Assembly (NCBI GenBank): GCA_965644295.1
Contig: CBFFRP010000394.1
Coordinates: forward strand, 162,182-226,181
Direction: 5' to 3'
DNA length: 64,000 nucleotides
Source of the DNA: Paraphysomonas bandaiensis
Lineage: Eukaryota; Protista; Chrysophyceae
Positions 1 to 64,000 of this stretch are shown here, piece by piece (positions within the stretch are counted from its first letter, which is position 1; each line of letters starts with the position of its first letter). The position numbers were made by a program, and so were the translations under genes. The notes beneath the pieces were generated by a model, which had not been told where the DNA came from, made no database searches, and was given only the letters and a program-made list of their open reading frames with translations.

Positions 1-642
1 CTTTGATGTTGTGTTGAACTTGTGCACGGTTACATAGGTGATGCTAAAACAAGAGGTGAAGGAGTTCGACGCCTTGCTCAAGCAGTAGTTGGGAGCGCTT
101 TTGGTAGTGCTGCGAAAATATCTGGCTCACTTGAGGAGATTGTTCGTCATGCCGCAGGACTAGATGACGGAACAGAAGGAATCACTGGATTTGACCAGCG
201 GCACCTCCACACAGTATCATTGAGTGGAGGGATACGTTATGGTGGTGACGTTTTTGTCAATTCTGTGGTGAACGGCTTCTCTGGTTTGGTGGAGGGTCCA
301 GTCAGTGGTTTTACCAGAGATGGTGTACCAGGCGCAATTTCAGGAACAATTAAGGGTATTGTAGGCCTTGTTGCTGCCCCAGTTACTGGGGCCCTTGGTG
401 CGGTTTCAGTCGTAACAGAATCTGTGAAACAGTCTACACAGTTTCGTAGTACTGGACGGCCGATTGGTCGGAGACGAAGAACTAGACGTAAAGCATATCG
501 TCGCCAATATATTACATCATCCCGCTACGCTCATGACGAATTTGAGGACTCTACGTCTTCTTTTCGAAAACTTGAAGCAAATGACTGGAGCGATGGATTG
601 CCGAGAAGATATACTTTTGTTTATAGCGACGAAAATGGATAG
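1..642 (+). CDS. VPS13: 3' end of VPS13-family lipid-transfer protein (partial, runs off the window)
   Basis: Gly-rich amphipathic C-terminal signature GLVEGPVSGFTRDGVPGAISGTIKGIVGLVAAPVTGALGAVS, typical of VPS13/ATG2 C-termini; stop TAG at 640-642. Confidence 0.75.
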
Positions 643-789
643 ATGTACATATTGTTTTACAATATAAATTATTGTTTATAAGTTGATATTATTATCCGCT
701 TTTTAAGCTTATACATGTCATTTTTAGCCGTTGCTTTCTTAAATCTGTTGAGTTCTGTTATATGAGAGCAATTGAAAGCTGTAGTTATA

Positions 790-1096
790 TATTGAACTAC
801 AACCAACTCCTACGTGCGTACTTGAAGTTTGGTAAAGTCAATCGCTAGTAGTTATCCTGTATTCTATGTAGCAATGAAATACAGAATATACATGACTACA
901 GTATAGGAGTAGCTATTACAAGTATACAAAGAAACTGAAAATATAGTAGCTGTTAAAGATATGATTTGTAGAACAGAATGTTGATGTTGGTGAATGACGT
1001 GGTTCCTAACTCACAGGGCTACAACATCATAAACTTACTATATCTCCTATAATATCAATCAGTCAATATTGCACTAACTAAAAGCGTAAATTAATA
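790..1096 (+). repeat. 5' LTR (TATT...AATA termini)
   Basis: Direct repeat of 5662-5968, bounded by the TSD and PBS. Confidence 0.97.
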
Positions 1097-4000
1097 TGGC
1101 AGCGGATGGAAATTTCACGAATGTCGCCTCAGGCTCAAAGGTACCTCCCTTCGAGGAACTGAACTTCAAGAAATTCAAGAAGTTCTTCACCTCATTCCTC
1201 ATGAGACACAATCGAGCTCATCTTGTCCTCTCAAAGGATAAACCAAGGCACATTCATGATCTAGACTCTACAGTCCCAGCGGGAGCTCATATGACTGATG
1301 CACAGAAGAAGCGACTACGCAAAGCGAAGAAACTCTGGAACACCCGGAACGAGACCGCGTACTCCTTCCTGATGGAAGTGTGCAATGCTCACCCAAAAGC
1401 AGGCACAACAGCGGCTCTCTACGAAGGAAGTACAGCAAAAGGGTTACTACAGGCACTGGAAGAGAGATTTCTCAATGTTGAAAAGAATACAGTACAGGCA
1501 GAGGTCACAAAGTTCAATTCAATGAAGATTACCTCAAGTCAGTCAGGAGCAGAGTTCGTCGACAGCGTTGAAGCCCAGGCCAAGATTCTCGAGAATCTAG
1601 GTCGTGAAGTCACGGAAGACGACAAGCTCACTCGACTAAAGGAAGGTCTCACAGACAAGAGATATTCCCAACTAGCACACAGCCTGTATACAGCAAACGA
1701 TGTGACATACGCAAGAGCAAGCAGCCTAATCAAAGGGTATGAAAACACATCATTCGGCAAGCATGCGTTGCAAAATTCAGGGGAAGACAGTGTCAATCAA
1801 GCAGTGGATGACAGTAAATGGAAAGAGCACAAGAGAAAGGGCAGATGCAATAAGTGCAAGAAACTTGGCCACTTTGCTAGGGAGTGCAAGACTCCAGAGC
1901 ATGTCATAAAGAGGATGAAGGGGACAAGATCACAGAGAAAAGATAGAGATCACAGAAACAGGGGTGATAACAAAACAAAGCTACCTGTGTGTGAGATATG
2001 TGACATCCCAGGCCATCAGACTAAAGACTGCTTCCACTTGAAGACTGCTAAAGCTGCAGTGGTCAGTTCTAAACGGGGGCGAGACTCTAGAAGGGAAACG
2101 GCACCCTACAAGAACAAGAAGAAACCGCGAGTGTCTGTACATGATTCAGAAGATGAAGCGGGATACGAATCGATGATATGTGTGGAAGAAGAGGTGAATC
2201 TAGCACAGAGCATGTCAGATGTTATTTATTTAGACAGCGGGTGCAACAAGATGATCCTTACCTCCAAAAACCACATGACCAACCTTCAGCGCGCTGATAG
2301 GCAGATGTCCACAGCGAACAAAGGTAAACTGTCAATACACAGTGTTGGCGATGTAGGAAGCTTTAAAAAGGTGTACTACGCACCTGAAGCAAGTAAGAAC
2401 CTCGTAGATATGAAGAGCATCACAGATAGGGGTTGTGTTGTGACGTTCGATAATGATGAAGTCGTCATTCGAAATAAGACTACGAACAAGACACTCATTA
2501 GACAGAGAAGTGTTAATGGATTATATCCAGTTCGACTCGAAGACTTACTTCAGCTTGGAGAAGAATCCTCAGCAGCACTTGAGGAGCAGGGGTTTGATGA
2601 CCAGCGAATTCTATGGCACAAAAGACTTGGCCATGTCAACTATGATAAACTGACTGAGTCCGACCGCCGAGGCCTAGTTGATGGAATAAATCTGGACAAG
2701 AAATATTTCAGAAAAAAACACAAAAAAACGATATGCAAATGTAATACCTGCATGCGATCGAAACTCACGAGAAAGAACTTCAGGACTCCACGCCAGTTGA
2801 TGAACTTAGACAACAACCCAAAGGAGAGAGGGGTGCTCAGTGCAGATACGATGGAAGTCCTAAACACGCCATCGATGGAAGGCTACAAACATGTGTTACT
2901 ATTCAAGCACAGTGATGCAAAACATGTATGGGCTTATGGGTTGAAAAACAAGACTGGGAGTGAAGTGTTAAAGTGTATGAAGGACATGGTAGAGACCCAA
3001 CTTGTCAAAGAAGGATTGCAACTACGACGATATCATGCAGATGGCGCAGGAGAACTAGTAGGGCAACATGTCAGGCAGTACTTACGTGAAACCACCAGCA
3101 CAAGGACTGTACAGGTTACTTGGACTCCACGTGACACACCCGAAATGAATTCGCTATCGGAACGCACTAATCGTACAGTGAAGGAGATGGCCCTTGCTAT
3201 ATTGCTCGATAGTGGCATGCCATCAGTATTTTGGTTCAAAGCAGTCTTGCATGCTGTATATCTGATCAACAGGTTACCTACGAAGACAACGAAAGGATAC
3301 ATCTCACCTTTTGAGTATATTACTGGAACCGCACCAGATGTGAGTGACTTGAAGATCTGGGGCTGCAAGGCATGGGCTATTGTGCCGAAGGAGCAGCGCC
3401 GCAAAGAGTGGAAAGAAAAGGGAAAACCTGGATACTATATGGGACAATGTCAACAACCTGTTGGACACCAAATATATATTCCAGACCTGAATGCTATTAT
3501 TGTTGCAGTCAATGCACAGTTTGATGAGTCAATTCCAGAGCGTTCACAGGAGTATTTCGACGAAATAGATAATCTACAAATCGACACCTCAGAAACAGCA
3601 GAGAGTGTAAATGACTATCAGTACCTGGTGGGCCTCAGACATCTTGATGGACACCTGTGTTATGTTACCACCAGAGTGATAGAGAGAAGAGGAGTCATTG
3701 TTGCATATAGGAGATTAGATATGAAAGGAAATACTACCGAGGAGCAAACTCCAATTCATATCAAAGATGTAGTAAAGATGACTCACTCTACAAAGTGTCA
3801 GACCGACAAGTTTAATAGTTTGCGAAATGAGTTGGATCAGACTTGTAATGACAGTGACAATGAACAGAGGACTCCTGACCGCTCAAATCGGGGCGCATCT
3901 TCAACAGGTGGGGCAGATCGAAATCCCAGAACTGAAAAACGACCTCGAAAAAAACGGCACATTGTTAACGTTGGTGTCCTCGGCGATGTCTCATTGTTTC

Positions 4001-5613
4001 TTGATTCCTCCAACAGCACAATTAAAGAGCCACAGACGCTGGCAGAAGCAAAGAAGACTCCACAGAGAACATACTGGATTGAAGCTACCAGGAAGGAGGT
4101 GCACAAGCTTGAACGAAGGACATGCTGGAAGATTGTCCGAAGGCCGAAACACCGAAAAATCATAAAATCTAAATTGGTCTTTAAAGTAAAGCGCGACCAT
4201 CTTGGAAAAATTAAGAAGTTCAAAGTTCGACTTGTGGCGAAAGGGTTTACTCAAGAACAAGGAGTCGACTATAATGAGACATTCTCCCCAGTAGCTAAAG
4301 GTGTATCATTTAGGCTAGCACTGGCACTGGCTCTGCGATACAATCTGCAACTCCGTCAACTCGATGTAGAAACGGCATTTCCGTATGCAGATCTGGACGA
4401 AGACGTGTTTATGTCTCCACCTGCAGGAATAGATATTCCACAAGGCTGTTGTTTGAAGATTCTGAAGAGTTTGTATGGCCTAAAACAAGCGCCTCGAAAT
4501 TGGCATTCAATGCTGAAGGACAGTATAAAGGCGATGGGGTATAAACAATGTGTTCTTGACCCATGTTTATTTGTACTCAAGGGTACTGATGATAACCTAC
4601 ATATGATACTTGTGTATGTAGATGATATCATTGTGCTCAGCTCTGACAGCCGTCATATTGAAGAAGTCATCAGCGCCTTTAAGACTCAATATGCCATGCA
4701 AGATATGGGGGACCTTAAGCATTATTTAGGTCTTACCATTGAGCGTCATAATGGCCAGATTAAGTTACATCAGTCTGCATATGCTAAAGATGTTGTGGCC
4801 AGATTCAATCACTTGTTGTCAGAAAAGAAGAGACGGTGCAAGGCAACCACACCTCTACCACCTGGCCTAAAGTTGTCCAAGGATGCAAAAGAGGAAGAAA
4901 CTCGAAAACAGAGAGAATACGTTGATGCATTTCCCTATCAATCTGTTATTGGTGCCTTAATGTATTTGGCAGTGCATACTAGACCAGACATGGCATATAC
5001 AGTAAATCTTCTCTCCCGGTTCACCACAAGACCCACGTACGCTGCATGTCAAGCTGCTCTGCATACTTTATTGTATTTAGAAAATACAGTTGATCAAGGT
5101 ATCATATTTCCTAATTTCACAGATGAAGACCCTCTATGTGTGTACTCTGATGCAGATTGGGCCGGAGATCTGGATACATGCAGATCCACTACAGGGTATA
5201 TCGTATATCTGTGGGGTGCTCCAATTGCATGGCAGTCCAGACTGCAGCCAACAGTGGCTACGTCGACTATGGAAGCTGAATATATGGCTGCATATGCTGC
5301 AATTCAGGAGATTGTATGGATACGAGGGGTGATGACAGAGCTCGGAATTCGTGGATTTGAGCTCAGTAAGAATGCGTCTCCAACAATCTTGAATATGGAC
5401 AGCAAGAGTGCGATTGATCTAGCTCAGAACCCGGTAAATCATAAACGTTCCAAGCATATTCGGATCAAGTATCATTGGATTCGAGAGCAAGTGGGAGGCT
5501 GTATCGTCAGGCTGAATCATGTGCCAACGGCAGAGATGACAGCAGACGTGATGACTAAAGCCTTGTCCGAGAAGCTGCACTATCAGCATGTGCACACTAT
5601 GGTATCGCACTAA
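1096..5613 (+). CDS. Copia Gag-Pol polyprotein (gag, 2 CCHC knuckles, protease, integrase, RT, RNase H)
   Basis: CNKCKKLGHFAREC and CEICDIPGHQTKDC knuckles; YLDSGC protease; WHKRLGH...CNTC plus D/D/E (SADT, HADGAGE, SER) integrase; YGLKQAPRNW and YVDD RT; YSDADWAGD RNase H; no stops over 1505 aa. Confidence 0.98.
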   Translation: MAADGNFTNVASGSKVPPFEELNFKKFKKFFTSFLMRHNRAHLVLSKDKPRHIHDLDSTVPAGAHMTDAQKKRLRKAKKLWNTRNETAYSFLMEVCNAHPKAGTTAALYEGSTAKGLLQALEERFLNVEKNTVQAEVTKFNSMKITSSQSGAEFVDSVEAQAKILENLGREVTEDDKLTRLKEGLTDKRYSQLAHSLYTANDVTYARASSLIKGYENTSFGKHALQNSGEDSVNQAVDDSKWKEHKRKGRCNKCKKLGHFARECKTPEHVIKRMKGTRSQRKDRDHRNRGDNKTKLPVCEICDIPGHQTKDCFHLKTAKAAVVSSKRGRDSRRETAPYKNKKKPRVSVHDSEDEAGYESMICVEEEVNLAQSMSDVIYLDSGCNKMILTSKNHMTNLQRADRQMSTANKGKLSIHSVGDVGSFKKVYYAPEASKNLVDMKSITDRGCVVTFDNDEVVIRNKTTNKTLIRQRSVNGLYPVRLEDLLQLGEESSAALEEQGFDDQRILWHKRLGHVNYDKLTESDRRGLVDGINLDKKYFRKKHKKTICKCNTCMRSKLTRKNFRTPRQLMNLDNNPKERGVLSADTMEVLNTPSMEGYKHVLLFKHSDAKHVWAYGLKNKTGSEVLKCMKDMVETQLVKEGLQLRRYHADGAGELVGQHVRQYLRETTSTRTVQVTWTPRDTPEMNSLSERTNRTVKEMALAILLDSGMPSVFWFKAVLHAVYLINRLPTKTTKGYISPFEYITGTAPDVSDLKIWGCKAWAIVPKEQRRKEWKEKGKPGYYMGQCQQPVGHQIYIPDLNAIIVAVNAQFDESIPERSQEYFDEIDNLQIDTSETAESVNDYQYLVGLRHLDGHLCYVTTRVIERRGVIVAYRRLDMKGNTTEEQTPIHIKDVVKMTHSTKCQTDKFNSLRNELDQTCNDSDNEQRTPDRSNRGASSTGGADRNPRTEKRPRKKRHIVNVGVLGDVSLFLDSSNSTIKEPQTLAEAKKTPQRTYWIEATRKEVHKLERRTCWKIVRRPKHRKIIKSKLVFKVKRDHLGKIKKFKVRLVAKGFTQEQGVDYNETFSPVAKGVSFRLALALALRYNLQLRQLDVETAFPYADLDEDVFMSPPAGIDIPQGCCLKILKSLYGLKQAPRNWHSMLKDSIKAMGYKQCVLDPCLFVLKGTDDNLHMILVYVDDIIVLSSDSRHIEEVISAFKTQYAMQDMGDLKHYLGLTIERHNGQIKLHQSAYAKDVVARFNHLLSEKKRRCKATTPLPPGLKLSKDAKEEETRKQREYVDAFPYQSVIGALMYLAVHTRPDMAYTVNLLSRFTTRPTYAACQAALHTLLYLENTVDQGIIFPNFTDEDPLCVYSDADWAGDLDTCRSTTGYIVYLWGAPIAWQSRLQPTVATSTMEAEYMAAYAAIQEIVWIRGVMTELGIRGFELSKNASPTILNMDSKSAIDLAQNPVNHKRSKHIRIKYHWIREQVGGCIVRLNHVPTAEMTADVMTKALSEKLHYQHVHTMVSH
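1097..1109 (+). promoter_or_regulatory. Primer binding site complementary to tRNA-iMet 3' end
   Basis: TGGCAGCGGATGG versus TGGTAGCGGATGG expected from the tRNA at 29030-29101 plus CCA (12/13 match). Confidence 0.92.
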
Positions 5614-5661
5614 GTAGACTTGCTCATCACAGTATATTCTGATATGTTCATTGAGTGGGAG

Positions 5662-5968
5662 TATTGAACTACAACCAACTCCTACGTGCGTACTTGAAGT
5701 TTGGTAAAGTCAATCGCTAGTAGTTATCCTGTATTCTATGTAGCAATGAAATACAGAATATACATGACTACAGTATAGGAGTAGCTATTACAAGTATACA
5801 AAGAAACTGAAAATATAGTAGCTGTTAAAGATATGATTTGTAGAACAGAATGTTGATGTTGGTGAATGACGTGGTTCCTAACTCACAGGGCTACAACATC
5901 ATAAACTTACTATATCTCCTATAATATCAATCAGTCAATATTGCACTAACTAAAAGCGTAAATTAATA
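5662..5968 (+). repeat. 3' LTR
   Basis: Copy of 790-1096, preceded by the PPT and followed by TSD TTATA. Confidence 0.97.
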
Positions 5969-6204
5969 TTATAAGGCATTTAAATTACAGTAGTATGCAG
6001 TTGTAGTCTCGTTAATCGTACCGTGAGATGAATGACGGTAAGTATAGTATAGTGGTAAAACGGAATATAGTGACGATGCAAGTTGTAGTGACGAAGTAAG
6101 ATCGAACGAGAAATGAGTAATAGTAGGTAGTAGAGACAACATGAAATTGGTGAATGATAAGAGATATTGATTATAATTTATAATTCTCAGCATTGAGTAT
6201 AAGT

Positions 6205-6722
6205 TTACCTGTCGCACCTGTAGCGTTAAATGGTAGGATAATGGAATTTGTGCTGATTAGTTATGGGTAGAGGTCTAACTAGTATATCTAGCATTCAACT
6301 AGCCACTATATTGGTACAGGTTTTTAACGCCTATTGCTAAATAAAAAGACTTTCAATAAATATAAGTTTAGCTTCTGTTGTTAAGTTAATACTTTTCATA
6401 TAATGTCAAACTTTGATAAAATCTAGTTCTCTGTTGTATAGTGAAGTAGTATCAATCGTAAGTATTCATTTATACTCTGATGTGGAAGTATGCTTTTATA
6501 GCACATCATAGTATTATATTCCTTTACATACGGAAGTGGTCGCACCTTGATGCTTGCGGCGACGCACAAGCAGCTTCTGTAGCGCTAAATAGTAGGATAA
6601 TAGAATTTGTGCGGTCTAAATAGTACGTCTATCATTCAACTAGCAACTACATTGGTGCAGGTTTTTAACGCCTATTGCTAAATATTAAGACTTTTAATAT
6701 ATTCCTTTACATTCTTGGGAAG
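6205..6722 (+). repeat. Two diverged tandem fragments of a dispersed non-coding repeat family
   Basis: ~6205-6362 and ~6535-6722 share CTGTAGCG.TAAAT.GTAGGATAAT...GGTTTTTAACGCCTATTGCTAAAT; the second carries TTGCGGCGACGCACAA as at ~14327. Confidence 0.8.
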
Positions 6723-6852
6723 TAAGTTGACTGTTAAATGACTTATTGTATAAACTAGCTTATGAATAGAATCGTTGAGGTGACTTGTTGATTTCTATTA
6801 TACTGATCACACAAGGACTTCCACATAATTCATAGTTAACTTAGTCGCAATG

Positions 6853-8096
6853 TCACGATTTAACCTTATCAACCATACTTGTGCTATTTAATTCTATCTG
6901 CTTCCGGGCTTCATTGAGATATTCAAAGCCAATAGGGTTGTTTCTATCCTGCACAGTGCAAAGGGCAAAATAATGCGCGGCTTGTTTCATGTCCTTCTTT
7001 ACTTCATTGCCCTCAAAATATATCATTCCCAAGTTGAAGGTGGAAGGAAACATCCCTTTACTCGAAGCCATTGAAAGCCATTTTATAGCCTCGTTGACGT
7101 CTTTTGGAACTATATCACCACTCAAATAATAGCAGCCAAGGTTGTGTGCGGCACGAACATGTCCCGCCTCGGCAGATTCTTTCTAAATCATGAATACTAC
7201 ATCACATCCATCTATATACTTGAAAACACTGGCACCTGCAATTGGATCCCTCTCTCCACATCACGCACTTCGCATCCCCGCCCTTCACATAGCCATACCC
7301 CCACCATATATTTAGCGGTCTGGTCTCCTGCGGCTGCGGCCATCTCGTAGCACGTGAGGGCATTGCTCTCGCTCTTGGTCACACCTGTTCCAGATGCGTA
7401 CATATTTCCCATGTTGTATAATGCAGGGGGCATACCATGACGTGCTGCACTCTGCAGAGAATATTGAGTGGAGAAGAGGTGGCAACAACACAGCATACCT
7501 CAAAGTGTCCGAATGCGGCAACATCATCTCGATTAGTTCCCTCTCCAGTTGATAGCATTATTCCACAGGCATACTGCAGGACAACTATGAGCACAACCCA
7601 ATAGAGTATAGCACAATACATGAGCATGAGGGTGATCATGGTTGGCTGCAAGGCCACTGAGCAGCCGATAGGCTTCGTCGGGGTCCTTGTCAACTCCTTT
7701 GCCTTCTCTCAGACATGCTGCCAGGCTGTAAGAGGCCTCAGCCACACCACGATCACTGGCTACTTGCCAGGCTTTTGCTGCAAGAACCTCGTCTTGTTTG
7801 AGTTGGGGAGACCCCAAATAGCGTATTTTAGCAAGCGTCATTAGCTGCTCACTGGTCAGTTCTTGCAAATGTTCTTCATTCCATGCTTCCATTTGAGCAA
7901 TTTCATGCATTTCATATGTATTTCTTGCTCCAATAGAGAGTTCTTTTATTGCTTCACGGAGATCTGCATATGCTTGAGCTTTACTGGCAGTTGAGTTGAT
8001 TTTATTTAACGGTTTAGAGGGGTGATAGAACCGTACACGGGCAAATCGCCCGATTAATGAAATCGATACGGCTACAGTTCGAAGTGAAGGAAGCAT
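6853..8096 (-). CDS. Sel1-repeat (SLR/TPR-like) protein, multi-exon, possible mitochondrial presequence
   Basis: Repeated motifs A.Y.L..C..EG.GV.KD...A; ALYNMGNMYASGTGV; STFNLGMIYFEGNEVKKDMKQA; Arg/Ser-rich, acid-free N-terminus. Confidence 0.85.
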
Positions 8097-8535
8097 GTAA
8101 TATTATCCAATGAGCAGAGCGAAGTATGAAGTGGAAGTGTAGAATGGAAGTGCTAATTGGATTGTTAGTCTTTAGAGGGACTTGTACAGACACTGTGTGA
8201 GTATTCATGTGTATACAGAGTACGTACCTATTGGTGTGCACATTGCTACATACATACACCATCCACATTCCTACTGTATACACAGCTCTATACACTCTAC
8301 ATACTCGTTTTTTTGTATACTGATTTTTTGGAGTGGGAAGAATACTGCTGTATGCTAATAGCTACTTGCTGTGCTTGTATATATGTATGTACTGTACAAT
8401 GTACATATATATATACTGTATATGCATATATGCATGCTATACGCAGTGATATAGTAGATAGATATCCCATACTTGATATATGCAATAGTGCTTCCATCAA
8501 CATCATTCTTATATCCCTCTATAATCTTCTTTTAT

Positions 8536-9801
8536 ATGAATTCTTTATCAACTCGTTTAAAGAAATTTGATATCCATATAAAGACAGTGGATGGTGTGAG
8601 TCAACAGACTGTGATTGGTGCCATATTAACCATCCTCTGTATACTCCTTACTGTTACACTGATTATATATGAAACTAATGTATTTCTATCATCTGAAAGT
8701 ATTCATCATATGGTAGTTGATCAAGGTCATGTACATGATACGGTTCGTCTTGATGTGGATGTGGAGTTTCATGCTATATCTTGTAATGGTATGAGAGGCT
8801 CATATAATATCATCAAACATATGTATTAATGTATATTCAGATATGTCCTTCACTCAAGAGGTCGTACGTGGTACTGTCCACCACAATGGTGAACCAAACA
8901 TCACTTTCACCCCTCTCTCTCAGGGGGGATGTCATGTGGCTGGTTATATAGTTACGGACAGAGTGGGTGGAAACTTTAAGTTTCACGTTCACTCTGCTGG
9001 GATGGAGAACCATGATTTGAGGTTTCTCCCCGTGCCAAGACAGCCCCGTGAAAGTGATCCAGACATGACGTATGTAGCTGAACCTTTGTATGACCTCGTC
9101 GTTGATATGTGGTACAGACACACTATAAATAGGATGTCCTTCCTACCTGTGAAAGAACACGGCTTCGATTCTGCGCTCTATGACCACCCCGTCTTTAAAC
9201 TTGCTTCCAAATCGCCGCTGAGTAACACGAAAGCGAAATTGGAGAAAGGTAAGTGTGCCTGTGCATTATGTTGTGAATCTCAACGAACGGTAGGAATTGG
9301 TATGTATCATTACGGACTACAAATTGTGCCTACCCACAAGAAAAAGGGGGGAAAAGTTTCAGTATCAAGGCTAGACAAGATATCTGTTACAGAACGAGCG
9401 GTGAAGGTATCGCGCTGCAGCATATTTTTTTGTATCGTGACTATTGTGTTTACAGATATCTGACCTCAATCGCGGAATATCCCTCGGAGGTAGCATGGTG
9501 AAAGATTTCGTTGGGGTTATAGTAACCTATGATTTCTATCCGGTTGGTGCAGTTGCTTCTCTTTTTTTTGACTAGACTGACCGTATTTTGCGGGGTGTAG
9601 GTCACTATTCTTATTGATGAAAAGAAGGAAGGTGTTCTTGAGTTCATTACCAGTTTGTGTGCTATCATTGGTGGTGTTATCACAATGATGAGGTATGAAT
9701 AAACTCTTCATACGTGTGTTATCCTTGATGTCATATTGTGCAGTTTGCTGAATCGATGTCTCTACTCCTCTGTGAAAGTAATGATTGGCAAGAAAGATTA
9801 A
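8536..9801 (+). CDS. ER-Golgi intermediate compartment protein (Erv41/Erv46/ERGIC family), multi-exon
   Basis: LKKFDIHIK...QQTVIGAILT plus TM; GCHVAGYIVTDRVGGNF; HTINRMSF; YHYGLQIVPT; FITSLCAIIGGV; C-terminal GKKD*. Confidence 0.88.
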
Positions 9802-10591
9802 TTGTTGTAACACAGTTACCTGTTTTATATAGCCTGTAGTTTTGGTATTGTAGATAGGGGATAATAACAATTTCTAGGCTTCCATGAATTATCACTCTGT
9901 CAAGTTTTGTAACTACGATAAATGACAAGGGATAATATTATTAGCTTATGTGTAGACAAGCTGGCCTAGTTAGTAGTAGTACATGCAGTATATATCTCAC
10001 CGCGCGTGATGCAATATATCGCACTCGTTCGGAACAGAATAGAAAACAGCATTCCATACGTCAATGATATGTCTTATCTATTGTATCTCGTAGTCATGAT
10101 GGTACAGATATTACATGGTCAGCAACAAATACCGCGGTTAATACAAACTTTCTGAATACCATAAGGATATTTCTTTTTACAAGACCCGGGATTTCATAGC
10201 GATAAATATTAAATATGACTACTGTCTGAATCCTTACTAATCCAAAATTCACGCATGCAAGATACTTCCCACCGATATATTGTCTATTGTACTATGTTTT
10301 CAATCTATTTGATAAACAGTGACTGTAGAAGCATCAAAATATTTCAAACGATTTCCAAGCTTGACATATACCTTTGATAAGAGCTGCAAGCAATTTTCCT
10401 TGAAATTTTCACTATATTTATCACGTATTATACTTATTTGTAATATTTTTCTCGATCGATGATCGAAATTATTTGGAGAAAGAAATGATGCAAAACAAAG
10501 CACAAACGACGTCGTCAAAATTTCAGGTGGCTAGCTTTAATATGCCGTAATCTAACCCAAACCTACTTCATTAATCTAACATATCAAAACT

Positions 10592-11963
10592 TTAAAGTTC
10601 ATCGCCGCATCCTGATGTGCAGGTCGTATTTGGTGGGGCTTCAGACACCTCAGCGTATTCAGTAGCAGCCTGAGCACGGGCCCGATTCCAATATGAGGAC
10701 GGCTGAACCTTCTCCAGTATAGCACGATGCTTGTACTTCCTCGCTACTGACACTACTTCGTCCATAAGAGACTTCTCCAGAGTGACTGCTTGCAGCCCGA
10801 GGTTAGAAAACTTCTCGTGAATAACCTCAAGTTCATTGGCGGCATCCTCCTGGCGCGGGTTGGTGAGAAACGATACGGGCACTCCTGTCTGTTCCGAAAT
10901 CATCTTAGCCAGATCTCCCACGATAAGCGTCTCAGCAACTTGATTGAAGATCTCCACACGGTGACCAGCGGGTGGGGGATTGTTAATAGCAAGCTCTACA
11001 CATTTAACAGTGTCTACATACAAACATCAGTTATGTTATGTAGAGAACTACTGAACTCAACTGAATACCTGATATGTGAATAAAGGCTCTGGTTTGTCCT
11101 CCTACCCCATACACGGTGAGTGGAATATCCAGAGCAGCCTGCATCAAGAACCTGTTCAATACTGTTCCGTAGTCGCTGTCGTAGTCGAAGCGGTTAATTA
11201 GTCGCTCATCTCGTAGTGTCTGATTGGTGTTTGTTCCCCACACAATACCTTGATGCAGATCAGTTATGCGTATACCGTCGTTCTTGTTGTAAAATTGAAA
11301 GGTCAAAGCATCTAAACATTTTGTCAAGTGATAAACAGAGCCAGGATGGGCGGGGTGTAGTATGTTTTTCACATCCCCATTTGGAACAGTTACGTCAAGG
11401 TAACCTTCAGGAATCTCGCCACCTGATTTTCCATACCCATAAACCCCCATCGTTCCCAAGTGCACAACATGAATATCCAATCCAGACTCAATAACAGCAA
11501 CAAGTAAGTTATTTGTCCCCGCAATGTTATTATTCACAGTATACATTTTATTTCTAGGGCTTTTCATGCTGTACGGGGCCGCACGCTGCTCAGCAAAGTG
11601 GACAACAACATCAGGTTCTTCTCTCACCAGCATTTGCACCATCTCTGAGTAATCTTCCGCAATATCCATAAAAATAAACTTAATATTTCTCCCTGATACC
11701 TCTCGCCATGCACTAATTCTCTCTTCAATAGTTTTGATGGGTGTTAATGAATCAGTACCAAGTTCAACATCAATTTTTCTTCTTGAAAGGTTATCAACTA
11801 TAATAACATCATGACCTTTATCACTTAAATGAAGAGCAGTAGGCCATCCACAAAATCCATCACCACCAAATACAATAATTTTCTTTTTTTGTGGAATATC
11901 AATATGCGATATCACAGTGCCCAATAAAAGGCATACTACTACACTAGATAAACTGCTCTTCAT
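10592..11963 (-). CDS. SQD1: UDP-sulfoquinovose synthase (SQD1/SqdB), 2 exons, N-terminal signal peptide
   Basis: GGDGFCGWPTALHLS, HFAEQRAAPYSM, LGTMG, TDLHQGIVWG, RFDYD..YGTVLNRF, GQTRAFIHI; one short intron near 11015-11068. Confidence 0.95.
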
Positions 11964-12560
11964 TGTTTAACGTGTACTTATTCTCTGATAGTCTATTGAA
12001 TCAAATGATTATGTGTGTGTTATGGTTATTGAACTGAAATATTCGAAAAGATTCTTATTGCAGTGCAATGCAATGAGAGGATCTCAATACAATGGATGGA
12101 TATGAATGACTGATTATACAACCAATCAGAGGTTAGGAAAGGGTCGGAATATCCCCAATATGGGATACGGTTTGCTGCCCGTTGACGGGTAGTACATGGT
12201 CCATGATTCAGATGTGGAGTTGTGAAAAGAGACGGATTATGGATTACGGCTACAAGTCGACATTCAATCTAGAAGAAATAGGAACGTCCGCCGTACACTG
12301 TACACCCCCCCGTGTATCATGCCGGCATGTCCGTATATATGTACTACGACGTACGACTGCTGGTACTGTATGTCATATATACAGCAGTACGTAGTGGTTC
12401 CTACTTCCCATTGCATGTACATATATATATATAGGCAGCATATGTATATACCATATAGTTGCATATGGAATTCCAGTCATCCCCTCTTTACATATATATA
12501 CCTTCCTAACCCCTCTAATCAATCAATCTAAATATTCCTGAGAAAGCTATTGCATTTCCC

Positions 12561-13559
12561 ATGCAAGAGGAGCATCCTCTAGCTCAATCTGATCCTATTG
12601 CATCAGATGGATCTCAACAGAAGTACACCTGTTTACGATACACAGATTACATTGAATCAAAAGCTGTTATCGAACCAATATTACGTGAAGGTAGCAACAC
12701 CGTATGACTGATTCATATAACATTATATATAACTGCAGTTGAGAAGAAGCTGGGCCTGCCAATCATATATCTGCCCGCCCCGCCTGATGCATCAGGTCCA
12801 AAAGAGGACCAGGCCGTATACACGTTTTCTCATAATTGTGCGGATATTGGACGATTGTGATCGCCGGCGTATGTTCGAGCAAGAGATTGCTTGAGACCCT
12901 TGGTAGTACCCACAAATAGTGGAAACGCGCCTGTGTATCACTCTCAACTCTTTGTTTCCAAAAATAGTGCACTTAGAGACTTCAACTCACTCCATGGTGC
13001 AGTATTCGCATTTAATGATGAAGCTTCGCTCTCTGGATACCAGTGTGTGGTATTTTTGCTCGCATCCCTTGCACGAAACCCTGGGAGTGGTGTGATGCTG
13101 CCTTTTTTTACAAGCGCCATCAGAACTGGATCGCACGAGAATTCGATAAAAGCTGTGGTGACTGGTTCTGCCGACGTTTTGTGTTTAGATTGTACAGTTA
13201 TGGAGAAACTACGTCGCACTAACAGTGGACAGGAGCTTTTATCTATGCTACACCCCATTCCTGTTCCATCTTCAGTGCACGGTGGTCCTGCTGGTTTACC
13301 CACGTATATGTTGAGCACGCCAGATGGGCATCTTGGCCCGAACCCAGTTCAACCTGTCGTTGCTTCGAATAGACTCCCGACAGATTTAATCGCGAAGATT
13401 CAAGATGCTTTTCTTAGTGTACCTAGTGAGCTTTTGATGCCTATGCTTGCAACTAGATACATGCCTATTAACGATTTGTACTACCAGGGAATTCGAGCTA
13501 TGATTGATGAAGTAAAGGATATTCACATTTGCGGCTGCCATAGTATTTGTCGATCTTAA
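12561..13559 (+). CDS. PhnD/phosphonate-type periplasmic-binding-fold protein with in-frame TGA (putative selenoprotein, U84, 316 aa)
   Basis: Exon 1 12561-12690, 48-nt GT-AG intron, exon 2 12739-13559. Motifs LRYTDY, ADIGRL(TGA)SPAY, PVYHSQLFV, GAVFAFNDEASLSGY, TGSHENSIKAVVTGSADV, GPNPVQPVV. TGA at 12858-12860 is in frame. Confidence 0.8.
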
Positions 13560-13565
13560 TTCTTG

Positions 13566-13617
13566 TGCGAATTGTGGATGACGCTCTTGAATATATTGAA
13601 GAGCTGAACACAATGCA
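13566..13617 (+). promoter_or_regulatory. SECIS-like hairpin in the 3' UTR
   Basis: Helix I ATTGTG/CACAAT; core ATGAC...TGAA (tandem G.A); helix II GCTCTT/AAGAGC; apical GAATATATTG. Upper stem is shorter than canonical. Confidence 0.6.
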
Positions 13618-13974
13618 GTGCATTGAAATGCCACTGGGCAGTTTGTAGCTACTATAAATATATTGTATATTAAACCAAGTTTTAGTTGTGTAGAGAAAAG
13701 TGTCCGTAAGAACGTGACAATATTTTGTTCTTACTTTTTATTTTGCATCTGTAGTCATAGAAGCACAAGAACTATTCCTCCACACAGCAACGTGAATACC
13801 CCAACGTTCTTAATGTTTATGCAACTAAGTTGATCTATAAATGTGTATACGTGTATGGTTGATCTGGTTTGCTTGTGGGGTTACAACGATATATACATAT
13901 ATACAACGCTGTGAATATTACAGCAGCATAAACTATCGCTAATATTTCATAGCCTGTGCTGATTTTTGCTGTTT

Positions 13975-14475
13975 GTGAGCAATTTAAAGCTGTAATTCTA
14001 GGGTATTTGAATTACGACCATTACTTCCCTCAACAAAGTCGGACGTTTTCGTGGTAGTCTGGGGGATAAGTACCGGAGATACTTCTCCGGGAAACTAACG
14101 TGAGCCGCATATATAGTCAGCAGATAACGCTCTGTCTACTCATAGCCAAATGCTTGTGTGGTACAAGGGATACTAATATAAGTGTCACTTGTCGCCTTGA
14201 CGAATAAACAGACATCCGGGAATTGGCCCACCTCAAAGGCATCCGGGGTATGGGGCGGCCTACTGAAGTCAAGTATCCGGGATGTTCACCGTAAGGACAA
14301 AGAGTGAATGTAGTTGCACCTTGGTCCTTGCGGTGACGCACAATCAGCTTTCGTAGCGCAAAATGGTAGGATATCAGAAGTAAGCACTAGCTAGTTATAA
14401 TTAAACTTCTAAATTAGATCTGACTCTTACACGCCTATTTTGCTAATAATCGACATTCACTACTGACTACTGATG
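13975..14475 (+). repeat. Longest copy of the dispersed repeat family (putative non-autonomous element)
   Basis: Segments match ~762-789 plus 5974-5990, 6535-6720, 14820-14975 (inverted), 30850-31285 (inverted) and 62528-62695. Confidence 0.8.
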
Positions 14476-14819
14476 TTACGTGAAGTGTACAGTAGTTGCT
14501 AACAGTATGATATGAACTAATGACATGATACCAGTAATAGCAGTGAAACTAAAAGTAGAAGATAGTAACTATCCACTATCATATAAAATTATTATAATTT
14601 TAACAATTGAGTATTGAGTGTATACGTGTATACAACGTTCAATGAATTAAGTTTAAACCATCCACAATCGTGGGATCTGCAGCATTACTATAGTCATATT
14701 TAACTAACAGGTTTTGACAGTGATACTAAACTACTCTACTGAACTTGAAATACAACACACTGTCAATTAATTAATAATTGTGATAAGCATATCTTGTCAT
14801 TCATAGTTATTTCATAAAT

Positions 14820-14975
14820 CTATGTCATCAGTAGTGAACGTCTTTTTATTAGCGATAAGCGCGTAAGAGTCTGAACTAACGTAGCAAAAAAATAACTAAC
14901 TTGCGCTTAACTCTCATATCCTACTATTTAACGTTACGAAACCAGCTTGTGCGTCACCGCAAGCTCTGTCACTCA
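14820..14975 (-). repeat. Inverted partial copy of the repeat family
   Basis: Reverse complement GCTTGCGGTGACGCACAAGC...TAGGATAT...GACTCTTAC.CGC.TAT...CTAATAA matches 14325-14470. Confidence 0.8.
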
Positions 14976-16109
14976 AAAAAAATACTGTGATCAAACAGAA
15001 TGTTATACTAATTGTTGGACCTGTATGTTGAATATGAATACTAAAAAACAATTCCTAACCAAACTATGATGCTTTGGGCTACAAGAACAAATGTATTGGA
15101 CACCTGTGTGTTATTTGTAGCCCACGACTACAATTGTTCCCTTGTTTTTTCACAAAACCATCCTTGTTATATACTTAATTTTGCACACGTATCTGGAATA
15201 GGTAGGACGAACATCAGGTGGAATCTCCACTACCTCAAGTACTTCCCGCTTAAACAACGCGTTCCGTGCAAACAAAGTTTTATTCCGTAGCTTTTGGACA
15301 ATTCAGCGACTTCTCACTTGTCTCAGGTGCTCTGTAATCAGACATATTAGTCATTAACGCAATGCCACTCTCATCGCACAAGTGTATTACTACTTCTTCT
15401 TCGCCGAGAAAATTTACCACACCCAGAGTAGATACATTGGTCAACACTCGTTGGGTGCGAACTCTGTTACTCATCTGCTGCATTGCACACCAACAAGGTA
15501 CATGGCTCCCACACTGCCAATATCCGACGTCGATTTAGATTCACCTGTTCCATAGCCATGAGTCACAGGTTTTATACCGCCTATGTGAATAATCATTTGT
15601 CACACTTAACGCACCACTAACATGCGATCTAAATGCTACTATCACACCTTGCTTTACATACCACAACTCATGTAGTATTGAACAAAAAACATTTATTTAA
15701 TTCAACTTATTCATATTGAGATTGTCTATACGGAATAGGCCAAGCTATCTGAATATTAAGTCACTAGCCAAAAACTCTTCTCAGAGTCATCATGCGGAAG
15801 CATACCTTTCTCTCTAAAATATTGAACACAACCTCGAGAGTTTCTGCCATTGGCTGGACTGATTTGACAGTGAAACTGATGCATGTGTCCTTTCTTTTCC
15901 TCAAACCTTAAATCTTCAGTTTAGCTAAGCTATTTAATTGTATGTCAGTAATAGTCATATAATACTCTCTTTCAATATATTTACAATATGGAGAAAACTG
16001 GACGCTCTGTTTTTACACTAACAAGTCAATTACGCGTCCGAATAAAAGTTTGTGTTCATTTTCGAACAAGTAATTACAGGATCACAAAGACCATACTGTA
16101 CACTAATCA

Positions 16110-19100
16110 TCATAATTTCTTTTCTAATAATCTTTGCTGAAGACGCCTTTTCTGCTTCTGTTCCTGTATCATCAAACTAACTCTATGCCGTTCAGAATTC
16201 GTTACTAATGTTTTTTTCAGACGACTAGGCAAAACGCTAGATTTCTCGCTGCTATCAAAGGTATCAGTATCGGTATTCTCCTCACGACGAGCTTTCAAAC
16301 GAGAACTCAACCGTTGCTTCGCACTCTCATGGTGCTGATGCATTGAAAACTGACGGGCAAGGTTGCCCACCATGAAGTCTTTCTTGACAACGTCAACTTC
16401 TTCTTCGGTGTGAAATCCACCACAAAACAGCAAGCTACTATCGACTAACTCTTGTTTTGCTCCACCAACGCAGTTCGTCTGATCTAACCTTTCTACTTTG
16501 CGATCAATAGGGGACTGACGTCTAACTAAAACATCGCATTCATACGAGTCTCCACAAGTAAACGACTCACAAGTGCCAACAGAGCTGACACTTTCGTCGT
16601 CTCCCATAGTAATCACCTTCTGCATGTTGTCATTGGTTCTCAAAATTTTCGCCAATCTTGACTGGTACTCCACGTCCACTGTACCTTCATCATCTTCGTC
16701 AAATGAGGTCGCCCCCCATCCAACCTCATTCTCAACAACCAAACCCCGCATGTGAGACACAATGCGAGCTTCTACATTACCCATTGATTGCTTTGAACTC
16801 GAAGACACTGCGTCATCTTGGTCTGAATCGAATGTAGTTTTAGACGTAATTCCTCGCTCCTTAAGTATTCTGCTTAAACGAGGACTGTTGGCATCAAAAG
16901 GCACACCAGGGAGAATATCGTCCTCCACTTTCAAACTACCAGACTCAATGACGGCATTATCATGAAAGGGTTCATCATCTTCTTCGTCTCCCATAGTAAT
17001 CACCTTCTGCATGTTGTCATTGGTTCTCAAAATTTTCGCCAATCTTGACTGGTACTCCACGTCCACTGCACCTTCATCATCTTCGTCAAATGAGGTCGCT
17101 CCCCATCCAACCTCATTCTCAACAACCAAACCCTGCATGTGAGACACGATAGCTTGTGAAGGGATTGTGGCCTGTACTCTGCGTATTTCATCATACTCAT
17201 TCATTGGTGATAACATTGCGTCAGGTATTTTGGAACCAGATGATCCCTTGATATCCTCAGGAAATCCTTCACCCTTTTCAGCCGAAATGCCAGCAAGCCT
17301 TAAAGCTCGCAGCATATCCGCACGGCGAAATCTTTTGAAACAACCTTGCTCGAAGGAATCACAAGAAGTAGTCGCAGGCTTTTCATCAATTTCAAGTTTG
17401 CAATCGCCGGTAACTTCAGCATTTCGATTTTCTTCCTTGGTATAACGGAAAGAACTGCTTTTATAAATAGGTGATGCCAGAACATCGCTGACACTGCGTC
17501 CGATCGCGGCGGGTTTTTTGCGATTTACGCTTAAGCCCTTAGGCAATTTGAAAATATCTTCGTCGCTCGGACTTCGTGCAATTGAGGGTGTTGCAAATGG
17601 TTGACAACATCTGCTAGAGCAGAGTTTGACTCCACGCAGTTGACAAGAAATGATGAAAGAAACCAAAACAAGCAATGGAATGAATACTAGAATGATGTTT
17701 ATCGCATATAATTCTATATGAATCAGGATCAGCGACAAAACCACAAGCCATGTTCCAGCTCTATAAACGAAAATTTCAAGAGATTCATGTAGACCAGCTA
17801 TCACACCTGCAAAATCGACGATGCGATAACATATCTCGTCATACGTGAAACAAGACAACTTCTGTGCTGAAGTGCACCAGTAGCACCTTCTCGGGAAAAC
17901 AGTTCTAAAATTTAAGACCAAAGGTCTATCCTCAAGATGTTGACATTCCTTCGCCACAAGCATGGATACAGAAAAGTAGTCAAATGCGTTAAATAGGTTA
18001 GAAGAACCGGCATCCCAACTCCCATCAGGAGTAAATACTTTTGCACCAGATCGTATTGCGGTTAAAGCTGCTACCAAAGCATTCATAACTTCACTGGCTT
18101 CGTCAAAAATAAGTAACGGTATCAAAACCCTTGTCACCAAAATCTGAAATGGACATACAAAGATGATATCTATAACAAGCCATATGAAAAAAGAAAAGAT
18201 CCATGCAACATGCTCTGATGCTGTCCTGTGAACCCCAAATGAAATAATATAACTCAAACAAAAAGCAATCAACGCTGCTAAAACCAAAAAGATAATGAAC
18301 TTCAACCACATGGGTTCTGGTTCTAACTTCCAGAAATAATTACAAGTTCCATATTTCTCGACGATATTTCCAGCACTAGGCGAAAGTAAGTCTTTAACAA
18401 ATAGGACAAGCAGTCTACGATTGCCCTCTTCAGCCTTTAAGAACGAAATTCTATTCTTTTCACTTCGGAATTGCGAAAACGTCCCAATGATGTCACTTAA
18501 AACCATTTTTTCGTTGAACAGATGAATCTTATCATTCGTTTTAGATGTCTGGGGAACATTATTTTCATCAACTTTACATATTTCAGTACTAGGTTGAGAA
18601 AAGGCTGGTAAAACGCTTCCTGAATGATAATGCGCTGAATTCCACGCCACATTGAATGAGACATTAGTTGTATCATTACCAATTACAGTGTAATAATTTG
18701 CCAACTCAGCTTTAAGCTTATTTAATGCTGCTGTACAAATAGAACGATCTGGAAGGGTTGACGCAACTTTGCTCGATTTACGTGTATCCAGACCGCTCTC
18801 ATACGTAGGGCGCGCAAGAACTTCGGTTACAAAGTAATCAGTCAATAAATCTAACGGTAAACATAGAATGGCACATACGGCCACAACCAAGAAAATAGTC
18901 TTAATATGTGAAATAGGATGAGTCGGCACACACTCTGAGCTTTCCCACACGCAAATTTCATCCATGAAAATTCTACCTGATGTACCACCAGTACAATCTC
19001 GCGCAGTCCGCATATCAAAACACGAATCATTATCTGTGATCAGTATACCCATGACGATTGTATTCAAGAACATGAAATACACTGTAGAACAGCAGATACA

Positions 19101-22100
19101 TAGAGCACGTAGTTCGCGTGGACGAGACACCTTCTCAGAAGTGAGAAACAAAGATCCCCATCGGTGGCAATGTTTAAACTCGTATATAAAACTGTCGAAT
19201 ACGGAAGGTTTAAATAACAGTGATGGGAAAATAGATTCTATGTCTTGGAGCTTGGCATTACACTCAACATTTTCAGCTCTTGTACAACAGATATATCCGA
19301 ACACACCTAAAACAATGACAATAACAGCAGCAGAATATGCTGTCCAACCCGATGTCAAGGACTTCTGAACCGAAGCTTCTGCTGAGCGACGTTTAGAGGC
19401 GGTAGGAGAACCAATTGAATCGTATGATACTGTTGCAAACAAAGCGTGTGGTCGTGATCCCATTGCTCGTGGAGAACAAGAGCACACCACGAACTCAGAA
19501 GAAAACGTTTCCACAATGCAATCCTCCTGCTCAACGAATGTGATATTCATGCTGTTGCAAACAGGTCGGGCCATTATTTCCGGACAGGTTACAATCCAGG
19601 TGTTGCTAAATCCCTCACAAGTAAAGGAAGTAGACACACCATATCCACAGTCATGAATATATACTCCTGCTGTCTCATTGCACTGAAGTGTAGCATGAGT
19701 TGAGTGTTGTACAACTCCATATTGAACAGGCACAATGTTACGCAGAATGTAACGGGATGTAATATTTCCTATGTCCCTGTTAACAAAAGACTTCTTTTGC
19801 AGCGGTGGCTTGTAAACACTGTCGACATGCCACAAAATATTCGTTGATATATCTCTATTGGTAAGTATATACATGGAAGGTGCTTGAGTCACAACGCAGT
19901 GAATGGTGTTATTCTGTACATTACCGATTATGGACGACAGCTTTACGTTGTTTAATATTTCATGCAGGGTCAGAGGAGTATTAATCGTAAAGTTATTTTC
20001 TTTGATAATCACGGTAGCATATAGACGGAACTGCGAGCCAATAAACTCAAAAGCTTCCTGGTTTATATCCATCCAAGAAGATAGAAGTAAACAAGATTCA
20101 GTTATCAGCAACGACATTTCATCAACAAGCCTTTCCATATGAATATTACTGGCGAGAGAAAAATCGCCATACTCATGGTATCTGGACAACGAATCGAGGG
20201 ATGATAGCATCATACTCATATCAGAAAAAGATATATCCAACCCTCTATCAAGAATATGCTTGATGACAGGAATGGAACAGTTCAAGGCGCTAAATGATAA
20301 TAGCGAAGGGTTTGACATTAGTTCATATACAAGTGAAACCCACGACTTACTGACAAACTGCGATGAAAAATCCAAATCTATCAGAGATTTCAAAGAACAC
20401 ATCGACGCCTCCACAACCATGCTGGAATCATGAAATTCTTCAGTTGTAAATGAACATGTTTGCCCATGAAAACCGTCATGACATCTGCAAACTGACTTGC
20501 ACCACAGGTCGCCGATGAAGCAATTCTCAACAGGCGTATTGAGCTGTTCATCGATATATATGCAATCTCCATTGCTCGAACATCCATTTACGCATGACTT
20601 TGCAGCAGGTATACAAGAATTGAAATGACATGTCATAAACGGAAGACAAGAAGAATTTGATGTACATGGGGTACCCCTTTCAATACTCTGATAAAATTGC
20701 GACGGTAGACATGGAGTATTTGCGGGGCCTAACTCTCCAATGTATGACGATTTACATTCACCACAAGTATTTACCATCTTCGAGCACGACAATCTATTTA
20801 ACGCATCACAATCTGGAGCAGAGGCACACAGTACTCGAGATATAGCCCCCGCAACAACAGCAATTCTATTTTCAAGACCAAAAATATCTCCACTGCGGAG
20901 CATGCGGAAGAAATCTGAACTCGCATTCGTCAAGGGCGTATTTATATCACCCGACGGCAAAACTGTAATAGCAGAAGTTTTTTCACGGGAAGCACTCAAG
21001 GAATCAAAAACGGAAACAACACATATAACACTAGAATTCGCCGTAGAAGTTCGTGGAAGTATTGTAGATATAAACGAGTCAAAAGTAGGTTGCCGTAAAC
21101 TTAATATGGTCGAGGAGACAGACATAAATCCAAATCTGTACTTGAGAGGTAACGATGTATCAGTCCAATACGGTGCATGCATATGGAACAAATCAATATA
21201 TTCTCTTCCTGAGGTAGGGTACAAAGTAAATGACCCTTCAGACGGTGGTGAATTCACTTCAATAAAAATAGAAGAATGGGATAACTTCCCATTTCCATTG
21301 GATAAACTCAGAGTAAATACATGAATATCATGGGCAAAAAACGCGAATGGAACAAGAAACAAATTGTACATCGCAATTCTAGTCGAAGAATTGAGATAAA
21401 CCTCGTATTCTATGGGCGATAACGTGTTCACAACAGAAAAGTCATCGAGATGACTTGAACTCCACTCAGCCAAACCAGAAAAACTAAATATGCTGCCATA
21501 CAATTTTAACGTTTCCTTCCACTCGATCATATTACCAGCAGTGCTATAAACATTAACAGTGGGGGAGCCCACTGGACAACTTAAAACAAGAGAGCAGTGT
21601 ACACCAACTCTTCCCGAATCAGAGTCAATTATTCGAAGGCATATATAAAAAGTATGGAAACCAGCACTGCCACTCGGAACTAATTCCGCCGAAAGATAGC
21701 CATTCGCTTCAAACACAGTATCGTCACATCTACTTATATTGCCACCATCCCAATATTCACAGCTCCAAGTGTAATTAAAAGTAGCAGCGAAATTATCCGG
21801 GTCATAGCTGTAAGTTCCATCAAACTCAAGGACATTGTCGTTGGAAACATAAGCAACGTTTCCAATAGGTAAAACAACGGACAGAGGAGTAAATAGAACG
21901 TTAATAACAGAAGAAACAATATGATAAACATTTAGTACTTCGTCATAGACTGAATATTTCACAACATAATACATTCCTGGTACAAAAAAATATTCCGGAA
22001 ACATTAAAAAATGGGGTCCAGAGCGGGTTCTACCAGATATATTCATAGGATATAGACTATCTTTTTCGAACACTTCCCATGTATAGAAAGTACCTAATTG

Positions 22101-25100
22101 ACGAGTGGTGCTCGAAATTCCACTGTGATAACATTCATCAAACACTAAGTGGGCAGTAACTATTTGCTTATTCGAGCGAAACGCTGATATGACTTTCCCA
22201 CCCGCAAGAATAGGGCTTACACTTGCTGAAGGTACTACATGAAGCAAGTGCCAAGCCGTTGAGCACCGCAACAAGAAGTTACATAACGTCACTCGGAATC
22301 TGTAGTAACCCTCTTCCAGTTGTGCTGTGTCCAGTGGCGTAGGAGGAACAAACTGGTACACATCGGTGAAAAACATCTGTACACCAGAATGATTAGTATG
22401 GCTATAAATGTCGATAGCCCAATGAGACCATGGTCGCCCACCAGACCCGTATGAGAGTGTGAGATCTAAAACAAAGGCCATACACCTGCTCACTGACTTT
22501 GGTGCGGATACAACTACGACTGGATTCGACGTAACCAGAGATGTTATAGTCACAGTAGTTGGTGATATGAATTGAAGCGTAGAGCATACGTTTGTGCCAT
22601 CAACATAGCACTCACCTTTCAAGGAATTTCCCCGCAAGGATAATTTAGATCCAACTGCAAGAGTGGAATCTCCTGAAGGTGTGACAATAATTTTCGATGC
22701 ACTACTCCACTCACACACGGCTGATTCAGCATCAGAAAATATCAATATATTGGTACAATTGAATTGAGGTACAGTCGTATTTCCGCGGTCAGTGAGCGAA
22801 CTAAACCTGACCTCCAGGAAAGCACCGTCGTCAACAAACGCTGCATATAATAAGACAGGTAACACACCACCACTTTCTGCCACAGTAATAGTATTTCCAT
22901 TTAAAAAAGACACCTCATACTCATCGAAAGAGGTACCAGAAAGTGACAAGGAAATCTTATAAATGCCAGTGCGGCTACCAGAAAAGTACACCACATGGCT
23001 GAGCTCACCAACACCGAAAATATCGTACGTAATGGTTGATGGAAACACTGCGTATGAAGTTTGGAAAACAGAGATATTATCTTCCAACATCCTCCTTTGG
23101 GACTCAACACCAATATCATCCACTTGAATATGAATATCAAGTTGTTTGAGAGGCAGTGCGGTGAGGTAAATTACACCAAGTATTGCACTGCTGCTGCTGC
23201 TTACAATGGTGTCCGTAATTAAGTCTAAAGTAATGAGCTTACAGCATGGCATAACCACACTCTGCTTCGAGGCAACCATATCATTTTCAGACATGCTATC
23301 TCCTTCTAAAGTGGACGTCAAACAATACAATTCGTAAGATAGCCCCGGAATTAGACCAAAGAATTCCACTTCGCCTTTACGAGAAACGGTATAGACGACA
23401 TCTCCATACTGAAGTACGTACTGCTTCGATGGAATCGAATCCATCTCAACCAATACACATCGAAATGCCCCATCTTTAGATAAGATTACATCTACATGTA
23501 GAGTATCGACAGCGGTTGTATTCATTGCCACTGTTACCAAAGCTGGAATCCATGTCGTTGGTAGAGATGTCGGTGGCATACTTGGCACAGAACTTGGTAT
23601 CACTGATGGAAAACTGCTTGGAGCGATTGATGGATTACATGTCGGCATTCCAGAAGGTAGAGATGATGGCGAACTCGACGGAACGTAAGTCGGAACACAA
23701 CTAGGTATTTCAGTCGGATTGCTTGAGGGATCTCCCGTAGGAAGACACGTTGGAGTGGAGGTTGGGTCGAAAGACGGATTACTGGAAGGGTCTCCAGTTG
23801 GTGCATTACTTGGGATACCGCTTGGCATAATAGTAGGGTAACTCGAGGGAATTCCAGTTGGAAGTCTGGATGGCGAACAAGATGGTACACCAGTGGGTAA
23901 ACTAGAAGGACCGGAAGTAGGTGATGTACTTGGAACGGAACTTGGCCCACAACTAGGAGCACATGTAGGTAAAGAACTCGGTTCGCCTGAAGGAAGACCT
24001 GTCGGGAAAGTGCTCGGCAATCTACTAGGTGTAACGCTCGGTAGGCTGGAAGGGAGTGAACTAGGAAAACCGCTAGGAACGAAACTTGGAAAAGAACTTG
24101 GACAAGATGAAGGAATTTCACTCGGCAATACAGACGGTGCAGTTGTGGGTACAACAGTAGGTACACTACTCGGTACACCACTCGGTAAACAGGTTGGAGT
24201 AGAGCTCGGCTCGGAAGAGGGACAGCTGGAGGGATCTCCAGATGGAAGGCCAGACGGGAGTGAACTCGGTACACTACTCGGTAAACAGGTTGGGGTAGAG
24301 CTCGGCTCGGAAGAGGGACAGCTGGAAGGATCTCCAGATGGAAGGCCAGACGGGAGTGAACTTGGTATACTGGAGGGTTGACTAGTGGGGTATCCAGATG
24401 GAAGACCAGTAGGTATACTACTCGGTACACTACTCGGTAAACAGGTTGGGGTAGAGCTCGGCTCGGAAGAGGGACAGCTGGAAGGATCTCCAGATGGAAG
24501 GCCAGACGGGAGTGAACTCGGTATACTGGAGGGTTGACTAGTGGGGTATCCAGATGGAAGACCAGTAGGTATACTACTCGGTACACCACTCGGTAAACAG
24601 GTTGGAGTAGAGCTCGGCTCGGAAGAGGGACAGCTGGAAGGATCTCCAGATGGAAGGCCAGACGGGAGTGAACTCGGTATACTGGAGGGTTGACTAGTGG
24701 GGTATCCAGATGGAAGACCAGTAGGTATACTACTCGGTACACCACTCGGTAAACAGGTTGGGGTAGAGCTCGGCTCGGAAGAGGGACAGCTGGAAGGATC
24801 TCCAGATGGAAGGCCAGACGGGAGTGAACTCGGTATACTGGAGGGCTGACTAGTGGGGTATCCAGATGGAAGACCAGTAGGTATACTACTCGGTACACTA
24901 CTCGGTAAACAGGTTGGGGTAGAGCTTGGCTCGGAAGAGGGACAGCTGGAAGGATCTCCAGATGGAAGGCCAGACGGGAGTGAACTAGGTATACTGGAGG
25001 GTTGACTAGTGGGGTATCCAGATGGAAGACCAGTAGGTATACTACTCGGTACACCACTCGGTAAACAGGTTGGAGTAGAGCTCGGCTCGGAAGAGGGACA

Positions 25101-26480
25101 GCTGGAAGGATCTCCAGATGGAAGGCCAGACGGGAGTGAACTCGGTATACTGGAGGGTTGACTAGTGGGGTATCCAGATGGAAGACCAGTAGGTATACTA
25201 CTCGGTACACCACTCGGTAAACAGGTTGGAGTAGAGCTCGGCTCGGAAGAGGGACAGCTGGAAGGATCTCCAGATGGAAGGCCAGACGGGAGTGAACTCG
25301 GTATACTGGAGGGTTGACTAGTGGGGTATCCAGATGGAAGACCAGTAGGTATACTACTCGGTACACCACTCGGTAAACAGGTTGGGGTAGAGCTCGGCTC
25401 GGAAGAGGGACAGCTGGAAGGATCTCCAGATGGAAGGCCAGACGGGAGTGAACTCGGTATACTGGAGGGTTGACTAGTGGGGTATCCAGATGGAAGACCA
25501 GTAGGTATACTACTCGGTACACCACTCGGTAAACAGGTTGGGGTGGAGCTCGGCTCGGAAGAGGGACAGCTGGAGGGATCTCCAGATGGAAGGCCAGACG
25601 GCAGTGAACTCGGTATACTGGAGGGTTGACTAGTGGGGTATCCAGATGGGATTCCCGTAGGAACTGTAGTCGGCTGTCTACTAGGAATACCGCTTGGGAT
25701 TCCGCTTGGTTCACCTGTCGGTTTCAATGTGGGTACTTGACTTGGAGCATTGCTGGGTGATGCACTCGGAATGGAACTGGGTTCACCACTTGGATTAGAA
25801 CTGGGGTAAAATGTCGGATTAGAAGTAGGTTCATACGATGGCTTCGAACTTGGAAGGCTGCTGGGAATCCCCGTTGGCTGTCCAGTCGGATCGCTGCTGG
25901 GCGTGGACGACGGAAGCCGGCTCGGTTGAGAAGTTGGTAAAAATGACGGTGTACTACTGGGTACTAAAGTTGGAATGCATGTAGGCTGTCCCGAAGGGAT
26001 AGAAGAGGGATATACTTCATCCACTTCACATATATAACTGTATGTATTTCCACAATCTCTATCCCACCAATCATTTCCGGAAAAATCCAAAGCAGCACAA
26101 TCCTCCTGTTCGATCACAACATCATCATTCGAATATCCTCCATTATTTGGTTGACCACTTCCCCAGTTAGTGTAAGAACTGCTACCAACTGTCCACCTCC
26201 AAGTGCCTTCGTCATTAAGGTCGTTGAATCCCAGCCATAGTGGCTTATCGGATGAGTAGGCCGCTGCGATAGCTGAGTTATGCGAACTTGATCTTACAAC
26301 CACCATGTATGCCCCCACAGAAGTACACGACGCATTTGCATCGACCCATGAGAGCTTCATCGCATTGTACAGTTTTAAACAGCTATTGCCAACATCAGAG
26401 TACCCCGTTGGACAGTTTAGCGATGTTACCATATGAAGAATCACACTTATCATCCACACGACACATAACAACAATCGCAT
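16110..26480 (-). CDS. Giant intronless PKD1/REJ-like surface receptor (signal peptide, C-type lectin, Pro/Ser/Thr stalk, REJ, EGF-like, GPS-like, multi-TM)
   Basis: WLGFNDLNDEGTWRW...YTNW..GQPNN...EDC...WWDRDC lectin; PSxxP repeats; SYDPD...YTWSC and VNSPP..GSF..P..G...F (REJ); C..NGCS..G.C...C.C..GF.G..C (EGF); several hydrophobic segments in the C-terminal third. Confidence 0.85.
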   Translation of the reverse strand: MRLLLCVVWMISVILHMVTSLNCPTGYSDVGNSCLKLYNAMKLSWVDANASCTSVGAYMVVVRSSSHNSAIAAAYSSDKPLWLGFNDLNDEGTWRWTVGSSSYTNWGSGQPNNGGYSNDDVVIEQEDCAALDFSGNDWWDRDCGNTYSYICEVDEVYPSSIPSGQPTCIPTLVPSSTPSFLPTSQPSRLPSSTPSSDPTGQPTGIPSSLPSSKPSYEPTSNPTFYPSSNPSGEPSSIPSASPSNAPSQVPTLKPTGEPSGIPSGIPSRQPTTVPTGIPSGYPTSQPSSIPSSLPSGLPSGDPSSCPSSEPSSTPTCLPSGVPSSIPTGLPSGYPTSQPSSIPSSLPSGLPSGDPSSCPSSEPSSTPTCLPSGVPSSIPTGLPSGYPTSQPSSIPSSLPSGLPSGDPSSCPSSEPSSTPTCLPSGVPSSIPTGLPSGYPTSQPSSIPSSLPSGLPSGDPSSCPSSEPSSTPTCLPSGVPSSIPTGLPSGYPTSQPSSIPSSLPSGLPSGDPSSCPSSEPSSTPTCLPSSVPSSIPTGLPSGYPTSQPSSIPSSLPSGLPSGDPSSCPSSEPSSTPTCLPSGVPSSIPTGLPSGYPTSQPSSIPSSLPSGLPSGDPSSCPSSEPSSTPTCLPSGVPSSIPTGLPSGYPTSQPSSIPSSLPSGLPSGDPSSCPSSEPSSTPTCLPSSVPSSIPTGLPSGYPTSQPSSIPSSLPSGLPSGDPSSCPSSEPSSTPTCLPSSVPSSLPSGLPSGDPSSCPSSEPSSTPTCLPSGVPSSVPTVVPTTAPSVLPSEIPSSCPSSFPSFVPSGFPSSLPSSLPSVTPSRLPSTFPTGLPSGEPSSLPTCAPSCGPSSVPSTSPTSGPSSLPTGVPSCSPSRLPTGIPSSYPTIMPSGIPSNAPTGDPSSNPSFDPTSTPTCLPTGDPSSNPTEIPSCVPTYVPSSSPSSLPSGMPTCNPSIAPSSFPSVIPSSVPSMPPTSLPTTWIPALVTVAMNTTAVDTLHVDVILSKDGAFRCVLVEMDSIPSKQYVLQYGDVVYTVSRKGEVEFFGLIPGLSYELYCLTSTLEGDSMSENDMVASKQSVVMPCCKLITLDLITDTIVSSSSSAILGVIYLTALPLKQLDIHIQVDDIGVESQRRMLEDNISVFQTSYAVFPSTITYDIFGVGELSHVVYFSGSRTGIYKISLSLSGTSFDEYEVSFLNGNTITVAESGGVLPVLLYAAFVDDGAFLEVRFSSLTDRGNTTVPQFNCTNILIFSDAESAVCEWSSASKIIVTPSGDSTLAVGSKLSLRGNSLKGECYVDGTNVCSTLQFISPTTVTITSLVTSNPVVVVSAPKSVSRCMAFVLDLTLSYGSGGRPWSHWAIDIYSHTNHSGVQMFFTDVYQFVPPTPLDTAQLEEGYYRFRVTLCNFLLRCSTAWHLLHVVPSASVSPILAGGKVISAFRSNKQIVTAHLVFDECYHSGISSTTRQLGTFYTWEVFEKDSLYPMNISGRTRSGPHFLMFPEYFFVPGMYYVVKYSVYDEVLNVYHIVSSVINVLFTPLSVVLPIGNVAYVSNDNVLEFDGTYSYDPDNFAATFNYTWSCEYWDGGNISRCDDTVFEANGYLSAELVPSGSAGFHTFYICLRIIDSDSGRVGVHCSLVLSCPVGSPTVNVYSTAGNMIEWKETLKLYGSIFSFSGLAEWSSSHLDDFSVVNTLSPIEYEVYLNSSTRIAMYNLFLVPFAFFAHDIHVFTLSLSNGNGKLSHSSIFIEVNSPPSEGSFTLYPTSGREYIDLFHMHAPYWTDTSLPLKYRFGFMSVSSTILSLRQPTFDSFISTILPRTSTANSSVICVVSVFDSLSASREKTSAITVLPSGDINTPLTNASSDFFRMLRSGDIFGLENRIAVVAGAISRVLCASAPDCDALNRLSCSKMVNTCGECKSSYIGELGPANTPCLPSQFYQSIERGTPCTSNSSCLPFMTCHFNSCIPAAKSCVNGCSSNGDCIYIDEQLNTPVENCFIGDLWCKSVCRCHDGFHGQTCSFTTEEFHDSSMVVEASMCSLKSLIDLDFSSQFVSKSWVSLVYELMSNPSLLSFSALNCSIPVIKHILDRGLDISFSDMSMMLSSLDSLSRYHEYGDFSLASNIHMERLVDEMSLLITESCLLLSSWMDINQEAFEFIGSQFRLYATVIIKENNFTINTPLTLHEILNNVKLSSIIGNVQNNTIHCVVTQAPSMYILTNRDISTNILWHVDSVYKPPLQKKSFVNRDIGNITSRYILRNIVPVQYGVVQHSTHATLQCNETAGVYIHDCGYGVSTSFTCEGFSNTWIVTCPEIMARPVCNSMNITFVEQEDCIVETFSSEFVVCSCSPRAMGSRPHALFATVSYDSIGSPTASKRRSAEASVQKSLTSGWTAYSAAVIVIVLGVFGYICCTRAENVECNAKLQDIESIFPSLLFKPSVFDSFIYEFKHCHRWGSLFLTSEKVSRPRELRALCICCSTVYFMFLNTIVMGILITDNDSCFDMRTARDCTGGTSGRIFMDEICVWESSECVPTHPISHIKTIFLVVAVCAILCLPLDLLTDYFVTEVLARPTYESGLDTRKSSKVASTLPDRSICTAALNKLKAELANYYTVIGNDTTNVSFNVAWNSAHYHSGSVLPAFSQPSTEICKVDENNVPQTSKTNDKIHLFNEKMVLSDIIGTFSQFRSEKNRISFLKAEEGNRRLLVLFVKDLLSPSAGNIVEKYGTCNYFWKLEPEPMWLKFIIFLVLAALIAFCLSYIISFGVHRTASEHVAWIFSFFIWLVIDIIFVCPFQILVTRVLIPLLIFDEASEVMNALVAALTAIRSGAKVFTPDGSWDAGSSNLFNAFDYFSVSMLVAKECQHLEDRPLVLNFRTVFPRRCYWCTSAQKLSCFTYDEICYRIVDFAGVIAGLHESLEIFVYRAGTWLVVLSLILIHIELYAINIILVFIPLLVLVSFIISCQLRGVKLCSSRCCQPFATPSIARSPSDEDIFKLPKGLSVNRKKPAAIGRSVSDVLASPIYKSSSFRYTKEENRNAEVTGDCKLEIDEKPATTSCDSFEQGCFKRFRRADMLRALRLAGISAEKGEGFPEDIKGSSGSKIPDAMLSPMNEYDEIRRVQATIPSQAIVSHMQGLVVENEVGWGATSFDEDDEGAVDVEYQSRLAKILRTNDNMQKVITMGDEEDDEPFHDNAVIESGSLKVEDDILPGVPFDANSPRLSRILKERGITSKTTFDSDQDDAVSSSSKQSMGNVEARIVSHMRGLVVENEVGWGATSFDEDDEGTVDVEYQSRLAKILRTNDNMQKVITMGDDESVSSVGTCESFTCGDSYECDVLVRRQSPIDRKVERLDQTNCVGGAKQELVDSSLLFCGGFHTEEEVDVVKKDFMVGNLARQFSMHQHHESAKQRLSSRLKARREENTDTDTFDSSEKSSVLPSRLKKTLVTNSERHRVSLMIQEQKQKRRLQQRLLEKKL
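24160..25650 (-). repeat. Coding tandem repeat, 159-bp (53-aa) unit, about 9 copies
   Basis: PSGYPTSQPSSIPSSLPSGLPSGDPSSCPSSEPSSTPTCLPSGVPSSIPTGL repeated nearly identically at the DNA level. Confidence 0.95.
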
Positions 26481-27126
26481 ATTTTATATCAACTCACAAT
26501 ACGAATTTTTCTCATGTATACGCCTTACTGATCGATATTACGTGTAGTGTATATACATTTCTTCGCTAAGTCATTCACTGAATGTCTGTATCTGCCTATA
26601 CAGAGGATAGGGTATGAAAGAATGAATGCATAATGAGAAACTGATGAATAAATTAATTTATCGTCATAGTAAAGTCTGTCATATATAATCACACACACTA
26701 ACAGCTACGTTGTGCTTATCTTATAGGTACAGTCGCATTTGTATACTGGGGTTTACGGTATACTTTGGGGAGTATTACACAGAATTTGATTTTATCAATC
26801 AATTTTTTGTGTGATTTCTTGTCTGTATAGCAGTGTATAGAAAGACCTATCAAACAAAAAATCCTGGTTTTTTCGTTTTTTTATGATCAACTTTGTACAC
26901 AGTACTTGTAGGAATTCCTACATGATGTTATACATACTGGCTGTATCATATAGTGGGTGGTATCATAGAAACGTGACAGTATCCATATACTCCTGATCTG
27001 TATGTTCCACTGACAATAAACATTCCTTCAATAGATTCTAATTTAATACCGAATATTCACCCAGTTTTGTTATATATCCCTTCTAAACGCCGAGTGTGTG
27101 AACTCGTAGAAATCGTTACTACTACC

Positions 27127-28076
27127 ATGAAAAGCTCCGTTGTTTCGCTTTATTTGGCTCTGTACAATATTACTTGCTGTGTCGGATGGGCGTATATACT
27201 TTATATATGTGCAGTGCATTGGGTGTCAGGAAGGTACTTCGTGTAAAACGTACTCGCATTTTTCTTAAATATGTTCGCAGATATGAATATCTTTGGGAAG
27301 AATCGAATTATATGTTAAAAGTTGTGCAGACAGCCGCAGTATTTGAAATCTTTCATATTTTATTAGGTATTGTCAAATCATCGTTGTCTACTTCATTTTT
27401 GCAAGGTGAGATATTGCAAGCTTAATATGTATTATTAATTTGTTAATTAGTGTTTGCTCGAGTTGTTTTTGTGTGGGCAATATTCGATGCGATTCCGTCT
27501 ACTCAGACTAGTATATTCACAATACTCGCTATATCCAGTTGGGCACTTGTCGAAGTCCCTCGCTACTTGTTTTATGCTTTAAATTTATTTGATTCTGTTC
27601 CGTTTGTTATATTTTGGCTGCGATACAGGTCTACAATTTGTTTTCATGTATGTTGTGATAACAATTGTGTAGTCTCTTTTTGGTTCTCTACGTTACTGGA
27701 ATCACCGGGGAATTGGGATGTCTGTATCAGGCTGCCAATGAATTATGGGATACAAAAGTATGCCAACTCGTATTGCAGTAGTTTGCTTGTCTATGTTATT
27801 TGATAGTTTTATTTTGATCCTAACGTAAGATCATCTGGTAGGGATACGTCTTTCAACCCATCCCCTCCTTGCCCAGTTTACAAATTTCTCAACTGATGAT
27901 GATAATACTGCTATGGCTGATGTATATTCCGGGTGCGTTGTGTAGTATTACCAGTGGTTTGTTCTCTGATTAGTACTTTCTATATCTATTCAGGAGCTCC
28001 TACAATGTACTTGCATATGCTGAAGAACAGGAGGAAACAGTTGCGGTCCACACAAAGAGCGAAAAAGTCAATCTGA
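27127..28076 (+). CDS. HACD: Very-long-chain 3-hydroxyacyl-CoA dehydratase (PTPLA/PHS1/PAS2), multi-exon
   Basis: YLALYN...GW; QTAAVFEIFHILLGIVKS; QVFAR; WALVEVPRYLFY; WLRYSLFLVLY..G..GE (catalytic Y/E); MYLHMLKNRRK; KKSI* ER-retrieval motif. Confidence 0.93.
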
Positions 28077-29029
28077 GATATTTTCTTCGCTTTATTTCTC
28101 TAAATATATACCGCATTGTATTCGGAACATATTGTTTTATCGTGATTCTGTTGTGCGATGTTGTAATACGAATGAAACTACTGTTCTACTTCACTCAAAG
28201 CTGTAAGTAGGCAGTAGCATTTCGATGTAGACATATCAATGTATACCGTACGAAAGATGTAATGGTGATCAGTAATTAAAGCTTTATGTGTTAGATCTCT
28301 CCTCATTTGAATTTCCTTATTCATATTTATTATAACATCAACTAATAAGAGCTACTACGTAGCTGACAGTGTGCGAATATTTAGTATTCAGTATACACTG
28401 ATACTGATGAAAAATTCTCTACATTCCAGTTGGGTAATGTTGCCATGAATAATCATACTATCCGCTATACGGATATATGTTTAATGCAAAGCTACGAGTA
28501 TGGATATGAATAATTGTGGGAAGAATTCCAAAATGGTAAATGTCACCCTTAGGAATACGACAATACGAGGACGGCCCCGGAACGGCTCAGTATAACCCAG
28601 CTAGGCCCATAATAGGCTGGATCGCAAATACCCTTTCCATAAGAAGGTCAACAAGACAGAATGCTATTCGTAAATCTGTTCGCATCGCCATTCAGGACAT
28701 TTTACACGACTGTTGCTGCTGTAGATATTGATATATACTCTCATCAGTCATCACGTAATAAATAAACATAGTGCTTTTCGTTTAATATGATAAGTAGATA
28801 ATAACTGGAAAACCAGAGATCAGTCTGAGAAATAAGAATAATCCACCCTATGAGTAGCCTATTGTGATTATAATGGTATGTCCCTTATCACTATATGCAT
28901 GTATATCAATTGCTGTGATATGGTGGTGCTGCTGCTCCTATCCAGAGAATACAACACTCAACCATACTACAACCTCCAATTCATAGAAGTTGAATATATA
29001 TTATACAATTCAACTGTGTATGATCAAGC

Positions 29030-29036
29030 AGCGGGT

Positions 29037-29078
<42 letters not shown>

Positions 29079-29101
29079 TAGATCGAAACTACCATCCGCT
29101 A
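29030..29101 (+). tRNA. tRNA-iMet: Initiator tRNA-Met (CAT)
   Basis: A1:U72 acceptor stem AGCGGGT/ATCCGCT; TGGCGCAG A-box; GGG/CCC anticodon stem with CAT at 29062-29064; GATCGAAAC initiator T-loop; T-run terminator at ~29107-29113. Confidence 0.97.
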
Positions 29102-29439
29102 AGCTCTTTTTTTGTTATTTTTTGTCATTTCATCACTTGTCGAAGAGATCGTTTTTTTGTTGTCAACCAGTATAAAATATATCGATTTTTAGAGGAAACA
29201 TATACTATAAATGGTATATTTTCCTATTTTTTTAGAATTGTAGAACCAAGTTCTAGAGCACACGATACAAAAAGCAGTCTACATACAGCAGTGTATGCTA
29301 TGATAGACTATGGTATGGTATATCTGTCTATGTAGGTATATACAGAGTATGTATATATATGCTGGTGTTGATATATCATGGTATTATAATATCACTCCAT
29401 CCATAAAACATCTTAGACCAACCACACATATAAAGAACC

Positions 29440-29886
29440 ATGTCTATCCTCCCTTCTCTAATCCTGTCTGTCATCTTCATTCATATAACACCATCAGCTC
29501 TATCATCTGACTCTGATTGTCTATCACAGGGATTCAATAGGGATGTCTTACAATGCAACACATGTGAACGACTATTGAAAGTAACAGACGATAATGATCT
29601 ATTTGAAGAATGTCAGAAGTGCTGTAGCATAACTGGAAACGATATGTTTCAACTTGCTGTTCTAGAAGTCGATAGAAAGATGCTCCATCATTATGAGAAC
29701 ATCATGACCATAGCCAAATCAGCGAATGAGTTGAATTTAATGCTTCGTCATAAGTACATGGCCAGACCAACCTTACTAATGTATTCTGAACGTACAGACG
29801 ACGAACCTGCTGAAGTTATAAGCGTTGCATCGTGGACTGCTGATGTCATGCAAGAATATTTAAGAACACATGTCGTTTCTGATTGA
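29440..29886 (+). CDS. Sep15/SELENOF-like ER protein lacking the CxU redox motif
   Basis: Signal peptide; C..GF...L.C..C..L...L..EC..CC Cys-rich domain; AVLEV then DRK; P.L.M...E.ISV..WT.D.MQEYL thioredoxin-like tail. Confidence 0.85.
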   Translation: MSILPSLILSVIFIHITPSALSSDSDCLSQGFNRDVLQCNTCERLLKVTDDNDLFEECQKCCSITGNDMFQLAVLEVDRKMLHHYENIMTIAKSANELNLMLRHKYMARPTLLMYSERTDDEPAEVISVASWTADVMQEYLRTHVVSD

Positions 29887-30849
29887 TATCTCTGATCTAT
29901 ACGTAGTCTAGCACAAAGTCATTTTGCTGTAATTAACGAAAAAATGTTTTCTAATGATGATTACCGTAGTTTTTATATATTCAAGGTCCGTTCTGGCCAA
30001 GTATTTTCAGTGCCAAGGTTATCTATACTAGTAGGCGTCTCGTATAATATGTATGCACTTACAATTTTGCATTGTATGTAATATATGAATAAAAATAAAG
30101 GAACAGATTCTAAATTAGAGCATTAACGCCACTACAGGATCTCGTGATTGATACCATATCACTTACCATATACAGCTGGAAGACCTCAACAGAACGCTAT
30201 ATGAGCACCGGGCATATAAGCAAATATAGACATTCAACTTCTTACACTTACTCGATATAAAGAAGAGGCATATTAATATATTGTAATATTTGGTTCAAAC
30301 TGAGACTATCTTCTATCTTATATACAGCTTTGACAGTCATTTGAATGTAATTTATTTGCATTGAACAGTTTAACGGAAACCACTCCAAGTTATATTCATT
30401 CTTCGTCAGAGTTAGAAGATCAGAATGATGGCAGTGCAGGTGATTAATCTTATAAACTAAGACTATCAAGATATTTTTGGAGGGTTCATATTCCACATTT
30501 TATGCTGAAGGTGATTTGGAGCAGTGGCGCCCAGTTCTCTCAGGGTTTGGCCAAAGAAATTGAATAAAATTTGCAGCGATAGGGTAGTTGATATCATTTG
30601 GCTTATATATCATTTGCTCACAACAGCCACTGAGAGTTAACTGTTAAGTGTGCAAAGGCTCAAACACTCTTAAAATTCACTCTACGTGCAAAGGCTAATC
30701 GGAGAGAGTTCAGAAATATTGAGTGATAAATATTAATAGCACGTAGAGCAAGAAACATCATAGCGTAAAGTGATCAACGCCATCCACAGCTACTGGATAT
30801 AACCCTTATCATGACCACTTGAAATTGCATCAAACTAGCTAGTTACCGT

Positions 30850-31285
30850 CGTGAATGTCTGATTATTAGCAATAGGCGTGAAAGAATCAGGACTAAAGTA
30901 GCAAAACAATTTAACTAAACTCCCATATCCTACTTCTTAGCGCTGCGAAAGCTGTTTGTGCGTCACCGCAATCACCAAGGTGCAAACACTTTCGCTCTGT
31001 CACTCAAAGTAGATCCTGTGAGCAAGCAGAATGTTGATATCCCTGACATCTGTGATTTCAGGATTTTTGAGTCTTTAAGGTGAACATCCCGGATGCTTGA
31101 CTTCAGCAGGCAGCCCAATACCCCGGATGCACTGAGGTGGACCAATTCCCGGATGCTTGACTTCAGCAAACAGCCAAATCCCCCGGATGCTCTTGAGGTG
31201 GGCCCATTCCTGGATACCTGTTTATTCGTCAAGGCCTAAAGACGTCTACACAAGTTACACTTATTAGTGTCCCTTGCACCACTCA
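30850..31285 (-). repeat. Inverted copy of the dispersed repeat family with internal 60-bp duplication
   Basis: TTGTGCGTCACCGCAA...CCAAGGTGCAA; CCCGGATGC units; TGTTTATTCGTCAAGGC matches the reverse complement of ~14150-14430. Confidence 0.82.
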
Positions 31286-31868
31286 AACTACGTGACACAA
31301 GTCAGCTCATTAGGATTCTTGATGGGTGACAAATGCTTACAAGTTGCATCATGCTATATGCTATAATAGATACCCATCCTGTAAGGGTTATTGTTTTAAA
31401 AATATTATTCTAAATAAGACGACAATTATTTTGAAAACAATACTACAGTATATTCATTTTATAAAAAAAACAGCTACGTATCGTCATCCACATTTAGCTA
31501 CCTCATATGCGAGCTGATGTGGTTAAACATTAAATAAACAACCCACAGTATTCAAACTAGATGTGTGCTAGCCCCCCGTTTCGAGCGAAGCACACAGTGT
31601 GCATACGATCTGTATCAAGGCTCCGATATTATTGTAAATTAAAATGTAGAATGACAACTTTACTTAGTTTCATTATAATTCCGGCAATAACTACTTGGAT
31701 AAACATTCACTATTCCAACCCCAAGTATAGTACGTATCGTTAACTACATACACTTCGAAAAGACAATACACAATCTAAATTATATACGAATTTATGTTAT
31801 AAAACAAAAGAATTACCTTAACAACATAAGTAACATAACACTAAAAACCACTACAAAGTCTACAACTA

Positions 31869-34800
31869 CTAACCACTACCACCGCGCTTCTTCGTAGGAG
31901 ACTGCACTAACAATTTCCGACTAGAACGAAGCTCAGGAGGAGACCCACCTACACGTCTTGGTGGTGCAGTGGCAGATAAGCCAGACGATGTGTTACCAAC
32001 TGACCTAAAGTTACCACTACCTCCACCTCCTAAGGCCTCTATCAAATCCTCTCGTACATGAGTCTCATGCTCACCATCATCATAATCAATGTCGTAACTA
32101 CCATCACCACGATCTCGGGATATAACACCAGGATAGAACTTACTCTTCCCACGATATCTCGCCTTCACCTTACTACCAACGCGCAAACGACCTTTACGAC
32201 CCATACCATCATCACTGTCGTAACCAATGCCACCACCACCTCCCAAGGCCTCTATCAAATCCTCTCGCACACGAGTCTCATGCTCACCATCATCATAATC
32301 GATGTCGTAACTACCATCACCGCGATCTCGGGATATAACACCAGGATAGAACTTACTCTTCCCACGATATCTTGCCTTCACCCTAGTGCCAACGCGAAGC
32401 AGATCAGATTTAAAAGATACCGTCCCACCGCGCGGAGACTGTGATCGACGAATGCTACTGCCAGCATCATTATCAACAACAATTAGTTCCTCAAATACTC
32501 GAGACTCATGCTCACCATCATCATAATCAATGTCAAACGTACCATCACCACGTTCTCGGGATATAACACCAGGATAGAACTTACTCTTCCCACGATATCT
32601 CGCCTTCACCTTACTACCAACGCGCAAACGACCTTTACGACCCATACCATCATCACTGTCGTAACCAATGCCACCACCACCCAAGGCCTCTATCAAATCC
32701 TCTCGTACACGAGTCTCATGCTCACCATCATCATAATCAATGTCAAACGTACCATCACCACGATCTCGGGATATAACACCAGGATAGAACTTACTCTTCC
32801 CACGATATCTTGCTTTCACCTTACTACCAACGCGCAAACGACCTTTACGACCCATACCATCATCACTGTCGTAACCAATGCCACCACCACCTCCCAAAGC
32901 CTCTATCAAATCCTCTCGTACACGAGTCTCATGCTCACCATCATCATAATCGATGTCAAACGTACCATCACCACGATCTCGGGATATAACACCAGGATAG
33001 AACTTACTCTTCCCACGATATCTTGCTTTCACCTTACTACCAACGCGCAAACGACCTTTACGACCCATACCATCATCACTGTCGTAACCAATGCCACCAC
33101 CACCTCCCAAGGCCTCTATCAAATCCTCTCGTACACGAGTCTCATGCTCACCATCATCATAATCAATGTCAAACGTACCATCACCACGATCTCGGGATAT
33201 AACACCAGGATAGAACTTACTCTTCCCACGATATCTTGCTTTCACCTTACTACCAACGCGCAAACGACCTTTACGACCCATACCATCATCACTGTCGTAA
33301 CCAATGCCACCACCTCCACCTCCTAAGGCCTCTATCAAATCCTCTCGCACACGAGTCTCATGCTCACCATCATCATAATCGATATCAAACGTACCATCAC
33401 CACGATCTCGGGATATAACACCAGGATAGAACTTACTCTTCCCACGATATCTCGCCTTCACCTTACTACCAACGCGCAAACGACCTTTACGACCCATACC
33501 ATCATCACTGTCGTAACCAATGCCACCACCACCTCCCACAGCCTCTATCAAATCCTCTCGTACACGAGTCTCATGCTCACCATCATCATAATCGATGTCA
33601 AACGTACCATCACCACGATCTCGGGATATAACACCAGGATAGAACTTACTCTTCCCACGATATCTCGCCTTCACCTTACTACCAACGCGCAAACGACCTT
33701 TACGACCCATACCATCATCACTGTCGTAACCAATGCCACCACCACCACCCAAGGCCTCTATCAAATCCTCTCGTACACGAGTCTCATGCTCACCATCATC
33801 ATAATCAATGTCAAACGTACCATCACCACGATCTCGGGATATAACACCAGGATAGAACTTACTCTTCCCACGATATCTTGCTTTCACCTTACTACCAACG
33901 CGCAAACGACCTTTACGACCCATACCATCATCACTGTCATATGCACCACCACCACCCAAGGCCTCTATCAAATCCTCTCGCACACGAGTCTCATGCTCAC
34001 CATCATCATAATCAATGTCAAACGTACCATCACCACGATCTCGGGATATAACACCAGGATAGAACTTACTCTTCCCACGATATCTTGCTTTCACCTTACT
34101 ACCAACGCGCAAACGACCTTTACGACCCATACCATCATCACTGTCGTAACCAATGCCACCACCACCTCCCAAAGCCTCTATCAAATCCTCTCGTACACGA
34201 GTCTCATGCTCACCATCATCATAATCGATATCAAACGTACCATCACCACGATCTCGGGATATAACACCAGGATAGAACTTACTCTTCCCACGATATCTCG
34301 CCTTCACCTTACTACCAACGCGCAAACGACCTTTACGACCCATACCATCATCACTGTCGTAACCAATGCCACCACCACCTCCCACAGCCTCTATCAAATC
34401 CTCTCGCACACGAGTCTCATGCTCACCATCATCATAATCAATGTCAAACGTACCATCACCACGATCTCGGGATATAACACCAGGATAGAACTTACTCTTC
34501 CCACGATATCTCGCCTTCACCTTACTACCAACGCGCAAACGACCTTTACGACCCATACCATCATCACTGTCGTAACCAATGCCACCACCACCACCCAAGG
34601 CCTCTATCAAATCCTCTCGTACACGAGTCTCATGCTCACCATCATCATAATCGATATCAAACGTACCATCACCACGATCTCGGGATATAACACCAGGATA
34701 GAACTTACTCTTCCCACGATATCTCGCCTTCACCTTACTACCAACGCGCAAACGACCTTTACGACCCATACCATCATCACTGTCGTAACCAATGCCACCA

Positions 34801-37800
34801 CCACCTCCCACAGCCTCTATCAAATCCTCTCGCACACGAGTCTCATGCTCACCATCATCATAATCGATGTCAAACGTACCATCACCACGATCTCGGGATA
34901 TAACACCAGGATAGAACTTACTCTTCCCACGATATCTTGCCTTCACCTTACTACCAACGCGCAAACGACCTTTACGACCCATACCATCATCACTGTCATA
35001 TGCACCACCACCTCCCAAGGCCTCTATCAAATCCTCTCGTACACGAGTCTCATGCTCACCATCATCATAATCAATGTCAAACGTACCATCACCACGATCT
35101 CGGGATATAACACCAGGATAGAACTTACTCTTCCCACGATATCTCGCCTTCACCTTACTACCAACGCGCAAACGACCTTTACGACCCATACCATCATCAC
35201 TGTCGTAACCAATGCCACCACCACCCAAAGCCTCTATCAAATCCTCTCGTACACGAGTCTCATGCTCACCATCATCATAATCGATGTCAAACGTACCATC
35301 ACCACGATCTCGGGATATAACACCAGGATAGAACTTACTCTTCCCACGATATCTCGCCTTCACCTTACTACCAACGCGCAAACGACCTTTACGACCCATA
35401 CCATCATCACTGTCGTAACCAATGCCACCACCACCTCCCACAGCCTCTATCAAATCCTCTCGCACACGAGTCTCATGCTCACCATCATCATAATCAATGT
35501 CAAACGTACCATCACCACGATCTCGGGATATAACACCAGGATAGAACTTACTCTTCCCACGATATCTCGCCTTCACCTTACTACCAACGCGCAAACGACC
35601 TTTACGACCCATACCATCATCACTGTCATATGCACCACCACCTCCTAAGGCCTCTATCAAATCCTCTCGTACACGAGTCTCATGCTCACCATCATCATAA
35701 TCAATGTCAAACGTACCATCACCACGATCTCGGGATATAACACCAGGATAGAACTTACTCTTCCCACGATATCTCGCCTTCACCTTACTACCAACGCGCA
35801 AACGACCTTTACGACCCATACCATCATCACTGTCATATGCACCACCACCTCCTAAGGCCTCTATCAAATCCTCTCGTACACGAGTCTCATGCTCACCATC
35901 ATCATAATCAATGTCAAACGTACCATCACCACGATCTCGGGATATAACACCAGGATAGAACTTACTCTTCCCACGATATCTCGCCTTCACCTTACTACCA
36001 ACGCGCAAACGACCTTTACGACCCATACCATCATCACTGTCGTAACCAATGCCTCCACCACCCAAGGCCTCTATCAAATCCTCTCGTACACGAGTCTCAT
36101 GCTCACCATCATCATAATCAATGTCAAACGTACCATCACCACGATCTCGGGATATAACACCAGGATAGAACTTACTCTTCCCACGATATCTCGCCTTCAC
36201 CTTACTACCAACGCGCAAACGACCTTTACGACCCATACCATCATCACTGTCATATGCACCACCACCACCCAAGGCCTCTATCAAATCCTCTCGTACACGA
36301 GTCTCATGCTCACCATCATCATAATCAATGTCAAACGTACCATCACCACGATCTCGGGATATAACACCAGGATAGAACTTACTCTTCCCACGATATCTCG
36401 CCTTCACCTTACTACCAACGCGCAGACGACCTTTACGACCCATACCATCATCACTGTCGTAACCAATGCCACCACCACCCAAGGCCTCTATCAAATCCTC
36501 TCGCACACGAGTCTCATGCTCACCATCATCATAATCAATGTCAAACGTACCATCACCACGATCTCGGGATATAACACCAGGATAGAACTTACTCTTCCCA
36601 CGATATCTCGCCTTCACCTTACTACCAACGCGCAAACGACCTTTTCGACCCATACCATCATCACTGTCATATGCACCACCACCACCCAAGGCCTCTATCA
36701 AATCCTCTCGCACACGAGTCTCATGCTCACCATCATCATAATCAATGTCAAACGTACCATCACCACGATCTCGGGATATAACACCAGGATAGAACTTACT
36801 CTTCCCACGATATCTTGCTTTCACCTTACTACCAACGCGCAAACGACCTTTACGACCCATACCATCATCACTGTCGTAACCAATGCCACCACCACCCAAA
36901 GCCTCTATCAAATCCTCTCGTACACGAGTCTCATGCTCACCATCATCATAATCAATGTCAAACGTACCATCACCACGATCTCGGGATATAACACCAGGAT
37001 AGAACTTACTCTTCCCACGATATCTCGCCTTCACCTTACTACCAACGCGCAAACGACCTTTACGACCCATACCATCATCACTGTCATATGCACCACCACC
37101 TCCCAAGGCCTCTATCAAATCCTCTCGTACACGAGTCTCATGCTCACCATCATCATAATCAATGTCAAACGTACCATCACCACGATCTCGGGATATAACA
37201 CCAGGATAGAACTTACTCTTCCCACGATATCTCGCCTTCACCTTACTACCAACGCGCAAACGACCTTTACGACCCATACCATCATCACTGTCATATGCAC
37301 CACCACCTCCCAAGGCCTCTATCAAATCCTCTCGTACACGAGTCTCATGCTCACCATCATCATAATCAATGTCAAACGTACCATCACCACGATCTCGGGA
37401 TATAACACCAGGATAGAACTTACTCTTCCCACGATATCTCGCCTTCACCTTACTACCAACGCGCAAACGACCTTTACGACCCATACCATCATCACTGTCA
37501 TATGCACCACCACCACCCAAGGCCTCTATCAAATCCTCTCGTACACGAGTCTCATGCTCACCATCATCATAATCAATGTCAAACGTACCATCACCACGAT
37601 CTCGGGATATAACACCAGGATAGAACTTACTCTTCCCACGATATCTCGCCTTCACCTTACTACCAACGCGCAAACGACCTTTACGACCCATACCATCATC
37701 ACTGTCATATGCACCACCACCACCTCCCACAGCCTCTATCAAATCCTCTCGCACACGAGTCTCATGCTCACCATCATCATAATCAATGTCAAACGTACCA

Positions 37801-40800
37801 TCACCACGATCTCGGGATATAACACCAGGATAGAACTTACTCTTCCCACGATATCTCGCCTTCACCTTACTACCAACGCGCAAACGACCTTTACGACCCA
37901 TACCATCATCACTGTCATATGCACCACCACCTCCCAAGGCCTCTATCAAATCCTCTCGTACACGAGTCTCATGCTCACCATCATCATAATCAATGTCAAA
38001 CGTACCATCACCACGATCTCGGGATATAACACCAGGATAGAACTTACTCTTCCCACGATATCTCGCCTTCACCTTACTACCAACGCGCAAACGACCTTTA
38101 CGACCCATACCATCATCACTGTCATATGCACCACCACCTCCCAAGGCCTCTATCAAATCCTCTCGTACACGAGTCTCATGCTCACCATCATCATAATCAA
38201 TGTCAAACGTACCATCACCACGATCTCGGGATATAACACCAGGATAGAACTTACTCTTCCCACGATATCTCGCCTTCACCTTACTACCAACGCGCAAACG
38301 ACCTTTACGACCCATACCATCATCACTGTCATATGCACCACCACCTCCCAAGGCCTCTATCAAATCCTCTCGTACACGAGTCTCATGCTCACCATCATCA
38401 TAATCAATGTCAAACGTACCATCACCACGATCTCGGGATATAACACCAGGATAGAACTTACTCTTCCCACGATATCTCGCCTTCACCTTACTACCAACGC
38501 GCAAACGACCTTTACGACCCATACCATCATCACTGTCATATGCACCACCACCACCCAAAGCCTCTATCAAATCCTCTCGTACACGAGTCTCATGCTCACC
38601 ATCATCATAATCAATGTCAAACGTACCATCACCACGATCTCGGGATATAACACCAGGATAGAACTTACTCTTCCCACGATATCTCGCCTTCACCTTACTA
38701 CCAACGCGCAAACGACCTTTACGACCCATACCATCATCACTGTCATATGCACCACCACCACCCAAGGCCTCTATCAAATCCTCTCGTACACGAGTCTCAT
38801 GCTCACCATCATCATAATCAATGTCAAACGTACCATCACCACGATCTCGGGATATAACACCAGGATAGAACTTACTCTTCCCACGATATCTCGCCTTCAC
38901 CTTACTACCAACGCGCAAACGACCTTTACGACCCATACCATCATCACTGTCATATGCACCACCACCTCCCAAGGCCTCTATCAAATCCTCTCGTACACGA
39001 GTCTCATGCTCACCATCATCATAATCAATGTCAAACGTACCATCACCACGATCTCGGGATATAACACCAGGATAGAACTTACTCTTCCCACGATATCTCG
39101 CCTTCACCTTACTACCAACGCGCAAACGACCTTTACGACCCATACCATCATCACTGTCATATGCACCACCACCTCCCAAGGCCTCTATCAAATCCTCTCG
39201 TACACGAGTCTCATGCTCACCATCATCATAATCAATGTCAAACGTACCATCACCACGATCTCGGGATATAACACCAGGATAGAACTTACTCTTCCCACGA
39301 TATCTCGCCTTCACCTTACTACCAACGCGCAAACGACCTTTACGACCCATACCATCATCACTGTCATATGCACCACCACCCAAAGCCTCTATCAAATCCT
39401 CTCGTACACGAGTCTCATGCTCACCATCATCATAATCAATGTCAAACGTACCATCACCACGATCTCGGGATATAACACCAGGATAGAACTTACTCTTCCC
39501 ACGATATCTCGCCTTCACCTTACTACCAACGCGCAAACGACCTTTACGACCCATACCATCATCACTGTCATATGCACCACCACCACCCAAAGCCTCTATC
39601 AAATCCTCTCGCACACGAGTCTCATGCTCACCATCATCATAATCAATGTCAAACGTACCATCACCACGATCTCGGGATATAACACCAGGATAGAACTTAC
39701 TCTTCCCACGATATCTCGCCTTCACCTTACTACCAACGCGCAAACGACCTTTACGACCCATACCATCATCACTGTCATATGCACCACCACCACCCACAGC
39801 CTCTATCAAATCCTCTCGTACACGAGTCTCATGCTCACCATCATCATAATCAATGTCAAACGTACCATCACCACGATCTCGGGATATAACACCAGGATAG
39901 AACTTACTCTTCCCACGATATCTCGCCTTCACCTTACTACCAACGCGCAAACGACCTTTACGACCCATACCATCATCACTGTCATATGCACCACCACCAC
40001 CCAAAGCCTCTATCAAATCCTCTCGCACACGAGTCTCATGCTCACCATCATCATAATCAATGTCAAACGTACCATCACCACGATCTCGGGATATAACACC
40101 AGGATAGAACTTACTCTTCCCACGATATCTCGCCTTCACCTTACTACCAACGCGCAAACGACCTTTACGACCCATACCATCATCACTGTCGTAACCAATG
40201 CCACCACCACCCAAGGCCTCTATCAAATCCTCTCGCACACGAGTCTCATGCTCACCATCATCATAATCAATGTCAAACGTACCATCACCACGATCTCGGG
40301 ATATAACACCAGGATAGAACTTACTCTTCCCACGATATCTCGCCTTCACCTTGGTGCCAACGCGCAAACGACCTTTACGACCCATACCATCATCACTGTC
40401 ATATGCACCACCACCTCCCAAGGCCTCTATCAAATCCTCTCGTACACGAGTCTCATGCTCACCATCATCATAATCAATGTCAAACGTACCATCACCACGA
40501 TCTCGGGATATAACACCAGGATAGAACTTACTCTTCCCACGATATCTCGCCTTCACCTTACTACCAACGCGCAGACGACCTTTACGACCCATACCATCAT
40601 CACTGTCATATGCACCACCACCTCCCACAGCCTCTATCAAATCCTCTCGTACACGAGTCTCATGCTCACCATCATCATAATCAATGTCAAACGTACCATC
40701 ACCACGATCTCGGGATATAACACCAGGATAGAACTTACTCTTCCCACGATATCTCGCCTTCACCTTACTACCAACGCGCAAACGACCTTTACGACCCATA

Positions 40801-43800
40801 CCATCATCACTGTCATATGCACCACCACCTCCTAAGGCCTCTATCAAATCCTCTCGTACACGAGTCTCATGCTCACCATCATCATAATCAATGTCAAACG
40901 TACCATCACCACGATCTCGGGATATAACACCAGGATAGAACTTACTCTTCCCACGATATCTCGCCTTCACCTTACTACCAACGCGCAAACGACCTTTACG
41001 ACCCATACCATCATCACTGTCATATGCACCACCACCTCCTAAGGCCTCTATCAAATCCTCTCGTACACGAGTCTCATGCTCACCATCATCATAATCAATG
41101 TCAAACGTACCATCACCACGATCTCGGGATATAACACCAGGATAGAACTTACTCTTCCCACGATATCTCGCCTTCACCTTACTACCAACGCGCAAACGAC
41201 CTTTACGACCCATACCATCATCACTGTCATATGCACCACCACCTCCCAAGGCCTCTATCAAATCCTCTCGTACACGAGTCTCATGCTCACCATCATCATA
41301 ATCAATGTCAAACGTACCATCACCACGATCTCGGGATATAACACCAGGATAGAACTTACTCTTCCCACGATATCTCGCCTTCACCTTACTACCAACGCGC
41401 AAACGACCTTTACGACCCATACCATCATCACTGTCATATGCACCACCACCTCCTAAGGCCTCTATCAAATCCTCTCGTACACGAGTCTCATGCTCACCAT
41501 CATCATAATCAATGTCAAACGTACCATCACCACGATCTCGGGATATAACACCAGGATAGAACTTACTCTTCCCACGATATCTCGCCTTCACCTTACTACC
41601 AACGCGCAAACGACCTTTACGACCCATACCATCATCACTGTCGTAACCAATGCCACCACCACCCAAAGCCTCTATCAAATCCTCTCGTACACGAGTCTCA
41701 TGCTCACCATCATCATAATCAATGTCAAACGTACCATCACCACGATCTCGGGATATAACACCAGGATAGAACTTACTCTTCCCACGATATCTCGCCTTCA
41801 CCTTACTACCAACGCGCAGACGACCTTTACGACCCATACCATCATCACTGTCATATGCACCACCACCCAAAGCCTCTATCAAATCCTCTCGCACACGAGT
41901 CTCATGCTCACCATCATCATAATCAATGTCAAACGTACCATCACCACGATCTCGGGATATAACACCAGGATAGAACTTACTCTTCCCACGATATCTCGCC
42001 TTCACCTTACTACCAACGCGCAGACGACCTTTACGACCCATACCATCATCACTGTCATATGCACCACCACCACCCAAGGCCTCTATCAAATCCTCTCGTA
42101 CACGAGTCTCATGCTCACCATCATCATAATCAATGTCAAACGTACCATCACCACGATCTCGGGATATAACACCAGGATAGAACTTACTCTTCCCACGATA
42201 TCTCGCCTTCACCTTACTACCAACGCGCAGACGACCTTTACGACCCATACCATCATCACTGTCATATTCACCACCACCACCCAAAGCCTCTATCAAATCC
42301 TCTCGCACACGAGTCTCATGCTCACCATCATCATAATCAATGTCAAACGTACCATCACCACGATCTCGGGATATAACACCAGGATAGAACTTACTCTTCC
42401 CACGATATCTCGCCTTCACCTTACTACCAACGCGCAAACGACCTTTACGACCCATACCATCATCACTGTCATATGCACCACCACCTCCCAAGGCCTCTAT
42501 CAAATCCTCTCGTACACGAGTCTCATGCTCACCATCATCATAATCAATGTCAAACGTACCATCACCACGATCTCGGGATATAACACCAGGATAGAACTTA
42601 CTCTTCCCACGATATCTCGCCTTCACCTTACTACCAACGCGCAAACGACCTTTACGACCCATACCATCATCACTGTCATATGCACCACCACCTCCTAAGG
42701 CCTCTATCAAATCCTCTCGTACACGAGTCTCATGCTCACCATCATCATAATCAATGTCAAACGTACCATCACCACGATCTCGGGATATAACACCAGGATA
42801 GAACTTACTCTTCCCACGATATCTCGCCTTCACCTTACTACCAACGCGCAAACGACCTTTACGACCCATACCATCATCACTGTCGTAACCAATGCCACCA
42901 CCACCCAAAGCCTCTATCAAATCCTCTCGTACACGAGTCTCATGCTCACCATCATCATAATCAATGTCAAACGTACCATCACCACGATCTCGGGATATAA
43001 CACCAGGATAGAACTTACTCTTCCCACGATATCTCGCCTTCACCTTACTACCAACGCGCAGACGACCTTTACGACCCATACCATCATCACTGTCATATGC
43101 ACCACCACCACCCAAGGCCTCTATCAAATCCTCTCGTACACGAGTCTCATGCTCACCATCATCATAATCAATGTCAAACGTACCATCACCACGATCTCGG
43201 GATATAACACCAGGATAGAACTTACTCTTCCCACGATATCTCGCCTTCACCTTACTACCAACGCGCAGACGACCTTTACGACCCATACCATCATCACTGT
43301 CATATTCACCACCACCACCCAAAGCCTCTATCAAATCCTCTCGCACACGAGTCTCATGCTCACCATCATCATAATCAATGTCAAACGTACCATCACCACG
43401 ATCTCGGGATATAACACCAGGATAGAACTTACTCTTCCCACGATATCTCGCCTTCACCTTACTACCAACGCGCAGACGACCTTTACGACCCATACCATCA
43501 TCACTGTCATATGCACCACCACCACCCAAAGCCTCTATCAAATCCTCTCGCACACGAGTCTCATGCTCACCATCATCATAATCAATGTCAAACGTACCAT
43601 CACCACGATCTCGGGATATAACACCAGGATAGAACTTACTCTTCCCACGATATCTCGCCTTCACCTTACTACCAACGCGCAGACGACCTTTACGACCCAT
43701 ACCATCATCACTGTCATATGCACCACCACCACCCAAGGCCTCTATCAAATCCTCTCGTACACGAGTCTCATGCTCACCATCATCATAATCAATGTCAAAC

Positions 43801-46800
43801 GTACCATCACCACGATCTCGGGATATAACACCAGGATAGAACTTACTCTTCCCACGATATCTCGCCTTCACCTTACTACCAACGCGCAAACGACCTTTAC
43901 GACCCATACCATCATCACTGTCATATGCACCACCACCACCCACAGCCTCTATCAAATCCTCTCGTACACGAGTCTCATGCTCACCATCATCATAATCAAT
44001 GTCAAACGTACCATCACCACGATCTCGGGATATAACACCAGGATAGAACTTACTCTTCCCACGATATCGCGCTCGTATTCTGGCTCCTTTGCGTATTTTT
44101 TTCTGTACATTATCGGTGTCGCTATCGTAATGATTTTCTGGCTGTATATAACAGGCATCGACGTTGAATTCTTTATCACCAGTGTCATACTCTACGTCAT
44201 AGCAGTCACGATCTCGAACTCTTGATATACGTCCTGGTTTCGGTATCCCACGGCCTTGAAATTTCGCGCGTACACGTTGATCTGTTTTGAACACTCGAAC
44301 TTTATTAACAGATATTACTCTTACGTTTCGAGGGTGTAGCCACTCGTCTACTTCGCCGTCATCGTATAGTATATCAACTAAACCATCCTGATGGACTTTG
44401 TGAATCATACCGCCACACCATCTTCCCTTCCCTCTGTATCTAGCCTCAACAACATCGCCCTTTCTAATCTCCCTTCTTTCATAAGGACTACCACTGCGTG
44501 ATCGTGATCTTCGACGCGAGGACGAAAAGGATCGGCGAGTTCTAACACCTTCGCCTGAACTGTCACTTTCATAATCAGATTTGCGAATATCGCGCCTCGA
44601 ACTCCGAAGGGGTCTATAATCGTCAGATTTTCTCCGCTTAGATGGACGAGAAGATATGGTAATTTCCCTTATATTTGAACAATTTAATGAGGACTGCACA
44701 GTAGCAATACAACAGACATACCGCATTGCCGCGAATGCTCTTAAAAATTCATAAAAACTAACTGTTCGACGAGTTCCTATATGCTTGCGTTGTCTTAAGT
44801 ACTGTGCAATATCCCTGCCCAAAATATCATTTCATTGTAGTAATGATACGAATTTAGCACCTTCGTGGAACAACAATGCCGGCTTCACATAGGGCCTAAT
44901 CGTAAGTTCCAATAGCATTGAATAAAGCAAACAAAAGAGAGAGCAATATTTCCTTACTTGGCAAGTTTCTGGGGCTGTGATACTGCCGTCCACACTGAAA
45001 CGATCAAAAATTCCTTTCATTTCGGCAAGCTGTACACACTGGTAAAACCGAAAGCAGATATCATTGAATAGGTCAACTACCATTTTAATATCTATAATTT
45101 CTTCTTCAGGAAGACCTATACGGAGTAATTCAATTTTAACAATGCCTTGATACAATAAGGAATAAACCTTGTCGACGCAATCGGTCCGTGGCATTGAAGT
45201 ATTCCTCGTCGCTTTCATCATCAGCTCTTTCTCTCCACTTTTCGTTTTCTAATTTCCGGTCTCCCTCTTTATGAGTGGCAACTGATGACGAACCTTCTCC
45301 AACTGGGACGTCTGTCATGACTACGTTAACACAAACCACAGCAATTTTTCGAGAACATACCTGGGTCTGTACCCGCAAAAAACGACGAGTATTGTCCCAC
45401 AAACTCAGGGAAGCTCACACACGCGTTATTATCTTTGAGTCGCAGTAACCAAGCATTAACCTAATAATATCAAACAATATTGTTACAAATCGCAGGAGCG
45501 GTAATGAAAACTGGGAATACATCAGCAGAATCAACTGGACGGCCCATATATACCAGCGCCTGCTCTACTTGGGCTCCTGATAGCTGCCCAGATTCCGACG
45601 TATCAAACCGATCAAATACTGCTTTGAGCTTGGCCACCAACTACATATATATTCAGAAAATCTTGACGTGTATGGTGTAAATGCACCTTAATTCGGTGTG
45701 TATCAAGCATCATCACATATTCATCTAGCTCATCCAAAGTGTGCTCCTGCAGAAATATTATAGGTGTATAATACCACACAAGTAACGCTGTACTTGGGCT
45801 TGAAGTTTCTGTTTCTCGATTAAGGTTTCCACACAACGCATCAGCTTTCTCTCCAGTACAGAATTGGAAATCAATAAAACATTTCTAAGAATGTGTCAAA
45901 TAATAGAGAGCAAGTTATATTAATAACCGTATAAAGTCATGATCGATCCTCAAGAGTAGTGGCCCATCCACGTTATGCTCTTTGAATAAGTCTAAGAACA
46001 TATTCAACTGCACTTCAGCAGAATCTACATTGTCGATACCTGATATAACTGAAAACCCGTTCTCATGCAGCCAAGAAACCACACGATTGCAGTCCCATTT
46101 CATTACGTCAATATCGACGTTATACCTCTCCCTCATGATCGCATCCCGTACGTTTTCGCTCGGCTCACCGCCCCCTGTAGAATCCCTACTGCCACGCATA
46201 TCTCGAATTCCAATGTTGGTAGAGTTCGAGTTTATACTTTTATGGCCTGTAGGAAAGAGCTCTTCTGTAGACGTATGCCTGATAATATTTTAAGTCGGAC
46301 CTCATTTCAATAAGAACGTGTGCATTTTTACCTATACTCTATATTACAGTTAACTAACACCACTCCAAATGTCCCAAACGATCGCAGAAACTCTCTTGTA
46401 TTACCGTCAGGGACAGGAAATTCCGGTGAAGTATCTGTCGCCACAACGAGGTGCTATACGAACACAGAGTGGTCATAGTGCATATGGAAGGATATAATGG
46501 TGTTTACCTCAAAATCTTTTGCTCCATCTGATACTGCAGCTAAAACAGCAGCCTTCTCAGCGCTAACATCAGGCAGAAGTGTAACGTCCGGGTGCTGCGC
46601 TCTCTCGTGATTTCCTGTGGAGGACTTCACAGCATACACGTCACAGCCGGAATAAACCTGCAACAGCATCATACAATCGCAGCACCCATAGCATACATCA
46701 AATACCTTTCCGCTCCCTGTCAGCAAAGCACATCCGCGGGAGTGATGAAACTTTTGCCCTGAAACTCGGCTCTTCTCACAAGCTCGGAGAGCAATATCTA

Positions 46801-47373
46801 TGAGTTCTTCCAAAATTGTCATCCCAGTCGCTCCAAATGCCTGTACGAGATTAAAATATGAATAATGACAGCAATAAAGGTATTTACTTCCAAGCCACTA
46901 AAATGAGATCTGTACACGTTCCCGTAGTCGGACTTCATAGATGACATTAAATTAGGCTCTACGGAGTGAACAGCCGGTCCGGATTCCCGAAGAGGAGATG
47001 CCGGTACTAGAATATCTCTGTCTTTCGACTCTGCAGCATCAGATGAAAATCTGATGACGTCTGTTTGGGTACCACTGAGTATAGTTTTCATTGCCACTGA
47101 GCTGAATAAGTTACGCATATATCAATAACATTTACAGAATGGAGGCAAGTAGAACCTGTACAAGTTCGGATGCAAACGAGAGGGCATCACAGGTTCAGCT
47201 GATTTCTTTGGACTCAATGTCGGCTGGAGGGATGTAGTCAATTCTGGACTCGCGGTTCGCTTTTTTAATCGTTTCTGTTCAGTTTTTCCCAATAGACGTC
47301 GACTCATCCCAAGTACTCTGTCCATTGTCGCGTCGCTGCGCTTCATACGTTCTTTTGACTTCCGAATATCCAT
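31869..47373 (-). CDS. Giant multidomain protein, ~17 exons, ~4,900 aa: pseudo-cytidine deaminase + SAM + 2 EF-hand pairs + RS region + ~60 Tudor/Agenet domains
   Basis: Manual splicing through ~45-60-nt GT-AG introns keeps one frame from ATG 47373 into the 4317-aa ORF. Motifs seen: GCALLTGSGKVYSGCDV..SAEKAAVLAAVSDG..PDGNTREFL..STEELFP; WDCNRVVSWL..FKEHNVDGPLLL; KAVFDRFDTSESGQLS; VSFPEFV; VSFYEFL; ARYRGKSKFYPGVI...FDIDYDDGEHE. Confidence 0.8.
32040..44090 (-). repeat. Coding tandem array of about 58 near-identical 204-216-bp Tudor units
   Basis: Unit RLRVGSKVKARYRGKSKFYPGVISRDRGDGTFDIDYDDGEHETRVREDLIEALGGGG(A/IG/E)YDSDDGMGRKG; count estimated from array length. Confidence 0.97.
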
Positions 47374-48050
47374 GACTATTAGCAGTACTTAGATAGACCG
47401 CTATACTCCTATACCACTATACAGTTATGGATACAATTATATATGTACCACTTAATTTATACACACACTAATCTCTTATCATATTCACAAGAATTGTAGG
47501 TACCACTCATCAATTTTGTAATATGTAGAGGAGAAACGAGAATGAACTGCAGGAATATGCAGCAGTAACTAATTAATTAAATGAAACTTAAGGTGCAGTG
47601 GATATGTACAAACATACTGCTGCATATATATACAGTCCATCTCCTACGTCCCTTATAGGAAGCATATATTCAAAGGAGAAGAATTCAAAAACAGAAAATT
47701 TCTACGAAAATAAAATTACATCATCACAAAAAGCATATAATTTACAAGTATTCATCTCTATTTTTATATTTTACGGGCACAAAATTGTACGAATTACAAA
47801 AATGTATAAAAATATATTCCAAAAAAACTCTGTGTACAGGAGTGACCAGCTAGAAGTACAGTACGTAGTTTTCGAATCCACAGGACATGAGGAGCAGCAC
47901 AATACATTCAATTTTCAAAATAATTTGGCACATATACATGCGTCTAGATATATGCACATATAAGCCGCCATAGTTGTGTGTTTCTTATACATTAAACATA
48001 TTGAGTAAGGATATCCTCAGATACTTCTTACTATTTGTGTAAATAGCTGT

Positions 48051-49281
48051 ATGGATCGCTACCAGAAGATTGAGAAGGATGGGAGCAACTCTGGGGAGGG
48101 CACTTACGGAATTGTCTATAAGGCAAAAAATAAGTTAACAGGAAAGATGGTTGCTCTAAAGGTACTTCATTCAAATACAAATGAAATTATTGATATGTGT
48201 GATTGGTGATAGAAAATTAAACACGCAATGTCTGAAGAGGGAATACCCAGTACGTCTCTGAGGGAAATTGCAGTTTTGAAGCATTTACAGCATCCGAACA
48301 TCGTCAAGTAGGGTTGTGGATATGAAATAATACTGAATATTTAACTTGTATCTAGGTTGATAGAGTTCATCGTTAGCGAAGGAAAATTATATCTTGTGTT
48401 TGAGCATGTAGACAAGGATTTGAAGAAGTATATGGCAGGTATGCAGCATACTGCATATTATTTTGCCTGTCGAGCTAAGTTAATCTGCAGCTGTGAGTGG
48501 ACCACTTGATCCCAAGTTGATTCAAGTACGTGTGTATTTGATTTTAATACTGTTACCTTATGTTTGTATTGGTAGTCATATGCTCATCAACTGATAGAAG
48601 GAGTAAATTATTGTCACCTCCATGGTGTCATGCATCGGTACCTATTAAACTCCTGCGCTCTTTACGCATCTCACTGCAAATATTCAGGGATTTGAAGCCA
48701 CAAAATATTCTTGTATCAAGAGATGGTAAGCTCAAGCTTGCTGATTTTGGACTCGCTCGTGCATTCGTGCCACCGATTCGCCCCTTCACCCACGAGGTTG
48801 TTACTCTATGGTATCGCTCTCCAGAGATCCTTCTCGGAATGAAGGCCTATGCCCTCCCAATGGATATGTGGGCCGTTGGTGCGATAATTGCTGAAATGTC
48901 AACAAAGCGACCGCTCTTTCCTGGCGACTCAGAAATTGATGAACTCTTCAAGATATTCAGGTGGATTTTGCGTTCTACTCGAAATGTTTACCATGAACTC
49001 AATGTATATGTATGTTAGAATCCTAGGAACGCCATCTGAAAAGACGTGGCCAGGAGTCACAAACTTACAGGACTGGAATGAGGCATTTCCAGTGTGGCCT
49101 GAGTTGAAGTTGCAAAGGTTTATTCCCCGCATGTGCGAGGAGGGTGTCGACCTAGTAAAGGTATGTTGAATATTGTAGCTGTATAATGGCTAATTTGCTT
49201 TAGAAACTGCTGAATATGGATCCGAAACATCGCCTTTCTGCTAATGAAGCACTCCAACACCCCTATATCAGCGAACTTTAG
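48051..49281 (+). CDS. CDKA: Cyclin-dependent kinase, CDK1/CDKA family (stramenopile CDKA2-like), multi-exon
   Basis: [20 protein letters not shown]; PSTSLREI; HRDLKPQN; DFGLARAF; [10 protein letters not shown]; [16 protein letters not shown]. Confidence 0.93.
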
Positions 49282-49845
49282 TTTTCTACATCACACTCCG
49301 CAGTGTAACGTCATAGTTTGGAATCGAAAATAGAGAGTGTTGTATATGAGTGTGTGTACTATTTATATACTAACGCACTCGAATGAAATCAAGAAAATTG
49401 TTGTCCATGTGGTCTGCAATCAGCATCATGTGTTGAAGTATAATTGATTATTAATAATAATAAAGAAGCACTTTATGTACTAACTCTTTTGGCGTTTGGT
49501 ATGTTTTAAAAGTATATATATGAGCAAAGTATAAAAGTTCAAGCAGAAAATATTCAGTACAAGTTCACAAGAGCGAGGATAATGAGGAACGCTTGTTATC
49601 TGCAAAGAGCATGACAGAAAAGTCCTATGGTCTATGTTGTATCTAATAAGTTTAGTAGCGTACATTCCCCCAGCGGCACTATATCTAGGATCAAAATAAG
49701 CTATTAAATGGCCACGAAGAGAAGTGTAGACTGGTATGCACAAAACTGTATGGTAGGTGGTAGGTAATATGCCTCTTTGCAAAATTATCTCATTACTCTT
49801 AACAAATTCAAAATGATTAGAATACTCCACACAGTACCGACATTA

Positions 49846-51598
49846 CTATTGGTTTACTATTGGCTTGGACTTCTTTCGCGTCTGAAAAACTGTATAAGTA
49901 TACATTCATATGATCACTTGCACATACCTTCCTCCAAATATGAGAAGTCCCATCCCATGTCAGCACTATTGAATCGGTTGCCCGAATTTTTTGTTGCTTG
50001 TCGTTCACCTAATTCCATAATTATCGTCGCTAAAATAAGCATCACTTATACACAAACCATGTCCTTTGTGCATAACTTGAATTTTTGCTCACGAGGTGGA
50101 GCAGCAACGCCGTCATCCATTTTAGAATTCTGCGTTTTTGATCGCTCATATTCAACTAAAACCTTGTTACAAGAGACGATCGTGCCAAGAATATCGAGCT
50201 ACCTTTGTGGAGAAAGAAATCAATAATTCGCTGCTTGTCGTTAGTCGACAATAATACGCCCTCATTCAAAAGAGAGGACACAAACGTTCCATTCTCAGTG
50301 TCAGACAGGGCTGAAGGAAGAGATATATCATTTGTCGACACAATAGCAGAGTTTGGTGGTGCAGTATCTGTAGATCCATTTTCAGCAGTGGAGCTCTTCT
50401 GCGTATCCTCACGATCACCTATTACATCTGATGGTGCAACAGCTGTTGTCTTTTTTTCTGGAGAAGTCTTATGTTGTGTGTCACTGTTAGTTGTAGTGGA
50501 CGAAGGCGGTTCATTTGTCGTTTCACTACTAGAAATAGAGCTATCTTGAGAGCCACCGCCACTGGCCTCAGCACTAGTCGAAGACTTAGTGCTTTTGCCT
50601 GCGAAATATGTCAAACACACAATCTGATTCGCACGCTACCGTACTTCGTTTAGACATTGTTGTGTCCACTTCACGGTGCTGACGCTTCTTCTCCAGCTCC
50701 ATTATCTACGAGAACGTCTGATAAGGACAAAATTTAGAACCTTCACACACGCACTTTTGAGTCCGATAACACTTTGACACTGCGTTTCGCTACAGTTCCC
50801 TGTTGCAAGGCCGCCTTCATAGATGGCATACCGCGAAGCATGGAAGTGGAGACTGGCTTGCTACCGAAAGGTGATGAAGTGACTGATGATTTCGGCATAA
50901 GGGACGGTTTGGTGCTTCTAACAGTTTCAGCTGCTCTTTTCTCTTCCAACTGTTGGTGATGACGAGCAATAAAATCAGGAGCTTTACCGGTGAAACAAAA
51001 ATGAGAATTGCGATATAAGTCCGTGGGGGTTGTTTCCACTACTGAAGGCGACAAATAGGTATCCTCTAAAGGCTGAAAAGTATGAAAATAATCCAATGAT
51101 GACGGTTGTATTGTGTTCGGAAGGCCAGATTGAATACTAGACACAGTATCTGCAAGTATTGATTTCAATTGAGATTCAATTTCGGTGTCTGGGGAATCAA
51201 ATATCTGTCGGTGCACCAGTCCAGCAACAACGGTTATCCACTGGGGGGAAATTAATATTTATATAGTAATAATACGATAAGAAAAAATGACCTCGTCTCT
51301 GTCTTCACTCGCTGTTGCAAGTAAGCGTTTGATGGGTGCGGCAAACGATGATCTCCGTGTTTTCTCCACCCCAATAAGCGAGATGAGGATTTTCATCTGC
51401 ACACATCAGTCCAGTTATATATACTCAGAGCTTTAACCACTATGCATATATAGATACCTTCGTCTTTTTGTCAAACTTACTGAAGTTACTTCTAATTCTG
51501 TCTACTTCTGTGGCAGTGATAGAATTCGATAGCAAATGAGAGGTCCAATTAGACTTCAATTTCTTTTCTGTGGTAAGCACGAAAGCGTCCAGATCCAT
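49846..51598 (-). CDS. NELFA: Negative elongation factor A (NELF-A)-like protein, multi-exon
   Basis: N-terminal W...L...I...VDRIRSNF..F....KMKILIS; DEWITVVAGL; FQPLEDTYL; SHF; low-complexity middle; C-terminal DKQRIIDFF...FKL...W...WRKTRKKSKP, parallel to metazoan NELF-A motifs. Confidence 0.65.
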
Positions 51599-53275
51599 AT
51601 TATATATATGTATATATATGTATGTATGTGTATGTATATATGAACAGATGTATATATACGGCTCAAATATGGGCTACAATGTGATAAAATTTAAAACATA
51701 TAGCACGACATACAATCAAATCGCTGATGCAGTATATGCTACTTGTGTTTATCAGAGAGCTTAAAGTGTCCATCATCTCTGCTGGTTGCTGGTGTTACTC
51801 ATACTGCTGTACATACTCATACTTCCTACTCTATGTAGGCGCGACAGTATACATATATACGGTATATACAATATGTATACGTACATCATCATTCAGTGTG
51901 TGTACGAAGTGGTAGGAATTTCTACAGTAGTTTACTGGTATACGGCGTACTGCTGAGGATATGGAGCCATATATAGCTGTGTGTAGAAGCCAATAGATAT
52001 CATTTGCTCGTACATGATCTCCATATGACTTAGGGCCGTGGATGAGTATGTCGTGCTGATATTAACCGTAGATTGAGATCTACTGTGTGCCGGTAGATAG
52101 GTATAGGAGTTACCTTCAGTCGATGTGGTCTTATATATATTCGAGATGTGACTAAAAAGGACTGCATAGGTATCACTAATAAGTGATGTATACTCACTGG
52201 ACTATTACATCAAAATAGAGAAGACTGAGTGATGAATGAGCAAGAAAATAAGCGTATTCTGATTGACATACACAAGAACTCATATGTTTGCCTTCGAAAT
52301 ATAGACACCACTGTATAGTTCCACTGGCCGATATCTAACGCATTGGGTTGAAAGTTATAAATTATCAGTAGCAGACTTCAATCACACCTTAAAGCTACAA
52401 CTGTTTTATATTCTGTAATTTGACCTTTGTATAAGATTAATATGTAGATATGAAACCATTACAGTTTACGGTTATGTGTCTACGTGTCTACTTGAATAGA
52501 TGTCACATCAGTTCTTAATATGCACCATTTTTAGCCATATAATATACTTATTATGTCACATCTGTAATTTAATTCTACTTCAGAGTTATTAATCTGCCTC
52601 ATTAATTGCGTATAAGTAAGATTTATATTTAGTCTTAGTATTAATGAAAGATACACTTCGTATTATTAGAAGATAGAGAGTATATAGTAAACTTCACATG
52701 AAGGATAACGTTTAATAGTATAATAGCAAGGCAGGTTTGAACAGGGCGTTAGCACCACACACATTTGTGTATCTTGTACAGTAGCGTATCTTATATAAGT
52801 CTGGTAAGTATTCAGTTAATTGGTAAGTTGAACTATAAGAAGCCCTGCTACATCGCAACTCTCAAGACAACACAATACATAAAAATCGTAAAATATTTCA
52901 TGTTTATTATTTTCGATGTGCAACGTAAGTTAGACACTTGGATTTTTCGTAAATGTAATCAGCACAAAGATACAGCCATCACAAGCTGCATTGTGGTCGG
53001 TTCGAGATTGCATCAAAGTAAACAACTTGACGAACTCTACTATGCAGGGTATGAAGTTATGGGTAATAATGATGACACTATAAATAATTCGTATGTACTA
53101 GAAACATATATCGCATTTTTTCCAGCAATGGGTCAATATACAGGTTCCTAGCGCCCAGTATACATCAACAACCACATTCCAGTCGCGTAGTTTCCCTAAT
53201 GGGTACAGTCCACTTTAAGATCTACGGGAAGCACTGCATGGATAAACGCTTCACTTTCACAGCTACAACTACACG

Positions 53276-55618
53276 TTACTCCCACAGCGCATCATCCATG
53301 GCAGCTTGGTTCCACAGTCTATTCACCAAAGATACCGCAAATAGGTTAGGACCATCCAGGTACTCAAGACAGCGCAGTGCAGTTAGTTTGGTTGTTCGGG
53401 GGTACTTGGGACCAAAGAAAGGGTACCTCGGCTCGCGGGAATCCTCAAAACTCACTCGTCGTTTCTTGAGTGGTGGTGGAGAGGACTCCTCGGACTCACA
53501 ACTATCGCCTACTAACTCTTCTTCAGGAACGGTTGAAGCGGTCGAACTAACTGGGGAATTTTCAGACACAGGCGGCTCTTCCGACTGGCCAGGAGAAGTA
53601 GAAGTTATATGAGAGCCAGATGTGGGGCTATCCGTCGAAGGGCCGGATCCTATAACAGTTTACTTTACATCATTCCATACAATGGAGTGAATATTGACTC
53701 ACCTTGGTTGCGACTTCCCTGCAGATCTTTTCGTAGTTTTCCTCCTCGCTCTCCGGCAGGAGCGCTGCCAGGGCCGGGGGTACATCGGCGACTACGGGCT
53801 TTAAAGGGAGTATTGGCAGACGACGGTGTGACCGTGGTGGGGTTCTTTTCGTGAGATGCGGCACCGACACTTCCAGGGTCAGATTTCTGAATAGCGCGTT
53901 CAAATTTTTCGCGGAGGGCATTTCTAGCATCAATTAATTTCTAGATAGAAATGTCAGAACTCAAATATCAATGCAAATAAATATATACATGCACAATGCA
54001 TACCGTTGATCCTGAGTAGTTTTCACACGACTGGCATTTGCAGTTTGTCCCACAATATACCGCCCCCTCAAAGCACTCACAGTATTTCTTCAGGCACTGA
54101 CTACGTTTGCAATTGCACCCCGCTAGGTGACCTTTTTTCTCATTCACCTTCGAGTGGAATGCCGTAGGGTTGCGTTCTTTCGTTGCTTGTATAGCTTCAC
54201 TTCGAACCTGAGAACGTTGAAATATTACAGCAATGTAATACATCAAAAGTAGACAATTTTGGTCACGCTAAACTAAATTTATGCACTCACGGTAATGCAC
54301 TAACCTTGTCATGCTCCTTGCAATTGTTGCAATCGATACAATTACAGGCACCACAGTACCTTAGCGCCGCGAAACACTCACAATACCTAGGATTACAATG
54401 AGCCATTGAAAACAACAACATATTTAATATACACTTCACTGCCATATTGATAAGATGTTGCAGATAACACCATTTAATGTGGTTGATGAACTTACAATTT
54501 TAGACACTTCGACTTCTTGCAATTACACCGACTTTTTGTGTCCATTGGAGACATATTCGCCGGCTGTTTGGCCTTGCTGAGCACAGCTGGGCTGGAGAAT
54601 TTGAGGTGTCCTTTTTTTCCGGGTGTTATTTGACTGTTCTTTGTGGAGGCTGTCTTCGATGCAGGAGGTGGCGGCAGGGCAGTGGGCGGAGTGCCCTTTC
54701 CGTGAGGAGGGAGGACACTCGATATATTAGACTGCGTTAAAAGTGGCCGGAGAGATGGCGAAAGCTCGAGTGAAGTAGTACCTAGAAGCCCGCCTGTCTT
54801 ACTGGCCCCTCCATCTCCAGGACTGCTCCCAAGTCGTAAGTGCATATCCTCACCTAATAGCGAGTCGTCGAAACTCTGCTCACTCACAGTGTCAAGATCC
54901 ATACGATGTGTTTTGGTTGCATCAGTAGGTCCGGTGAGGTGTGGAAAAATTCCTTGTGAAGAGTTTCCTCGCTGACTATCAACTTGCTGAAACTTCGGCA
55001 TGCTATATTTACTGTATTAATGATAATAATATAAAAGAGGAAAACGATTGTTCAGTGCGTGGTACAATAGATGACACAACACATCACCCACAATGAATAC
55101 ACTTTGATACAATATACATGTGCCAAAGCCAATAACTTACAATAACCCTTCCCCATCAGTAGCAGAAGACTCAAGAATCGAGTCAGTATCTAAGAAATCG
55201 CTTTCCAGTAATTTATCCATTTTATGCGGCTTAAGAGATTTATTGAAAGGAGAAAATAAAGATGGTGAAAACAATGAATACTGATCTCGTTGAATTCGAC
55301 TAGAAGACTGTGGACTTGAATGGTCATTCTGAAATTTCAGTCGTGGAGAAGAAAATGACACTCCGGGAGAAAAATCAACCAAAGAAAACGACAGCGAATT
55401 GCCGTCTGGACTAAGAGCAACTAGATTAGAAAATGGAGATGAGCACCATGATTTAGTGGTTGACAGGACGCCACTTTTAGATGGTGATTCTGCGACTAAA
55501 GATATATGAGGATAGAGTTATATATAGAGGGATGGGAGTCACCTTGAGGGCATGGGCTCTCTGTACGGAATTTAGGGGCCACATCGGCTTTGCCACTTTG
55601 ATTCGGTGCAGATGACAT
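53276..55618 (-). CDS. Tesmin/TSO1/LIN54-like tandem CXC (CRC) protein with C-terminal F-box-like motif, multi-exon
   Basis: RCNCKKSKCLKLYCECFAA...C.C.DC.N; RNPTAF linker; GCNCKRSQCLKKYCECF; C-terminal LRCLEYLDGPNLFAVSLVNRLWNQAAMDDALWE. Confidence 0.88.
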
Positions 55619-55789
55619 TGAGTAAGATAATTTCAATTACACATGACACATTTATGGTTAATATTATGACAATAGAGTGGAATGAATTGGATCAATAAGT
55701 AACTAGAAATACAATACACTCTATGCATAGACTTCCTTATCTTCTTGGGCTTATATCATCCAATTGTTGTATATACAAAAAGAAAAAAA

Positions 55790-55890
55790 CATATTGGCGA
55801 TGTTAAATTTTGAATTTGAAATCTTGAACCGCCAACTTGAAAACTGAAAACTGCGGTGATTGGTGCACTTGTTTGGCGAAACTGGCGACT
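55790..55890. promoter_or_regulatory. Cluster of CHR-like (TTTGAA/CTTGAA), E2F-like (TTGGCG) and CCAAT sites
   Basis: TTTGAA at 55809 and 55815; CTTGAA x2; TTGGCG/CGCCAA at ~55795, ~55830, ~55873; ATTGG at ~55859. Confidence 0.5.
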
Positions 55891-56079
55891 GAATACGGTA
55901 TCGTATTACTAGATATTATCAGACTACAGCTCACTTCCCGTACCGGATCTAACTATTTTGCAATCTACCCGTAACGGATCTCGTTCCTCTGTTTAATGCG
56001 CTATCACAATCCAGTGCCCTCTCATCAACTCCCTCAATCACTGCATAAGATCTCTCTACGCCTCTAATTAATGTAGAGA

Positions 56080-58467
56080 ATGATGGTAACGGTAACGGGA
56101 TATACATTTCGACTTCTTCTTCAGATTGTGTGCTTATTATGCTGCATAATAACCACTGGATCTGTGCGGTTAAAGATATTGACTCCCACTAATCACTCCA
56201 TTACATCATCTGTTGTTAAATTGAGTGCTCAGATTGATATCTCACCTGATTATGACTATAGTGTGTTAGATTCCATAGCTCTCTGTCTGCAGTATGAGAG
56301 CAATGATGTATGTGTCTCTGTAAATGCGCTCACTTTTAGGGCCTTTTTACTGCTTTCTCATAGTCACTTATCAACGACTGTTGCTGTTGCGCTGTGCAGA
56401 ATTGATGGAGACGTAAAGAATCACACAATAGAAGATTGTCATAACAGTCCTGTGATGTATGACAGCACCACGATATTGTTATATGCACCTGATGTGAAGT
56501 TGTCATCGCTTATAGTGGAGAGTGCATCTCTATTTGAGAATCGCGAATATATTGCCCCACAATCACGTCCAGCTGGTCTGATGATATCATTTTCTTCTTC
56601 TCCGTCAACACTCGCCTTTGTACTGGGTATGACGAGCGACGTGTTCGCGCTCATGCCTAACCGTAAAGATTGTGCTCATATATCAGCTGCTTCGATTTCG
56701 TGTTGTTCACTGGCTACTCCATATCCTTGCATGCCGGTGGTTGTAGACTTTGCAGTAATATTTATCGACTCATCTCCCGTATCTGAAAATCACATGGGAG
56801 TGGTGACGAGATTTCTCAAACGAGTTCATGGAAAATTAGTAATTGTCTCTTCATTGTCGCCACGAGATACAATACAACTCCTTCCATCTACATTCACCTC
56901 GAAACTACGTTTTTATTTGATATCGAATATTCCCAATGATCTTATGATGCCACATTTTGATACTTATATTACTTCTGATCTGTCGAATATTTGGTCAACT
57001 GGAATTAGGTCGTCATCTGTTTCTTCTCTGTATGTGTCGGAATTAGCTTCATCTGCTTCGTTCTCATTCAATCATGGCATTAATATCGCAACACTACGTA
57101 ATGTGTGTGTTCTTCCGAATCTTACATCTATTCTACTGGTCCGTCCACCTGATTCTGATCCGATCCTTTCTCCATCTTTGAAGCATACTCTTAACCAGTG
57201 GAACTCGGGGTTCTTTTCCACAGATGAGATTGGTGGATGGAAATTCATCGAGTCGACCCCAGACGACATGAAAAGGAGTATTGAATATTCTAAGCCAGCG
57301 ACTTATGTATCTGGAGTATCCGTTGGATTCTCTCCTCCATTCTATCCTCATATTGGGCACTTATGTCAAACTCTATTTAACCTTATTCACGCAGCTTCAC
57401 ATGTAGACCTGTACCCCTGGATTACTCGTATGTCTAATTTATTTTTTCCAACTGTGTCTCGACATGATGATAGCTGGACCCAGAGTATAGTATCTCATGT
57501 TTTATTGTTCGTGTCGGAAACCACCAAACAGTCAAATCATAATGAGAAGGGGTCATACATATCTCCTGTTGTTTATCACCGTGAAGATATGGCTCCGATG
57601 TTTTTGACTAAATCCAATAATGACAAATCGGTGATATGTTTCGAAGAACTTATTCTGTGTGGAACAATGGAGCTTTCCATGCCCCTGCTTTCATCACACG
57701 ATGAAGCAGCTGCCTTCCGGGAATTTGTATATAGCATCCATGGACTTTCTTTCTCAAGTAGAACTGATTTTAAGTTGCACGACAGCATTGAAGCACCACG
57801 GCATGGCTCGATGAAGGAAGACACTTATGTGCCGCCTGGGACGCAATATATTAATTTCGACGGGAACGTATCTGATCGCGCTAAGATACCCACGAAAAAC
57901 CGTTTATGGCCTCTAAAAAATCCAATAAAACTCACGCTGTTGTTGCGTAGCTATAACAGATGGATTCTTAATCTTGCAGAAATGATTGAAATGATTCGAG
58001 CCACGGGGGTTATAGATATGGAATGGTTAGAGAGCCACATAATTCTTTTAAATGATATGCCTTTTTCAGAACAGGTTGCCATAATGAGAGAAACGGATAT
58101 ATTGCTCTCACCACATGATGCGGGGCTGATGAATATGGTATTCCTTGCCCCCCATTCAGCAGTAATAGAAGTACACACGTCGCCTTGGTATGAGCTAAGC
58201 AACCAAGGTACTGCTCTGGCTTCGCAACTTCATTATTTTGTTGTACCTCAAACTGAGCCGAACCGCAGTGCTAGATGCGAATATCCTCCTGAATGTTTGG
58301 ATATGAACTATCAGGATAGGGAGGATTTCAGGTGCCTAGGAATTCGTGGGTGTAGTGTAGATGTAGATGTGGATGCAGTAGAAGTTTATTTGTGGCAAGC
58401 CATACAAGTGGTAAAAATTATGAAGTGGGGCTTGCATTATAATAGAGTGTATAATGCTCGCCCGTAA
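56080..58467 (+). CDS. Glycosyltransferase family 61 (DUF563/EOGT-like), intronless
   Basis: N-terminal signal/TM; PHIGH; R.ILN..E; MPFSEQVAIMRETDILLSPHDAGLMNMVFL...AVIEV (HGAGL-type motif with G>D). Confidence 0.8.
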   Translation: MMVTVTGYTFRLLLQIVCLLCCIITTGSVRLKILTPTNHSITSSVVKLSAQIDISPDYDYSVLDSIALCLQYESNDVCVSVNALTFRAFLLLSHSHLSTTVAVALCRIDGDVKNHTIEDCHNSPVMYDSTTILLYAPDVKLSSLIVESASLFENREYIAPQSRPAGLMISFSSSPSTLAFVLGMTSDVFALMPNRKDCAHISAASISCCSLATPYPCMPVVVDFAVIFIDSSPVSENHMGVVTRFLKRVHGKLVIVSSLSPRDTIQLLPSTFTSKLRFYLISNIPNDLMMPHFDTYITSDLSNIWSTGIRSSSVSSLYVSELASSASFSFNHGINIATLRNVCVLPNLTSILLVRPPDSDPILSPSLKHTLNQWNSGFFSTDEIGGWKFIESTPDDMKRSIEYSKPATYVSGVSVGFSPPFYPHIGHLCQTLFNLIHAASHVDLYPWITRMSNLFFPTVSRHDDSWTQSIVSHVLLFVSETTKQSNHNEKGSYISPVVYHREDMAPMFLTKSNNDKSVICFEELILCGTMELSMPLLSSHDEAAAFREFVYSIHGLSFSSRTDFKLHDSIEAPRHGSMKEDTYVPPGTQYINFDGNVSDRAKIPTKNRLWPLKNPIKLTLLLRSYNRWILNLAEMIEMIRATGVIDMEWLESHIILLNDMPFSEQVAIMRETDILLSPHDAGLMNMVFLAPHSAVIEVHTSPWYELSNQGTALASQLHYFVVPQTEPNRSARCEYPPECLDMNYQDREDFRCLGIRGCSVDVDVDAVEVYLWQAIQVVKIMKWGLHYNRVYNARP

Positions 58468-59244
58468 TATATTTGTGCCATATAGGTTATGTTTGACTGT
58501 ACGATGTAGAATAAGCATAGATTTAGTGTTACATTAAATTTTGTCTAGCTAAAAGATTATAGGTTTCGAAGAGATTAACTTGTAACTTTTATAATATATT
58601 TTGCAGGCCAAAATTGTAATTTTAATATCTTGAAAAGTATGTATGGTCATGTAGATAGTAGATAGTATCCCCGTAAACAAGCGCTTAATCAGCAGAAAAA
58701 GGTAAAAGCAGAGGAGGCTGGTAGGGTTTTCTTCACAAGAACATACACGAGAGAGAAATCCTTCGGATTTCGAAGTTGTCACTAATAGTAGGAGTCTGAA
58801 TAATTTTTTAAAATAAAAAGGAAGAAATATCCCTTAATGTTCAGCTAACTTTTCAGCCTGATATTTTAATGAACAAAATATAGCAATACATGTATATAAG
58901 ACGTCTATTGCTTTGCAGCGTATACCAACCATTCTAGGGCCCCTAGATGATTTGAAATGCATGGCCGTTTACCTGGCTCGCCGTTTTTTTCCGTTATAAT
59001 GTCAAGTTGTTGTACCAATAAGTTTTTAGCTTAAAGAACACCCAAACTCTATGCACAGTGGCCAGTACACAACAACTCTTTTCGAAGAATCTCCTCAATA
59101 TTGGCACCAATATTATAGCACCAATGCAACAGTATGAGCAAACAAAATCAGTATCCCTATTTTATATTTTTTAAGTAAAAATAAACTTTAGATATCGATA
59201 CTAAACCACTGATGAGAAAAAACGCTAATACAATGCAGAAGTCA

Positions 59245-60166
59245 TTACTTATTCTTATAAGCCCGAAGAGCGTCTTTCAGGGACATTTTGCTGGAAACAG
59301 ATTGTTTACTTCTTTTATTACTCATTTCGTCTTCCTCCTTCCTGGCTTCCTCTATCCTCAGCTTTCGAGCCTTCGCTTCGCATTTCTCCTTCGAGAATGT
59401 CCAGCACTTATATCCTTCAACGAATGGAACGAAGTCTCTCGCTCTGGCGCATTCTTTTACAGCGCGTTGAACGTCAGGATAGTCCCAATCGTCGCCTACT
59501 ATATCAGCTGATGGAAACAACTCAAGTGCAGTGGATATATCATGGAGAACTCCTTCGTAATGGTGACAGGCATCAACGTATATAAGATCCGGCTCTACGC
59601 CAAGTGACTTCAGGATACGTAGAGCTTCGCATCCATCCATTTTCATAGGCACAACACCTTTAAGGGGTTTCGTATCATTGCTCTCTGATAAGTTGCAACG
59701 ATAGGGCCATAAATTGCTCAGGAACTGGTCATAGATAGGGCCGGCGTTTACTATAGCTAGGTTCTCTGCACTCGTATTGTAATGGCTGTCTGCAAGAATC
59801 ACACTGTTGTCCCACAAATCAGCAGCAAATATAACAGCATTTGGAGCTTTCTTGGCAAAATATTCTGCAGATCGACCCAACCATGAGCCCAACTCAACAA
59901 TACAACCTACACAACCAGCATTAAAAACAAAACAATACATGTGTCTGTATTTTATTACGTGTTTCATCTCCAATTAAAAGCTTCAGTACATCTTGGTGTG
60001 ATTGAAAGAACCATCCATGTTTAAGACTGGATCGTCCGGGATTGATATCAGGCCAACCAATCCTCGAGTCGTTAAGAGCCTTTATCTTAGTCACAAGTGA
60101 AGAACTATCTGTCTCCTTATCTTCATTTAATGAATTACTATCAGGTGTCTTGTTATCATTATTCAT
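59245..60166 (-). CDS. Class I SAM-dependent methyltransferase (Methyltransf_24-like), 2 exons
   Basis: HGWF; IVELGSWLGRS; AADLW; PDLIYVDACHHYEGVLHDI; IVGDDW..PDVQRAV. Confidence 0.87.
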
Positions 60167-60590
60167 TGTGTTAGATATATACTTGGGCAGGATATATATA
60201 CATATATAGTAATTGATGAGTGCCCTTATAATGACAGGGAGATAATCCCCCTGTGTATATACAGCAGTACCAAGTACTTGTATAAAACCCTAGGCTTTTG
60301 TATGTACATTTTTGGTTGTTTTTAATTACAGTCATAACAAAAAAGATGGGTTTTTAAATAGAAAACAAGACTATTCCAAACTTTTCCTGAAAGATTATAC
60401 GGTACACCAGATCTCCACTATATATAGCATACTCTGTATATGTACTGTACAGTATATATATACACACCGCACGTTCGTATGTTCGTATGGATGTCTCCAT
60501 ATGTTCTCTATGTACAATGCACATGCCATTCCTGTGAGTCCTAAAGCACATCATAAGAACAACAATATCATAATCTGATCACATATTCAT

Positions 60591-61882
60591 ATGCTTCGAA
60601 TCATTTATCGTTCATCATCATCATCATCTTCTCTTTTCTATCGTCCAATCACACGATTTCATCTGATTCCATCTCGTATCTATTCTACTAACAATAATCA
60701 TAATAATAATAATGAAAAACAACCACATGAACACTCTAATAAGATTAGTCTTATTAGTGGAGCTGTTGTAGGAGGATCAGTTATTTTAGGCAAAGCAAAA
60801 TATCTTCTTGCTGCTCTTAAGGTGACGAAGATGGCACCATTGGTATCAATGATCATCACATCAGGCATGTATTCGCTTATATTTGGATGGCCATATGCTG
60901 TGGGTATGGTGGGTTTAGTATTTTGTCATGAGTGTGGTCATGCAGCTGCAATGCATCGATATAACATTCCGTTTTCCCCTATGGTGTTTGTTCCTTTTAT
61001 GGGTGCGGTGATCGTAATGAAAGACATCCCCCCAAATGCTTATCAGGAAGGTGTAATTGCTCTAGCTGGTCCGGTAGCAGGGACAGCTGCGGCGGCATGT
61101 ATTGGGGTTGGTGGAATGATACTTGACTCACAGCTGCTACTAGCTCTTGCTGATTTTGGATATATGATAAATTTGTTCAATCTCCTTCCAGGTGCGATTT
61201 TACTATGAAGCAATATGCACTACACAATTACCACATCGCTAATATTCGTGTTGGTACATTACTTATGTGAACTAGTGCATTCCCGAATGCCGAATGTAAA
61301 CGTGGTATAATTGTGTGCACTATTGTTTCAAAACCAATATGATTGTGCATGTATGGGTACGAATATAAATAATTTATGTGCAATAATAATATGTCATGTG
61401 TATATTCAGTTGGTAGTCTGGACGGTGGTCGAGTACTTGGAGTAGTTTCTCCTTACTTTGGACTTGTTGGTCTCGCAGGTGGTGCAGGGCTAATAGCCAC
61501 TGGTTATGTTTCCAACCCAATCTTCTACTTGATTATGCTAGGAGGTGGCTACTCCACTGCACAGCGAATTATGGGTTGGGGTGAGGACAATGCACGCCCT
61601 AAAGATTATTATACACGCGTTACTCCAAATCATCAAAGAACTTTATTTGGTGCATATTTTGCCCTTGTAGCCACACTGCTTGGTGCTATGCATCTGAACA
61701 ACCAGCACAGGAAAACGCCAAAGCAAATTCAATCGAATGGTTATGATACTCACGATTTTAGTGAAGAGCTGATGCTAGATCGAAATACTATTGATCGACG
61801 TGACCCCTTCAAAGGTGACGGTGTGTATGACGACTACTTTGAGGAGCTATCCAAGTCGTGGGATGGGGGAAGGAGGATGTAA
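60591..61882 (+). CDS. Site-2 protease family (peptidase M50) membrane metalloprotease, 2 exons
   Basis: HECGH Zn motif; FVPFMGAVI; IALAGP; NLFNLLP|VGSLDGGR joined across intron ~61192-61409. Confidence 0.92.
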
Positions 61883-62527
61883 TATTGGGTTTGACAGTAA
61901 ATAGGTAATTGCGTAGTTGTTGGCATCGAGAAATAAATTAGATTTAATTCTTTCATTACAATTGTGTTTAAAAACTTGAAGGCATTTTTCAAATTAGACA
62001 TGCTTTTTATAGTGCCAACAATCAACAATCAGTCACCGTAGTGACCTGCAATAGCTTCTCATACGATTATTCAATGTAGACATTCTGCCAATATCTAGAT
62101 CAAAAATAGCTGAGGCATTACATAAAACATATTCGCCTGATAGTCAATCAATACTGTTAAATAACGACTTAGTAAGTTGAACTTAATAAGAAGCTTAGAT
62201 AAACACTTTAAGAAGAAAAATTATGAGATATCATTCATCATTCATCGCCATTCTCCAACTCATGTACTACTACTTACTACTACACCATACACCAACCATT
62301 TCTAGTATACCGTTACTATCTTGTACAGTCAATATATTTCAGTTTCAGTACTACGATAGCTATTCGATAGCTATTCGATAGCTACAACAACAACCCTCAA
62401 ATATCAATTAAATATGGCCATGCAGGAGGAATTAGGATGAAATGAGATGTATGCGGGGGATAGACAGGCATATAGATGATATTGTTCGAATCAAGATACG
62501 AATATTTCTCATTTGTTGCTATAAGAG

Positions 62528-62695
62528 TGCTCCCTCAACAAAGTCGGACTCGCTCCTTATCGTGGTATTTTGGAGAATAAGTACCGGATATATTTCTTCG
62601 GGAAACTAACGTGAGTTGCAAACATTGTCAGCAGATAACGTTCTGTCCACTTTTTGTGGTACAAGGGATACTGATTAGTGTCACTTGCGTAACCG
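62528..62695 (+). repeat. Partial copy of the dispersed repeat family
   Basis: TCCCTCAACAAAGTCGGAC...ATAAGTACCGGA...GGGAAACTAACGTGAG...GTCAGCAGATAACG...GGTACAAGGGATACT matches ~14025-14190. Confidence 0.85.
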
Positions 62696-62756
62696 TCACT
62701 AAGCACGCAAATGTGATGAAATAACAATAACAATTGAAATCATATTTCCACTCTAT

Positions 62757-64000
62757 TCACTCCTTAGTTTCTTCGAGCATCGCTGTCCAAAATCCAAGCC
62801 GAAGTCTCCACATGGTCGTTGTTCTTATTTTCCAGGCTACAGCCCTCTCGTTATAGTTCCGCTCTGATTCGGCCAAGTACTCCTAGGACTCTGATGCATA
62901 CTGTCACATCAAATTGAAAGACGTGCAGTCAAAGAAATCAGGATTAGGATAACCGAAATTATCCTTCGTCTATAAGAGTCATAATCGAAGCCTCAAAAGA
63001 GTTAAGCCTTCTCGTTTTTATTCAAATTTGCATTTTTCAGCTACGACTGTCATGATCACGTAAAGGTTAACGTGAAACTATTTGAAATATAGTTGCAGAG
63101 TGTATGACTTCAGAGTCTTACACAATTTCATATGATAAATCCATATCCGGAGGAAGCTTCATAGATATTAAATTTATCATAAATTAATGTGCCAGTTGCT
63201 GATTTTTGTTCTGCTTTGGAGGTGTCTACTATATTTTGAGCAAGCACTATATTATCCCAGCAGCAAGTGACTTGTCGGTCGTTACTTCTGCATTGCAACT
63301 GTTTTAGTTTATTCTCACTAGAAATGCTTCACTCTCGTTTACTGTTTTCGACCTCATTCTGGCTACTCGAATCAGATTTACACTACGAAAGCAAAATTAC
63401 TCTTTCACTGATTGATATCACAACCTATAGGTGAAGTGATATTTATTTCTCTTTGACACGCGTTTATGTCGTCTAGGATATCTCTGAAGCTGACAAGTAA
63501 ACCTGAGCCTGAGTTCAATCTGGAACTTCTACCGTGTATTTCGTTGACCAATGTCAACGCATAACCACAACACATATGTAAGAGGATAGACGAAGTATTC
63601 AAGAGGCAATTTTATATATACCAATACTAGAATTACAAAAATATAACTACCTTTAACAATTGCTGCTATGAATATAACTACATCACCACTCAGGAATAGC
63701 TTATTCAGAAGAAAATGTGTCGAATACAAATAGCTCATTTCCAATAAAATTCATCTAATAATTTATAACATCTTCTCAACAAGTGTCGAAAAAATAATCA
63801 AGCAATAAAATATAACTAAGCCTAAGTGACTCCAACATAATGAACACGATCCAAGGTGGTTGATCCCAAATGATAACAAATGTATATACTGCTGTAAAGC
63901 CGAATATAAGTTCCACAAATTACTCCCTACATCAGCCTTCCCGAGTAACTATACTCAAACAAGTACTATCACTCCTTCAATATATCCATGACATAATACA
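62757..64000 (-). other. Possible spliced or decayed membrane-protein gene, product unknown
   Basis: Short hydrophobic open segments flanked by intron-like sequence (e.g. last exon EYLAESERNYNERAVAWKIRTTTMWRLRLGFW...*); no family motif and no complete model. Confidence 0.25.

Follow-up and report, generated by a model that had tools for sequence, protein, structure and literature searches.

In the window, a stretch of 64,000 nucleotides from Paraphysomonas bandaiensis, the interval 31869-47373 was confirmed to be one spliced gene of 17 exons, with a coding sequence of 14,691 nt and a product of 4,896 aa. The gene lies on the minus strand, as do all of the features described below. Its 3' portion is an open frame of 4317 codons (31869-44822), to which a series of small exons at 44.8-47.4 kb is spliced. 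The 16 GT..AG introns derived from the sequence are 43-62 nt each, with consistent phases. All of them are absent, exactly at the predicted coordinates, from transcript contigs of organism B, a close relative that is ~0.6% divergent (runs X9, X10 and X11, from three studies, each with a single contig of ~2.7 kb), and they are retained in the organism B DNA contig X5. The joining of the small frames to the giant one through 16 introns, as proposed in the first-pass annotation, is therefore borne out by transcripts. The expression evidence comes from this close relative rather than from the window's own strain, and extends over no more than the initial ~2.7 kb of the mRNA.

The RNA contigs run continuously from ~47553-47563, past 44.8 kb where the transcripts of a separate head gene would have ended, into the first unit of the repeat array, and head and tail are therefore one transcript. 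It is highly improbable that the locus holds two genes, with the tail having its own start. The only point in favor of such a split is that head and tail stand apart in a prokaryote-style list of open reading frames; against it, contigs from all three runs reach the giant frame through spliced exon 15/16 and 16/17 junctions, and in orthologues the head and Tudor domains lie in one continuous ORF. The contig ends define a 5' UTR of ~185 nt with short upstream ORFs (47374-47563), and no X9, X10 or X11 contig covers 47564-47994. The start codon was placed at 47373, since no in-frame ATG lies between it and the in-frame stop upstream.

The order of domains was checked for each exon by comparison with the orthologue P0007 (1021 aa, intronless), the head of which is collinear with that of the window protein, as it is in many other relatives. 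It is the order originally put forward: a basic N-terminus, a cytidine deaminase (CDA) fold, a SAM domain, two EF-hand pairs, an RS-rich stretch, and two divergent followed by 58 near-identical Tudor domains. The N-terminus (46888-47373) is of low complexity, contains a KRLKKR cluster, and is encoded by exons 1 (47373-47156) and 2 (47101-46888). These are separated by an intron of 54 nt whose junction (47101/47156) is seen in RNA, and the end of exon 2 can be aligned to orthologues.

The CDA-fold domain (46240-46840) is encoded by exons 3 (46840-46706), 4 (46657-46508) and 5 (46453-46332) and the start of exon 6 (from 46278). In alignments these exons are collinear with the CDA region of P0007 and of oomycete orthologues. 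Within the window itself the stretch 46508-46840 gives a weak NCBIfam cytidine deaminase match (E=0.0045), and residues 95-255 of P0007 match human CDA (1MQ0, E=9e-11), with the predicted fold resembling tetrameric CDAs (target-normalised TM 0.75-0.86 in Foldseek). At the aligned positions the three zinc-binding cysteines are replaced by Ser, Asp and Thr, the motifs reading SAE for CAE and PDGNT for PCGxC, and the same loss is found in P0007 and 17 other relatives. The catalytic Glu of the C-A-E motif is retained in exon 4, which is insufficient alone for catalysis. Because all three zinc positions are substituted, the deaminase is, on its sequence, inactive and cannot edit, in agreement with its first description as a pseudo-deaminase.

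The SAM domain (45794-46140) is formed by the 3' part of exon 6 (to 46040), exon 7 (45991-45928) and exon 8 (45884-45794), and is placed by Pfam matches, RNA junctions and alignment to P0007. SAM_1/SAM_2 match the window stretch weakly (E ~0.08), the domain being interrupted by an intron; the aligned region of P0007 matches SAM_2 with E=6.9e-11. Next come a long helix and the first EF-hand pair (45361-45746; exons 9, 45746-45687, 10, 45640-45521, and 11, 45460-45361). Exon 10 matches EF-hand_6 (E=7e-5), the pair can be aligned to canonical oomycete EF-hands, and in the predicted P0007 model the region is helical, with four-helix bundles. Exon 12 (45168-45311) encodes a charged low-complexity linker whose counterpart in P0007 is predicted to be disordered (pLDDT <50); of its three in-phase acceptor candidates, the one spliced to in the RNA contigs is the middle one, at 45311. 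The second, EF-hand-like pair (44722-45115) is spread over exons 13 (45115-45081), 14 (45029-44958), 15 (44895-44861) and 16 (44814-44722), the last of which sits within the beginning of the giant open frame. Its exon junctions are seen in RNA, and a profile of the region, built on 20 orthologous sequences, hits lobes of calmodulin and CML proteins (E from 3.6e-6 to 1e-3).

No EF-hand loop of the window protein is a canonical 12-residue Ca2+ loop with Glu or Asp at position 12. In pair 1, position 12 of loop 1 is Gln and the second site has no ligand pattern; in pair 2, the first loop is two residues short and the second has no acidic ligands. The loops of the close orthologue P0007 are equally degenerate. 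Ca2+ control of the window protein is consequently unlikely, contrary to the original suggestion, and a scaffold whose EF-hand pairs sense calcium and so switch assembly is improbable, with both pairs degenerate. What speaks for such a scaffold is the presence of two pairs with the EF-hand fold, the occurrence of EF-hands in paralogous Tudor-array genes of the same genome, and the canonical loops of the oomycete orthologues (EF-hand_1 E ~1e-15 in P0038, P0044, P0046 and P0060, which were scanned).

Exon 17 begins with a basic, RS-rich stretch containing an SKRRK cluster (44469-44667), following an in-frame intron 16 of 54 nt with an RNA-supported junction at 44667/44722. The two divergent Tudor domains follow at 44126-44468, identified by an Agenet match at open-frame residues 122-168 and by the unit table, and covered by RNA. 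The 58 near-identical units (32030-44102) are 68-76 aa long including Gly/Asp-rich linkers, and the last three of them have diverged; TRF counts 55.5 copies of a 207-bp unit, 97% identical, in tandem at 32496-44072. The unit table thus gives a total of 60 Tudor domains, the number first estimated. A short Ser/Pro/Arg-rich tail (31869-32029) closes the protein at the double stop TAG TAG.

The copy number comes from one assembly, with no read or contig crossing the array, and the short-read RNA contigs end ~33 nt into it. Orthologues with 4-30 units are also known. An alternative is that the array owes its length to misassembly or to neutral runaway expansion, and that far fewer Tudors are present in the real, or the functional, protein. 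This is improbable, given that the variant units form a non-periodic mosaic with diverged units at the edges, which is how a resolved array shaped by unequal crossing-over looks. The repeat frame is open across 12.9 kb, and all seven variable sites among the 55 homogeneous cores are synonymous, so that the 55 cores are identical as protein. Large arrays occur elsewhere too: a Phytophthora ramorum protein has at least 55 units, and two paralogous arrays in the genome that carries the window have at least 35 and 29. Unequal crossing-over within the array would be expected to change the number of units. The head differs between organisms A and B by 10 synonymous and 4 non-synonymous substitutions, and by these comparisons both the head and every repeat are under purifying selection.

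The window repeats match the Pfam families Tudor_5 (E=6.6e-28) and 53-BP1_Tudor (1e-15), as well as SGF29_Tudor and Agenet; PF00567 gave no match to them at E<=1. In the predicted model each unit is a five-stranded barrel (pLDDT ~90) and the linkers are disordered (pLDDT <50; pTM 0.39). The two-unit rmsd is ~13 Å, meaning that the modelled barrels are not packed as a tandem pair. Foldseek matches a unit to 53BP1 (E=1e-5), SETDB1, Agenet and SGF29. The 60 Tudors are single barrels of the 53BP1/SGF29/Agenet kind on flexible linkers, as beads on a string. The fold is the same small barrel as in the 53BP1 tandem Tudor, SGF29, SETDB1 and the plant Agenet proteins ADCP1/AGDP1, with the difference that 53BP1 has a packed pair. 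The units are not extended Tudors of the TDRD/Drosophila Tudor type, which are ~180 aa with an SN-like extension.

Alignment of a unit to 53BP1 Tudor 1 (phmmer) places Tyr, Tyr, Tyr, Asp and Glu at the positions of the cage residues W1495, Y1502, F1519, D1521 and Y1523, as given in PMC5974088. The predicted cage thus keeps four of the five 53BP1 positions, including the Asp, which is nearly invariant across the family. The only position not kept, Glu in the window units, is the equivalent of Y1523, and in 53BP1 the mutation Y1523A is reported to leave H4K20me2 binding intact (PMC5974088).

A family restricted to stramenopiles, combining a CDD/CDA deaminase, a SAM domain and 1-22 Tudors, was described by Iyer, Zhang, Rogozin and Aravind in 2011 (PMC3239186). 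They pointed to an Ectocarpus protein whose deaminase is inactive and whose Tudors number 23, and considered large Tudor arrays typical of stramenopiles; EF-hand pairs have no occurrence in the text of that paper. The window protein has a CDA-clade N-terminal domain, a SAM domain after the deaminase, and C-terminal Tudors on the same polypeptide and, on these sequence features, is a member of the dead-deaminase subgroup of this family. The statement in the first-pass annotation that no protein of this architecture had been described does not hold, both because of the 2011 paper and because giant relatives are present in public databases; an already described family was among the refuting conditions which that annotation had named.

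The named relatives are from oomycetes, Aureococcus, Ectocarpus and Hondaea, all of them stramenopiles, and the combination of CDA, SAM, EF-hands and Tudors is found among them, for example in oomycetes and Ectocarpus. The Ectocarpus protein (P0187/P0188) shares the order of CDA, SAM and Tudors, the inactive deaminase and a conserved EF-like module; it has 23 Tudors against 60 in the window protein, whose gene also carries 16 very short introns. The oomycete proteins of Pythium oligandrum (TMW64049.1, P0046), Plasmopara halstedii (CEG43325.1, P0068) and Thraustotheca clavata (OQS06562.1, P0038) likewise have CDA, SAM, EF-hands and C-terminal Tudors. The oomycete orthologues are 23-31% identical to the full-length P0007 head and have 0-4 Tudors by pattern count in 1,200-1,500 aa. 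They retain PCGxC and most also CAE, both of which the window protein has lost; in Thraustotheca P0038 the aligned residues read CPE, and P0034, P0060 and P0061 gave no match to a CAE-type motif.

Other relatives are giants with the same Tudor subtype. Aureococcus anophagefferens P0186 (2714 aa) and Hondaea fermentalgiana P0193 (2489 aa) combine a SAM domain with a dead CDA, and are named 'cytidine deaminase'; in the Phytophthora ramorum poly-Tudor proteins P0178 (3889 aa) and P0179 (4577 aa) no CDA head was detected. Tudor counts in these four, whose database names are automatic annotation, range from 20 to at least 55. Among orthologues, an intact zinc site goes with 0-4 Tudors and a dead site with 4-60, and in a quick unrooted tree one branch splits the two groups (100% SH-aLRT).

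On balance, we favor the reading of the window protein as a putative non-catalytic, oligomerising and highly multivalent reader of methyl marks in the nucleus. The head would neither deaminate nor sense Ca2+. Since CDAs of this clade typically form tetramers and SAM domains typically polymerise, the head may act as an oligomerisation and anchoring module. Each Tudor would have a weak grip on a methylated residue through the equivalents of W1495, Y1502, F1519 and D1521. The cage residues that are kept would favor mono- or dimethyl-lysine; against this, the fifth position is Glu, and the ligand could alternatively be methyl-arginine or another. With sixty sites per chain, multiplied by oligomerisation of the head, the protein would bind arrays of marks with very high avidity, and may in this way cross-link or compact chromatin that is methylated, or else a nuclear body. 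As for location, the basic clusters and the RS-rich stretch point to the nucleus.

For the RS-rich stretch and the SAM domain, a function on RNA is as good a fit. Animal multi-Tudor proteins function as RNP scaffolds that read dimethyl-arginine, and Drosophila Tudor and TDRD1/4/6 carry many Tudors per chain as multivalent germ-granule scaffolds for methylated partners. Such scaffolds were offered as an analogy for the family by Iyer et al. (PMC3239186), who hypothesised an RNP role for it. On this account the Tudors would read dimethyl-arginine on RNA-binding proteins in an RNA complex of the stramenopile RNAi branch, with the dead deaminase binding cytidine in RNA without editing it; the retained catalytic Glu, the RS-rich stretch adjoining the Tudors and the SR-25-like N-terminus of a giant Phytophthora relative fit with it. 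It is a serious but distinctly less probable account. In Drosophila Tudor and TDRD1/4/6 the Tudors, 4-11 per protein, are of the extended ~180-aa type and recognise symmetric dimethyl-arginine, whereas the window units, of 69 aa, are built on minimal ~50-aa barrels nearest to histone methyl-lysine readers, with the near-invariant Asp of a 53BP1-type cage, on a protein whose deaminase is incapable of editing.

For the preferred reading, a nuclear methyl-mark reader, a functional analogy is available in the MBT-SAM Polycomb proteins, in which Royal-family readers of low methyl-lysine states are combined with a SAM polymer and compact chromatin. The analogy with L3MBTL1, Scm and Sfmbt lies in the pairing of reader and SAM only, since these have 2-4 MBT repeats rather than Tudors and no deaminase or EF-hand module, and there is no whole-protein homology. 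Nothing points to the cytoskeletal fibre that was also suggested at first; the proposal that the protein is an extremely multivalent scaffold stands, as a putative role. The family having been described by comparative genomics in 2011, the window protein is an extreme member of it rather than a new kind of protein.

The minus strand carries an open frame of 4317 codons (31869-44822), and reading this strand from 47.4 to 44.6 kb gave a model of 17 exons. All are on the minus strand: exon 1 at 47373-47156, exon 2 at 47101-46888, exon 3 at 46840-46706, exon 4 at 46657-46508, exon 5 at 46453-46332, exon 6 at 46278-46040, exon 7 at 45991-45928, exon 8 at 45884-45794, exon 9 at 45746-45687, exon 10 at 45640-45521, exon 11 at 45460-45361, exon 12 at 45311-45168, exon 13 at 45115-45081, exon 14 at 45029-44958, exon 15 at 44895-44861, exon 16 at 44814-44722 and exon 17 at 44667-31869. 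The 16 introns, each GT..AG, range from 43 to 62 nt, and together the exons make up 14,691 nt (4,896 codons plus stop). The exons were searched and aligned singly, and the close orthologue P0007, which is intronless, stood in for the whole head. This sequence was recovered by querying with the unique N-terminal part of the giant frame; it is a complete ORF of 1021 aa on a 7-kb metagenome contig, with the head followed by about six Tudor domains. Exons 2-17 are collinear with P0007 and other orthologues and do not overlap, providing independent support for the splice model.

The gene stretch is present in 20 public runs. Four runs from a close relative, organism B (X5, X9, X10 and X11), were mapped to window positions 44080-48400. 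X9, X10 and X11, which come from three different studies, give one contig of about 2.7 kb apiece, beginning at 47553-47563, and all 16 introns are absent from these contigs at the predicted positions (13 among the listed joints and 3 from the piece table). For intron 11, the acceptor used in the RNA is at 45311, the middle of three in-phase candidates. X5 gives an unspliced contig of 7.6 kb, which shows the intron-less form to be derived from RNA rather than from a variant of the genome. Between the genes, 47564-47994 has no coverage in X9, X10 or X11. At the other end, the contigs extend 41 nt beyond 44080, which is about 33 nt inside the first homogeneous unit and is the expected stopping place for a short-read assembler. 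Because the contigs are spliced from the head into the array, head and tail are on a single transcript, as observed in RNA from a relative about 0.6% divergent and over the first 2.7 kb of the mRNA. None of the gene's words were found in X22, a run from P. bandaiensis itself that is labelled as possible RNA. The locus is one gene, and both the splice model and the domain order put forward in the first-pass annotation were accurate and are backed by RNA.

Introns 3 (46658-46705), 6 (45992-46039) and 16 (44668-44721), of 48, 48 and 54 nt on the minus strand, are multiples of three without stop codons, such that retention would preserve the frame. They appear as coding in the ORF list for this reason, and are spliced out in the RNA contigs. 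Short upstream ORFs lie in the 5' UTR of about 185 nt (47374-47563, minus); one of them opens with an ATG near 47510 and continues for about 17 codons, the main ATG being at 47373. Some 680 bp upstream of this ATG, in divergent orientation, starts a gene for a CDK-like protein kinase (48051-48400, plus strand), in which RNA contigs of much higher word depth confirm two short GT..AG introns (48159/48211 and 48307/48356). A divergent promoter common to both genes would occupy the approximately 490 bp separating their transcripts. About 650 bp 3' of the stop codon is a 60-bp tandem repeat (31087-31215; 2.1 copies, 86% matches). The long plus-strand ORFs over the array (32058-44225; the largest of 1648 aa, 35889-40835) were considered as genes and rejected as by-products of the repeat, the unit having no stop codon in the antisense frame.

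The first domain of the head is a cytidine deaminase (CDA) fold. Pfam searches of single exons gave no match for this part, which was revealed only through P0007 and its fold. Residues 95-255 of P0007 gave matches to human cytidine deaminase (1MQ0, E=9e-11) and to additional tetrameric CDAs, and the model of residues 95-640 superimposes on tetrameric CDAs with target-normalised TM scores of 0.75-0.86 and rmsd of 1.8-2.8 Å. In the window protein the zinc-ligand positions are occupied by Ser (SAE in place of CAE) and by Asp and Thr (PDGNT in place of PCGxC), with the catalytic Glu of the CDA motif retained. Next comes a SAM domain (SAM_2, E=6.9e-11 in P0007), the match being weak in the window stretch because an intron interrupts it.

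Two EF-hand pairs follow, separated by a charged, disordered stretch encoded by exon 12. The first pair is matched on exon 10 (EF-hand_6, E=7e-5) and aligns with canonical oomycete EF-hands; its first loop terminates in Gln and its second site has no ligand pattern. The second pair has no Pfam match, and a profile built from 20 orthologues matches it to calmodulin/CML lobes (E=3.6e-6 to 1e-3), with a two-residue deletion in the first loop. The EF loops are degenerate, and control of this protein by Ca2+, which the first-pass annotation had considered possible, is unlikely.

That annotation also took the architecture to be undescribed. This was mistaken: the gene belongs to the CDA-SAM-Tudor family described by Iyer et al. 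(2011; PMC3239186), and specifically to its dead-deaminase subgroup. The conserved head of the family includes the EF-hand pairs, and the term EF-hand is absent from the text of that paper. No literature on the family later than 2011 was found. With the P0007 head as query, an exhaustive HMMER search identified 163 proteins at E<=1e-10; one further homology search returned no named close orthologues. The zinc site is intact in oomycete proteins of 1,200-1,500 aa from Thraustotheca, Pythium oligandrum, P. insidiosum and Plasmopara, and in one of 746 aa from the oomycete Aphanomyces. The named oomycete orthologues are recorded as hypothetical proteins, two of them with the automatic UniRef names 'Calmodulin' and 'Cytidine deaminase'. 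The second zinc motif, PCGxC, is present in all ten intact-type orthologues, and the first, CAE, in six of the ten; when aligned, the Thraustotheca clavata protein (P0038) has CPE at this position, and relatives P0034, P0060 and P0061 gave no pattern match to the first motif. The EF loops are canonical in all four intact-type orthologues scanned with Pfam, and those in which Tudors were counted, by pattern, have 0-4. The zinc site is lost in P0007-like sequences, a MAST-4 protein, Ectocarpus, Aureococcus (2714 aa), Hondaea (2489 aa) and a JGI protein (3264 aa), and lost-zinc relatives available at full length have from 4 to 30 or more Tudors. Zinc-site loss goes together with degenerate Ca2+ loops and Tudor expansion. 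In a tree of the head, 10 intact and 18 lost sequences are split by one branch with 100% SH-aLRT; this was a quick, unrooted tree, drawn from the midpoint with no outgroup, and does not give the number or direction of zinc losses.

The tail is dominated by a tandem array at 32496-44072, for which Tandem Repeats Finder gives a 207-bp unit in 55.5 copies, with 97% matches and no indels. Over the array the GC content climbs from about 0.37 to 0.47 and the plus-strand GC skew drops to about -0.53. In Pfam the repeats fall under Tudor_5 (E=6.6e-28 across the final 276 residues), 53-BP1_Tudor, Tudor_3, SGF29_Tudor, PTM/DIR17 Tudor and Agenet. There are 58 units with a common ARYRGKS anchor, preceded by two divergent Tudors. 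A 43-residue core is identical at the protein level in 55 units, the diverged ones being the three at the 3' end of the array. The units vary in the linker (length of the Gly run; Ala, Ile-Gly or Glu; Leu or Val), and the different types are arranged without periodicity, as a mosaic that shows a 5'-to-3' trend.

Seven sites vary among the DNA sequences of the 55 cores, all of them synonymously, which is unlikely under neutrality because about three quarters of sites are non-synonymous. This is evidence that every repeat is under purifying selection even as the array is homogenised within the species. Organism B and the window are separated by 10 synonymous and 4 non-synonymous coding changes, and the protein sequence is under selection. 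The repeat units of the close orthologue P0014 likewise scarcely differ among themselves but show fixed differences from those of the window, and this pattern of likeness within and fixed differences between is that of concerted evolution.

The head is single-copy across the 62.6-Mb assembly, and Tudor arrays are also found on other contigs. C144 (168235-178173) has a 3313-aa frame with at least 35 units, after which come EF-hand-like and PUB-like regions; C108 (208798-215100) has a 2438-aa frame with at least 29 units, organised as a higher-order repeat of two Tudors, and EF-hands after the array; and C69 (47384-49201) and C66 (489414-490685) have shorter arrays. Units are 97-100% similar inside an array and 40-65% similar across arrays of the same genome, and each paralogous array is homogenised independently. 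Poly-Tudor proteins of 3889 aa (at least 46 units) and 4577 aa (at least 55 units) occur in Phytophthora ramorum. The oomycete poly-Tudors P0178, P0179 and P0180 have about 46-55 or more units with about 51% identity to the window array, and arrays this long therefore arose in other stramenopile lineages too. The N-terminus of the 4577-aa P. ramorum protein (P0179) is SR-25-like, and a Pfam scan of it found no CDA head.

An AlphaFold model of two units, made from a 23-row alignment, has two five-stranded barrels with pLDDT of about 90. The units are predicted to be arranged as beads on a string, since the linkers have pLDDT <50 and the pTM is 0.39. Foldseek matched the model, with a probability of 1.00 in each case, to the 53BP1 tandem Tudor (E=1e-5), the SETDB1 Tudor, the ADCP1/AGDP1 Agenet, BAHCC1 and SGF29; superposition over two units gives an rmsd of about 13 Å, owing to a different orientation of the units relative to each other. 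With phmmer, a single unit aligns with Tudor 1 of 53BP1 (E=0.003), its Tyr, Tyr, Tyr, Asp and Glu corresponding to W1495, Y1502, F1519, D1521 and Y1523, the five residues given for the H4K20me2 cage; the Y1523A substitution is reported to leave H4K20me2 binding unimpaired (PMC5974088). The tail thus carries 60 Tudors that are of the histone-reader subtype, have putative methyl cages and are joined by flexible linkers. Such an array would give avidity toward methylated residues in large number. Of these, mono- or dimethyl-lysine is the most likely ligand because the Asp of the 53BP1-type cage is retained.

The head may serve as an oligomerising anchor, because CDA-clade enzymes are tetramers, as in the matched solved structures, and SAM domains commonly polymerise. 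Basic sequence, with KRLKKR and SKRRK clusters and an Arg-Ser run, is found at the N-terminus (exon 1) and where exon 17 begins, and from these sequence features a nuclear location is suggested. A secreted or cytoskeletal fibre was also considered and was rejected: the N-terminus, examined by eye, is basic without an apparent signal peptide, and there are no coiled-coil or motor domains. The closest known functional analogy is with the MBT-SAM Polycomb proteins. A serious rival to a chromatin role is an RNP role: for the family, an RNP complex that edits small non-coding RNAs was proposed by Iyer, Zhang, Rogozin and Aravind (Nucleic Acids Res 2011; PMC3239186).

On the chromatin reading, we suggest very tentatively, and with more doubt than confidence, that the family has two states, and that the scaffold-state protein is a main architectural cross-linker of methylated chromatin or of a nuclear condensate in this alga, with its valency tuned by species. 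Oomycetes would represent the enzyme state, with the zinc site intact, the Ca2+ loops canonical and Tudors few; proteins of the scaffold state would have a dead deaminase and dead EF loops, and the number of Tudors would be free to expand. Unequal crossing-over may set the valency of such a 60-valent oligomerising scaffold differently from species to species. The assembly might be reinforced if Tudors recognised methylated Lys or Arg within the basic linkers, of GRKGR type, in adjacent molecules.

Since 2011 the family has been known only from sequences, and the locus contributes a gene model in which all splice junctions are confirmed. Its 60 Tudors are among the largest counts seen in one protein; the Phytophthora relative has at least 55 and Drosophila Tudor has 11. 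The locus represents a known family at its extreme, in well-documented form, and is not a new category, and for researchers on algal chromatin or multivalent condensate scaffolds it is a natural extreme test case.
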